Source: Leidyana gryllorum EB-2025a (lineage: Eukaryota > Protista > Apicomplexa). From it: 64,000 bases of DNA. Under the pieces are notes generated by a model. The model saw only the letters and a list, made by a program, of their open reading frames with translations, made no database searches and was not told where the DNA came from. Shown here piece after piece: positions 1 through 64,000 of this stretch. Made by a program: the position numbers and the translations under genes. Each line of letters opens with the position of its first letter. The stretch's first letter is position 1. The stretch covers positions 248,001-312,000 of the forward strand of contig JBLWGC010000109.1 of the NCBI GenBank assembly GCA_048772705.1. Reading direction: 5' to 3'.

Positions 1-572
<572 letters not shown>

Positions 573-638
573 TGATTGGGTTGGAAAAATTTGGATCGTC
601 AATGGGAGGAGGCGGGATGATGGAAAAATTCTCAGTCA

Positions 639-3482
639 ATGCCCCCCAAATCGGCTCCGCGGAGCGGCACTAGACGCCGACGCGGCGGGAACCACCACCA
701 CAATAATAAGAAGGGATCCTTATCGAGTCCCCTTTCGAGTGACAAACGTCGGATTGACAAGGTGAACGATGAGACTTTTGGTACCACAGATGACATGTGG
801 AATGGTATGGACTGGCAACCGGAAGATAAACTGGTAGCCGAGTTTGAAGAGTTCAAATTACGGCAAAGATACAGCAGCCATCACGAGCAGATGCGACGAG
901 CGCCTTCGCCGCCGCCGGCCAGCGACCCGTTGGCGCAGTTGGCCGGTCGTCTGGATCAGGAGGACATCTTCCGAGGTTGGTCGAGCGCGATCGAAACGTG
1001 TGTGGGGGGGGGCGGAGAGGTAGGTTATTCTTCCATCCACCCCCTCCCGCCGCGTTATCGGGAAGCTGTTCACAGTGCGTTTCCTCGTCTTCATCAGCAA
1101 CCGAGTTTAGAACAGCAGGTGCCGCCGTCTACTGCGCCCCCATTGTTTGCCCGATCACAGCCCGTGTCTCCCAGCGGTGGAGGGCCAACAAGTTCATCAT
1201 CTGCAGTGGGGCGTGCCTATCATGCTGCTGCTGCTGCTGCTACGAATCATAATAATAATAATAATAGTCCTCATCATCCTACGCATCCTTCTTACAATGT
1301 GAATCACTCTCACCACTCATTAATGAGCCCGCAGCAGCAGCACCACCACTCTCGGCAAGCGTACGTCGTATCGTCGCCGTCGCCGACGACGCACTGTGGT
1401 CGAGTGGCGGCGTGTGGAGGTGGTTCTCCGACCGGCGGTGCTCTGTTGTCTCCGCTGACGAAGGCTCACCGTCAGCAAGTTATAGAGACGGGAGCGAGTA
1501 TTCCGCCAGGTTGGCTGACAGCGAGTGATTTGCAGCCTGGAGAGAATGGGCGAACTTGGATGACGAATTCTGAGGTGGACGCAGTGTTGCGTACTCAACT
1601 GAACCTGATGGAGAGAGCGAATCAAGCTCTTACCCGACCCCAGACTATAAAGCTGTCGAATGAGCAGCAGCTATCAGCTGAAGATCCGCCTTCGGCTGGT
1701 AGCAATTCATTTGGACGAGGGAGTTATTCATCTGCGCGAGGGCCGCGGGAGGCCTTGGATGTTGAAATTGGAGCCATGCACACTTCTGTTTCGCCCCCTA
1801 CTGCTGGTTCACCGTCACCTCCTCTGTGTGATCACCGATTGGCTGCCTCGCCGCCGCCCTCTGCCTCTGCATCTCCGCAATCAATGGTGGACTATGGCGG
1901 AAGTCTGTGTACCTGTGATGTGAACGGATATCTCGGGGCCGACTTTTCGGGTGTGGAATGCGAAGGTCGGACCAACAACTCGTGTTTGAGGACAAATGCG
2001 GCCGCAGCCCGCACTGTTTTGTTCGAGTTGGAACAGGCTTTAGGCCGATTGGCGGTCCTGAAAGAGCTCGAACGACGCGCCGAACAACTCAACGACCCCA
2101 ATGTACTCATTGAGACAACAATCCTCCTACACTCCCTCTTTGTCTCGTTGACTAATCTGCCTGCGATACCCCTACGCGAAGTTTCCTTCACCATCCCGGG
2201 ACGCCGATTACTACTGATTTCCGCCTACGACAAGGGACTACGCCTCACAGGCGAAACTTGGCAAACGCTTCTGCAACCTCCCGCAGTGCTCACCCTCAAT
2301 CCGAATAATCCCACGCTTGACTGTGACGCAGCCGTCAAGGTTTTGCTATATTCCTCGTTCCGTCAGTGCAGGTATATCACTGCTGTTTGTAAACGAGTTT
2401 CGTGCGCTCTCTTCTACGACACTTTTTTACGACTGCTCAATCATACTCTGGCCTCCCGGTCCTCCATGCCGCTCCGAGGACCGGGTTGCCCTCTCAATTT
2501 ACTGGAACGCTTGGCCTGGGACCTCCTCGCACGCAACCGCATCGTTGACCCCGACGAAGTTCGTGCCTATGAGGGGCACCCACATTTGGTTCGTATATAC
2601 CTGCTCATGGTGGTCACTCTCTGTCGTTTGATACAAGAGTCACCTGCCAATGAACTATTCGCTCGCCTGGCCGCCCTCTGTCGGGTCTTCCTGACGGGCT
2701 ATGTCGAGTTGATCGCTGGCAGAGATCCTAATATGTTAGAAGGATGTCTGCTGGTCCCCGATGATCGCCATGAAGCATTGCTGGCTACACCTCCGATGAG
2801 CTGCATAATGTTTATCATCTTGGCCGGCCTCCAATTATGTTCCTTTGAGAACCCACCCTCAATTACATTGGCCCAAGCCCTCCGACAAGTTGCTGAACTA
2901 TCTGCGAACCCCAGTGTCAGCGCAGAAGAAGGTTTGAGACGCATGCCAGACCGGTAAGTACCAATCGTCAACACTAACCCCACTCCACGTGTGTTTGTGT
3001 GTGTGTGTGTGTGTTCGTGTTCGTGTTCACCCGGTGTCTCCGTGTGTGTGCGCGGTGGGTTTCATTCACTGCTCTGCTCTCAAAGTTTGTCTTGATTCCT
3101 GATGCTGCTTGCACAAGCGCCATCTTGGCCTGCTGATCTGAAGCTGTTTGGTCTATTTTTTCTCTCTTGCAGGGGAATTGTCTACATTATGGTGGCGATT
3201 ACAGCGCGCGTGATGATTCGTCAGAGTTTGCGCCTGGAGGGAGTTCTAACTCGAGCCGTTGTGCAGCCGTCATTGGCCCCTACGACTTTGACAGTGGACG
3301 TTAACATAGCTGGAAAGTTGAACGCATTGGTACCAGCGGCCAATTGTTTATATGGGGTGGTGGGGTTAGCCCTAAAGGATGAGGAGATAGAGGGTGTCAT
3401 GAAGCGAGCGACAGCGAGCAACGGGTGCTCCGCTGAAGGCTACTTGATGGCGCTGCATAGTCGGTTCCAATGTGAGCCGTGA
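639..3482 (+). CDS. PAT1: Pat1/PATL-like mRNA decapping activator; intron 2954-3172
   Basis: N-terminal NDETFG, P/H-rich region, WMTNSEVDAVLRTQL and SFGRGSYSSARGPREALDV resemble Pat1 motifs; helical C-terminus; CG|gtaagt...ttgcag|G joins the 639 ORF in frame to the 3102-3482 ORF. Confidence 0.72.
2989..3050. repeat. (GT)n / (TTCGTG)n microsatellite in the PAT1 intron
   Basis: Directly visible. Confidence 0.9.
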
Positions 3483-3648
3483 GCGGGACTCATTGATCTA
3501 CCTCTATTTCATAGGCTATCTAACCCCAGCCCTCGCATCTGGGTTGATCCCCCAACCCTACCTACCTTACCTACCACTCAGCTTGGATCAAAAAACATAG
3601 ATCAGCGCATCAAAGTATCCGCTGCGCGAGTAGTGAGTGAGGGGAACG

Positions 3649-3670
3649 CTCTCTCTCTCTCTCTCTCTCT
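3649..3670. repeat. (CT)n microsatellite upstream of the giant ORF
   Basis: Directly visible. Confidence 0.9.
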
Positions 3671-3783
3671 TGAGACTTTGCATTGGTTGACCGCTTGATA
3701 GACAGTTTGTGTCTCTGTGGTCTCAAAGTATTCTACATCTGTCTGTCTCGCTTGTGCTCTCACAAGATCACTTCTGACTGACA

Positions 3784-6700
3784 ATGAACCCTCTCGACTC
3801 TGTGCCGGCCTTGGCAACGGCGCTCACTGCGGCCAGTGAGGTGCCAGGAGAGGAGCGTGAGACGTTGGGGGGATCTTGTTCGACTTTAATAGAGCAAGAA
3901 GAAGAGGAGATAAAGCTGCACAGTCGTGCCGCGAAGCGAATTCAGGCTCCTCAGCCGCGCGTGATTACCGCTGCCAATGCGCAGCCCAAGAAGACAGCCG
4001 CCAAGTCCACGGCGAAGACAAAGGCGACGGTTCCGACTACAACTGGTGGCGAGGATGCGTCTGGTCGGCAAGGAGAGAGGCGGCGGATGGCGGGTTCGGC
4101 GATTGGTGGCAGTGACGGGAATCCGATCACGCCTCAGGAGTCTCTGGATGGGCCTGCGGGCGTACATGAGCGAAGTGGTCCGGCTGAGAACATGGAGGTT
4201 GCGGCCGCGGTCAGTTCTCCGAAGGAGTCTCGGGCTCGTACAGAAGTTATTGAGGAGGGTGGTGACGCTACTGCTCTTCAACGGCGGCTTCAGGCTAAAT
4301 GTTTTCAACACTTCTGGATGAACGGTCGGAAGAAGGACTTTCCGGAACACCTTGGACGTTTGTGGGAAGAGTTGCAACTCTCTGGTCTGATAGCCGCTGA
4401 CAGACAGTACAGAGATATCCGAGAAGAGATCGTCTCGAAGGCCCTAAAGGCTGGTTCCCTCAAGCGAATCCAAAATGCTGATGCCGCCGAGTCTGACAGT
4501 TTGAAGCTTTCCGGGTCATCGGCCCCATTTCCGCGGCCGCAATACGATGCCGATATCCAGCGGCTCCTCGCTGGAGACGAGTTGCGGGAGGGCACACTGG
4601 TTGACAATCTGATGCCTGAAACCCTCGCCGTCCAGACGTTTCTCGACCAGAATGGGAATGACAGGAGACTGAGAGGAGAAGGAGGAGCGGAGGTCAACAC
4701 GAAGAGGACTGAAGCTAAGAAGGCGAAAGAGCTCGCGGAGCACCAGAAGAAGAAGGAGGAGATGGAGAAGATGCAGAAGGAGGGAGTGCAGGAGTTACGG
4801 AATGCAGTGGGTGCGCTTCTTCGTCAGGTGAAGGAGGACGGAAACCAAGCGAAACGCACCAAAGCGGTGGGGACGGCTAAGGGGACGGCTCAGCACCCGT
4901 CCAGGAGAGGAGATCAACAGACTCCGGAGGGAGACAACTCTGATGATAGCGGATCGGATTACAGTTACCAAACGGGGGATTCCTTACTGGAGGGTCCCTT
5001 GGGAGATCTGCTGACGAGTCTGGACTCCAAAATGGGGTCGCGTTTGCCAACTGAAGAAGTCAATCCGTTAGTGGACGCAGAACATATCCGTTACAGCGAC
5101 GACCGGCTGTATGTGGAGGAGTTCTCGTTGCTTCAGTTCCGGATGGATGGGTCCGAGAGAGTTGACTATGAGACCACCTGGGACGACGTTCAGCCGGGAA
5201 CGCCCGGGTTGGCGAGGAACAAAGGGGTCGCGAAGGCCAAAGCGAAGGCGAAGGCGAGAGCCAAATCCAGGTCGAGGGCCCCCCCTCGAGGCACTGCTGA
5301 GGATGCGATTGACATTGACTCTGGCCCCCAGTCGAGTGTGAGTATAGCGGCTGAAGGGTACGCGACCGCCGAAATGGAGGAGGCGAAGGCTACAAACGGT
5401 TTGCTGAGATGGTGGACGCAAATGATACCTCGACCTCACAAGATGGCCAAGGGTCTCATCACGGGAGTGTATCGGTGCAAGAACGAGACGGACATAAATG
5501 GGGGCGGTGAGCCGTTGGAGTTGGTGGACGAAGATGCGACCACTCTGTGCGAACACCGACGGTGGTACCACAACCAAATGCTCCGATATATGCACCCGGA
5601 TCCGCTGGAGAATATGAGTGAAGCTGGAGATGAGATGGTGGTGGACGAACACGGGCACATGACCGCTGCTGAGTATTACTGGGAGAAGATCGAGGCGAAG
5701 GGAGGCTATTTGTTGCAGATGGGGGCGTTGGACAAATCTGTTGCGGGGTACGTACTGCCGAACACTGTCGATCAGTGGGCCGCGGGAGGTCGGATCCTGA
5801 GATCTGTTTACGGCATGTGGATCCAGAGTTGGAAACAGGATGTCCGCTACCGGCTGTCGGACTATATGTCTATGCGTCAAAAGACGCATGTGATGATTCT
5901 GGCCATTGATCGGTTGTTTCCCCCCGAGACTCGGGCTCAATTGTCTGTGATCAGTCGTTACATGAAGGATATGCCCAATAATTGTGAGTTCATAGTGGCC
6001 ACTCGAGAGGAGCCCTGGCAAGTCCGAGAGTATTTCGCTCTCCACGAATGGAGTTACCCCATCGGCCACGCCAGTACAACGGCTATGAGGGTGCTGACGG
6101 CCAGGAGACACGACTTGGGGGGGCCTTTAGGCACCTTTGACAAGTGGACCGCCGGTGTGAGTCTCTGGAACTGCAACGGGAGACGGCTGTATATCCACGA
6201 AGGGTATATGGCAGATCTGCGACTGGCAATGATACCGATTATGCTGTGTATGTATTGGCGGACAGTGCCGTGCGAGCGTCTTATCGGCGTTCCGTGTACG
6301 GCCATGTGTTGGGGTGGTGACGCCAAAGTGGATTCCATTCGGGAGGACGGGATAAAGCTGATGTGTAATGTGCACCCGCAGTTGTTGAATGTGCGTCAGA
6401 CAATGCACGAGCGAGTGAAACAGGCGACGGCACCCTTGACAGTGTACTACCAGACCTGGAAGGGGACGACGAGTTTTGCCGAATGGACTCAGCGATACAC
6501 TGAGCAGTGTTCTAAGCCGCCCCACTGTTATTTTATTATCCATCTCGAGGGAATGGATCAGAATCCTTTACTTTTGAAACATTTGTTCGACCAATACATT
6601 ATCGCTCAACCATTACTCGCTTCCGCGCGGGCGTATATGATGCTATCCATAAAGCCCTCGAACGGATGGGCGGCAGACGTCAAGCCGTCCAGCCCACCCG

Positions 6701-9700
6701 TGAAGGATCCGCCGTTCCACATTACGGACGACTTTGACACTTTCGGCCGGTTCTCATATCCCGTCATACTCGATGGACAAAAAGGGCTACTGGAAAGTTT
6801 GGGTTTGGTGATCTCTCCGCCGATTACAGGAATTGTGTGTAAAATTGTTGTGGTCGATAAGAATCTCAATGTCTATTACAGAGATCAGAGTGCGCGTACC
6901 TCCTGGGCACTCGGCCAGGCGCTACATGTCTGGCAAACACATTATCTGACTCTAACGCCCGATATACTCGAATACCCCATTCTGGACTCCTACACACTCT
7001 ACGCTCAATGGATGTGGAAGTACGCCTACAATCCCAATTCGTTGGCTCCGAGGGATTTGGCGCCGATTGAGCGGCCGGAGTATCAGCATTTGCCGATTCT
7101 GGTGTTTGTGAAGAGTGTTGCTTACAAAGGCCCGTGTCGCACACACGTGCTATGGTGCCGAAACAATCTGCCCGAGCCGCTGTTCACTCAGAAACCGTTT
7201 CTGCAGTGTTTGAATCTGATTGACTACAGATATCCGACCAGCATCTGTTGGACGGGGCGGTATCCGGAGTGTCGTATGACAGGCACCTTTGCCACGCCCA
7301 AAGACATTGCCGGCCAGATCTGGGCTCGAGACTACTGGAGCCATCGGAGTGCCCGACGGCTCGCCGCGTGTCCGGACTACCCGTGCGAAATGTATGCCGA
7401 CGGCGTGAGACCGTTCTCGACAGTTCCGCCTATTCGTCTAAGTAAGGGACGGCGTCGAGCGGGTACCGGTTACGTCAAGCCGACCGTAATACCGGAAGTC
7501 GATGTCAAACTCGTTGGGGCGGCAGCCTGGGAACTGACCCGCGATGAGATCTGGCCAGAGGTTATGGTGGACCCAGACGCTTTGACCGCCCCGCCGTTCC
7601 CCTGGAAGTGTTACGGCACTCCTCAGTTGACCGAAACCCACACCAAATGGGCAGCTCTGTTCCCGGAAGGCTTTGATTTGACGTGTCTCCCTCGCGCGCG
7701 GACTCCAACGCCTCCCCGGTCGTCTGTGTACCTGTGCAGATCTCAGGGCAAGAGATACCAAATTCGAATGCTGCACCCCGGAGCCTATGTGCCCGACTCG
7801 GAAGAAGAGGAGGAGATCCGTAAGGAAGAAGCGATACGGGAAATCTCACGGGAGAAACTCCGGCTGCAGAAGATCCGACAAGAAACGAGGAAGCAGTCGT
7901 CGTGGCGTCCGCTGGAAGGAGACTCCGACGGTGAATCTGAAGTCGAGCGGGAAGCCCCTCTTCACAATATACTGGAGCCCGCTGTTGAGATCAACGAACT
8001 GACCGACGGCAGAGAACACCCGGTGCCTGGCGTACTTCTCGACCCGATGGAATCGCAAACCGCTGCAAAGAGACGCACACAGGTCACCTTCAAAAGCACA
8101 CCAACCAGCTGCGTGAGTTATGTCATCGAGACCGGCCCGCTGCGCAAACCCGGCCCGCCAATGGAAAGGATACCCGCTCCTCTCGACCGGGGCAACAAGA
8201 AACGCCCCCAGCTGCAACCCGACTCTGACGTTGAATCCTACGAGGAGGAGAGTGATAACAACTCGGCCGTCGATCCCAGTTATCGCCCCACTCAGAGGCC
8301 CACCAAACACCTGAAAACCGAAAACGGGCCCGCCGCCGCTCCCGTCGAGAAGAAGGGACCCGTCACGCGGGCGGCCAAGTTGACTCCAGCAGACAACAAA
8401 GACGCAGAAGAAGAAGAAACCTTCGAGGCGGAGCGGCGACGGAAAGCGTGCGAGTTGATGACCCGTCAGAAGATCACCCGGAAACTCCAAGAAGCCTGTC
8501 GGCCCAATGACAGCTTTGTTAGTCAAGTCTCCAATGAAGTCGCTGCAGGCCCGGACCCCAAAGCGCTGCGTGCCCGGGTGCCGTCAGGCTCAAAACGGAA
8601 AGTGCAGACCGCAGGCTCAGTGCCCTCGGACAACGAGGAAGACGCCAAGGTGGCCGAGTTGATGCTGCGGACAATGAACTTACCGCAGAATCTGTACCGA
8701 AAGGGGAAGTTCCTAACAGCCGCAAACTCGGACGTCGCGCCGGACGAGTCATTCTGCTCTGATTTGGATCAAAAACGTCGCGAACTATTGATCAAAGCCA
8801 ATGATCTGGCGCCACGAGCATTCAAAGTTATCTGTCTTCCGGCCACCGGCGCCGATGTGTGGGACAGAATGTTAGCCCCCAACCATCCCGATGCTCGAGG
8901 ACGTGTTGGAATCCATGGTGGTGTTGTCTTGTATCTGGGCACTGAGCTCATCAAAAGACCTCACAAACTTTACTCTCTGAAGCCCCAAGAGATATCCAAC
9001 AACTCAGCCTCCTTGGTGCTCCAAATCGCACACGATCTCAACGAGACGAACAACAATGGCCCCTTAGTCTATCGCCTCGAACGAGACCAACCTGCACTCT
9101 ATCTGTACAACAGCGACAATATATCCTTCCTCGTCGTAATACACCCTCCCGACCCCCAAGTGGACGACGACGAAGATAAATCCTCAGCCGTGGACAATCA
9201 AGCACTCGGTCCCGATCAAAGACTCGGTGCCGATCAAACACTCGTTAACGATAAACAATTCGCTGTCTTCCAACGAATCTATATCCTCCTCAAACCCGTC
9301 AAAGTCACACGCCCTCCGCCAACTCCCACTCAAGGCCAATACATCACTTTGGCCGCCGATCGGGATGGCATTCCCAGGAAAGATCAGAGACACTTTGTGG
9401 CCCACGGACTCGGATTCATCAATTTCCGCGATATGGAGCCATATCAGGACAACGTCACACGAAAAACACGCAAAGCTCTATCTCCAACCGCCATCCAAGA
9501 GGCACCCGCCGGCAAGAAACGCAAAGTCCAACCCTCAAAACCAATCTCAGACGATCAACAAGCCCAAACACTCAATCCAAACCCACCCCAACCAGCCACG
9601 TCCACCAATCAAGTGCCAACAGAAACCATCGCCAAACGGCAAAGATCAACCCGATCAAACAAAGTCACACCCACAATTACAGACGAGGCTATCGAAACCA

Positions 9701-12700
9701 AACCCGCCCCTTCGCGAACCCGTCAGCCGTCCAAGCCGACGACTACTCGTGTCCTCAGATCCGCAGGCACGCCCAACCAAGATGTTACTGAAGCTCAACA
9801 AGCTCCCGCAGCCAAGACTTCGCCGCCTCGCAATCAGCCGAGGACGCGCAAAATGTCCAAGTCTCCGTTTCTCGAGGGTACACCCGAAGAAGAGCAGGTG
9901 GGCAAATTTGGATCGAACAAAATTGCCCCCAAACCCGCCGGAAGACGAGCTGCCGATGCAAAGCCCAAAATCAAGGAAGAGGATCATGTTAAGCCACCCG
10001 CCAAGCCGAAAGCAGCCACAAGGAAAGGGTCGAGTGCATCCAAGCCAGTAGAAATCACTCCCTCAGCGTCACTGTCCTCCAGTGCCTATTTTACTCCACA
10101 GCTCGCCGAAGAGGCACACGCGTGTGCTCCAGGTCCAGCACATGGCAAAATCAAGGAAGAGGATCCTGTTAAGCCACGCGCCAAGCCGAAAGCAGCTACA
10201 AGGAAAGCGTCGAGTGCATCAAAGCCAATGAGAATCAATTCCGCAGAGTTCCCCCCAAGTTCCTACATTACTCCGAAGCTCACCGAAGAGGCACACGCGT
10301 GTGCTCCACAACCAGCACAGCGAAGAACCACCAAAAAGCCACAAAACCCAGTCGATGTCGATCAAGCGTCTGCCCCCGCTCCCAAACGCAAAGGAACGCG
10401 GTCAAATCCAAGCAGTGCTGCGATCTCTTCCAAGCAGGAACCCATCGAGGAGGAATTTGAGGGTATCAGTACAAAGGTGGTCGAACGCAAAATTCATGAC
10501 CCATTGAAGACCGAGGCAAAGGCTGCTGCGGCAAAGGCTGCTGCGGCAGAGGCAGCTGCGGCAAAGGCTGCTGCGGCAAAGGACGCTGCGGCAAAGGTTG
10601 CTGCGGCAAAGGTTGCTGCGGCAAAGGCTGCTACGGCAAAGGCTGTTGCGGCAAAGGCTGCTGCGGCAAAGGCTGCTGAGGGGCGTGGTACATCGAAGTC
10701 GCGATCCGCCAAAGGGGTCACACCTGAGGCTCAACAATCGGGAACAGACCCAAATGAAGCATTGGAGAGGCCCAGCTCTGGGGCAGAGGCGGTGCCGAAA
10801 CGAGGCAAGCGGTCAGCGTCCAGGACTGATCCACAGAGTGCGAAGGAAGCTTCGGGAGAGGTAAAGATGCGGTCTGCTGGAGGTAAATCACCTGCAGCAG
10901 CCGGTGAGACCGTCCGGCAGTCTCGTGCCAAGGCGCGAGCTGGACTGAGAAGCGGCGCGCGGCGAGAGTCCGGTGATGAGTCTCAATCGTCCCCACCAGA
11001 GGTTACCTCAAGTTCGGTGGCCCAAGGGGCTGGGCCAAGTACAGAACGAGGCAGAGGAGCGGCTGCTGGCACGACTGTGAAACGGCGAGGTGCAGGACAG
11101 AGATCTGCGGAGGTTCCGCAGGCGGCCCCCGGGAGTGATGAAGCAAGTGACTTTGACGAGGAGGTCTCAGAGAGCAGCGAGGTGGTACCTGCGGGCGAGG
11201 CGCACAGAACAGCTGGATTGGAGGGTGCTGACAGGATAATTGAGGCAGCAAGGCACATAAAAGCCCGCCTTCGTGCGGCAGAAGCGAGGGATCATACACT
11301 GGCGAGGGTGCGTACATCTACGATTGTGATGGAGACAACGGCACGAGCATTTAATGTTATTGCAATGAATGAACTGATGCGTATGGGTTGTACTATGGAT
11401 ATGGTGCATGGACTGTTGAATCGGCGACAAGCAGCCCAAGCACGGGGAGCTGGAAGTGAAGATTTAGATGTATTAGCTGTTGACGCCCTCTTCACACCGG
11501 AGATTACCCAAGCTGCATTAGAGTTTGTCGCCGAACGACTGATGTTATACGACCCCGCCACTGATAAGGCTTGCGGCCCACTTGACGAAGCTGCCACACA
11601 CTTACTCGAACATTTGGAAACGTGCAGACAAAGTTCGCCAGAGGCCCCCGCCAACAGCAAATCGTGCCGAGCAGCTGCCAAGCAGTCGTCCAAAGCTAAG
11701 CAAGGCCGAGCCATAGAGGTGGTGCACCGTGATCGTCAACGTTCTCGGATTCCCAAAGAGCAGCGAGTCATCACTGTGGAGACGTTACAGAAGCGTCAAA
11801 GCTCAACGAAACGGACTGCGGTCAGCAAGGGCACTAGTCTGAGCCGTACTACAACGGTTACAAACGTTTCGTGTGAACGAATCACACCAGAAGCCACAGA
11901 AGCGCCCCAAAGCGCTCCACGCAAGCTCTCAGCACCTGACGAGCAGCTTTCACCGCATGCTGAAAGTCGTCGATGTTCTGTCAGTGCGCCGCCAAAAGGA
12001 CAGCTGCCATTGACGGAGGAATCGTATCCAACGGAGACTGAGCAAATAGCGCCGAGAACCCCAATCACTATGATGACACCCAAAAGCGACCTTCCGGCAC
12101 CATCCTTAGTACCCTCGGAATCCTCTTCGTCTTCTGTTAAGTCCGAAAGTGTACAACAGCCAACGGTAGTCCTCCGCCCCGTCAAACCGCGGGCGAGCAA
12201 AGCTCGAGCCAACGCAATGTCGGCCGCCTTGATGGCTGAATCTGATAGTTTGAGTTCAGAGGGCGGACATGAGATGCCTTCTTCGAGCAGCGGTACCGAA
12301 CGTGCAGTTGTAAGACGACAGCCACGGGCCCACACAGCCAGTGTCAGCGTCTCCCATGAGGATCTCGACCAAGTTATCCGGAATCTGGAACGAGGGGCGT
12401 CTGCGACTGATCAGTCCACCAAGGGGCCGTCTCACACAGCTGCCACTATACTCAATGGACCCACACCATCAACTTCTCCAAATGTCCGGAAAGAGGACTG
12501 TGATCCCCACGGCCAACATCAACGAGTTGTTGACCAACTCATCGACAGAGCTGTCCGGAGCACCAGTCGCAACCCCAAACGTGGCCGTTCTGCTTCCCGC
12601 GACCGTCAGCTCCTAATCGAGCTCCAAGCCCCCCAACCGAAAAAGACCCGTCAGCGAGTCAGTCGAAGCCGAGCACCCGTCCCCCTCGTCGCGGTCCCGC

Positions 12701-13710
12701 CTCCTCGGAATGTGATACCGCCGGTGTCGCTTGACAGTACCCTCCCTCAGATTTATGACATTGACCCCGTGTTTGTTAAGAGACCCTCAAGTGATGACAT
12801 TGAAGAAGAGGCCAAGTCGATGGTCCACAATCTCAACTCTCGCCGAAAGTCGGGAGAGATTATGACACAGAAAGCATTGGCTCAGGTCGATTTGGAAGTG
12901 GTCGAGCGACTATCCGGATCTCGGGCTGACTCGATCGCCTCCAATAACACCTCGGGACAACTCATCGTTGTCAAGGAGGCGGATCCCAACGGCGCCACAG
13001 CCAAGCGACGGGGCCGCAAGAGCAGCCGCAGTGCCTCGGCGTCCGCCGAGGGACGCTGTCCATCACGGCCACAGAGGGCTCGGAAACCAACACTTGTGGT
13101 TGTCGAGAGCACAATGGAGGCGCTCGAAGCTGCCGAAAAGAGAGCCGCCAAAAAGGCCGAACAGGAAGCCCGCCGCGTCGAAGCGGAGACCCGCAAGGCG
13201 TGGGCCGAAGCCAAACGAGCCGTTGCCGAACTCAAGAAAGCTGAAATTGATGCCAAGAAGGCCGCCAAGAGAGTTGAGGTTGAAAACCGAAGGAGACAGA
13301 GAGCAGAAGCCAAAGCCGCGGCCAAAGCGTCCAGCTCAGTGAGACGAACTACGAGAAAGAATAGTCTCGTCGCTCCGCCCTCTGCAAGATCGAGTCCGGG
13401 TCAACCCCTGAGTGGGGTGGATAGTACAGTTGATGAAACTATGGAAGAGCTGCCACTCCCTCCCACCCCACCGTTCCGAACTTTGGAGGCAACAGACCAT
13501 CCCACCGAGTTGGTGACGACCGATGCTCCATCTGAAACCGCAGTATCGGTACCGACCACTCCCATTGACGCTAAGGGCACGGAACCTATAGGTGTCGGCA
13601 AAGGACGCGGGCGAGGCCGCGGCCGTTCCGCGAGGTTGACCCCCACCGCCGCCGCAGCCGCAGAAGCCGTGGCTGCAGCAGCAGTTGTTCCGACTCCGTC
13701 AGTCTCCTAG
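3784..13710 (+). CDS. Giant 3308-aa, mostly low-complexity K/R/S/P/A-rich protein with a folded core containing two peroxiredoxin/AhpC-TSA-like domains
   Basis: 9.9-kb uninterrupted ORF; core segments LSDY..VMILAIDRLFPPETRAQL..WSYPI..VSLWNCNGRRLY and FSYPVILDGQKGLLESLGL..KIVVVDKNLNVYY (domain call less certain than the ORF). Confidence 0.8.
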   Translation: MNPLDSVPALATALTAASEVPGEERETLGGSCSTLIEQEEEEIKLHSRAAKRIQAPQPRVITAANAQPKKTAAKSTAKTKATVPTTTGGEDASGRQGERRRMAGSAIGGSDGNPITPQESLDGPAGVHERSGPAENMEVAAAVSSPKESRARTEVIEEGGDATALQRRLQAKCFQHFWMNGRKKDFPEHLGRLWEELQLSGLIAADRQYRDIREEIVSKALKAGSLKRIQNADAAESDSLKLSGSSAPFPRPQYDADIQRLLAGDELREGTLVDNLMPETLAVQTFLDQNGNDRRLRGEGGAEVNTKRTEAKKAKELAEHQKKKEEMEKMQKEGVQELRNAVGALLRQVKEDGNQAKRTKAVGTAKGTAQHPSRRGDQQTPEGDNSDDSGSDYSYQTGDSLLEGPLGDLLTSLDSKMGSRLPTEEVNPLVDAEHIRYSDDRLYVEEFSLLQFRMDGSERVDYETTWDDVQPGTPGLARNKGVAKAKAKAKARAKSRSRAPPRGTAEDAIDIDSGPQSSVSIAAEGYATAEMEEAKATNGLLRWWTQMIPRPHKMAKGLITGVYRCKNETDINGGGEPLELVDEDATTLCEHRRWYHNQMLRYMHPDPLENMSEAGDEMVVDEHGHMTAAEYYWEKIEAKGGYLLQMGALDKSVAGYVLPNTVDQWAAGGRILRSVYGMWIQSWKQDVRYRLSDYMSMRQKTHVMILAIDRLFPPETRAQLSVISRYMKDMPNNCEFIVATREEPWQVREYFALHEWSYPIGHASTTAMRVLTARRHDLGGPLGTFDKWTAGVSLWNCNGRRLYIHEGYMADLRLAMIPIMLCMYWRTVPCERLIGVPCTAMCWGGDAKVDSIREDGIKLMCNVHPQLLNVRQTMHERVKQATAPLTVYYQTWKGTTSFAEWTQRYTEQCSKPPHCYFIIHLEGMDQNPLLLKHLFDQYIIAQPLLASARAYMMLSIKPSNGWAADVKPSSPPVKDPPFHITDDFDTFGRFSYPVILDGQKGLLESLGLVISPPITGIVCKIVVVDKNLNVYYRDQSARTSWALGQALHVWQTHYLTLTPDILEYPILDSYTLYAQWMWKYAYNPNSLAPRDLAPIERPEYQHLPILVFVKSVAYKGPCRTHVLWCRNNLPEPLFTQKPFLQCLNLIDYRYPTSICWTGRYPECRMTGTFATPKDIAGQIWARDYWSHRSARRLAACPDYPCEMYADGVRPFSTVPPIRLSKGRRRAGTGYVKPTVIPEVDVKLVGAAAWELTRDEIWPEVMVDPDALTAPPFPWKCYGTPQLTETHTKWAALFPEGFDLTCLPRARTPTPPRSSVYLCRSQGKRYQIRMLHPGAYVPDSEEEEEIRKEEAIREISREKLRLQKIRQETRKQSSWRPLEGDSDGESEVEREAPLHNILEPAVEINELTDGREHPVPGVLLDPMESQTAAKRRTQVTFKSTPTSCVSYVIETGPLRKPGPPMERIPAPLDRGNKKRPQLQPDSDVESYEEESDNNSAVDPSYRPTQRPTKHLKTENGPAAAPVEKKGPVTRAAKLTPADNKDAEEEETFEAERRRKACELMTRQKITRKLQEACRPNDSFVSQVSNEVAAGPDPKALRARVPSGSKRKVQTAGSVPSDNEEDAKVAELMLRTMNLPQNLYRKGKFLTAANSDVAPDESFCSDLDQKRRELLIKANDLAPRAFKVICLPATGADVWDRMLAPNHPDARGRVGIHGGVVLYLGTELIKRPHKLYSLKPQEISNNSASLVLQIAHDLNETNNNGPLVYRLERDQPALYLYNSDNISFLVVIHPPDPQVDDDEDKSSAVDNQALGPDQRLGADQTLVNDKQFAVFQRIYILLKPVKVTRPPPTPTQGQYITLAADRDGIPRKDQRHFVAHGLGFINFRDMEPYQDNVTRKTRKALSPTAIQEAPAGKKRKVQPSKPISDDQQAQTLNPNPPQPATSTNQVPTETIAKRQRSTRSNKVTPTITDEAIETKPAPSRTRQPSKPTTTRVLRSAGTPNQDVTEAQQAPAAKTSPPRNQPRTRKMSKSPFLEGTPEEEQVGKFGSNKIAPKPAGRRAADAKPKIKEEDHVKPPAKPKAATRKGSSASKPVEITPSASLSSSAYFTPQLAEEAHACAPGPAHGKIKEEDPVKPRAKPKAATRKASSASKPMRINSAEFPPSSYITPKLTEEAHACAPQPAQRRTTKKPQNPVDVDQASAPAPKRKGTRSNPSSAAISSKQEPIEEEFEGISTKVVERKIHDPLKTEAKAAAAKAAAAEAAAAKAAAAKDAAAKVAAAKVAAAKAATAKAVAAKAAAAKAAEGRGTSKSRSAKGVTPEAQQSGTDPNEALERPSSGAEAVPKRGKRSASRTDPQSAKEASGEVKMRSAGGKSPAAAGETVRQSRAKARAGLRSGARRESGDESQSSPPEVTSSSVAQGAGPSTERGRGAAAGTTVKRRGAGQRSAEVPQAAPGSDEASDFDEEVSESSEVVPAGEAHRTAGLEGADRIIEAARHIKARLRAAEARDHTLARVRTSTIVMETTARAFNVIAMNELMRMGCTMDMVHGLLNRRQAAQARGAGSEDLDVLAVDALFTPEITQAALEFVAERLMLYDPATDKACGPLDEAATHLLEHLETCRQSSPEAPANSKSCRAAAKQSSKAKQGRAIEVVHRDRQRSRIPKEQRVITVETLQKRQSSTKRTAVSKGTSLSRTTTVTNVSCERITPEATEAPQSAPRKLSAPDEQLSPHAESRRCSVSAPPKGQLPLTEESYPTETEQIAPRTPITMMTPKSDLPAPSLVPSESSSSSVKSESVQQPTVVLRPVKPRASKARANAMSAALMAESDSLSSEGGHEMPSSSSGTERAVVRRQPRAHTASVSVSHEDLDQVIRNLERGASATDQSTKGPSHTAATILNGPTPSTSPNVRKEDCDPHGQHQRVVDQLIDRAVRSTSRNPKRGRSASRDRQLLIELQAPQPKKTRQRVSRSRAPVPLVAVPPPRNVIPPVSLDSTLPQIYDIDPVFVKRPSSDDIEEEAKSMVHNLNSRRKSGEIMTQKALAQVDLEVVERLSGSRADSIASNNTSGQLIVVKEADPNGATAKRRGRKSSRSASASAEGRCPSRPQRARKPTLVVVESTMEALEAAEKRAAKKAEQEARRVEAETRKAWAEAKRAVAELKKAEIDAKKAAKRVEVENRRRQRAEAKAAAKASSSVRRTTRKNSLVAPPSARSSPGQPLSGVDSTVDETMEELPLPPTPPFRTLEATDHPTELVTTDAPSETAVSVPTTPIDAKGTEPIGVGKGRGRGRGRSARLTPTAAAAAEAVAAAAVVPTPSVS
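9961..10317 (+). repeat. Two ~180-nt tandem units in the giant ORF (KIKEED.VKP.AKPKAATRK...EEAHACAP)
   Basis: Units 9961-10140 and 10141-10317 align by eye. Confidence 0.9.
10516..10677 (+). repeat. 15-nt tandem repeat GCAAAGGCTGCTGCG (~11 copies) encoding AKAAA
   Basis: Directly visible. Confidence 0.95.
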
Positions 13711-14080
13711 ATCGATATAGTTAGATTGAGACATTATTATTGATTGATGATTGAGCAACCCACTCGCCCCTCTGTGTGTGTGTACCTTCTACCACTCCGC
13801 AAGGGCATTGAGGTCCTATCAGACAGCAGGAGCCCTTTATGGCAGCCTGAGGCTGCGCGCGGATCAAAAGGAGAGAAATTGTCGCAATGTTTGCAATAGT
13901 CGAGTTGGCACAGGTTATGATGCGCACACACAAGATGTCTATCATTAGCAGTGACTCGACGGTCTTCTGGAGGGGAGGCGATGACGATTAGTCAGTCTTC
14001 TTATGGACTCTATCTTTAGATCTCTGGAGGAGGACTCTCGATCTTTCTCTCTCTCTCAGGCTCAGGCTCAGGTGTCTGGT

Positions 14081-15981
14081 CTAGACAAAAGAAGGACAAT
14101 TCCTGGGGCTGCAACGCGCATCATTGTCGCTCGGGCACACCGTCTGCGTCAGGAAACAAGAATAAGCACAATCTTTGATTGCTGCAAGCTGCAAAGGCGC
14201 AGTCTCTTCTCCCCAGACGGTATCATATCGGGCGAGTTGAGCGAGCGGAATCTGAGTGGAAAAGAGATGACAGCGGCGCATCCGGTTTAACTTTACCTGC
14301 ACTTGACCGGGTAGTGCGGCATAGTCGAATTCCTTGCCAGTTTCAATGCCCGTTCGAGGCAGAAGCACTCGCTCATCACAGGAGAAGGTCTTGGGACAGG
14401 GGAACAAGTCTGTGGAATCCCCTTGCATAATGACATTGCGAACCTCCACGAGATTACGCAGCTTCTCTACAAAGGAACGATCCGAAATCAGACCCTTGCC
14501 AAAGGTGACAACAGCAACCTGGACGCTGTTACAGGAGCCAAACTTCTCGCATAGCACTCTTTGCATATGGGAAGCCAGAATTGCGGCACCGCCTGAGCTC
14601 GGAAGGTCTGCTCCGGCGAAGATCAACTGCACAACGAGCGAATTATCTGATAGCAAAAGGTCTGCTCACCCGAAGGGGCTCTTGAAGGTTCGTAAGGTCC
14701 CTTGACTCGTACCAGGCGTCAAGAGCGAACTCCATGACTCCTGATAGTGTTTGGAAAATGGTACTCGATCCATCATGAACTTCGCCGGTAAAGTTGTACA
14801 GATACTTGAAACTGAACTGGTGGTAAAGAGCCAGTCGCGCGTCGTAGGTGGTCAGGGGGCGTCGGAAAACAAACAGAAGGTCGTTGCCCTTCGAAGACAT
14901 CGTCGCATAAGGGGATCTCAAAGTCGGGCCTCCCATGAACCGGGGCTCGTTCATCATGAATACGCGCTCAGTGCGCCATCCTGGAATAAGCTCTTCCGGG
15001 GCCTTCTCAGTCTTAAAGAGATCGTGAATGCCAACATTGGCACGTTCTACTCTACGTGGAACCGCTCTGGCCCCACCACCAAGCTGTTGGAGAGCGGTCA
15101 GATACTCAGCTTCTGCCCAGCGGTCCAAGTGGTCAATGGCCTTCCACAACAGATAGTAGACAGGGTACTCGGAACGCGCAACACTCGATTCTATAACATC
15201 GGGCGTACTAGCGAATTGCTGAATGTGCAGATCCGCGGGGTACCGGTTCGCCGAAATTGGGCCTGCATTGCGCGTGTAGACAGAGGCGTCATGGCAGTGA
15301 TGGGAGGCAAACAGGGCAGAGAGGAGACGCGATCGAACGCAAACACACGTGCGGTCAAACAAACTTACGTAGACATTCTTCGGGAACTCGGGTCCAGCCA
15401 TAATCATTTTCGAACGACAACTTGGAGCTGACGTCTTGTGCATCAGCATAGGTGTAGTCGGTGAGGCATTGACTGTCTGCGATTGAGAGATAGATATGTT
15501 AGAGCGGAATTACGGAGCAATACTTACTTTGTGACCAATTTCCTACAGCGAAGCAGAAATCCTCCGCTTTAAAGGAGGGATCAAAAGTGGCGCAGAATTG
15601 CTCTGCAAAGGAGGCTTCTGGATTTGTCGGTTGGGAACGGACGAGGGCGACTAGGTTCTTGACGGCACCGGATAGCAAGGTGTCCCAAACGGCATTCTTC
15701 CGTCGCTGTTTAGCGGTATAACGGAGGTCTTTGGTCGACAAGCCCTGAACTGAATTCTTGTAGACAGTTTGCAATTCGGATGTCAGCTTCATCAGTCCCA
15801 TTGAGGTTCTGGAGGGGTACGCTTGAGCTTTATTGGCAGAGTCGAGAGTGCCACACAACGGATTGGGCCGGTAGTCGCCAGCTTTCCAGTATTCAATGAT
15901 GGGATAAAAGTCGGACTCAGATGTGAGGACGGCGGAGGCCAGACTGGCCGCCGCGACGGAAGCCACAAGGTTCAACAACAT
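14081..15981 (-). CDS. Secreted class 3 lipase-like protein with degenerate active site, multi-exon
   Basis: Signal peptide MLLNLVASVAAASLASA; LLFVFRR, GEVHDG..IF, LIFAG..GGAAILAS, VVTFGKG, VIMQGD..LFP occur in Lipase_3 order; GT-AG introns join the ORF pieces. Confidence 0.7.
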
Positions 15982-16028
15982 CTGACACAAGTCGCTATGA
16001 GAAGCAAAAGAACAATTTTTGAATACGA

Positions 16029-17207
16029 ATGAAGCAGCAGAAAGGAGGGGAGGTGAAGCAAAGAGATGGTAACGAGGACGAAAATATGAGTTCAGAACCT
16101 GATGAGGATGAGGAGGGCTCACTGGAACTAATGACTTCGAGTGATGATGGTGATGAAAAGGAGGACGGCGACGGCGAAGACGGGGATGAGGAGAGCAGCG
16201 ATGACGAACCTATAGTAGAACCACCTACGACTCGTGTGTTACCGGAGCGAGTCACCCGTGGGCGGCGTTTGAGAGAGCTGCAAGGCGACGATGCTAATAT
16301 GGATGCTGAGTTTTGGGCGCACGACACCTGGGAAGAGGAGGAAGACGACGTTGAATGGTCAACGGATGACGAGGGGAGGTATCGTGACAAGTTCGACTCT
16401 GACTTTCTGGCTTCGGATTCTCCGGAAGAGCACGAGAGCGAAGAAGAGCGGGTGGGAAAGGCCGCTGATAGGGCTATCCGTCAACAGGAGGTCAGAGCGC
16501 GGAAGAAGTTCAACTATGAGGCGGTTGTAAAGCGACGAGCAGAACGAAAGCAGAAGAGCAGTCGGATTTGGAGTGTATTGGACCCTCAATTCGTGCCTCC
16601 GCCTCGTGCCGGGAAGGGGAAAAAATCTTTCATCGTGAATCAGACCAACCTGATGAACGAGGCTCGGAAGGTGGAAGAGGCAAATAAGCGATTACAGCAA
16701 CTGTATGACGAGGATCTATTGCTCAGTAAAGGGCACCACTCTACACCAAGTCGCAATGCGGCCTCCGGTGGACACCACGAGTTCAAGTTCACCGGTCCTG
16801 TCGCGACTTGGGTAAGTTGGTCAAGTGATCGTAAAATCGAGCACGAGGAAGCACGAAAGACTCCAGCCCAGAGAGAAGCTGAGGCTCGAATGGATCCGGT
16901 TGAGCGTCAAGTGATTATATTCACCGATGTCACGACCCCTCAGAACAGCAAAATACCCTCTATATATCGTCAGCGACACAAAGAACGCCACATTTGTGCT
17001 GCCACTGGCCGCCCAGCAATGTATGTCGAACCTTTAACGCGTACGCCATATGCGACAGAAGAAGCCTTCCAACAGATTCGAATTACTGCATTACAAGACC
17101 AATTCGCCAAAGTCGATGCACTCACAGCCAAAGCCACCAGGAGAATGGAGCGATTGCGCGCGGCGTGGCCGGGGAACCCGGCAGATCACGTTTCCGGCAC
17201 ACTCTAA
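16029..17207 (+). CDS. VPS72: Vps72/YL1 (SWR1 complex H2A.Z chaperone subunit)
   Basis: LPERVTRGRR, acidic EEEEDDVEW..DKFDSDF, C-terminal CAATGRPAMYVEPLTRTPYATEEAFQQIR (YL1_C). Confidence 0.88.
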   Translation: MKQQKGGEVKQRDGNEDENMSSEPDEDEEGSLELMTSSDDGDEKEDGDGEDGDEESSDDEPIVEPPTTRVLPERVTRGRRLRELQGDDANMDAEFWAHDTWEEEEDDVEWSTDDEGRYRDKFDSDFLASDSPEEHESEEERVGKAADRAIRQQEVRARKKFNYEAVVKRRAERKQKSSRIWSVLDPQFVPPPRAGKGKKSFIVNQTNLMNEARKVEEANKRLQQLYDEDLLLSKGHHSTPSRNAASGGHHEFKFTGPVATWVSWSSDRKIEHEEARKTPAQREAEARMDPVERQVIIFTDVTTPQNSKIPSIYRQRHKERHICAATGRPAMYVEPLTRTPYATEEAFQQIRITALQDQFAKVDALTAKATRRMERLRAAWPGNPADHVSGTL

Positions 17208-17288
17208 GTAGTATTCTGTTATGACAATAGTAAATATATAGTTAGCCATGACCACAATTCGTTCTAATACACAGAAATATCGTTCTAT

Positions 17289-17507
17289 TCAACTGTATTG
17301 AGGCTGAAGAGGCCGCTGCCCCTTCAGAGCTCTGATGCAATTAACCACTCCGCTATGGAACTGGATCTGATCGTTTAAAACTCCTTTCATCGCCTCGCTC
17401 CGTCCAGTGATTGAATATGTCAAAGTCACTACAGCCACAGTGATGACGCCCGCGATCAGCGCCGGGGTAGTCCACTTGCCACCACGTGCTTGTCTGTGAC
17501 CTCTCAT
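17289..17507 (-). CDS. Small single-TM protein (weak PET117-like resemblance)
   Basis: 72-aa ORF with ATG, hydrophobic ALIAGVITVAVVTLTY followed by EAMKGVLND. Confidence 0.4.
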   Translation of the reverse strand: MRGHRQARGGKWTTPALIAGVITVAVVTLTYSITGRSEAMKGVLNDQIQFHSGVVNCIRALKGQRPLQPQYS

Positions 17508-17534
17508 ACTATTTTTTTGATTGCTACTTTCAAT

Positions 17535-20500
17535 ATGGAACCCAGTTCAATTGACCTCCTTGCCACTCTTTATGGCCTCAACGGTATTCTATCCATTTTT
17601 GAGCGCAATGCTATGTAGCGCAAAGACTCTGCTCGAAATCTGTTGAAAGGACCATCCCTAGTAACATGGGCACAGGTATGATCTGTGCGATGGCTGCAAC
17701 ATCATCGGCCCTAGACCAAGGGATCCGTCGCCCCCATCATTCAAAAGGATAGCTTCTTGATCCGTTGGACTGAATCAGCCCTCCGCAGTACGGTTATCCC
17801 CACACAGCGGTAGAGCTTCTTATACCCATTGGCACGTAGACATGGGGGAGCTTATAGTCTCTGGACTTGGCGTTTTGAAACATTCGCACGCCCTGGACTT
17901 CCTCAGTGCCGCAGCGCATCTCAACGTCATCCTCACTGAAGATCTAACTGACGTGATTCAGGCGATCAAAGCAATCAAGTACCGATTTGTCGTAGGGTGT
18001 CGACCGTTTGAGAGGATAAAATCGTGTGTGCTGCCCTCGCGCGTCTCAGAGCATTCTGGATCCGGAGTTGCTTTTGCTCAACCAATGGGCGCCGGAGCCC
18101 CTAACGGTACAGGAAGCGGTGGAGTGGTGCAAGGATTCAACTCAACACCCGTCTTTGATGATGATTTGTGGCGTTGTCCGGGCACTGAGGGAGACTCACA
18201 TGCAGGTCGCTCGCGACATCTGGCTTTGTGGGAAGTGTGAAACCCTCCTCGTGTCCGGAACAGATGTCCAGACATCTGACAAACGGCCCAGGTGAAGATG
18301 AATAGCACGAGTCGAAAAGCCTTTATCATCGTACTACAAGTAGCTCATGGCGTTATGGGCAGGGCGAGAACCATTTGGTCCGGCTCGCTTGGGTGGATGC
18401 TTCTGCAGCACCATCCCTCACGAAGTGTCCGAGCTGTGAGAGCGACCGGATACTGAAAAGAATACCCTTGGCGGAGTGCGTCATGGAGCCGGAGGCCTTG
18501 GTGTTCAGGTATGCTGGCTGGCGGTGGCATTAGGATAGCCACCCCCCGACGTAACTATCGCCAACGTAGATTGGAGGACTTTCCATGTTTCTTGCCGGCG
18601 AAAACGGACGAAGACGAGGACCAATTGGTGGAGGCGGGCACCGCACGGCCATTGTGCCGCCCTGAAATTGAATGCTGGGTGACCCGACAAGTAGCCGCAC
18701 CTGATGGACCGACCTCTGTCCGTGACAGGTACTCTCGCCTAAACTGCGGCCGGCCGTATCGGCACACATCTGCGTCTATGGAGTGCCTAGCGCCATCAAA
18801 TATCAGACGCGCGGTATGTTGGGCAGTCAACGACTTCGGCTGAGCTGCCTACAGAGCGATCAAGACTCCAACCGACTGTCTTTTTGGTGTCCTATGAGCC
18901 GGTCCCGGTAACCTGAAGTGTAGGTTGGCCACCCGTGATCGAATGACAGCCGGCTGCTGGACTTCGTGGAGGCTTGCGAGACGGTGATTGCGGAGAGCTC
19001 GAAGAGGATAGCAAGAGCACTCCACATTTATCCTTTCTCCTTCATTCCATTAAAGACACCCAAGTCGGCTGCTTGCGTACGTAGGGTTCGTCCGTCGATC
19101 ACCACCCCATCATTGGGAGCGATTCAGCGGACTCTCTCGTTCATCCGATCGCGTTGGCTATGCTGATGCCTTATGTGGACGTCGGTGTCAACACGCCCCC
19201 ATTAACAGCTCGATTAGCCATCGTTGGCGGGGTGAGTGAAGTGTCAATATATTACCACAGCAGCAGAAATTGACCAACTGGCGTCAACTATGTGAAATCT
19301 TTGGAGGTGATAGGGTGTAATAGAGCTCGACTAAACCCTCCACCTCAGCCACATGCATAGACGTTGGCAAAGACCGGAAGGATGATCTTGCGGAACATCT
19401 TTTCACCCTGCCAGACCGCACAGGGTTCTGGCACTATGTATCGGGTGAGTTCTGATACCTGGGTTGGATCGGACAGAGAGAGCTCATCTTTTGTCACGCC
19501 TATTAGCGGTCTTTCAGACCGAATCTGTAATTGTGATACGGAACGCTGAGAAGCTGACGAAAGATGAATTGGTGCGCAAACGAGCAGTATAAGTAGATTG
19601 AGAGGGATTGTCCTTCCAGTTACGGATAGCGAATACTGGGGCGCCGAACGAAGTAGTTACATCGACGCGTCGGAATGGCAGCTGCGCTCGGCAGATAGAA
19701 AGTCGAACCCGAGTCCTCATCTTTGTGACCGAAACGGTGCACGAGTGAGACCCTTATAGGGAAGCATTTGTTCAACGCTTGGGCCGATAGTGTCTTTAAC
19801 ACCGACTTGCTAAAACTGCTGCCGGCTGTGGACTTGTGTTGGGATGCGCGCGGAGTGGAATTGAAGGAGAAAAGGTTTGAGTGCTTCACATCCCAGACTG
19901 AGTTGGTGGCACAACTACAAGATTATATCGGTGAAATTGTAGGAAGGGCTCTTATTGCTCCGAGTGTGAGTCGGATGGATTGGAATTCAGACGCCAACAC
20001 GGCGTTTCGAGAGCAAATTGTGCCTGTAATGGCCGGCCGGTTCAAGGATACGGGAAGTCCAATTTCGGCCGGGAACTGCGTTCGTGTGCTACACAAGTTG
20101 GTGACCACTGGAGTACGGCTTGACCGAGGTTCTGAGGTGACGAAGCAAAAGGTGGAAGCGATACTGGATGCTGTGAGAGGAGCCCAGTGGCCACGGCCGG
20201 GTGTCAAGACACAAATTGAGCCCTGGAGTCGTGTCAAAGCAGAGGAACCACTGAAGAAGGTAAATTGGGAGCTTGTGTGCTGTGTTATGCACACGATTGT
20301 GTGTCCGCGCGCGACTATGACTGGCATGTGGGGAACGTCCTAAAGCCATATTTGTGCAGAAACGGAAGGGGAGTTGGTCACGGATGTAAGTGAATAATAG
20401 GGCATTGCGATAACAATGCTGGAAGGTCTGCATTCCTGATGGCAATACTGCCCAAAATTCTAGAAGGCCCGGTATCTGAGCAGGTAAGCCACAGCCGCGC

Positions 20501-21928
20501 CATTGGCTCCGGATACCTAAAATTTGGACTTGCGACAGATTCTAAAAGAGCGAGTTGAACAGGAATTGTTGCAAGAGGCGAATTGGGGCGCAGCCGAGAT
20601 ACAAGACGTCCGCTTTATAGTAGCTAGAGGACTCGAGGAAGGTGAGAGAAGACCAAGTTGGGATAGTGGTGGTCTCCTATAGCGAATAGGCAAGGGTGGA
20701 TCCTTAGATGCTCAGAAGGTTTCAAACTGGGGATAATCTGAACGAAGACACTTCCAATGTTGGGAAATCGCAGCGTAGCCTTAGCGCCCCTCTCCTCCTG
20801 AAGGGGGCGCTTGTGGAAGGGTTGAAAAATCATTCCAGAGATAGAACGAAGGCACCCACTCGAAGTAATAATCCTTGGAAGCGAGTGACATGGGGGGACA
20901 AGAGAAGTCGTCGTCATCAAACATTAGCGAAATGGAAAATGCTGGTTCGCAGTGTTATTCGAACACTGGTTGAAGGTGAATGGCGGGGGTTGGGTCTGAT
21001 GATTTTTGCCGCCTGTTGTCCGCTGGTTGATCTTACGCAGTGCTGTGCAGAAGGAGCTACTGAGACAGACTTTTGGGTCGCGGTTGACGACATATTCGAC
21101 GCGGCCAATCTCCAAGAAAGTCTCGAAATGATAGTGGAGCTTTACGCAGACTATTGGGTCGAAGGTCAACGAGAAGCGGATGAGGAGGAATGGGAAGCCG
21201 AGGCACAACAGACTGAATTGGAGGAGTGGATGAAGTACAAATACTCCGTCTTATCTGATACGCCTGGTGTACCCGACCTAGCCTTACTGGCCGCGAATAG
21301 TACCGATCCTCAAACGGTGCTCAATGTGACGAAGCAACTTCTGGAATTGTCGAGCCGCCAGTCAACTCTTTCCACCTGCGACTCCGATAACAACTCCGCC
21401 GAGAACAAATGTGCAACGAAAGATGGAGACGATGATGATGATGAAGAAGCAACGCAAGATAGTCATAAAACTGAAGGGGTACAGTCTCGAAGTGAGCAAT
21501 GTGCTCCACGGATACATGGCGAAGAGGATGACAAGTTTGTAAGCGACAAGCTTGATGACTTGGAATTGCAGCAAATGCTACATTGCCACCGGTCTCGACC
21601 GCCGGATCGATCGCTGCAGAACACTGGAGCTCTTCACCCAGCTATGTCGGGAGCTACGGTTCTCCCACCGTCCAAGGGGCGGGGTAGCAGCCTTATAAAG
21701 GGTGTCATGCGAAGCGGCCACAACGTAGTCCGAGGACCAATGGAAAACGGCTATGATGGTCCAACAGGCGGGCTGGCAAACCACAATATGTACCTTCATT
21801 CAGGTACAAAAGTGTGTGGTCGCCCGCCCACACACCCTACTGGTGGGAGACATCTGAAACCCAAGGCCCCGATGGGCCGCCAAGGCATTGCCTCCAAAGG
21901 CGGTCGTGGCCGTGGGGGCCGAAGATAG
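17535..21928 (+). CDS. Intron-rich gene; highly divergent dynein-heavy-chain-like AAA4-AAA6 region lacking stalk and buttress
   Basis: Successive GT-AG introns (e.g. 18908-18949, 19081-19127, 20260-20359, plus several of 30-55 nt) give a continuous frame over ~18570-20640; motifs RLLDFV, LPDRTG, VIVIRNAE, VLIFVTE, FNTDLLKLLPAVDL fall in dynein order; 5' exons and start uncertain. Confidence 0.55.
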
Positions 21929-21990
21929 CGTATAATTTTCCTTTTCATCGTTTTAGAATCTGTTCGAAAACAATCTTAGTATAATAGAAC

Positions 21991-22629
21991 ATGCATGCTG
22001 TGCGTGCTCGGCGACCTTCAAAGCGCGGACAATGTGGCGTTGGGTGGGTGCTCGCCACTGCCCTGACAGCCTTGGGTCGTCCTTGGAGCGGGGCGAACAT
22101 TGCAATTCATCCTAGTGCGGCTGCAGCAGAAGTATATGAGAACGCTGCCTCATCACCTTTTGTAGGGATTACTGAGGAACTCATGGATACTATCGTGAAT
22201 TACATTGCTCATCGTCCCTATCTGGGGAATGGATCTGTTGTTGGTGCGAAACGGGCTAAAGATCGATCCAGTGCCATAAGCGATTTTTTGATTCACCACC
22301 CTTGTGGAAATGAGAAGGAGTTGGTCTTTGTGCTTCAGGATGGAGCACTACGACCGATGCGGTTGGCTGCGAGAGTCAACAAGGCAGTGTTGCTTGACAG
22401 ATTGAACGGAGAAGGACTAGACCTCAACCAGATGACTGTAGCCAATCTGATAGGCGAGCTCGACAGACTTTCTGACGGTCCTCCTAGCCGAACCACTACA
22501 GCTGCCAAATATATTAGCATCCAACAGATCTCGAGGAAGTGCCAGAAAGTCATTGGAGCAACTAGCTGCGCTTTACCACCCAGAGCATTGGTCGGATTGG
22601 TGAACCTGATGAGCGACGAGGATGACTAA
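21991..22629 (+). CDS. Hypothetical protein with N-terminal hydrophobic segment
   Basis: 212-aa ATG ORF; no family recognised; may be spliced to the next ORF. Confidence 0.55.
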   Translation: MHAVRARRPSKRGQCGVGWVLATALTALGRPWSGANIAIHPSAAAAEVYENAASSPFVGITEELMDTIVNYIAHRPYLGNGSVVGAKRAKDRSSAISDFLIHHPCGNEKELVFVLQDGALRPMRLAARVNKAVLLDRLNGEGLDLNQMTVANLIGELDRLSDGPPSRTTTAAKYISIQQISRKCQKVIGATSCALPPRALVGLVNLMSDEDD

Positions 22630-22661
22630 GTAGCAAAAGTTTTTCGATCTTATGCCGAGCG

Positions 22662-23366
22662 ATGAGAGGTACCATTAGGATCAATGAGGGAAATAACCAT
22701 TATGGAGGCCTCGGCCTGCTGATCTTCTACTCTGTAGCCAACAATCTCACCGACATGAGACACTTCGCGGCAGAGGCGCGAGATGAGTACGTGGGGGATG
22801 GCGATGTTCAGGAACCCATGGAGGAGCTCCTGGAAGCGGGGGTCGATTTTTTTGAAGAGGGGCAGATTGAACTCGAACTGGGGAGAATGGAAGAGGACGC
22901 TGAGGAGAACGACCGCGCAGATACCGAACGCTTCTTCAATGATCTGAAGCCCATAAATCACTGGCAACAGCAGACAAATTTGGACGTTCCGTTTCTGACC
23001 TTCGTGTCGCCAGTCCAGACAAACGATTGGGCACAGTACCTCAGTCCGTCAGCTGAATTCGAACCGTCACCTCAGGAGCTGATGTGTGTCTCAGTCAGGG
23101 CCGATGTTCTGTATAAAATCTTAGACGAGTTAGGTCTCGGACCCAACCCATGCCTCAGAGCCCTTCGAGCCCTTCTGCGGTCCCCGTGTCCCATATCAGA
23201 AATGATGGAAGCCAAGCTGCGAGCTCGCCTGCGCACGTCTAGGAATAAAGAGAGGGCCAAGCCAAAGTTTGCCATCTTTGCTGCTGATCCATCGACTCTG
23301 GGGCCACAATTGATATTAGACCAAATGGAACTCCGATCCCTGTTGTATCTATTGCATAGAGCGTGA
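22662..23366 (+). CDS. Hypothetical acidic protein (possibly exon 2 of the previous gene)
   Basis: 234-aa ORF with protein-like composition. Confidence 0.55.
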   Translation: MRGTIRINEGNNHYGGLGLLIFYSVANNLTDMRHFAAEARDEYVGDGDVQEPMEELLEAGVDFFEEGQIELELGRMEEDAEENDRADTERFFNDLKPINHWQQQTNLDVPFLTFVSPVQTNDWAQYLSPSAEFEPSPQELMCVSVRADVLYKILDELGLGPNPCLRALRALLRSPCPISEMMEAKLRARLRTSRNKERAKPKFAIFAADPSTLGPQLILDQMELRSLLYLLHRA

Positions 23367-23417
23367 TTTTTCGCTGCTGCTTCCGCAACATATATGTCAC
23401 GAATCGACAATAGTCGT

Positions 23418-25556
23418 CTAATCTGACTTGACCGTAGCATAAATCCGACGTACAAACACCAGAGAGGCGATGTAACCAATAGACCCGGACGCCAAACCCA
23501 AAGCCAACACTCCCATTGCTGTGAATCAAACAAAATACAGTACCGCTCTCGATGCCGCTCGCTCACCTGTCACAATCCAAAACGTGAAGGTCTGGAAGAA
23601 CGAATCCATCAGCATCGTGGACTTGTAATAGCACGCGAACAGACACAGATACACAGCTGGCGCTGCACCGCAGTTGAATGCAAACCTGCGAGCGGCAAAG
23701 TACATTCGTCAATCGATCAGCTCCAGTCACACTTACCACTGCCACTTGTGATCCTCCATACTCAGCAAGAGATATGTAGCAGTAATGGTCGCACAGATCT
23801 GAAGGTTGATCAACCGCCAATCAATACAGACAACAATCCATTACAACTCACCACTGAGGCTCCATAGAGCAGAACCACAGCAAACACGAAGCCGTAAATG
23901 TAGAACAGCCTGTTGGTCCACAAAGCGTCCATCACAAAGTATACCTGAAACACACGCACACACACAATGATGTTGGTATGTTGCCAGCCCAGCTTCTCAC
24001 CTCAACTAAGAGACAACCGAACGGCAGAGCTCCGGCTGCCAAAGCGTAGAGGGGTTTCAACCAACTTGGCTTCGGCGGCACCGGACGCTCGAGTGTATTG
24101 GCTTTGACAGGAGGCTTCAAAAGGTACGCCTTGTTGCGCCCAAAGTAGACTCCGAGGTAATGAAGGGGGGTGTGGAAGGTGAGGAAGATCAGTATCACTG
24201 CAGTGCCATGCGTAGTGACGGAACAGTCGACATCAAGCTGCTGACGCACCTCTGATCAATTGGCCGAGCGACAAACTTGTAGAGTTCCCATGTGCGATGA
24301 GACCAGTGTTCAACTGCAAGAAGAGAGCCGCCACCACCGCTGGGAAGAAAAGCAGCTGCCAAGCCGCGGTGCTCTTCCAGCCGCGACCTCCGCAGGCAGT
24401 GTACAGCATTGCACCCGTATAACCATTGACAGGTTGGCACAGGGCATAGAGCCACAACAGAACCGTCACGCTCATCGGCCGGGTGCCTCCATTCGCCCGC
24501 AGTACAGCGAATAAAGAGGCCAACAAGGCTACAGTAGCCAATTGAGCGCCAGTACCACACACAGTCTGAAGAATTGGGAGCGACTAGTGATCCGCGACAA
24601 TCCACACTTGCAGCGGACTCACCGCATGGGCTCGTAGACGGTAAGGTTTCCGGAATACGTCTTTGCTGATGATCTTCCAACCAGCGTCATCCAGTCTTCC
24701 GAGAACCTCAGTCTCGTCAATATCATCTTCGAGCGTGGCGAAATCAGATTTGAGAGTGCGATTGAGAATCAGAATTACGACTCCGAGTAATAACATCGTC
24801 AATAGTGTGCTCGTGATAAGACTGAACCATTGGACTTTCCGTTCAAAGAAGGACGACTCGTAGTAACGCTCATGACGTTTAGCGAATGGAGTCGCTGATT
24901 GCACCCACAGTGTGTCGTAAGTGTAACGCAGCTCTCGGTTGGGCTGTAAGACTACAGCTTCGGATGGCACAATACTGACCGATACGATTTGATCGCCGTT
25001 CTTCTCGATCACAAAGCGTCTGTGAGCAAAGAATCGCGGCTTGTTATCTTCGGGATCAACATCACCCAAAAATCCGTACACCGGCAGCCCATCAACCTCA
25101 TAGGCATAATAGTATCCAGCTAGAATTAGCTCATTCTGAGTCAGACAACCTCATTATGAGGAGACGCACACGCGTGTGTTGGGGGCTTACCAACATACTA
25201 ACAACTTCTTCAGTGAGCCTCATCCGACAGACATCCTGCGGGGAGCTCTCAGGGGTGTTGATGACTGTCCCCGACTCCGGTGTGGTGGAATTGTCGGGGA
25301 AGTGGATGACGATTCTGGGGCTCAGGATTGGTCTTTTGCCTTCCAAAGCTCCTCCAATGGTCACAGGTTTGCGTTCAACGCTGGCCTTCCACAACTCACA
25401 TGTCGGCAATTCTTCGAAACCGTAATATTCCCGGGGTGACTTCCAAGGTCCAGTACGATCAGCCCAAACCTTCACGAGTTCATTAGGCTTGTAATGATGG
25501 GAGTACTCATCCGCGCCGACTACAGCGAGCAAACCAATAAGTACTCTCCTCCACAT
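23418..25556 (-). CDS. TM9SF: Transmembrane 9 superfamily (TM9SF/EMP70, nonaspanin) protein, multi-exon
   Basis: Signal peptide plus ADEYSHHYK, GPWKSPREYY, VQWFSL, GWKIISKDVFRKP, GTGAQL, AGALPFG, C-terminal FVRRIYATVKSD*. Confidence 0.93.
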
Positions 25557-25605
25557 TACCGCCTCACAGTCAACGTAGGATTTATCACTCTTTTGTCACA
25601 CACAT

Positions 25606-28137
25606 TTAACTACGATGCCAAGCTGTCCGTACAAATCGCGTCGCCTGCCCGATTGGCCGCAGACAGAAAAAGTCACCACGCATGAGTGAAGCTGTGCTAA
25701 ACCCCTTCATGCGGGGCATTGCTGGATTGGGGGCGGTGTTGGGCTGCGGCGGGCCGGCTGCATTGGAGCTGGCCTCGCGGCTGACCAAACGCGACTGACT
25801 AGTGTAAGGACTCCGGGAGGGGGGTGGTTCAGCGTAGTGAGCAGGTACGGCTACATACTCAAATCCGCCTCTTTGGTACTGTTGTTGTTGTTGTGAGGTA
25901 GGGAGAGCGTAAGCTCGGGCTTCCGGTCTGAAACTGTTGGGGGTGGGAGGCCCTTCTTCGGGTGCTGGGCTGTAGGAAGGAGGCCGAGCCATTGTAAGGT
26001 GGTGTTGGCGCTCGCCACCTGGCAACAGCTCCACTACTCGCTGTGGTGAACGTGTCTCAACACGCGGACTCCTCGTTCTGGTAGGAGGCGGAGTGGGTGG
26101 GACCAGCCGTTGCGGGGGCTCCTCCAGTGCGACTGGTGTGACTGTGACGGGCGACACGGTCACCGATGTATTGGGTGATCGTGCGATCGGGGGTTGAGAA
26201 TCTATCTGGATGACGATTGGCCTCGAGACTCCCCGTCTCCGTGCTGTGGAAGCCCCTTCAGTGGTGGTGGGCCGTGACACTCGGCCCTGATCCGAAGAAG
26301 AAGGGATGACTGGGACTTGTTGATACGAGTCAGACGGAGCGGCCGAGGTACTCCGACACACAGTTGGTGGCCGCTCGAACTTGGAGGTCGCCACTGCTAT
26401 TTCTCTTGCGAGATGGCTCATACACAATTCAGGTTCGTCCAGATACATCATAGACTCTCTCTCTCTCCTTCTGGCGGCTCTTCGGGCGGCTTTGGCCGCT
26501 TTGGCGGCTTTCTTTCTTCTTCTTCTCTCCATCTCGCGTCTCAGTTTGGCTTCGACCTCTGCCTCGACGGCTTTTCGGGCTCTTCGGGCTTCGGCTTCCC
26601 TATCTTTCCGACCAATCTCTGTCTTGATGCTCTCCTGGATGTCGGTGAGCATTTCGGCGTATTCACAGGCACACTTGGGAGCAACGCGGCCGGCTGTGGG
26701 TTCGTGGCGATGTATCCACGCCGCGTCATCGCATACACAGTGCTCCTCAGTGCACCCGTTGTAGAAACAGCACTCTGGCCACATTGGTAAGCCTCCCGCG
26801 ACCCCAGCCTGCGGAGGCTGTGACAGTGACCTCGTTCGCGAGTGTGTGTGGTGTGCTCCTCTGCCTCTTCCCCTTCCGATGACAGTGTCATCGTCAATGT
26901 CCTCAAATTCAAAGTCGTCCTCCGCCGGATGCCGTCGTCTTTTGCTGTCACGCCGACGTCTGTGGCCACCGGTGCCCCTCTCTCTCTCTCGGCGTTCCTT
27001 TTTGCTGTTGCTCAGTTTCCGAAGCAACTTGGCTGCCGTGGATCCCTTCTTGACCAGTTTGCGAGGAGAAGCCGGTATCACATTGATATTCGGCACAGCT
27101 GGTTTGCGATGGCCTCCTTTTCGGGGTGGGGGCATCAGATGATTAGTCCGGCTCACTGGCGACGGCGACCGAGCACGTCTCACATACCCAGACGACGTCT
27201 CGCTCACCGCAGTGGGACTGAGAGACTGTGTCGACCGCGAGCTTCGTGATGAGGTGGACACGGCGGCCGAGGATCGTGAAGGATTGCTGCTACTCACACT
27301 CGGAGTTCCAACGGCGATGCGGTGAGGCTTCGGCATCATCTTGGACACAGCCATTGCCATTATCTCTTCTGTCGTCCGAGGAGGTGGAGTGCCTTCTCCG
27401 TTGTGCTGATCAGCAATCATTTCACCACCGAGGTGGTGCCCTCCGTCCTCAGCCGCCTCAATGATGGGACCCGGCTGATCTTCGAGAGTATCGTCTCGAT
27501 GGGGCAGAGACCCTCCAGTCGACGATCCGATGGAATCCATAAAGTATTTAAAGTCATCCAGATTTAGTGGAGCGCTCCAATCGATTCTGGATGGCGCCTT
27601 TGGGTGCCGGTCATGGAGATCAATCCATTGTCCGTGCGCCGCACGATATACATCACCACACCTTTTACCCCATCGCTTCGAGATAGGGCCGTGGGATGTA
27701 TCCACTTTGAACGCACTCTTAACCTCCGGAAGCCGCGTCAAATACTCTCTAAAACGCATTTCTGCTTGATGCCGCATCATATTGTCCCTCCTTTTGATCC
27801 AATGCTCAGATATCGTGTGCTTCTTCGCACACTGTCGACAGGGCCATAACTCCTGATGCTCCTGAGTCAACGGCTTTTTCGCTGATAACTTCCGTTGGAT
27901 CTGCTCAGCATACTTTGCCGGACTCATACTCTTCGTCTCCTCCTGTGGAGACGCCGCACCCGACGTCCCCCCCACGTGACTTTCACTCGGAGCCTCATCA
28001 AACCCACTCAACGTCCCCGAAGGAGATCGCACACCTGTTCCACTCAGTGTCGGTGTCAGATTCTGCGGCTCAGAAGAAGGTGGCGGAGACGGCTGATTTT
28101 CCAAAGCATCGGCTTCCGCCATAGTACCTGGCTGCAT
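25606..28137 (-). CDS. Hypothetical S/P/R-rich protein with Cys/His clusters and a coiled coil
   Basis: ~840-aa open frame; WPCRQCAKKH and CCFYNGCTEEHCVC..H.H..CAC. Confidence 0.7.
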   Translation of the reverse strand: MQPGTMAEADALENQPSPPPSSEPQNLTPTLSGTGVRSPSGTLSGFDEAPSESHVGGTSGAASPQEETKSMSPAKYAEQIQRKLSAKKPLTQEHQELWPCRQCAKKHTISEHWIKRRDNMMRHQAEMRFREYLTRLPEVKSAFKVDTSHGPISKRWGKRCGDVYRAAHGQWIDLHDRHPKAPSRIDWSAPLNLDDFKYFMDSIGSSTGGSLPHRDDTLEDQPGPIIEAAEDGGHHLGGEMIADQHNGEGTPPPRTTEEIMAMAVSKMMPKPHRIAVGTPSVSSSNPSRSSAAVSTSSRSSRSTQSLSPTAVSETSSGYVRRARSPSPVSRTNHLMPPPRKGGHRKPAVPNINVIPASPRKLVKKGSTAAKLLRKLSNSKKERRERERGTGGHRRRRDSKRRRHPAEDDFEFEDIDDDTVIGRGRGRGAHHTHSRTRSLSQPPQAGVAGGLPMWPECCFYNGCTEEHCVCDDAAWIHRHEPTAGRVAPKCACEYAEMLTDIQESIKTEIGRKDREAEARRARKAVEAEVEAKLRREMERRRRKKAAKAAKAARRAARRRERESMMYLDEPELCMSHLAREIAVATSKFERPPTVCRSTSAAPSDSYQQVPVIPSSSDQGRVSRPTTTEGASTARRRGVSRPIVIQIDSQPPIARSPNTSVTVSPVTVTPVALEEPPQRLVPPTPPPTRTRSPRVETRSPQRVVELLPGGERQHHLTMARPPSYSPAPEEGPPTPNSFRPEARAYALPTSQQQQQYQRGGFEYVAVPAHYAEPPPSRSPYTSQSRLVSREASSNAAGPPQPNTAPNPAMPRMKGFSTASLMRGDFFCLRPIGQATRFVRTAWHRS

Positions 28138-28190
28138 GCCATGCGCGCGCAAGCTTAGGTGCAATTACACGTACCCAATTACCACCAATT

Positions 28191-31100
28191 CTACTTTAAT
28201 ACATATGGTTTGCCCGATCCAAAGTAGAAATCATCCAGATATTTGTCACACAACTTCAATACATCATCATCTTCGCCACCACTCCCAGGATCAGCCGGTG
28301 GGGGAAACGGAGGCGGTGATGTCAAAGATTTATCATCACCACCTCCAACAAGTCGCCGTAGACCTCCAATACCGGCACTCTCAGCCACCAGAGAACTCCC
28401 CTCGTTCGAGCACAAAGGTGGAGGAAGTCCACTCATCAACACCATCGGACTGTCCCCCCCATCCGGACTCCCGATCACACTCTGGAACTCAGGAGACACA
28501 GGCCGCGCAGGAGGAGGCAACGGACTGAAAAGCTGAGCCGACGGGATACGCGAATGACTCGAAGCCTTCGTCGGTGTCCCATGCGATGTAGTCATCGGGT
28601 AATATGGACGGAAACCGCCTCCTCCTGTCGGACCACCACACGCTGGTGCACCAGAAACGTTATACTGGTGATGCGGGGACACATAACCATACGGCGGCGA
28701 CCCGCCGCCCCCACCGCCGCCGTTGTAGGATACCTGACGAGTCGGAGACACCTGTAGGTGACTCGGAGACGGCAACGGCGGGAATGATTGGTGATTTGAG
28801 GGATTCGGAGGAGACATCCGAGGTGGACGCGCCAACAATGGCGGATCCAAAACAGTACTCATAGACGGAGGCAATCTCACAGTCGACGACGAAGTTGAAG
28901 TCGTCGGCACAAAATGCCGCTCTATCATCCCAGGCGGAGCGCCCAGCGAAGGTGCCCGCCCAGATGCATCTTCAACAGACGACGCTTGTCGACTCAGAAC
29001 CTGAGCGCCCCCTGAAGCTGATGGAGGCACCTTCTCCTTCAAAGAAGACGTTCGCTTCCGCCCTCGCCGACTCGTCCGCGACGCACTCGATGAAGCCGTA
29101 CCGAATCTGTTGGAGACGCGCAGTTCCGGGTCAATCGGGGGCAAATCTTCCAATATCTCAACAAAACCGCTGTTCGTTGACGACGGGGGCAATGGAGGCC
29201 GCGACACACCCGGAGGCGGAAGGAAATTCTGTTCTTCTTCAACCACCGGGTCAATGCAATCCGTCTCGGCCGCCGCCTCCTCCACAGCAGTCACAGTCGT
29301 CGGCCGACTGCTATTGGCCATTGCAGCGTGGCGATCCTCAAAACCGGGCGGAACTGGAAGACAGCACATGGCTTCCAATTTGGCCAATGTCTGCTGTAAT
29401 GATCGATGGATGTCGCTATAAAGCCGCCGTAGCTGTTTCACCATCCCTTTCGTCACCAAACTCGATGAAGGCGGCGGTAATGAGCTTTCTTTGCTCGATA
29501 GATTCAATGCACTGTTGGGGGGGCAGTACAACATGTTGGCGATGATCCACAGCCATCGCACGTAGTTCGCTGTGGCTATCCGATATCCTAATCGCTGTAA
29601 ATCGGGGCTCAACGGATGCAGGCGGGTTCTTAACGCGGCGTGCGGAACACACAGTTTCGGATGGTGGGAAGACCCACACGCACTCACTCCAGCCGACTTG
29701 GCTGCCGGAAGCTTAAGACAGTCATTGACAATCTTTTGGAGAATTGAAGTCCGGAGTTCTGTACCCAGCACGGCCATCAACAACCGGTTGTCTGGACGGG
29801 GTGCCAGCAGAGCCAAGACCGACTCGAAGGGTCGAGTTCCTATGAGCGTTTTCAGAGATTGGAGAGCCGAGTGGACTTCGCGCTGTATTGCCTCGACCTC
29901 ACTTGCATCCCGCATCGTAGTCTGCTTGTCACACATCCAATCGGTCAGGAAAGAGATCAGTTTATCGTCCGCCTTGCGGAACATCTGCACCTCACGAGTC
30001 TCCGATAGCTCCATGAAACTCTCTTCTGATATCAGCACTGCCCCAGCGTCGCTCTGAGGATCACTCGGGAGAATATGAGCCTTCGAGATGAATGAGTGAC
30101 ACATCACCGTCTGTGCAAAGAGGCTATCCAATTCCGCCGTAACGATCTCAATCTTCTCAGATTCACTCGGAGCAATCTGGTCATCGAACAGAACACCAGC
30201 GATAGACGAATACCGCACAGACTGAGCGGTCACAACGGCATCCAACAACTGTCGGATTTGTTTCTCTTCTTCTCGTCTCTTCTTAAAGTACTCCACTGAC
30301 TCTATAACAGCTTCAGCCCTGTACTTGAGATCTGTATTCAGCAGCTGCCAAACATCTCCATATCGTTGACGTAGTTTGCTCAGCGTTACACTCTTCTGCA
30401 AGATGGCTTCATCGTCCAATAGATTGCGGGCGATCAGCTTTTGTAAATCCGGATACTCCGTTCGCCGGAGGGCGAACTCATAGGGGCGCTCACTCATCAT
30501 GTCTTCCCACTCAACCTCCTTCAGACGCCCCGCTCGCCGTATTTTGACCCTTTCAAAGGCGCTCGTCTCGCCTGCGAGTTGCAGACATCGCCAAATCTGA
30601 TCCAGCTCGATCTTCAACTCGTTTCTGAGCCGCTTGAGCTGCTTGGAGGTGTCGGGCCCCTCGGCCTCCTGTGAATCGAGAGGAATCACAAAGTGGAGCT
30701 CGCCACTTAAGCTTTCCCCGGCAGCGTTTGAAGATGCCACTCTCATCGTATAGCGTCCGAGCTCATGCAGCACCAAGGTCACTTGCTCGTCAAAACCCTC
30801 CCAGATCACTCGGAACTCTTCACTCCCTCCAAATTCGTGCCGGAAACCCTCCAATCGATGCCAGACGACACCGGGATACTTTTGTATTAATCCTGCGCCG
30901 AGCTCGCTGAGATTCACACTGCTCTCATTCTCAGTCGCTGTCGTCGCGGCCTTCAGCTCCTTCCGAGCAGCCTTGTCCCCCTCATTGATCTGTCGAGTCC
31001 AGCTGCTGCGAAGCGAGGCGCTGACCGAATGGAGAGAGTCAACGTGACTATTCGCATCCTTTCCACTCGTTGTTGTTGCCAAAGGCCCACCGATCTGGAG

Positions 31101-32714
31101 ACGACGCCACTCCAAATGTAATATGTGCTTCTCTCCGGCAACTTCGCCCCCCGCAGTTGTTGTTGTCGGGGTTGGAAACACAATTCCACTGACCTTCACC
31201 TTGCGTGAGATTGATGATTCCACGATTTCGGGTTTGCTGTAGTGCGGTATTCGTTTCCACGGCTCTTCGATCGCCCCTCCGTCAGCACCGCCTTGCCGTC
31301 CACCTCCCCGGACCCTGCGGACTCCGTGAAGAGTCAGAGGCATTGCTTTGAGACAACCTGGAGGCATGTCCAGGTCTGCCGGGTTGAATTCCAGGAGCGG
31401 TTCTTCAGGAGGTCGTGATGTACTCTTTGCCCCGTCGGTGCCATCGGTGGTTGTAGTAGCGGTACTGGCCGACATGCGCTTGCGGACAACGCGACCCACC
31501 CGTTCCCGACGTTCAGCACCTCCCGAACGGACGTGGAACTTGAGTGGGCGTCCAGGCTCACGACGGATCTCACCCTGACATTCGCAGTTGTTGCCGCAGA
31601 GGACATGGTACTCGTCGAATCGCAGCGCCCAAAACCTGCTCAGCAGACTATAGGAACTGTCATGGAGATCGTTGGGGCGGCCCTTGAACACAGGTGGGCG
31701 ACTCCTAATCTGTGCTGCGGCATTCGCAACCCTACCTGACGCCAAGGGGCTTTCGGGCAGTTTGATTCCTGTGTTGTGGCAATATGCCAACCGGCCCATC
31801 CGAGTGGCATACTGAAATTCGTCGCCTGACTTTCCGCTTCCCAGAGTTCGCCGCCGAGCGCCGATAGCCGCTGCTAAACACACAGATTGGACCCGTCGTC
31901 GACTTCCTCCGCCGCTCCGAGCAGCCATAGCAGCCGATGGTGAACTTTCATCGACTTGGAGGGATTTGACGGAGTGGTCAGGTGGAGGGACAGACTGACT
32001 CCTTTCTAAGTTGCTCCTGGTGACTTCGAAGGGTTCATTATTAGCAGGGCAATCTGGAGAACAGATCGATTGGACTAAGTGTGAGACCTGATGGTGATCT
32101 TTGAACAGAGATTCGGCTGTGAAATCTATAGGGGCGTAGTGACGCTCGTCTAGTTGGAATGGCCAAACGACTGGGGTAAAGTCGTCGAAAGCGCTGTGGG
32201 CAGTTGAGGGAGACTCGTGATGATTGTTTGTGAAGTCGTCCTCTGTATGTTCTGCGAGGGTACCCTGTTTGCAAGCAAGCCATTGAGGGTTGGTTGAGAC
32301 CAGGTCGAAATGCCAGTCAGACGTAGATGGTTTTGGAGATGGGGAGCAGCAACCACTTGTTCCGGCGTCTTGTGACGCTGAGATCTCTCCTTCTTCTTTG
32401 GAAGAGCAATTATCCTGATCGACTGAAGATAGTGGCGATTGAGACGGAAAGTTGGCACTCTTTGGATTGGAGCCGATCTGATTCGATGGTGATGGTTTGA
32501 TGAAGAAAGAGTTTGATTTGGCGGCACGGGCATCAGTGGCGGGGGCAGCAGCAATAGGAGTCAAGGGAGGTGGCGGATCAGTTGCAGGGCATTGTGGTTG
32601 TTCAGATCGGCGTTTGAAGCGTGCAAGGCTATTGACAATGAGCTGGGGCCATCGGAACTTTTCACCCGCGACGCAGGCTTTTGCATTCCGTTCATTGGAT
32701 ACGTAATGGAGCAA
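28191..32714 (-). CDS. Large hypothetical protein with an FN3-like domain and helical region; start uncertain
   Basis: 1507-codon open frame; LHLEWRR ... RYTMRVASSNAAGES resembles FN3 strands B and F/G. Confidence 0.72.
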   Translation of the reverse strand: MLHYVSNERNAKACVAGEKFRWPQLIVNSLARFKRRSEQPQCPATDPPPPLTPIAAAPATDARAAKSNSFFIKPSPSNQIGSNPKSANFPSQSPLSSVDQDNCSSKEEGEISASQDAGTSGCCSPSPKPSTSDWHFDLVSTNPQWLACKQGTLAEHTEDDFTNNHHESPSTAHSAFDDFTPVVWPFQLDERHYAPIDFTAESLFKDHHQVSHLVQSICSPDCPANNEPFEVTRSNLERSQSVPPPDHSVKSLQVDESSPSAAMAARSGGGSRRRVQSVCLAAAIGARRRTLGSGKSGDEFQYATRMGRLAYCHNTGIKLPESPLASGRVANAAAQIRSRPPVFKGRPNDLHDSSYSLLSRFWALRFDEYHVLCGNNCECQGEIRREPGRPLKFHVRSGGAERRERVGRVVRKRMSASTATTTTDGTDGAKSTSRPPEEPLLEFNPADLDMPPGCLKAMPLTLHGVRRVRGGGRQGGADGGAIEEPWKRIPHYSKPEIVESSISRKVKVSGIVFPTPTTTTAGGEVAGEKHILHLEWRRLQIGGPLATTTSGKDANSHVDSLHSVSASLRSSWTRQINEGDKAARKELKAATTATENESSVNLSELGAGLIQKYPGVVWHRLEGFRHEFGGSEEFRVIWEGFDEQVTLVLHELGRYTMRVASSNAAGESLSGELHFVIPLDSQEAEGPDTSKQLKRLRNELKIELDQIWRCLQLAGETSAFERVKIRRAGRLKEVEWEDMMSERPYEFALRRTEYPDLQKLIARNLLDDEAILQKSVTLSKLRQRYGDVWQLLNTDLKYRAEAVIESVEYFKKRREEEKQIRQLLDAVVTAQSVRYSSIAGVLFDDQIAPSESEKIEIVTAELDSLFAQTVMCHSFISKAHILPSDPQSDAGAVLISEESFMELSETREVQMFRKADDKLISFLTDWMCDKQTTMRDASEVEAIQREVHSALQSLKTLIGTRPFESVLALLAPRPDNRLLMAVLGTELRTSILQKIVNDCLKLPAAKSAGVSACGSSHHPKLCVPHAALRTRLHPLSPDLQRLGYRIATANYVRWLWIIANMLYCPPNSALNLSSKESSLPPPSSSLVTKGMVKQLRRLYSDIHRSLQQTLAKLEAMCCLPVPPGFEDRHAAMANSSRPTTVTAVEEAAAETDCIDPVVEEEQNFLPPPGVSRPPLPPSSTNSGFVEILEDLPPIDPELRVSNRFGTASSSASRTSRRGRKRTSSLKEKVPPSASGGAQVLSRQASSVEDASGRAPSLGAPPGMIERHFVPTTSTSSSTVRLPPSMSTVLDPPLLARPPRMSPPNPSNHQSFPPLPSPSHLQVSPTRQVSYNGGGGGGGSPPYGYVSPHHQYNVSGAPACGGPTGGGGFRPYYPMTTSHGTPTKASSHSRIPSAQLFSPLPPPARPVSPEFQSVIGSPDGGDSPMVLMSGLPPPLCSNEGSSLVAESAGIGGLRRLVGGGDDKSLTSPPPFPPPADPGSGGEDDDVLKLCDKYLDDFYFGSGKPYVLK

Positions 32715-32974
32715 TACTTCCTCACTGCGGCTAAGCAGTGCACTCAGATAGCAATTGCGTAAACGTGTGCTCGGACTGTGAAACTTTGTTTCGTGTGTGC
32801 ATTTTGAGAGACACCTACCGCTCTGTCAGGCGTTCGCGTACAAGTGCATGGAATTGAGGAATAACGGCTTCTTGGAGGGTAGCGGCTCGCTCAAAGTCTG
32901 CAAATAAGCATCATATTCGTGTCAGAAGGCATTACATACTCTGTATGGCATAATCTAAGTGCTCCCATGCATCA

Positions 32975-34285
32975 ATGAAGCTCGCGAGGCCGGCCTTGGA
33001 CTCATCCATTTATCTGTCTGGCGTCTTTGAATTTACAGAGATTACATGTAGCAATGCCGACCGAAAAATAAATTTAATGGTCACCACCGGCTCCCAGCAG
33101 CTCGTCTGGACCTTGCCCGATGGGAACTGGTTCTGGGAGGCTGATGAAGACTTATATAGCGACGTCTTCAAGCTGAGCGACGGATCCACGTGGCAATTTT
33201 GCCTTCGACCCTCGAGTCTTTGGCCATTGGATGAAGGGGCTACTCCAGTCCTTACGGATGGAGTCCAGCGATCAGACGATGACGACGAGAACTGGTTGGG
33301 GCTGTGGGTACAGCATCGGGAGGATCTTGACAAGAAAGCCCTCCAGATGTTCTATAATCTGGGGCTTCAGGACTCTGACGGTACCGAGCTTGCGGGTCAT
33401 TCTGATGTCTGGCTGCCTATATACCGCCGACAACTCAGAGGGTCTTATTGGTTCCTATGCTTGCGGAAAGCGAAGGAGGCGATGCGGTTGTGTCCTGGGC
33501 CGCTTCACGTGGTTTTCACCTGCAGCTTTAATACGAAAGCTGGGGATTTGAGCCCAATAAGGGCACAGTTGGCTGGGGGCAGCAGTCGGGATGTTATTCT
33601 TCGGGCGGGTAAATTCACCAAAAGGGTTCATTTCTCGGTGATTCCGAGTGAAGTGATGCGGGCGCTTGCTAAGCGGGTGGCGGTGAGCGGGAGTAAAGGA
33701 TCGTCTATTCCTGGTTGGAAAATTGACCTTTCTCCATACATCAAGTCGAAGGCCACGCTTCATCTTTTGGCCGACGTGCTATATACGCCCTCAGTAGCCG
33801 AGCTACGTCAAGCGGCGACTTCACAGCTTTGTGAACTCTTGGAGGTGTCGAAAGTCTGTGATCTCCGTCTTCTCCATGCAGCGGTGGAGCGGGCGATTCT
33901 GACATCCCCTAGAACGCTTACCCCGCGTAACTTGGCGGTGCTGGTGCCCGTTCTCCACTATAACGTGGAGTTTCAGAAGCTATTTTGGGGCTTTGTGCGG
34001 GAACGGGCCACATCGCCGGCCTGCTGGCAACAGACCATACCGATAATCAAAAATTCGATGCAGACAATGTGTTTCCAAGGGAGTCAGAAGAGCGTTCTCA
34101 GCGCGATTGCGCGACGTCCAAGACTTTGGTCCCAGAGCCTCCACGAAATACCTTTTGAGGACACTTACCTCGCGACGGCCATTGCCAACACTGTGCTGAA
34201 GGATCTCGAGCAACCGCAATCTGCCAAACCATTACCCGTCTGGAGATCGCTCCGGAAAACGAGTTTAGCTGTCGTAGCAGCATAG
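32975..34285 (+). CDS. MATH-BTB (SPOP-like) cullin-3 adaptor
   Basis: LVWTL..LYSDVF..WQFCLRP..WLGLWV (MATH); DVILRAG..RVH..SEVMRAL..LADVLYT..ELLEVSKVCDL (BTB). Confidence 0.75.
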   Translation: MKLARPALDSSIYLSGVFEFTEITCSNADRKINLMVTTGSQQLVWTLPDGNWFWEADEDLYSDVFKLSDGSTWQFCLRPSSLWPLDEGATPVLTDGVQRSDDDDENWLGLWVQHREDLDKKALQMFYNLGLQDSDGTELAGHSDVWLPIYRRQLRGSYWFLCLRKAKEAMRLCPGPLHVVFTCSFNTKAGDLSPIRAQLAGGSSRDVILRAGKFTKRVHFSVIPSEVMRALAKRVAVSGSKGSSIPGWKIDLSPYIKSKATLHLLADVLYTPSVAELRQAATSQLCELLEVSKVCDLRLLHAAVERAILTSPRTLTPRNLAVLVPVLHYNVEFQKLFWGFVRERATSPACWQQTIPIIKNSMQTMCFQGSQKSVLSAIARRPRLWSQSLHEIPFEDTYLATAIANTVLKDLEQPQSAKPLPVWRSLRKTSLAVVAA

Positions 34286-34400
34286 GCTAGCATACGAATC
34301 GAACAAGTCAATGTTAGATAGACACATCAAGCAGCAAAGAAACAGACAATCTGCCAACGAATTCCGAACGTGTCCGTTCACAGCCGTTATCACTCAACTG

Positions 34401-37171
34401 TCAAAAAAATCTTGATAAGAATCCGCGTTGGGATTCCTTCTCCAGACTTGCCTTTATGGCCGCCAATGACACCTCGAGGTCAACCTTCTCGTTCTCCACT
34501 GACGATAGTCTCGCTGTCGCTTGATCTTTCTCCATCTCGGCTGCCACAGCCGCTTTCTGCGCGGCCGCAGTCGCGCAATTCGCGCGTTCCAGATCAGTCC
34601 TGAGTTCGGCAACCTGCCGGGCATAGTCATCTGCTTGGGCATCCCTATCTCGCAGCATAGACAAATCTTCCTGAAGTCTCTGAATCCTCGATCTCAGCTC
34701 GTTGTTCTCCTCCTCGATGTTCGGTCGCGCCCTCATCGTGACCAGTTGCTGCGATAGAACGTCCTTCTCCTGCAGTGCCTCCTCCAGCAAAGCCTCAGTA
34801 TGTTTCTTCCCGTTCTCCAGATACTTAATTCGACCCTCCATCTCCGTCGCCTTAGCCCTCCACTCATCCACCGCACTCTTCAGCTGCATCTCCTCACCCT
34901 TCCAGGACTGCGACCTCATTTCCAATTCCTTCCGAACTTGGCTCTTGGCCATCTCGGACTCCGTCATTAGCGTTTGATTAAGCAGCAGTGCATTTTCCAG
35001 CTCGCCAGTGCAGCGCATATATTTGCTGCGTGTCTCTTGAAGCTCCATGCTCAGCTTCTTGAGCTCAACTCGAAGGTTCGACACCTGCTGATCCGTCTCT
35101 TGTTTACTTTGACTCAGCAGACCCAGTTTCTCTTCCAAAGCAGCGATAGCCTTCGCGTAATCCGCTGCCGAAGCAGTCATAGCCCTCTGGAATTCATGTT
35201 CCTGTTGGTGTAGCTGAGCCTTCATCTTATCATAGCTCGCTTTGCCTGTCTGGACCACTGCCAACGCCGCCTCCCTATCTCCTTCAGCCTTCTCAGTGGC
35301 ACGCTTGGCCAACTCCGCCTCCTCGTAGAGATGATCTATCTTCGCCTCGTACTCAGCACATTTCAGCTTCATCTGAGCCGCGAAGGACTCCTCGGCAGTC
35401 GCTGCGGACGCATAACTCACTTCCAGTTCCTTGACGTGATCCGCCTCTGCCTCATACGCCTCTTGCAGTTTCGCCTTCTGACCCTCCATTTCCGCCACGG
35501 CCTCCTTGGCGACTTGCAGTTCCTCCTCCACGGCCTTCTTCTCGGCTTCCAGCTTGGCAACGGCCTCTGTTTTGGCGACAATCGTGGCCTCCATCTCGGA
35601 GGTCGCCTTGGACACTGCCTCCTGAGCAGCTCTCAGAGCCTCCAACTCAGATTCCGCCTCCGTCTTGGCCTTCACAGCCGCGTCGCGCTCTTCTCGCAAA
35701 GTGGTCAATTGGTCTTCAGCGTCTTTCGCGCCCATCTCAAGTTTGGTGTTCAGTTCGGCCAGCTTGGACGCAGTCTCTTCCTTCTCCTTCCCCAACTCGG
35801 CCATCTCACTCTGCAGACGGACCAACTGGTCTTCAACGGCCGCCTTCGCCTTCTGAGCTTCCTCGAGTTTCCCCTCAGACTCCTTCTGCGCAGTCAGAGC
35901 CTCATCGAGTTTGGTCTTCATCTCTTGCTGAGCGGCATCGAGCTCCTTAAACTTTTCGATTTCGGCCTTAGCACTTTCAAGAGAAGAAACAAGAGCGTCC
36001 TTTTCCGCAGTCACAAGTTTGTGGTTATCGGAAAGAATCTGCAATTCAGATTTCCTCTGTTCCAACTCAGCCACGAAGCCTTCGCGTTCTGTGTTCCAGG
36101 CGGCACTCTGATCTCCAGAATCCTTCCTCAGAGTTTCGGATTCTTGCATCAACTTTTCAGTCTGTTCTTTAGCGTCCCGGAGTGCGTCCTGCACTTCTTG
36201 GACCCTCTGGGTGAGACTCTCCTTCTCAGCCGAGACTTTGCTCAGCTCAGTCGTCAGCCTCGTGACCTCCTCTGCCTTCTCACTGCCCTCGGCGAGCTTG
36301 GCATCTAAATCCTTCACCTTCTCCTCCAACTCTTGATTACGCGTCTTCAGAGCCGATGTGGCAGTCTCCTTCGTCTCCTGTGCCTCTTTCAACTTGGCCT
36401 CCAGCAACGATAAAAGATCCTCTTTCTCCTTTATGACGGCCGTTGTCGCCGAGTTCTTCTCGTTGAGAGCCTCCAAGGTCGCCTTAATGGCCCCCATTTG
36501 CTCAACCAGACGGACATTCTCCAACTTTACATCGTTGAGCTCCACCAGAGCTGTCTCACGCTCAGTTTCGGCCGCTTGGATCGTGCTCTGAGCAGATTCC
36601 AGGTCTGTATTAAGGATCTCCTTCTCAAGCTGCATTTCCTTGGCCAATTCCTCGTGCTTCTGAATGACTTGAACGAGCTTCTCAGACGACTCCAAGGCAT
36701 TCTGTGTCTTGATGGCCATCCTTTCCATCTCTGCGGCATGTTCTTCTTTCAGTTGCTTAATTCGATCATTGTGTTCCTCTTCGACCGAGGCCAGCTGTTC
36801 ACGAAGCCGAGCAACCTCAGCTTCTACCGCGCTGCTGTCCCCGTTATTGGAGGTCTCAGCAGCTGCACTCTCGACAACAGAAGATGTGGCGTCTTCTTCA
36901 CCTCCTTCGACCACTGCTGGCGTAGCTGAAGACACATATACAAGGGCAAACAGGACCACACACGCGTCCGAGCACACACGGAAACACATATAGGTGTGGG
37001 AGACTTACTGTCTGGGATCCCGGATGAACTTGTGGCATCGGCTACTGGGGAAACCGGAGCTTCTTCAGCTTGTTGTTGCGGCTCGGAGGGAGCAGCGGGG
37101 CCACCAGGCTGTCGGTTCGGCCCCTTCTTCTGATTAGCTTTGGCACGGTGCTTTGGCTTAGCGGGGGGCAT
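34401..37171 (-). CDS. Long E/K/A-rich coiled-coil protein (golgin/Uso1/myosin-tail-like), one intron ~37008-36925
   Basis: Heptad-rich frame of more than 800 aa; ends GFLSRFF; gtaagt...cttcag intron links it to the MPPAKPK exon. Confidence 0.82.
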
Positions 37172-37204
37172 TGAGGGCAGCTTTTTATTTCCAAAAAGGT
37201 CTAG

Positions 37205-38459
37205 TCATAGTGGATAGAATGAGGGAGGTTGGTTCGGTTGCTGTTGTACGTAGTAGGACATCGGGGGATAAATATGGGAAGGGGCCAAAGGGGAGGGTTC
37301 CAAGGACTTGGCGACTACTCTGTGTCGTGGAACCACCGGGAAGGGTGGCAATAACGTCTTAGTTTCTGTCCTGGTGACGGCCGGGGCTATGTAGGGTCGA
37401 GGTACCGACTGCGTCCGCGGCAACGTGGGAAGGGGAGCGCCACGTCCATGACAGCACTGTGAACAGGTGCAACTGGTGTCGGACTTTGTCGACTCCATCG
37501 CTGTCGACTCCTTGGCCAAAATCGAACCGTCCGAAGAAAGAGCGGCACTGCGTCGAGGTGACGAAGCGGACACCATGTTCATCGACAGCCTGACAGAACT
37601 CAGTGGGGTCAAGAGCTCACGACTGTCCGGCAAAGTCAAAAAGCGCTTCTTCTTTCCAACCCGTGGTGTATTCCCACGATCTTGTTGAGATTCTCTCTCG
37701 GCTGCTTCTCCGGCTGCAGCTTCCCCTTCGACTTGCTGAACGGGATTCCGAGCTCTGAGTCGCTTTCGGATGACCATCATTACTATCTTCCCGATCCAAC
37801 TTTGACACACTTGGTGTGGCAAGTCGAGGATCTCTCTGGGTATGCCTCGTCCTTGGAGCAAGAATTTGCAAACCTTATCGGAGAAGTTGTTGCAATTCCG
37901 ATTCTCAATATCATAGGTTTCCGGAGTGAATTCTTGGCATACGGATAGTAGGAACCTATTACACAGCGTCAACCGGTACATTGACACACAGGGAACGGGG
38001 GGTAGGACGGGGCGGGGCGAGTCGTGGCAGAGACCGCGACAACCGGAATATACGGGAATTGGGCTCTTTCAATTACCTTCTCAATTCGTCTTCTGACTTG
38101 TCCGTGTTACCGAGTTCAATGACCTTCACGGGTGGCATCCGGAAGTGCCTTTCGACCTCTTCTGGAGGAATTCTGTTGATATACGCACCTGAAGAGGAGA
38201 CACGTTGTCGACAGCCAAACACACACGTGTGCAGTGGGCCTTTGTCTTACCCCAGAACCACTCATATCCGAATACGTAGATAGCTGTATGCCAAATGCCC
38301 TCAATGGGGTTCCACATGAAGAAGGGAGCCCATCTTGCGACACTGGGAATTGAGGTCAGCTGCGGACTCTTTGCGAGTATACTTCACTTACTTGCCGCTG
38401 CTGAGGTCGTAGATGCGGAGGGCTACTGGGTGGTAGCGGTCCTCGGTATCCCTCCACAT
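37205..38459 (-). CDS. DESI1: PPPDE/DeSI desumoylating/deubiquitinating peptidase, multi-exon
   Basis: VALRIYDLS, GIWHTAIYVFGYEWFWG, YDIENRNCNNFS, GIPREILDLP; catalytic His and Cys present. Confidence 0.9.
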
Positions 38460-38525
38460 TCACATATAGAAAAGCTGGTGAGCCCCCACTCTCTATAAGA
38501 TCAAGTGCACCTGTTATTTTAGTCA

Positions 38526-40925
38526 ATGAATGGAGAGCTGGAGGACGTTGCCTTGGGTTTCGCTACGTCATGGAGTCAACTGGGTGCGTATTGTGAGAAG
38601 CCTGGGGGTTTTGGGCTCGCCACCGGTACGCCTTCCGCTGACGGGGAAGGAAGATGCTGAGGCCACTGGGAAGGGCCCACGTAGTACCCGTTACCCTTTT
38701 TCTTCTCTCCTTAAGCATGGTTCCCCGAGTCAGGTCTATGTTGGGGGAACAGTACTCTTCTGTTTCGTACTTCTGGTCTTACAAGTACTGCACGGGCACC
38801 CCTCTGCCAAAACTGCTACCCACTTAAGAAGACTCAATGCGGGCTTATCTCCGCCAAGCAGGTCCGAGTCGTTCCATCAGGACACTGAGTATAGTACCGC
38901 GGATCGCGGGGCAGACGAGGATGATGATGAGCAGTATCCACTTGGCGAGTCGACTCGTCTTCAGAGTCGATGGTGTAACACTGGAGAGGCTTTCCAGCAG
39001 ATGACCGAATCGCTTCTCGACAATGCTCACGTGGATGCTCCCCCACTGGTCTATATTGAAGACTTTGACACATTGCCATCTGAGTGTCGCACTATACCCG
39101 ACATCGCTGATGCAATCGCAAACGACGACGCCGATGCCTTATGGCGTGACCTCCAGTGTACTTCGAGAGATATTAGACAAAGCCTTGGCCAGCATCCCAC
39201 CTTCCAGCCGATCACCATCGGCATCAGCACCCAACTTAACAAGATATCATACGCTGACATACCATCAGGAACTTGGAGCATAATGGTCACACAATGGTAT
39301 CTGTGGACTGATTATCGGCTCCTATTCAACGGAACTGAGGTGTGCGACTACTGGGACTTCAATACTGACTTCCTCCAAGTGCCCATAGACAGAATGATAC
39401 ACAGCTCCGTTTGGAGCCCTGATATGTTCACTCTCAACTCTGCTGATATGGATACGTGGGCCAGCTCTATGGGGCGTATGGAGCAAGCTCGAATCTACGA
39501 CAGCACATTCTACAAACGATTTGGATATAACATGGCTTGGCGCTCAACCCTCACTGTGCGAGCTGTGTGCGACTTTGATCTGAGCCGCTTTCCCTTTGAC
39601 GAACAAGTTTGTTCTGGAATATGGGGTCCCATGGCACACGAAACCATGTACTCCCGTCTCCACCCCCGAGCATTCCCTATGATCCACAATTCGACGGTCA
39701 GAACCTCAGACTGGAATCACCGTCGCTCTGTATTTATATTTCAACAATTCGGAGCCGCTATCGACTTGCGTATCGTTGACTACGACCTCAGTGTCAGCAA
39801 TCGACCTCTCAACCCCACTGAAGAACGCCGTAAGCTTGTGTGTACCCATTGTGTAAGGCCGACATTGCCAAATCCATAGACAATCTACTGGGAGAGAATG
39901 TACCATACGTCGAACTCATGATCCACTTCCAGCGTCAAGGTACATTCTACATGATGAACTTTATCTTACCGATGACCACCATGTGGCTATTGGCCTACAT
40001 TACCTTTTTCCTTCCCTTTGAAGAGTGAGTTCCAATGAATGTGGTTTTCGTGGTTCCAAATTGTGGACCACGGACTCTTATTTCGGCAAGCACAAAGCCC
40101 GGTGAATGATCGTTTTCGATTTCAGTCATGATCGCCTCGAGATCATCACCTCTGTGGTTTGGACTAATACCGCTATAATGTTTCTGACCGCCGCGACGCG
40201 TCCTGCGAATTTTGTGGATGCATGGATTGATGTATTCCAGGCTGGTAGTTTGGTGCTTTGTATGTTTCCTGCTATGGAAGCGGTGCTGGTAGCACGGTTG
40301 CAGGCCCATATCCAGGAGCGGTGAGCCTCTGGCAGAGGATGTCATTTATTCGTTGCCCTTCCTATCTTAGACTGGATCAACTTCACGCTGCCTATGAGCA
40401 TTCGCGGGCGAAGTACAAGGCGAAGATGCGCCAGCTGCATTTGTTCGAGCTGCAAGAAGAATATCTGAACAAAGAAGCAGCCGGCACAGGTAGGGAGCAG
40501 AGTGTCACCGCACTCGTGTGTGTCGTTCGGAGACATCATGATTTGTTGCAGGCCTGTTGGCTTGTAGAAGGTCTGTTTTGTCGGACAATAGGACGGGAAC
40601 ATCCCCCGTAGACAATGATACCGGGTTAGCCGGTCCGGATCCAAGTGCGATTTACGCGTCAGGGGCGAAAGTATGGTACCCTTCTTCGATTCCAGGAGAG
40701 TCTGCATCTTTCTCCAACACAACGGTTTCGGAGTGGGATGAATATGACGCGTTCATACCACCACCCCCACCACAGACGGACTCATTTGCCTTGTCGAATT
40801 TCATTGATCGAGCTTGTCAAATCAGCTATCCAGGTTTGATCTTAGCGTTCCTAGCGACTCGTTTCGCGCCCCTTCGGTCGGCTGGTAGGCGTGTTGGGTC
40901 TGAGTTTCTCGCACATCTTTATTAA
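38526..40925 (+). CDS. Cys-loop pentameric ligand-gated ion channel subunit, multi-exon
   Basis: WTDYRL, VWSPDM, CDFDLSRFPFDEQVC (C-x13-C, 39568-39612), pre-M1 RQGTFYMMNFILP, M2 DRLEIITSVVWT..RP, M3, M4 IDRACQISYP; introns (e.g. 40025-40125, 40321-40370) keep frame; exact start uncertain. Confidence 0.9.
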
Positions 40926-40946
40926 GGCTCCGGAGTGACGGGTGTG

Positions 40947-41741
40947 ATGACGATTCTGAGGGGAATGACCATTGCGACGACGACATTGGGGTCGGTCATA
41001 GTTTGTACTTTTGCTTCGTTGTGGGCTTTGGCTATTCTGTCCTACGTAAGGCGGCTAAGGGTGGACACATTTGTTGTTTGGGTGATAGATGATGAGGCTT
41101 TTTCCGAGTCGGTTCACTTCGCTCTTAAGTCATCTCAAGCAGCATGAAGACTGATTTGTTAGATGCTTTTCGGTAGTGTGGCAGGTAGTGTTGAGAGTAA
41201 AAGAGTGCGATTCGCTGAGTCCTCTCGCAATTCGAGCACATTCTGGTTTTCGTCTAAGCAAAGATGCCCCCAAGGCGACAGAGAGGAGCAGCCTCCCCCG
41301 ATCGCGACGACGACGACCGAATCTGATACCGATGATATGTCAGTCAATGATGAGGAAGAGGAGGAAGCACAAGAGGGCTATGTTTCCGACACTGAATCCG
41401 AGGGAACAGCTAGCTTCAGAGGCGACACACTCGACGATGACAGTGGCTTCTGTGCTAGCGGATCGGATTCGGATTATGCTAGAGCGGAAGTCCCTCCGAG
41501 CAAGTTCGGCATGTCAGGCTACAGGCTGAACAAGCTCACTACCCTCTTACCTGGACAGCTCCCACGCCGCGCGGAGACTGTGCGTCTCGATGGGAGCCCA
41601 ACTGTTGGCGCTAGAAATAGGATCAGAGCACGAAACAACAAGGGACCAGAAGCGGAACCATATACTCGCGGACAGAATGCCACTGATGAAGGTGCCGCGT
41701 ACTTTGACTTCCCACTAATCTCCAAAGAGAAGCTAACGTAA
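40947..41741 (+). CDS. Single-TM protein with acidic disordered tail and RVxF motif; intron ~41112-41162
   Basis: Hydrophobic VIVCTFASLWALAILSY; phase-0 intron joins it to the 41163 ORF; KRVRF. Confidence 0.55.
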
Positions 41742-43075
41742 TGATCCACATCTCAGCGTTACTTTGACTTTCTCTGGTCTCTCCAGTTCTATTCGCCAAG
41801 ATTGCTGGCGGCCCCGATTCAATCAATCCTTTGAGGGAGACCTGTCCGATTTTCACTGTCCGTACAATGTTGCCTGGGAAATTGGCAAACGTGGTGAGGA
41901 AGTTACACCTAACTCAGTCACTATCTGACGGATCGCCTCTATTGTAGGTTGTGTGGCATTCCAGCGCCTTCCACGCTCAAGTCTGTTTTTCATGCTGAAG
42001 CGAAAGTATGCTGTCCGCTTTCTCACCATGGATGGCACTGATGCCAGTGAGTTACAGTTTCACGGACACATCCAAGCTGTCGACAGTTTCCTTCCTTACT
42101 GTGTACAAGGTGCGCCTTGACAAGAGTGGGTACCCGATGAAGTGCGCGGTCTTTAGGTGGGTTTATCCACGTCGCTCTTCCACATTGGGTTGATTGATCT
42201 ACAGTGCTGTCGATCTCCTTCATGCCATATGGGACCCGGTGGAGGGTTCTGTCAGGTTGGAATTCTTTGAAGTGAGTTGCTGCAGAGATTGCTTCACACC
42301 GGTACGATGTTCCCCAGCGACGAGACAGACTGAGGTGGCGGCTGCGACGCGAAGTACTAAAATGTCTGCCTTGGAACTTTTTCGAGGCCATGATTGTGTG
42401 TCTAAGGTGACTTATCGATCCACAATCTCCACCGCCTTGTGTGTGCTATTGTCCACACACACGGAGACGCCCAGCTCATGCGAATTATGATGCAGGGAAC
42501 TGATGATATGGTGGGCTGTGAGCCAGACATTGGAAGAGACCAAGAATGAGCAAACTCTCACACACCGACAAAAGGTGGAGGAGAGCGGAATGAGCGCGGG
42601 ACAGGGTGGCCCAGCATTACCGTAAGGGGACTGCCTGGTCGGAGCGATGGACATCGATTTTGCGTCTCTAGGTATGGAGATGCGAACGAGGCGGGAGGTC
42701 GCGGAGGTGGTGAAGAAACAAGTGTGCCGGTGCCGGTATCACTAAATGCTGGAACGAACAGGAATAGGTCGAGGGCGTATGCCGTCCCTCAAGTACACCA
42801 AATGATGATGAGATGGCGACAAGCCAAATTTGCTGCATCCTTGCAGAGTGGTGTGACCGGAAGCTCGCGCAGAGCTTCAACGTCGGAGTCAGCTCAGGCT
42901 TTGGAGGATTCCGGGATCATCAGGACGAATGGTACTGGAGCTAACAATGTCTTAACCGGATTCACCAATGGAGTGGGCGACACTCGTTATGTCCTTACAA
43001 GTTAGATAGCCTCATAATTTAATTCCTCAATTTCACACCAACTAAGCCCACTGCATTCATCGCATCACTGTCAGA

Positions 43076-43870
43076 ATGGAAGGAGTCGACAAGCAACCCC
43101 ACATCCACTTGACCAAGGCGCAGATCCGCCCAGTGGTCATTGTTGTTGGGGATCCGGGCCGCGTTGAACTTTTTGCCCAGGCCACTGATAAGAGCGTTGA
43201 AATTGCTTACAACAGAGAATATCGTACCTTCGACTGCGAGTATAAGGGTCAGAAGTTCCTTATCACCTCTCATGGCATCGGTTCCGCCGGTTGCGCGATC
43301 TGTTTCCGTGAATTGATCCATCTGGGAGCTAAAGTGATCTTCCGTGCCGGAACTGCAGGCTCCCTGAAGACAGATCAATTCAAGCAGGGGGACATTGCTA
43401 TCTGTCACTCTGCGGCCAAAGAGGACGGGGTGTCCTATCTGAGCGAGCCGCAGGGCATTCCCGCCGTCGCGGATTGGGACGTTACTCAGGTAAGTCGACA
43501 TGACTGTCAATCTGCCGAAAATAGTACATAACAGGTTCTTCGTGAGGCGGCCAAGGCCAATGACATTGATGCCAAACTGGCCATCTCACTGTCATCTGAT
43601 CTTTTCTATCCCCCAGTTGGAGGGAATTCTACACTCGCTACCTTCAGGGACTGCGGCGTCCAGGTTGTAGAGATGGAGGCTTCCACCCTGTACACAGTGG
43701 CTCGTCAAAGCGGCATTAAGGCTGGTTGCATCGTTGCAATTGATGGGAGTCCGTTTGGTTGGAATAGTGGCGATTACGATCCAAGTGGCAAGAAGATGAA
43801 TGAGGCCAAAATCAAGATGCGCACCATCGCTCTGGATGCAGCGGCCACCCTCGCGGCTCAATATGTTTGA
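43076..43870 (+). CDS. PNP: Purine nucleoside phosphorylase (PNP/UDP family, apicomplexan type), copy 1; intron 43490-43534
   Basis: VGDPGRV, NREY, SHGIGSAG, RAGTAGS, SDLFY, VEME, IDGSPFGW. Confidence 0.93.
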
Positions 43871-44005
43871 CCATCCCCACCCCAAATTTCCTTTCATTAC
43901 TTTGTAAGCCAATCCCAAGAACCTTCTGGCAGGATGAGCGAACACAAGCATCCTCCACATTTTTCTTCTTTTTCGACTAAATCAACATTGACCAATACCG
44001 CATTG

Positions 44006-44044
44006 ATACCGAGCAAACACGTGTTATACCGAGCAAACACATGT
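44006..44044. repeat. Direct repeat ATACCGAGCAAACAC(G/A)TGT x2, 20-nt period, between the PNP copies
   Basis: Directly visible. Confidence 0.85.
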
Positions 44045-44256
44045 GTGCTGTGAAATCATGGGGATAGATTCGGTTGCCAAGTGGACAACAGTCACATAGG
44101 TCAGTTTCACAAAAGATCGTGGGTTGGGTCAAGTCAGGGTGATGTGAGACGGAATCGGGACAGCTTAAGGACTCGTGTCCACACAAGTTGGGAAGAGCCG
44201 TTCTGTCTCGTTCGGCTCAGATTGCCTTGGAGAAACACAAGCGTACCTAATTCATC

Positions 44257-45055
44257 ATGGAAGGAGTCGACAAGCAACCCCACATCCACTTGACCAAGGC
44301 GCAGATCCGCCCAGTGGTCATTGTTGTTGGGGATCCGGGCCGCGTTGAACTTTTTGCACAGGCCGCTGATAAGAGCGTTGAAATTGCTTACAACAGAGAA
44401 TATCGTACCTTCGACTGCGAGTATAAGGGTCAGAAGTTCCTTATCACCTCTCATGGCATCGGTTCCGCCGGTTGCGCGATCTGTTTCCGTGAACTGATCC
44501 ATCTGGGAGCTAAAGTGATCTTCCGTGCCGGAACTGCGGGGGCGCTCAAGACCGATCGGTTCAAACAGGGGGACATTGCTATCTGTCACTCTGCTGCCAA
44601 AGAGGACGGGGTGTCTTATCTCAGCGAACCGCAGGGCATTCCTGCTGTTGCCGATTGGGATGTCACTCAGGTACGGCAGGAGAGGCAGGCGTCTATTGCT
44701 CCATTGTGTGTTCTAACAGGTGTTGAAAGAGGCTGCTGCAGCTAATGGCATTACTGCTAAATTGGCCATCACCCTTTCTTCGGACCTCTTTTACCCTCCC
44801 GTGGGTGGCAAGTCTAATCTCGCAGTCCATCGTGACTGTGGTGTAGAAGTGGTCGAAATGGAGGCGTCGACTCTGTATACGGTTGCCCGTCAAGCTGGCA
44901 TCAAGGCCGGCTGCATTGTGGCCATCGATGGCAGTCCATTTGGGTGGAACAGTGGGGATTATGACCCGACTGGGCAACGTATGCAGGAAGCCAAACTCAA
45001 GATGCGCACCATTGTCTTGGACGCCGCCGCCACCTTGGCCAGTCAGCACGCATGA
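44257..45055 (+). CDS. PNP: Purine nucleoside phosphorylase, copy 2; intron 44671-44719
   Basis: Same motifs and intron position as copy 1. Confidence 0.93.
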
Positions 45056-45084
45056 TCAATTGTCCACCAGCTTTGTGAATTAAA

Positions 45085-46110
45085 TTACACTCGTCGTGAG
45101 ACTCCGGTAGTCTTCGTTGTCCCATTGGCAGCTGCGGCTCGCTTCACTCTGGTCCGACGGGGTGGGGCAGTGGGAGCAGGAGCCTCTTTTGTTGTATCAC
45201 CCTTCGTCATTTTCCGTCCGTCAGACTGTTTACGGCTTTCAACGGTTGCTGTGGATCCTTTCCGAGTGTCGACCTTTGCCCTCTTTGGTCGCGAGGGTTC
45301 TGCTGCGGTCGACCCATTCGGAGGCGGAGGGACACAAGGCGTCCCGGGGTCCACAATGACTTCCAGATCTTCATCGATTGCTGGCCGTTTACTCCCTTTG
45401 GAGCTTTCGTCGTCCGCGATCGGCGGCTGCTTTCGAACTCCAGGGGGTAGCACGGCTGGTTTCAGTACAATACCATCCTCAGGTTTCATTTTTGGATTCT
45501 TAGCTGGAATCGCAGGCACTCCCAGGCTTGTTGGCGTTGTCCATTTGTGCATCGCCTCCGTGATGTTCAAGGTGTTCAGATCTCGCGAACGCTTGCACAC
45601 GGTCTGGAGCAGTTTCTGATCTTCAAAGTCCAGGGATCGCCCTTGACCCAGATCAACAATTAGTTTGTTCAAGCGTCGAATGACATTCTGCGCATTCGTC
45701 AGCTGAGCCGAGTACGTCGTCTTCTCTTCAGCCAGCCGACCCGTGTGACCAGCCATCACCTCCATTCGCTGCACAATGAGCACAAAGTCATTATCCGCAC
45801 CGCGTCGATAGTGTGTGTGAGCAATTCAGAGCATACGCGGAGATGAGCGCTCACCTTCGATAAGGCGTCAAACTCTTCCAGCAGCCGTTTTTGCTCCACC
45901 TCCATCTCCACAATACGCTCGCTATACTGTTGTTCGGACATTTCCCGAGCTTTGGTTAGTTCGAGGTTACGCTGATTGATGGAGCAGCAGTCTCGGAGGA
46001 AAGGTCGACACACCACCGCTCACTTGTCGCAACTGCTCGATCTGAATCTCGACTTTCTCTCGCTCAGACACAATCACCGTTCTTTGTTGTGCATTGATCG
46101 CCGTCAGCAT
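45085..46110 (-). CDS. Hypothetical protein: N-terminal coiled coil plus basic disordered tail, multi-exon
   Basis: ORF pieces 45085-45783 and 45756-46016 with gtgag donors; ATG at 46110. Confidence 0.6.
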
Positions 46111-46359
46111 TAAACTATACGGGTTCACACGTGTGTGTGTAAATATCCTTAGCCTGGTGATCTGGGTACCTGGTGATCTCAGCCCAGCTTTGGCGTTCCG
46201 CTAAACAGACTTTTTCCATAGACTCGGCAGTGTCGGCCACTGAGGTTGCAACGGAACATATATCAGCCAGCCCTCATTACATTACTAACCATCATTGTCA
46301 GCGATGCGAGCACAATAGAGTACAGACATGGACTGATAAAAAGAGACAAGTATTCCGTG

Positions 46360-47012
46360 ATGTGTAAGAAAAGACGTCTATCAGACTCCCGTATGTCACC
46401 GAGTAACACCCCCCAAATTGCGTTACAACCGAATGCATATTGCCCCGAGGCTTTGACCCCTGCCACTGTTTCGTTGTTGAAGGCAGCAGACCAGGGCGAT
46501 GCGGCACTGTGCTCAGCGTTGGAGACTAATACTGGCTTTGTTACATCCTCTGACATCCTTATACATCCCACAGTCGCCAAACACGGCGATGCTGCACTTG
46601 TCAACAAGGTACATCAGAGCCTGACTTCCAGTGCAGAAATGAACAAAATGTTGTCATGCCTGGGTGCAAACGGCGAGCTAAGCTTCGAAGAGCTCATATC
46701 AAACCCCCATACCTACACGGCTGCTCAAAGCACCACTTTGCGATTCCAGGAGGTAAGCCATTGCACCCTTACAAAACCCCAGCCCATCAGAACGATATGG
46801 TGAATAAGCTTTTGGACAAAATGCGCCAACTTAAACCCGATTTGATATATGGGGATCAATGTTCGCGAGAGATTATACTCGAACCAAAGGTCGTTAAGGC
46901 CCCCCACGACCCGCCCCCATCTCACGGCGTCGCAAAACAGATCTATGTAGCTGACAAAGCGTGGACTCCAGCCGATCTCCACTCTCTTCACCAACGTCTC
47001 ACAAACATATAA
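46360..47012 (+). CDS. Hypothetical protein, one intron (~46753-46790)
   Basis: GAG|gtaagc...catcag|AAC joins the two ORFs; family not recognised. Confidence 0.55.
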
Positions 47013-47769
47013 ACACTATCGATCCTAGAATGAGTAACAACAAATGCCGACTCCACCAACAGAAGCGACCAAAGGCGCCACTCGCAACCGTAGTGCTCCC
47101 AATAGGCGGATTTGTAGCCGGACGCTGAGTCATAGTCCCATTCGTATACTCCAACACATCCATAACTATCCGAAACTTGTCGTAGTTCGTAACCGACGCG
47201 ATACAACTCCAACCATTTGCCCCGTCCTCACCCCGAATCAGTGTCATATGTCGACTATCCACTCCAGAATCCTCCAGCACACTGTACTTCAGTGTCAGTA
47301 CTCGCTCTTGCGAGTCGTACACCACAGAACCACTTGGCACCGCGCTCGGTAGTGGACTGGGAATACCACACGACTGGCCACCCCAAATCACACGAAACGC
47401 GTCAACTCCAGTGCATTCGTAATGCACCCCAAATATCTTCACAGGATCTATCATTGTCACCTTTGTGTCCTCCACAAACTCAAAGTTCAAACCAAAGTTC
47501 CCCATTATTGTCACCCCGCAGTCTATATACCTCGCATCCACTCGGTACTCACGCCGCAACCATAATTCACAATCCCATGGGGCTACTGCCCGACACAGCT
47601 CAACCGCCCCAATGCCACTTGCGCCATAAGTATCACACACCGCACTGCAACAGTTATCTCGACATCCGTACTCTATCACGTCCCCTCGCTCTATACCTTC
47701 AGGCAAAGTCTGTTGCCAACCTTCACAAATCAAAGCAGTAAAACCAACAACGCTAATCAAAAACTTCAT
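46999..47769 (-). CDS. Cys-rich secreted, probably GPI-anchored, surface protein
   Basis: Signal peptide MKFLISVVGFTALICEG, many Cys, T/P linker, hydrophobic C-terminus LLLLILGSIVFICL. Confidence 0.75.
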   Translation of the reverse strand: MKFLISVVGFTALICEGWQQTLPEGIERGDVIEYGCRDNCCSAVCDTYGASGIGAVELCRAVAPWDCELWLRREYRVDARYIDCGVTIMGNFGLNFEFVEDTKVTMIDPVKIFGVHYECTGVDAFRVIWGGQSCGIPSPLPSAVPSGSVVYDSQERVLTLKYSVLEDSGVDSRHMTLIRGEDGANGWSCIASVTNYDKFRIVMDVLEYTNGTMTQRPATNPPIGSTTVASGAFGRFCWWSRHLLLLILGSIVFICL

Positions 47770-47772
47770 CGT

Positions 47773-50167
47773 CTAAATCGCTGGTCCTCGAAACGGCAAT
47801 AAACACCTGGACTCGTCCTCAGCATCATTCCATGACCCATCTGGACACGTCCACACTCCACCCGTTGAGTATTGACGGACACAACTCTCATTAAACATAA
47901 CAAATCCGAACGGACAACCTCTCTTCACTTCTCGAACTTCGTCGGAACGGCACAAACCGTCTATGCTTAACACATATCCACCAGGACAAATTTGCTCGGG
48001 CTCTATTTCCAACTCCTGCCTACATTCTGAACCAAATAACTGACTGCCTTCCTGGCATGTCAATAAGGGCGCCTGCGAAGACAAAATATAGCGTCACTTA
48101 TCGTTGACTCACCTCTGCGTGCTCCTTGAAGCAAATGCGTCGCTGACTGTCCAGACGCCATCCGGGAGGACAGCCCATACTCGAATTCACAGACGTTGTG
48201 TCCACACATCTCTCGCTCTGATTGAGCAACATCCCTGCTGGACACTCCAAAGCTGGTGGACTCTCGATGAAAGCCACACACCGACCCAAGGCACTTTGGT
48301 AAGTAAATCCTTGGACAACGGCACACGTCGGCAAACCAGGTACCATTTCCTGTGCTACACAAGTCGTCCCACGCAGTATGTGACCCGTCGGACAATCCAA
48401 CAGAACGCCAGCGCGTTCCACTCGTTGGCACAATCGACCATCAAATTGGAAACCAGGCGAGGGACACAGCATACGAGGAGTCTCCTTGAGGATCTTGATA
48501 CACACTCCTTCAGTCAGAGAGAATTCGAATCCTTCGCGGCATGTCACTTGAGGCGTCTCATAATCCACACGCTCGCATTCGGTATCTTCATTTAGTAACG
48601 CCGCCGGGATAGGGGATGAAGGATCCCACTGGGACAGGGGTGGGGTGCCGTCCAGGTGGCCCCACTGAGGTGTCGAATAGTCAGGATCTATCTGGAAGGT
48701 CACTCCGGGAGGTACCACTGGAGCCATAGACACCGAGGTCTGTGGAGAGGAAGGTCCAATCATTACTTCATCTGAGGGCAACAAGCCTGCCAAGGCAGGG
48801 ACATTGGGTTCTATCTGTCCCGGAACTATGTCAAGGATCTCAGGTGGACCTCCTCCGAGGACAGGCACCACTATGAACTGATCACGGATCACGTCATCTA
48901 CAGCACTGCCAACTTCACTGGCTGCGCGCATGTCTGCAGCTTTCGCAGAATCCTCTTTTATGGTGCTCGCCATGTCAGTTTCTGGACCGTTATCTTCACT
49001 TCCTACTGTAGGCGTACTGGATGCTTGCCCTTCTTCCTTCACTGTTGCTGCCTGACCTGCCAGAGGAGCCGCTTGCGGCTTCTCACTAAGGGGCTCAGTT
49101 CCCGTGTGTCCATTCACATCAGCAGCATCAATCTCGACATCCAAGAGTTTGCGTTGGCGTGCCGAATATGGGGTGTATCCATTTGGGCAGACTCTTTCTG
49201 GAGGCGATAATGACTCTTTGATGCAGAGGTTTGCGAGAGCGGGATCGAGCTGTGGCAGGAAATGTACAGTTGACAAAAATGGACTCACCTGGAAGCCTGG
49301 TGGACACAAGATGGTTGGCAATTCCATCACTTCACGCAGGCACATGCTCTTATCCGTCACTCGATGACCTTCCGGACACCTCGGCGCAGGGTGTGTGCTC
49401 CTGCTAGATACACAAATGTCGGCGACCTCCTCAACTGCTGAGGTAGATGAAGCTGTTTTAGCGTTACGCGAGCGTGCTGCTAGAACACGGTGGTCTGCTC
49501 CACCAAAGCCATAGAGCGTGGACCGTTTGGTCAACTCAAATCCATCTGGGCATTGGAGGGTCGCTGACATGGTGTCTTCGCGGAGACAAAGGTCGTCAAT
49601 CAGACGCCACCTCTCTGACTGACATTGTCTGATGGGTTCCGTGAACTCGGTGATTAAGCAAATGCCTTCTGTGAGCCGGCCATTCACAGGGCACACCAGA
49701 CTAGGGAGCAAACCCTTGGGCCTGACACAAACTGGCGTGGTCAACTTCGTTCCCCTAGCTGATTTGACAGATCCTGGATGGGCTCGTTGTTCCAAAGCAA
49801 ATCCATTGTCGCACGTTTCAATGGGCGAGGCTTCCTCTAAGCATTCACACAGCGATTCAACTGCCGATGAAGGCTGGCAGGGGGCTGGACATGAAACGCT
49901 GGCTGGGACAGATGCAAGGTCCTCGCACTGATTCGTGAGATGGTTGAGAAACTGGTGGGGTCCACACACTGCGGGCTGAGCTATAATGCTTCTGGCAGCT
50001 TTCTTCGTTGGAAGAGCCGGTTTGACCCGTTCGCGCGATTGCCGCTCGGCGAACAGACCACCTAGCTCATTAGCAGCAGGGAAAGCATTGAAAACCTGGT
50101 TCCAGAAGGGTCGTTCCTCAGCGAATGCATGAACACCAACATAAAAATAGATTATGTGCCTGAGCAT
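47773..50167 (-). CDS. Oocyst wall protein (COWP/OWP-like Cys repeats), multi-exon
   Basis: Signal peptide; many CPxG(F/Y)-x-C units with Cys every 10-12 aa; last intron joins the 47773-48084 frame. Confidence 0.85.
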
Positions 50168-50222
50168 GGTAGACACACACACGTTCGATACTTCTCGAAT
50201 CTGGGCATGTAGGTGATGGTGA

Positions 50223-51458
50223 CTAATCGCAAGCCTTGATAAAATACTTTTTGTATTGCTCCGCCCGAGCTAGCATCCAGGAGCGAGCGTTGTCATGGTG
50301 GTAGCATACGAGTTCGAAAAGGACCGAGAAGGAATTCAAGTAGTACAAGACTGGGACGTCGGTTGACAGATCCCGAAAGAATTCAGAAGCATCCGATGTT
50401 CGGTTCATACTTCAATAAAAACAATCGAGTGGTACTATGCGATGTAATATTTGCCAAGAAATTGTTGTAGGACACAGACTCTCCACCGTCGGTTGGGGAA
50501 GTATTTTGGCCAGTGGAATAGAAAGATCTGTGCCGGAAGCCACAAAAGCTGACAGACTATTCCACTGTTCCTCACTGCGCACTGTTACTACTTGATCTGC
50601 CACAAGGCGGAGAGTAAAAGAACTGGCAAAAGCAGATGAAGGGCGCAATTCTGGAATCCCAAGGTCTCTAAAACTCCTCCTCTGGAAGGCGCTCTGGCCT
50701 TTACTCGGAGCACTCATACAGATAGACCCATTCGTAACGGATGAGTTGATCAGAGCACTGTGGTAGGCGAGAAAGTGAGCTTCAGGATCACAGCCCAAAA
50801 TCAATCTGTCGGGATGTGGGCCAGGCTCCATTCTGTACTCGTTTATTGCCCTAAGATACCTCCATATTGCTGGTTTGCCCAGCATCCTCTTCAGCCGCCT
50901 GGCGCATTGGCAGATCTTGCGTAAATCGGACAAGTTGAAGAAGGGGACCAGATTCAACAGGAAAAAGTCCTTGGTTAAGATCGAACGATCTTCTTCTTCG
51001 TCTTCACTCCATAGTAATCCAGCAGGCGACCGTGTCAGTGGGTACTGCGGTGGGTCTGAGAAGCATCTGGTCATCTCATTCCGCAACCAGAAGGCCCTTT
51101 GTGGAGAGCCGTCTGTACTGGTGGGGGTAACGGCCTCCAGCCTCAAGGTTGGAGAAGCAATGCTCAGTGTGCGAAGGGTCATGTAGACATCCTGGGTGTG
51201 AGGCGAGCATCTTTCAACGATATGGAAGCCAATGGATTCGCCTGGCTCGAGAATGAGCTGGTCAAGGGCTGGCCCATCATCGTGTGCGGTGGTGTGCAGG
51301 TGGCATCTAAGCTGGACAGCTGACCTTTTGATGTGATCGCCTAGAATAGTTCCACAAATGCTGAGCAGAGTGGTGCCGATGGGAATCTGCTGCGTTATAG
51401 TGCCATAGATCCTGGTTTTGTCCAATTGAATAGTGCGCGATTCTTGCATCGCACACAT
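50223..51458 (-). CDS. F-box protein with possible N-terminal ubiquitin-like domain
   Basis: LTKDFFLLNLVPFFNLSDLRKICQCARRLKRMLGKPAIWRYL fits the F-box pattern; last exon uncertain. Confidence 0.62.
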
Positions 51459-51508
51459 GCATCGCACTGTCAAACCACCCGCGCATTTTGATTATCCACA
51501 ATTCGACA

Positions 51509-53318
51509 ATGCGGGGGATTGGCAGTCATTCCCACGCCAACGAAAGTTGGTTGGTTTATTCGCCGTAAGCACCCAAACCCTCGGATTGATATTGGAGCTG
51601 ACGCAGGTTGGCGTCATGCGTTCCAAGCTGCTTTGCCATCATCCTGATAGTGTTTCTAAGTGCGCTTCAAATTGTAGCTTGGCATCTGGGCCACTTGACT
51701 GTGATGATACCTATCAGACAGGAGGGCAGTAATACTCCACAGTTACGAAAGATGAGCTTTCCCCATGCGCCAATCAGCATGACTGGTAACCACCCGCCAG
51801 AGTACTTTCTATACGCGTTTGGGAGCACTGCCATTGGCATAGCTATTCTGGTGTATGTGTTATCGTTTCGACGGGCGGCCTACTACGAGCTGAATGCCTT
51901 GTACGATTCGTTCCGAGTTCGTCCAGCTGCGTCAATGAGTCCATCCAGTATGTCTAACCCGGTTGATCAGGGGTCTTTACAAACTGGGGAAACACCATTA
52001 CGCCATCAAGTGGCCTTCTGGCGAGGACATTTCCGAATAGCTGGAGGGCTTGACAGCGAGGAGGGACAGACTCAGGAGACCCTTCGTTCAAACTCTCTAC
52101 CGGCTGAATTGACCTCCCCTTTAATGGACCTGAGATGTCGGCGGAAGCGGGTGTTGAATATCATCACAGGGCTCATAGTGACATCGATCATCTGTTTTAT
52201 TGGGCAAGCCGTTATCCCGGCCCAACCGGACACCCTCTATGTGAGTCGCCGCCTCACCGTTTACAAAATATTCCTACACAGCAAGTGGCTCGGACATGCC
52301 GTCGCATCATAGAGATCCCTGAGAAGGCTCATCTGGTGGCTGGGGCGAACAATGGCTCGTATCAGTCGTCGGTGGGCGATGCAGGGGGTGTGTATGTATC
52401 TGGGCCCGGCGACATTGCCGAGTTCGGCTCGGGATCTCCGTTTGGTGCTGCCCGATATATGGAGGGCAGAGTCCTGCCGCTGGCACTGGACTGGTCGCAA
52501 GATGAGTCGCTGGCCTACAATGACGGCGAAACGTTTGAACATGACGTGGAGGCTGGCGGTGTGCCCAACAGCGTTGGGGACAACAGAGACCTTCACAACG
52601 ATGATAGTGAAAGCGACAAGCGGACATTGTCCATTAAAGAACGAATGATTGCTTTATATGAGAAATTAGCAGAGCTGGCACCATCGCAAGTGTCATCGTC
52701 TGAGACTATGCCTGAACTAGGCCTGAGTCCAGACCTATTGATCTGTGGCACTGTGGCAGACTGGAAACCTCGGTGGTTTACATGGATCCATTGCTTATTC
52801 GCCCGTAAGTGGGGACAACACAGTGTGTGCATGACAACCATTGCCTTCTCGGCTTACCGATCCCCAAGTCCTCCATTCACATACACACTCCCCCCATACA
52901 CACCTTTACACATATATACATACACACGCACACACACATCCTTAATTTCGTTCCGGCAGTATTCTTCTTCATACTATTGTATGTTGCTGAGTTAATAACG
53001 ACGATATTCTTGTTTGGTAAAGTACTGCGACGTTTCGGATGTCGGATGTCGAGTACGCCTCCAATGTTCACAGCAAGTGCAACGTCGGTTACATTGAAGA
53101 TCTTGTTGCTTTTATCGGCAACGTTGAAACCAGTTTCGATGTTTCAAGTGGACTTCCTGAGGCATTTTTCGCAGATCGAAGTGTCGGGTATTAGTCAGTG
53201 GATGTCGACTCTATCGTGTTTGTTGTTCATGGCTACGCTGGGCATTGAGGTTGAGCGATTGCGGCAGGGTCTGATCAATGAAAGGCAGCGCTTAACGCTG
53301 GCAGCGTTGTTGACCTGA
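51509..53318 (+). CDS. Frag1/DRAM/Sfk1 (TMEM150-like) multi-pass membrane protein, multi-exon
   Basis: AWHLGH..PISMTGNHPPEYFLYAFG, later IHCLFA and SQWMSTL; about 6 TM segments; introns restore frame. Confidence 0.72.
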
Positions 53319-53736
53319 GCATCGATGGCTGATGGTTATATTAATTAGTTAGCAAAATGGACGACTTGAAACAGAGGCAACGTGTGTGTTCATGAAATGT
53401 TGCACTACCCAATGACAATCGTCATATATATATCAGGAAGCACCCACTATCACAGAGCCTCCCTCCATGGGGTCGCGGGCGCAGAGGCAATGACCGATTG
53501 GAACGCCCCTCCAATGGCCATCGCCTCGGCAAACCTAAAATAACACAAAGAGGAGAAATACTGACAGAATATTGGGAGGGGGCGCGTCACAAGAATTGGA
53601 GGATCATGAATACTGCTGCCTCGGGGAGGCTGCAGATGTCCTCGGCCCACTTCTCTCTTAAACATGCCGCTGATGACGCAGCTTTAAACATCTCCTGGTG
53701 ATGGACCAAGCGTAAGAGTTCCTAAGAAGGCGAGCA

Positions 53737-54948
53737 TCAACAACGAAGGGGTAGTTTGCTTACTTCACGGCGTCTTCGAGTGGCGGTGATACAGAACAGT
53801 TCGGAACTTCCGACTGATTGCTGCCACAACGCCCACGGCCGAGCGTGGGCAAAATTCTTGTAGTGGGTCATGATCGGCCAACGGCAGACCGTCCAACGTG
53901 AGAGTTGGAATCGAGTGCGAAAATCGTGAGGTTCATACCACCCGAGCAGCGGTAGGTAAGCGGGGCTTTTGAGGTGGATCGGATTTGGCTCGGACGCGAA
54001 CCGAGCTGACCACTTGATACCGGCAGAGCTCCGTTCGAGAGCAATTTCGGCATGCCAACTAGGCGCGCCGTGCCATAAAACTTTGAGGTGGAAAGAGTTG
54101 GGAGCGTCAAGGCTCACATCAGCCGCTAGTTCGGTTGGCTGTTGTGGCCAGCGCTCTTTAGTAAGAAATTGAGGAATGTTCTCAAACTCGTTATTGTTGC
54201 CTTGAGGAGGAGGAGTGTCATCGTCGCTGCTTTTCCTCTTCTTGAATCGGGAAGGGGATTGAAGATGATCTTCATGTCGGTGCTGCAGCAATAAGTTATT
54301 TTCCTTCTCAGCTCCCCTGTCGGTTTCATTGCTGTCCTCGATCGGAATGACACTCCATGATGACCGTGTCCAGTCGTAGAGAGCCAATACTTGACCTTTC
54401 CAATCCAGCCCCCCACATACGACTAAAGTGTGGTCGTCAAGCTGGTAAAGCCCCGCCATTGCATTGACTATTGGGCAACTTGGCGCCGGCGACCACCTAT
54501 CGTCGTCTAAATTCAACACCCAAACGTCGCCTGAGAACTCTTTCGAACACGGCTTCCGGCCTCCCAACACCAAGACACTGTTTCGGTCCGGTGCGGGCGC
54601 CATAGAGCTACAGATGGGGAGACGAAAGGAGGGTGAGGGGGGCTGGATTTCTCGATTATAAAAACATCCGGTCGGAGAGGAAGAAGGAGAAACCGAAGAA
54701 GAAGGAGAGGACTTGAACTGCTTTTGCTGCAGATTATACACATGTGCAATCCCATTTTCTTCAATGAAGACAAGATTCGAATTCACAACGCAACCGAGGC
54801 GGGAGGCACTGCCAGGGAGCTTCGGGGTCATTGCAACCACGTCTAACTCCACCACAGTGTCTCCATCGTCCAGCACTATTCCCGCGGCAGAGTCAGATGA
54901 ACTTGTAGCCTCTCTCAATAGCGGGAGGTCTAGTAATTCAAAGCCCAT
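53737..54948 (-). CDS. Kelch-repeat protein
   Basis: VLVLGG..DVWVLNLDDDRW and LVVCGG..LYDWTRSSW. Confidence 0.7.
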   Translation of the reverse strand: MGFELLDLPLLREATSSSDSAAGIVLDDGDTVVELDVVAMTPKLPGSASRLGCVVNSNLVFIEENGIAHVYNLQQKQFKSSPSSSVSPSSSPTGCFYNREIQPPSPSFRLPICSSMAPAPDRNSVLVLGGRKPCSKEFSGDVWVLNLDDDRWSPAPSCPIVNAMAGLYQLDDHTLVVCGGLDWKGQVLALYDWTRSSWSVIPIEDSNETDRGAEKENNLLLQHRHEDHLQSPSRFKKRKSSDDDTPPPQGNNNEFENIPQFLTKERWPQQPTELAADVSLDAPNSFHLKVLWHGAPSWHAEIALERSSAGIKWSARFASEPNPIHLKSPAYLPLLGWYEPHDFRTRFQLSRWTVCRWPIMTHYKNFAHARPWALWQQSVGSSELFCITATRRRREVSKLPLRC

Positions 54949-54959
54949 TATCGAAGAAT

Positions 54960-56609
54960 TCACTCTAGAAAAGTTTCTGATGTCGATATCACACATTTAT
55001 CTATCTCTGCCAAAAACAATCTGAACTTCCCGCCCCACCCTGCAGCCCAAACCGGAGGTTCGGGAGCCTCCAAAATATCCTGCACCCGCTCACGACTCCT
55101 CAGATCCTCGTAAGCTTCCCCAGGACGGTAGAAACAGGCATATAGGTCTATAGCGGAGGGCACGACGTTCGGGTGCAGTGATAGTAGCTGTAAACAAACA
55201 AAATCCGATCAATCACGTGCACGTGCAAACCCCTTACTTTCTGAGGGGTAGACCCCTTCACCAAGGCGAAATCCGGGTAACAGTTGTCCTCACGGTGTGC
55301 CAACGCGCTTTTCGCGCCCGAAAACACGCGTTCGACGTCGGCCGGGATAGGATCCCTTAGGGGTACAGAGCTCAGTTCAGATACCTCAATGCTCTTCAAA
55401 TTGCTCCGAATATCCATTTGATCGAATACCTGTTGAGTATACTCAGCGGTATACTCAACAAAATACCACTCAGAGTGGACTTTGGTATCTTTCAAACAGC
55501 TGTCGTTATACAACGGATCACCATTGATCGGGGCTTTCAGATACTATAATACAAAGACGTGCGGTCTTCCGCCCAAACCATTTGTGGGGACTCACTTTCA
55601 GATGTGCTCGCAACTGGTGGGTGCGCCCCGTGATGGGTACACACAGCAACGTAAGCAAGCCTTCGCGCAAGTCTTCGTTGCCAGCAGCCTGCTTCTGAGA
55701 GTCGGTCACAGCATCCTGAAGACAGAGATACAACGAGCAGCTCTTTTTGCCCTCTGGCTCTGGGAGAACGGCTACTGACAATGCAGTGCCCGGCTCATGT
55801 TGCATCTTTGCTAGCGGGGCAGTGCACTTGATATAGCGATAGGTGGTGGTATCACCGTCAACGGCCGTAGCCTCTATGACCTCTGCGTGCTCCAATGCTG
55901 ATGCGTCGGAGCACAATTTGTCCCAACTGGACGCTTGGGCGCGCGCGATGTAGCCCTTTGGCCACTTCTTGAATTGCCCCAGCATGTCCCGGCAGGTTTG
56001 GCCTGAAGTGGCTATTGCTATGAGGCCCCCTGTGACCCGATCGAGTCTGGAGAGAGGCGAGAATGAGAGTTTGGTGGCATCGTCTGGTGCTGTGGATGTG
56101 AGTGTGCTCATGAGAGTGTCATCGCGACGGAGCAGCCAGTCGAGACTATTGTACTCGAAGGGTCCCTGGGGATAGCAAGGGATTCCAGGGGGTTTGTCAA
56201 CGACGAAGAAGTCTTTCTTCGAGTCGATGAAGATAACCTTTGGGGATATGAGAGGGACAACGGCTTCTGAGAGAAGGCATTTATGGGTTATTCGCTCGTT
56301 GCCTTTGAGAGTGGTGGGATTGTCGAGGCGGGGCTTCTTGTTGGGCGGCTGGGCGAGTGCGGCCGCGGGGGGAGTCGCTGTGAGGAGCCCTTTGGCGATT
56401 GCATTGACATAATAGGCGGTTGGACGTGAACTGTATTCAGACGCAAAAACCTCCAAGAGACTAAGTTGAGTTTGAAATGGGGACGATAGATTCTGCGCCG
56501 CGTCTCACCTCTTGCCCTTCCAACGACTCTTCATCGCCAATTTGAATTCGCGGACGCGGGGATAGCTAGTACGTAGAGGTCCGGCCCCATTGGCCAGCCA
56601 AAGTTCCAT
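54960..56609 (-). CDS. RluA-family pseudouridine synthase (RPUSD2/Pus9/Rib2-like), multi-exon
   Basis: KSRWKGK|SLLEVFASEY..YYVNAI, VVDKPPGIP, SRLDRVTGGL (catalytic Asp), PITGRTHQLRAHL. Confidence 0.9.
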
Positions 56610-56630
56610 TGGGCCGCCCAAAAAAGCCTT

Positions 56631-57276
56631 CTACAGCTGTTCCAGCTTGACAGCAACCGTTTGGCCGTCGGCCTTGATGGTGGACACACTTAGTCGAACA
56701 GGATCGCCCTCCTCTTCGGCCACATTCCAAATAGATCCAACTGGACCAAAGACGTCTCCAGTCACATCTGAAAGAGCACTCAGCGATATAGAACAACTAG
56801 ATAAGTTTTGGCTTACTGATAGGAACGCTTTGAGTCAGCTCAAAGGATCTTTCGACCCAATTGTTGTACCAAGAGCTGTAATCGCCCTTGGGATACGACG
56901 ACTCTGCGAATACAAAAGCGTTCCCGTGGTTGATGGTGAGCTTCTCAGTCATAGGCTCATCCCACTTGAGGTTTTTGACAAACTCGTCCGAGGCAGTGAC
57001 GTCTTCGTCTTTGTCCTCCGATTTGAAACCCGCCAGATTGATCAGAATCAGCGCTTTACCCTCAGATAGACACGAGGTCCAGATGCCGTCTTTGCACGGG
57101 GACAGTCTGATAATGTGGTGGTCCTTGTCTTCGTCCTCCTGCTGTATTGTGCTGGGATAACTAGGGAGCATCTGCGGGTCACTCAAAATCAAGGAGGGCG
57201 GCTCATCAGGACACAATGAAGAGGGGAGTCCCTTCGCAGGGAGAATGTAGCAACCGCCGTCAACCAGTGAAGTCAT
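56631..57276 (-). CDS. Hypothetical acidic protein, one intron
   Basis: A|gtaagc...tttcag|AT gives a continuous frame ending DGQTVAVKLEQL*. Confidence 0.6.
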
Positions 57277-57290
57277 AACCAAATTTTGAG

Positions 57291-60200
57291 ATGGTGAGAT
57301 TTCAACTTGAAGGCCTCGAAGTATTCTTCCCCTACGAATATGTCTACCCCGAACAGTACGCCTACATGAGGGGTCTCAAGGAGACTCTCGACACCAAAGG
57401 CAACAGCGTACTGGAGATGCCCACAGGCACCGGCAAAACTGTCGCAGTCTTCTCACTCATCACAAGCTATCAACTGGCAAACCCGCATCTGGAAAAGTTC
57501 TACTTCTGCACACGAACTGTCGCGGAAATGGAAAAGGCTCTTCTCGAGCTGCGTGGAGTCCTCCGATATAGAGATGCTGAACTCACAAAAGACGGCGATA
57601 TTGAACGACTGAAACGAGCACCTTGTCTGGGACTCGCCTTGTCAGCCAGACGAAACCTGTGCGTTCATCCTGTCGTCTCCAGGGAACAAGACAGAGACAA
57701 GATCGACGAAAAGTGTAGGGTACTCACCGCTCCTTGGGTCAGACGAAAAGAAAGGCCCGAAGGGGGCGAAATCGACATCGAGGATCTTGATCCGGACACA
57801 TGCAAACTGTGCCCATGGTATGAAAATCTCGACGAGAGATGGCAGCCGGACTTTATACCCAAAGATATCTACACTGTGGATGACCTCAAACGATTTGGAG
57901 CTACCGGCAAAAACCCCATCACGGATGAGGATACATCCAATCCCAGAAGACATGAAATCCGGGGAGAAGAGACCTTACCAAAGTTCTGCCCGTACTTCGC
58001 AGCGAGGAGGCTCGTCCATGTTGCAGACATACTGGTTCTCAACTATCAGTACGTCCTTGACCCTAAAGTCGCTCAGGTGGCTTTCGGAGGCACCGGCTTG
58101 TATAGTTCGAAGGGGCAATTGCTCGTGGGAAATAGTAAATTGCTCAAACAAAAGGGTGCTCCAGGCGAGCTGACCAACAGTGGAGCCGGTAAAGAGCCAA
58201 ATGTTATTGTGTTCGATGAAGCACACAATATTGATAATGTGTGTATCGAAGCGTTGTCCATCAATATCACCATTCTGGACCTTGAAAGGGCTCGATACAA
58301 TATAAAACGACTGCAGGAGGCTGTCGGCATCGCTAAAAGAACCAATGCTGCGCAGTTGGCCCAAGAATACAGCCGATTGGTTGGCGATATGTATAATCGC
58401 CCTGCTGATCGTCCACAAGAGCAAGTCGACTACGAAAGTTTCCTGGAAGAGCATTTGGCTTCACCAATCTTGCCAGAAGAGCAACAGATGCTCCTGAACG
58501 CAATGCCGGGGAACATCAGCAAAGCCGAAACTTTCATCATACATTTGAGGGCGGTAGTGGCTTTCTTGGACCAGTATGTGAGGAGGTTCGAGGTGCTGTC
58601 GCAAGGCACAGTTAGCTTCCTCGCAGCTCTGGAGGAAGCGAGCAAAATTGAAATGGGGTCGCTCAAATTCTTCTATGAACGTTTAAAGTAAGGCCGACAT
58701 TGCGGATCGTTTGATGAGTTTTGCATTGCAGGTCCCTATTTGTGGCACTACAATTGACAAATCTGGAGGAATTCATGCCGATCGCTAAAGTGGCTGACTT
58801 CTGTACTTTGGTCGGCATGTATTGGAAGGGTTTTTGTATCATTGTAGATCCCTACCCCGAGGCTCCTGGAATGTATGATCCTGTGATCCAACTGTGCTGC
58901 CTGGATGCTTCGTTGGCGATCAAGCCAGTCTTTGAGCGGTTTCAGTCGGTCGTGTTGACGAGTGGAACAATTTCACCGTTGACTTTGTACCCCAAACTGC
59001 TCGACTTTGAGGTAAGAGATTCCAAAGGTTGGGCTGGCTCGATTACATGCGATGGAACCTTCAGTCCCATATAAGTCGTTCATTCCAAATGACAATGGAC
59101 CGAAAATGTATAATGCCAATGGTGGTGGCCAAGGGGCCTGATCAGGTGAGTGTGTGGCATAGTCTGTTTACAATTTCGCACACGATCTACAGATTCCTTT
59201 GTCGTCAAAGTTTGAGCTGCGAGAGGACGTTTCGGTGATTCGTAATTATGGATTGCTGTTAACAGAGTTCGCGAAGAACGTTCCGGACGGTTTGGTGTGT
59301 TTCTTCACGTCTTACGCCTATATGGAAATCGTCATTTCGCATTGGTACCAAATGGGTATCCTTGCCGATGTCATGCGGTACAAGTTGATTTTAATGGAGA
59401 CGAAGGACATTGTGTCAACCACTTTGGCGCTCGACAATTATCGACGGTGTTGTGATTCTGGCCGGGGTGCTGTCTTCTTTTCAGTGGCTCGAGGGAAGGT
59501 GGCGGAAGGGATTGATTTTGACCGCCACTACGGACGGGCTGTGATTCTCTTTGGCGTGCCGTTTCAATATACGTTATCGCGAGTTCTGAAGGCTCGACTG
59601 GAATATATGCGTCAAAACTATAACGTGCCCGAGAATGAATTCTTGAGTTTCGACGCCATGCGACAGGCCGCGCAGTGTGTTGGACGAGTTATTCGGTCCA
59701 AAGCCGATTACGGTCTGATGGTCTTTGCCGACTATCGATACGGCAAACAGGACAAGCGAGAGAAAATGCCTGAATGGATCAAAACAAATCTGGACTCTCA
59801 TCATACCACCCTTTCGGTCGATGTCGCCGTGAGTTTGCATCGATATCTTTCTATCTGATCATTGATTTCCAGGTGGCTGTGGCACGGCGGTTTCTGCTCG
59901 AAATGTCGCAACCCTTCACGATGAGTGCCATATCGCGACTCGACAAGAACAGCTTAGAGAAGCTCTATCAGTTGACTCAAAAGAAGCGGGCGAATGCGAA
60001 GGCAGCAGCTGCTGCTCAGTCAGCCCCACCCGCCAAGTCGCCTCGCATAGACCCGTCTTCAGCACCCAATGACGGCACCAATGCGGCTGGTGAGGCCCCA
60101 ATGGCCGAGGAGCCGGACGCAGCCCCAATGGCCGAGGAGCCGGACGCAGCCCCAATGGCCGAGGAGCCGGACGCAGCCCCAATGGCCGAGGAGCCGACTG

Positions 60201-60388
60201 CGGGCCACGTGGACGATCCCATGTCGGGTGAGGACAAAAAAGCCGAAGACAGCAAGCACACAGGCGAGGAGGCAGAGGGAGACAAGCCGACGGAGTCTAT
60301 CGTCGCGGATGTGCCGTCTTCTGCGGAAGGTGTTGAGAATCAAACGGCCTCTAATTCGGCAGATCCACCGTCCAAGGAGGGCACATAG
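57291..60388 (+). CDS. ERCC2: TFIIH helicase XPD/Rad3, 4 introns
   Basis: FFPYEYVYPEQY, LEMPTGTGKT, Fe-S cysteines, CPYF, FDEAHNID, LTSGTISP, ARGKVAEGIDF, QCVGRVIRSKADYG. Confidence 0.97.
60095..60196 (+). repeat. 27-nt tandem repeat (~3.8 copies) encoding APMAEEPDA in the XPD tail
   Basis: Directly visible, near perfect. Confidence 0.95.
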
Positions 60389-61748
60389 TCACAATCGAGG
60401 TTCAGATTCTTATCGTTGAGGTTGTCAGCAGCAAAGTCGTCAGTCATCTTAATGAGTCGACGGCAAGTCATCGGAGACGTCTGACCGTCGATATCGTCGC
60501 GAGCCATGAGGTCTGCGGTCACTCGATTGGCGGTTTCCTCGTTTTCGACGCATAGAGGGTCCAATGGCAACAGATTGAGGACATCACTGATGGCACCACG
60601 GCCCTCCCACTTCTCGACATTGACATTATGCTGTGATGGTGAGTAAGACTGAAGAGTTGGTGTGATTACCCTTTCAAAGAGAGCTTTGCTTTCGAGTCCC
60701 GTGCCGTACTCTTCGTAATACACAATCTTCTTGATCCCCTGGTGGTGGAGGTAGAATTGAGTGTGGAGAAGACTCTGCTCATCTTACTGCTTGCACGATG
60801 AGTTTGGCGCACCCCAAACACGGCAGGGCGGTGACATAAAGGTCACAATCGATGCAGCCTCGGCGTCCGACCTCGAGGACTGCGTTTGCTTCGGCGTGGA
60901 TACACTCGCACGCTTCCAGTCGTTGGCCGCTTCCAGTGTCCAGACACCGCTCACATCCACCTTCGAGGCAGTTACGGGCGCCAGAGGGGGTACCATTGTA
61001 TCCGGTGGCAGTGATCTGCCAATTGGTGGGTGGATGGAGAAGAGGTTTCGAGCCAATGCAATGCGTACCCTGTGATCCCGGACTACGACGGCTCCAACGC
61101 GTCGTTTCCGACAATTGGATCTCGAGGCGGCCATGAAAGCGATGCGCATAAAGTATAGATCCCAGGGTGGCCGGATCAGTGACGGAATCCGGTCGATGCC
61201 TTTGATAGCAGAGATGATGCGACGGCGTGGGTTCTTACACTTTTTGAGTCGTGAGGCTGTGTTTGCGAGTGTATCAGTCACAATGACTGCATCCTTGGGC
61301 AGATCTCCTGTGAGTTGGGGTGCGGTTCGCTCATCGTGGAGGATGAAGTCATAGAGGTTTTCGGGTGGAAAGTTTGATCGCTTAAATCTCAGCAACAGTG
61401 GACTGGTGACCTCCAGGAATATAGTTTGGGGCCTCCTGCGTGCGATCTGGCGCGTTTCAGCATCAAAGTTGGAGGCGGTGACGAGGGCCGCATAGAAGGG
61501 CACCTCGGAGTCAGTCGATTTGGTGACTGTGGAGGGGCGATTTGATGATGATTCCATAGATCTTTGAGCCACTGACCAAAGTCAATCACTGCCTTCATGT
61601 CGGGAAAGTGGAGTTCGTGTTCATAGCGCGCAGTCCGTTGTCCAATGACAATGCCTTTGGCATTATGTTCGTTCAAGAGGGCCTCATAGACAAATCTGCG
61701 TCCGGCATACATCCGTCCATGGAGAAGAATGAGGGCCGATGGAGACAT
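60340..61748 (-). CDS. DCTD: dCMP deaminase with fungal-Dcd1-like N-terminal extension, multi-exon
   Basis: RPPWDLYFM..ASRSNCRKRRVGAV, TGYNGTP, CIHAEANA, PCLGCAKLIVQA|GIKKIVY. Confidence 0.93.
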
Positions 61749-61766
61749 ACTGTGGTTTTTTAGTTG

Positions 61767-64000
61767 ATGGTGAGTGTCCCTCCGGCGGTGGTTCCGCGCG
61801 TAGCCCCTCTGGCCCGCCGAGCGGGGTCGACACCGACAACCTCTCCCCAATCAAACGGCACTGTCCCCACATCCACGTCCAACGTACCCAATGGCTTATG
61901 GTTCCATGCGGCGGAAGCCAGTCTGAGTCCTTTAGAGACCACAACACCCAATCCATCACCGGTAGTCCACCAACCAACTGCCCCTTCTCCCGATGGAACT
62001 CGGAGAAATCGGCCCAGTGTGGCCGAGATAAACGTGACTGCCAGACGTGCGACTCTTAATCCTCTCGCTGTCCCAGCACGCTTAGCTACGCTGAATGAGG
62101 AACAGATCGGTGCTCATGGAGGTGCTATGTCTGAGGCGAGGTCCCACCTCAACCAATTCGTTGCGTCGCATCCCGTACTCGTTACTGCGCTACCCATGTC
62201 GCCCATCCCACCTTTGGTCAACTCTGTGACTCCTCCGCCACCACCTTCTTCACCTCCTGCTGCCGATCGTGTGAGATTCAGCTCCCTCACTCGCGATCTC
62301 CCCACCACACCTGGGCAACAGCCACAACGGAAAATCTCACCACGAACTCCACCTGTCAAAGTGGGCTTAGACTCCGGATCGACCCATCGTCTACCCTCGG
62401 CCAAAGTGCCGAGTATGCCCTATTGGGCGCGCAGCGGCATCGAGGATGCCGCATCTGATACTGCCAGTGTTCGTGTCCACTCTGCGACAACCAGTCACTA
62501 TCATCACCATGGTTCCTCCAGTATGATCAGACGACACGGGCCGACCGTCCCTTCTCGGACTCGGACGACCCCAACCGGCTGCTGTAGCTGTTGGGGCCCA
62601 TGTTTCAGCAAACTGGGCTCCGCCCACCCAATCAGTCCTGATTTCCAAGCCGCTATTGTGACACCGAATCTGCAATTCGGTGACCGCTTACTCGAAGCCT
62701 TCTATGCAAATGAGTTCTACAAGAAACGAACGCGACCTCGGATCATGTTGATGTGCATATTTGGTTTAGTGTTGGTTGCATTTCAGTCGTGGCTGGGATT
62801 CAGTAATGCCGCGCGCTTGCAACGCGAACAGCAGCTCACTGCAGCCGAAATCATTTCTGCCACATCGACCCCCAGCCCGCCAGATGTTGAGAAATATGCC
62901 GCTGTCGCCTTACAGCAGCAATCGGGACCGATGAGTCTTCAGCCATTCATTATCGACACTCCAATACTTCATTACCAGATGCCACCGAGCGTACGTTTCC
63001 TTCAAGCTGCCGATTCGTGTTCTGGAGGTGTATGGGGCAGTACACCTATGGAGGGAAGCAGTTTGCCGAACGACCTCTCATTGTACACGCTGGCCTGTGT
63101 TGATCAATCTATGGTCGATCTCATCTTGTTGATCATCTGGATGCTAATAGCACTCTGTCGATGTATGGATCAGCGCATTGAGCTAGTGTCAATTGCAATG
63201 CAACTAATGGTGAGGGACACACACGCGTGTGTATCTACAGAGACGTCAACAGCGAACTGTACTCTTGATTTTCTTTGCCCAAGGGATGTACAGCCCGTGC
63301 GCCCAACTTCAAGGTCCCGTCAAGATCATCATGGACAACCTGGCAGTGGCTTCAGCAAACATTACTGTATTTAATGCTCTTGGGTTAGCACGAGTTCGAC
63401 GATCTTGTTTTATTAGTTTGGCTTGGATCGCTGGGGTCATGGAAGTTTGTATTGTAATGACTGCCAGCTCCATCAATGTCATTCGCAGAGATGATGTGGC
63501 GCACTTGTAAGCTCCCGATACCATGCAGAATGGTTGTACTGGATAATCTCTGCCAGATCTCTGTTCATTTTCATGTTTGCAATCATCCCTCTGGTAATTC
63601 TCGCTTGTCGGTACCGCGCCGAGATGGCTGAACGAGAAGGTCTCTACTACGCGGTGGTAAGTGAGTGGCCCGGGTCGGCCAACACCTGAGATCGGCAGAT
63701 GTTGGAGCACGTCAAAATGGTCAATTCGGAGCTGCAATCTACACTGGAGGACTTGTCGGCGGTCAAAGATACAGATATCGAGCACGCGCTCCCAGAAGGT
63801 GTTGTCCCAAGTCAGATCGTTCACGTTGCCGTGATGGAGCTACGGGCCGCTACAAAAATGGCAGACGGATTAGCTGAGAGCCTCCCTGGGTTCGCTGCCG
63901 AGCTCCACGCCGAACTCGGGACCCGGGAAAAGGAATTGATTTCGACTCACGACCCTTTGAGTTCTCATCGCAACGGTCCTCATAGCAGACGAGATAGTCT
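61767..64000 (+). CDS. Multi-TM protein, probably the N-terminal half of an apicomplexan-type cyclic nucleotide phosphodiesterase or cyclase (runs off window)
   Basis: Disordered N-terminus, several TM helices ending ACRYRAEMAERE, then a coiled coil (ELQSTLEDL); catalytic domain not in window. Confidence 0.5.

Follow-up and report, generated by a model that had tools for sequence, protein, structure and literature searches.

A Cys-loop receptor subunit gene of the gregarine Leidyana gryllorum that probably encodes a fifth transmembrane helix

We analysed a window of 64,000 nt from Leidyana gryllorum EB-2025a (assembly GCA_048772705.1, contig JBLWGC010000109.1, positions 248,001-312,000 of the forward strand) and found that it carries a gene for a Cys-loop pLGIC subunit. 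The gene lies on the forward strand, and its splice sites were all inferred from frame and homology. Exons 1 to 5 and the features within them are as follows, in window coordinates.

38530-39829 (+): exon 1, 433 codons plus 1 nt, in an ORF of 38530-39879; N-terminal extension, hydrophobic signal peptide or signal anchor, then nearly all of the LBD as far as the loop-C tip
38734-38796 (+): hydrophobic stretch at aa 69-89, either a signal anchor or a recessed signal peptide
39409-39423 (+): VWSPD, the WxPD motif at the start of loop A
39568-39612 (+): Cys-loop, C-x13-C with FPFD
39616-39639 (+): loop B, GIWGPMAH
39631-39633 (+): loop-B Met codon, second Cys-loop Cys + 7, placed by HMMER alignment to 8bx5
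39830-39879 (+): intron 1, 50 nt, GTAAGC..CATAG; frame restored into an exon 2 that matches the orthologue
39880-40024 (+): exon 2, covering the last part of loop C (VPY), then the pre-M1 Arg and an M1 that has the conserved Pro
39924-39938 (+): pre-M1 Arg, in HFQRQ
39945-40019 (+): M1, with Pro
40025-40125 (+): intron 2, 101 nt, GTGAGT..TTCAG; same intron position in paralogue 2
40126-40320 (+): exon 3, with M2, the M2-M3 loop carrying RP...WIDVFQ, and M3
40130-40204 (+): M2, with Asp -1', Arg 0', Glu 2', Ser 6' and Trp 9'
40160-40162 (+): Trp 9' codon, in M2
40241-40300 (+): M3
40321-40370 (+): intron 3, 50 nt, GTGAGC..CTTAG; same intron position in paralogue 2
40371-40489 (+): exon 4, where the cytoplasmic M3-M4 loop begins (post-M3 helix); orthologue match after M3, E 4e-5
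40490-40551 (+): intron 4, 62 nt, GTAGGG..TGCAG
40552-40884 (+): exon 5, remainder of the M3-M4 loop followed by M4
40800-40874 (+): M4 (FIDR...YPG...; IDR...YP motif), matching the orthologue and the clade consensus IDR..YP

Removal of the four GT..AG introns (50, 101, 50 and 62 nt) gives one restored frame, and all exons of the window gene match the orthologue L007 (P0002) in order. Exon 2 is 46% identical to the unspliced orthologue (E 7e-14) and exon 3 is 65% identical (E 6e-29), and the N-terminal hydrophobic segment has a counterpart at the matching place in the orthologue. Intron 4 is needed for the frame of M4, because the unspliced frame stops at 40611. An alternative donor at 40834 was rejected since the conserved M4 would be deleted. 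The initial annotation had the gene begin at 38526; the ATG there is out of frame, and the long ORF begins at 38530.

The window gene is a Cys-loop pLGIC subunit gene of an apicomplexan, a gregarine. Exon 1 matches the Pfam profile Neur_chan_LBD with 50.5 bits (cut-off 26; E 2.3e-13; aa 226-381), far above chance level, and a six-frame search of the genome gives the same result for this gene. When we modelled the ectodomain with AlphaFold (aa 197-433, pLDDT 77.8) and searched with the model in Foldseek, the top 500 matches all had E ≤ 0.001 and each of the best 50 of these 500 was a pLGIC or AChBP ectodomain. A HMMER sequence search of the PDB returned pLGICs only, with 8bx5 as the best match (E 2.8e-7), and an ESM Atlas feature search agrees with this family. 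The WxPD motif, C-x13-C with FPFD, pre-M1 Arg and M1 Pro reported earlier could all be located in window coordinates. In alignment A1 (60 sequences), the WxP, C, P-x-D and C columns are invariant or nearly so: C151, P159 and D161 are invariant, C165 is nearly so, and the W and P of WxPD are invariant or nearly invariant. In alignment A3, R289, P301, R322 and P345 are invariant. The window gene has the pre-M1 Arg, the M1 Pro, the M2 0' Arg, the M2-M3 Pro and the order of M1-M3, loop and M4.

Of the two Pfam profiles that the initial annotation had named for checking, the LBD profile thus scored above its cut-off, while the outcome for Neur_chan_memb was mixed. Neur_chan_memb did not match the short exon pieces of the window gene (47 and 64 aa) or its M4 exon, nor the contiguous transmembrane part of L007, though it does match paralogue 3 (33.8-36.8 bits), which is 38% identical to the window gene across M2-M3. 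P0010, a full-length relative, was also modelled; between residues 59 and about 580 the model can be superposed on nAChR and 5-HT3A (Z about 20), and its alignment to nAChR extends through M4. A word-index protein search, a method that is insensitive for Cys-loop receptors, gave no match with exon 1 and only three proteins with a 20-sequence profile.

We then consider where the gene comes from. The genome (15.5 Mb) holds three paralogues at three loci only, which answers the paralogue count suggested in the initial annotation; they lie on three large contigs of at least 312, 334 and 466 kb, and all have introns of 39-101 nt. Relatives are found in Gregarina, Cephaloidophora, Porospora, Rhytidocystis and dinoflagellates. 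The closest of these gregarine, Rhytidocystis and dinoflagellate sequences are up to 54% identical, as compared to about 20-25% for animal sequences. For the channel and for the flanking XPD helicase gene alike, the nearest named relatives come from Gregarina sp. Poly1 and Porospora (63% and 45% identity, respectively, for the helicase). In a quick IQ-TREE tree, whose deep nodes are weak, the window gene and three orthologues form a clade with 100% support, and this clade neighbours the other apicomplexan sequences, with the animal group separate. These orthologues are P0001, P0002 and P0003 only, and P0001 and P0003 are LBD fragments without M2.

By profile score this is a Cys-loop receptor, a type best known from animals, and the best PDB sequence match is an annelid receptor, as would be expected if the gene came from the animal host by contamination or from an animal by recent horizontal transfer. 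This origin is effectively refuted by the three paralogues on large contigs with uniformly short introns, by the gregarine-like XPD gene next door, by the identities given above and by the separate grouping in the tree of the animal-like matches, which are without M5. The earlier claim that the gene is not host contamination therefore holds. Because relatives are present in other gregarines, Rhytidocystis and dinoflagellates, the sequence comparisons point to a retained myzozoan lineage family rather than a one-off.

The initial annotation had described the gene as complete at 40925 with four transmembrane helices. For the mature product both statements are probably wrong, because the frame reopens past the TAA with an orthologue-like helix and a donor shared with the paralogues. 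The features at the 3' end are as follows.

40885-40926 (+): probable intron 5, in-frame, donor G|GTAGGC; spans the stop codon at 40923-40925
40927-41045 (+): probable exon 6, containing the M5 helix
40986-41045 (+): M5, fifth hydrophobic helix, with a Kyte-Doolittle peak and the F..LW consensus (alignment A2)
41046-41052 (+): GTAAGG donor right after M5; further 3' exon(s) would lie beyond

The frame of exon 5 reopens right after the TAA and stays open for 73 more codons, up to the GTAAG donor. Within it, M5 is 41% identical over 32 aa to the last transmembrane helix of the L007 orthologue (E 3e-6, and a tblastx match too). The donor after M5 has the same position in paralogue 2 (TAT|GTAAGT) and paralogue 3 (CAT|GTAAGT), and both paralogues show a layout of M4, intron, M5 and intron, with a stop-containing in-frame intron of 39 nt (paralogue 2) or 48 nt (paralogue 3) at the same place between M4 and M5. 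In paralogue 3, this intron agrees with the transcript-derived orthologue P0013, and the exon following the post-M5 donor matches the P0013 tail. In the window gene, intron 5 has candidate acceptors at 40926 (42 nt), 40935 (51 nt) and 41001 (117 nt). Removing 42 nt leaves 45 residues from YP to F..LW, as compared to 41-45 in relatives (counted by eye). The 117-nt intron, which uses the only YAG acceptor, is less likely, as it would leave 20 residues over this interval. Compared by tblastx, the regions 3' of M5 in the window gene, its paralogues and L007 showed no common tail exon.

We weighed these data against the reading that the TAA at 40923 is a true stop, so that the subunit has four helices and the M5-like ORF is a decaying relic of an ancestral fifth helix. 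No YAG acceptor gives the expected M4-M5 spacing, the fitting acceptors being AAG or GAG when all other introns that we saw end in CAG or TAG, and relatives can be aligned with the residues immediately ahead of the stop (...SE..LY). However, a relic would have to have kept an open frame and a recognisable helix that ends exactly at a donor shared with the paralogues, at a place where both paralogues have a short stop-containing intron and where removal of 42 nt restores the spacing of the clade, and we regard this reading as unlikely. Most likely, to judge from the sequence, the stop at 40923-40925 sits within a short in-frame intron, and the mature mRNA would probably gain M5 and a further tail once it is removed.

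The same plan recurs among the relatives. Sequences of the apicomplexan group have five hydrophobic segments and tails of 26-64 aa, and more broadly the relatives show the fifth hydrophobic helix and a tail 26-165 aa long. In contrast, the animal-like matches have four hydrophobic segments and 0-14 aa after M4, without M5. In the P0010 model, the helix at 582-614 lies outside every PDB alignment. The relatives do not have the canonical four-helix topology, in which the protein ends shortly after M4, and for the window gene this hinges on the inferred intron. Most members of the protist clade have five transmembrane helices, and the five-helix plan is probably common to this clade and absent from the animal-like matches. 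M5 seems to cross the membrane, as suggested by hydropathy, conservation and a monomer model.

At the ligand site, the loop-B Met aligns with the Trp of GSWTH in 8bx5 in the HMMER alignment, and the report of a Met in place of the aromatic residue is correct. The corresponding residue is Leu in the Gregarina sp. Poly1 orthologue and Met in L007, and loop B is non-aromatic in the orthologues P0001 and L007; most other relatives have Trp, and the loop-B aromatic is missing only in the orthologue group of the window gene. The reported absence of a loop-C vicinal Cys pair is likewise real, as there is no CC anywhere in exon 1 or exon 2. The gene thus lacks both the loop-C vicinal Cys and the loop-B Trp of the nicotinic alpha type. 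The suggestion that the ligand is not acetylcholine is nevertheless weak, because one of the paralogues in this genome has a loop-B Trp and could contribute the binding face of a heteromer.

In M2, positions -2' to 0' read H-D-R without Pro-Ala-Arg, and D/E-R is conserved in the clade. The pore signature, read from these residues, is of cation type, with Asp -1' before the invariant Arg 0'. At the gate position 9', every other relative inspected has Leu, Ile, Val or Phe. Trp is found only in the orthologue group of the window gene, where it recurs in P0002/L007, the sole orthologue with TMD sequence. A Trp ring at this position might fail to conduct. Of the two paralogues in the genome, one combines a loop-B Trp with Leu 9' and the other a loop-B Phe with Val 9'.

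Because the loop-B aromatic is absent and Trp occupies 9', both recurring in orthologues, the window subunit is, from its sequence features, more likely a specialised heteromer partner of the two paralogues than a stand-alone agonist-binding homomer. The restriction of Trp 9' to this one group, and the loss of the loop-B aromatic in this group alone, could also mean that the protein is a silent or modulatory subunit, or that it signals without ion flow, and is not itself a conducting channel. We find this quite unlikely: both oddities are kept between orthologues just 40-65% identical and therefore indicate selection on a working protein, and the coupling residues -1' Asp, 0' Arg, M2-M3 Pro and pre-M1 Arg are all retained.

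Taken together, these data make it likely that the window gene encodes a gregarine Cys-loop subunit with a probable M5 and tail, a proposed ligand-opened cation pore and a proposed role as a heteromer partner. Five such subunits would come together in a membrane that faces either the outside or an organelle lumen; a small ligand bound between ectodomains would open the cation pore, which may be Ca2+-permeable and could feed parasite ion and Ca2+ signalling. A more far-reaching scheme, very unlikely as a whole, is that myzozoan pLGICs are a five-helix class with a cytoplasmic C-terminus, in which the stop-containing intron of 3n length in the three gregarine paralogues acts as a switch (four helices when retained, five helices and a tail when spliced) and the Trp-9'/Met-loop-B subunit tunes the gate of the heteromer.

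The usual view of pLGICs is of synaptic receptors in animals, built on a fixed four-helix plan, and the apparent fifth transmembrane helix and conserved Trp 9' are departures from this textbook architecture. The early-branching apicomplexans (gregarines and Rhytidocystis) appear to retain three Cys-loop subunits as a small and ancient complement, kin to those of dinoflagellates. Such retention would imply loss in medically important lineages and would give a handle on ancestral signalling from extracellular signals to ions in Apicomplexa. Nothing in the present data supports the earlier ideas that the channel senses host-gut cues or makes a drug target. The hosts of gregarines are invertebrates and the family was not seen among human pathogens, so that its practical value as a target is low. 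Prole & Taylor (2011; PMC3194816) detected no pLGICs in a survey of protozoan parasite genomes. The novelty of the gene stands in part: our literature search found no mention of pLGICs in gregarines, but homologues are already public, as 'hypothetical' proteins in Porospora cf. gigantea and in gregarine and Rhytidocystis transcriptomes, and 'Alveolata' appear in Jaiteh et al. (2016).

Among known systems, the animal nicotinic acetylcholine and 5-HT3A receptors share with the window gene the beta-sandwich ectodomain, WxPD, C-x13-C with FPFD, pre-M1 Arg, M1 Pro, an acidic M2 -1', the M2-M3 Pro, a long M3-M4 loop and an IDR-type M4 motif, and they are the best structural matches of both the full-length relative (Z about 20) and the window ectodomain. 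Identity in the structural alignments is 13-20%, however, and the window gene differs from them in having no loop-C vicinal Cys, Met for the loop-B Trp, Trp for Leu 9', an N-terminal extension of about 200 aa and a probable fifth transmembrane helix and tail. Alpo4, an orphan pLGIC of Alvinella pompejana (8bx5, 8byi), is the best sequence match among solved structures and has no known agonist, but it is an animal protein with four transmembrane helices that keeps the loop-B Trp. Jaiteh, Taly and Henin (2016; PMC4795631) describe Cys-loop pLGICs of unicellular eukaryotes, 'Alveolata' among them, typed as cation or anion channels by M2 signature and with no known biological role; their text names neither the alveolates nor any apicomplexan, and the fifth helix goes undescribed there because sequence past the fourth helix was trimmed. 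Also among the known systems are the 'hypothetical' proteins of Porospora cf. gigantea A/B (KAH0484050.1, KAH0471202.1) and transcripts of Gregarina sp. Poly1, Cephaloidophora cf. communis and Rhytidocystis pertsovi, which fall in the same apicomplexan tree group and have M4, M5 and RP...W.D.[FY]; unlike the window gene, they belong to the other two paralogue lineages or are more distant members.

We found that the channel gene of the window reads on the + strand as a 449-aa ORF followed by short in-frame pieces (38530–40925), and reading the sequence gives five exons with GT..AG introns of 50, 101, 50 and 62 nt. The initial annotation had begun the gene at 38526 and ended it at 40925; the ORF in fact begins at 38530, and the ATG at 38526 is not in its frame. 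This ATG, four bases 5' of the channel start, opens a 44-codon overlapping ORF (38526–38660) that may be an upstream ORF or meaningless. Exon 1 on its own scores above the Pfam Neur_chan_LBD cut-off of 26 (50.5 bits, E 2.3e-13), and the annotated motifs are all where they had been placed: VWSPD, C-x13-C with FPFD, the pre-M1 Arg and the M1 Pro, together with M2, M3, the long loop and M4 bearing IDR...YP. The loop-B Met was also borne out, as the Met of GPMAH faces the loop-B Trp of orphan receptor 8bx5 in a HMMER alignment to the solved structure, and the vicinal Cys-Cys pair is indeed absent from exons 1 and 2. Upstream of the ectodomain lie about 200 N-terminal residues, including a hydrophobic segment (aa 69–89), with no Pfam family match; a weakly conserved W-C...PP.xYIED block in this extension is common to orthologue P0002 (E 0.002). 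Following the hydrophobic segment there is an export-motif-like RRL (38797–38845), which is not conserved in P0002, where LRH takes its place.

In a 60-sequence ectodomain alignment, the WxP Pro, the first Cys-loop Cys and the Cys-loop P-x-D are invariant, and the WxP Trp and second Cys-loop Cys are at least 90% conserved. When the ectodomain model made from this alignment (pLDDT 77.8) was compared to the PDB, the best 500 matches were all at E ≤ 0.001, and the 50 listed were all GABA-A, nicotinic, 5-HT3 or AChBP ectodomains. Neur_chan_memb matched neither the window M1 and M2-M3 exons, which are too short for Pfam, nor the uninterrupted transmembrane region of the closest orthologue. The transmembrane part is tied to the pLGIC family by its M2-M3 exon, which has 65% identity to the closest orthologue and 38% to a paralogue segment that Neur_chan_memb does match. 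The model of P0010, a full-length, transcript-derived Cephaloidophora relative, aligns to nicotinic and 5-HT3A receptors from ectodomain to M4 (Z about 20).

A count of paralogues, proposed in the initial annotation, gave exactly three detectable loci in the genome, the window gene and two others, all with an intron at the same place behind M1 and behind M3:

G000:C36:33155-35700 (L002, L008), paralogue 2: clear signal peptide, loop-B Phe, Val 9', Glu 20'
G000:C213:230600-233600 (L004, L009), paralogue 3: loop-B Trp, Leu 9', intron within the Cys-loop

The M3-M4 loop of paralogue 3 is very long, as it is in its 1048-aa Gregarina sp. Poly1 orthologue. A quick maximum-likelihood tree, weak at its deep nodes, unites the window gene with orthologues P0001, P0002 and P0003 in a 100% supported clade. 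This clade adjoins the remaining gregarine, Porospora and Rhytidocystis sequences. Sequences of Cephaloidophora/Porospora and of Gregarina/Porospora accompany the two paralogues, and dinoflagellate-like and animal sequences fall elsewhere. By these groupings, the three subunit lineages are older than the split of these gregarines. The window-gene orthologue P0002 is carried on a 3999-nt Logan contig (L007, SRR11177099). Its intron pattern differs: a single intron interrupts the Cys-loop, whereas the stretch from loop B to the end of M5 is intronless, and the gene caller divided it into two genes.

With the invariant R-P taken as 22'-23', M2 of the window gene has Asp at -1', Arg at 0', Glu at 2', Ser at 6' and Trp at 9'. 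The D/E-R at -1'/0' is kept across the clade, and this signature is of predicted cation type. The 9' gate is Trp in the window orthologue group, L007 included, as compared to Val in paralogue 2, Leu in paralogue 3 and Leu, Ile or Phe in other relatives. Loop B carries Met or Leu in the orthologue group, as compared to Phe in paralogue 2 and Trp in paralogue 3 and most relatives; the loop-C Tyr (VPY) is retained in the window gene. Because Trp 9' is repeated in L007 and a non-aromatic loop B in two orthologues, at identities of only 40–65%, the sequences argue for a working but specialised subunit. We favor a reading in which this subunit would form a heteromer with its paralogues.

Past the TAA (40923) there is no stop in the same frame for another 73 codons, and this stretch encodes a fifth hydrophobic helix (M5):

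40885 to 40926 or 40935, + strand: candidate M4-M5 intron, donor G/GTAGGC, 42 nt or 51 nt by acceptor, removing the stop
40986-41045, + strand: M5, strongly hydrophobic helix, by hydropathy and orthologue identity

Over 32 residues, M5 has 41% identity to the final transmembrane helix of the L007 orthologue (also a tblastx match), and relatives have a fifth hydrophobic segment, of consensus F..LW, 41–45 residues past the M4 YP, counted by eye. By a simple hydropathy count of segments after the ectodomain, 8 of 9 animal-like sequences have four, with a tail of 0–14 aa past the last; the apicomplexan group typically has five (tail 26–64 aa), and other protist matches mostly five (tail length variable). 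In the P0010 model, M5 is a helix at 582–614 (pLDDT 72–86), and every PDB alignment stops short of it.

Between M4 and M5, paralogue 3 has an in-frame intron of 48 nt that contains stop codons (L009, about 1566–1613), and its spliced reading agrees in layout, residue for residue, with its transcript-derived orthologue P0013. Paralogue 2 has, in the same place, an in-frame GTGAGA..CCAG intron of 39 nt that includes a stop (L008:456-494), and a GTAAG donor directly follows M5 in all three genes. Removing 42 nt from the window gene restores a 45-residue spacing; against this intron, the candidate acceptors are AAG or GAG, whereas every other intron seen ends in CAG or TAG. The window gene probably follows the M4-intron-M5 layout of its paralogues, and we consider it quite likely that M5 belongs to the mature protein. 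The gene had been called complete, which is doubtful because M5 likely follows the annotated stop, with a GTAAG donor after it, and homology located no exon past 41045. The M4-M5 intron is very short in all three paralogues (39, 48 and probably 42 or 51 nt), a multiple of three, and contains in-frame stop(s), so that retention would end the protein right after M4.

The genome comprises 15.5 Mb in 237 contigs. An exhaustive search of 1.84 billion representatives returned only 77 matches at E ≤ 0.001, and three cluster look-ups supplied the names of relatives. The top named match, at 54% identity, is a transcript of Gregarina sp. Poly1; others are Porospora cf. gigantea A and B (NCBI proteins annotated hypothetical), Rhytidocystis pertsovi, Cephaloidophora cf. 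communis (TSA GHVH, identified by way of PMC10739892) and dinoflagellates, with sea-urchin nicotinic subunits standing apart as a distant group. In the dinoflagellate-like P0009, P0017, P0018, P0020 and P0024, the ligand-binding domain begins only at residue 350–600; the large N-terminal regions of the three scanned (P0009, P0017, P0018) have no Pfam match. Flanking the channel is this feature:

57291-58691, + strand: 466-aa ORF, first large exon of an XPD/Rad3 helicase gene (DEAD_2, HBB)

The named sequences closest to this helicase come from Gregarina sp. Poly1 (63%) and Porospora (45%). Since the channel and the flanking XPD both have gregarines as their nearest named relatives, the source organism is a gregarine and animal-host origin is excluded, in line with the earlier argument against contamination.

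The suggested roles as a gut-cue sensor and drug target have no support yet. Papers on the Porospora genome, chromerid genomes and apicomplexan single-cell transcriptomes do not mention such channels, and full-text searches returned nothing relevant on gregarine ligand-gated channels or a fifth transmembrane helix in pLGICs. Protozoan parasite genomes were reported to be without nicotinic-receptor homologues (Prole & Taylor 2011, PMC3194816). Protist pLGICs including 'Alveolata' have been reported (Jaiteh et al. 2016, PMC4795631), in a text that names no apicomplexan and with sequences trimmed past the fourth helix. The window locus is a real gene of this known superfamily, in a lineage without an earlier description of such genes; its orthologue group has, as read from sequence, an unusual gate and binding loop, and its protist clade probably carries an extra transmembrane helix.
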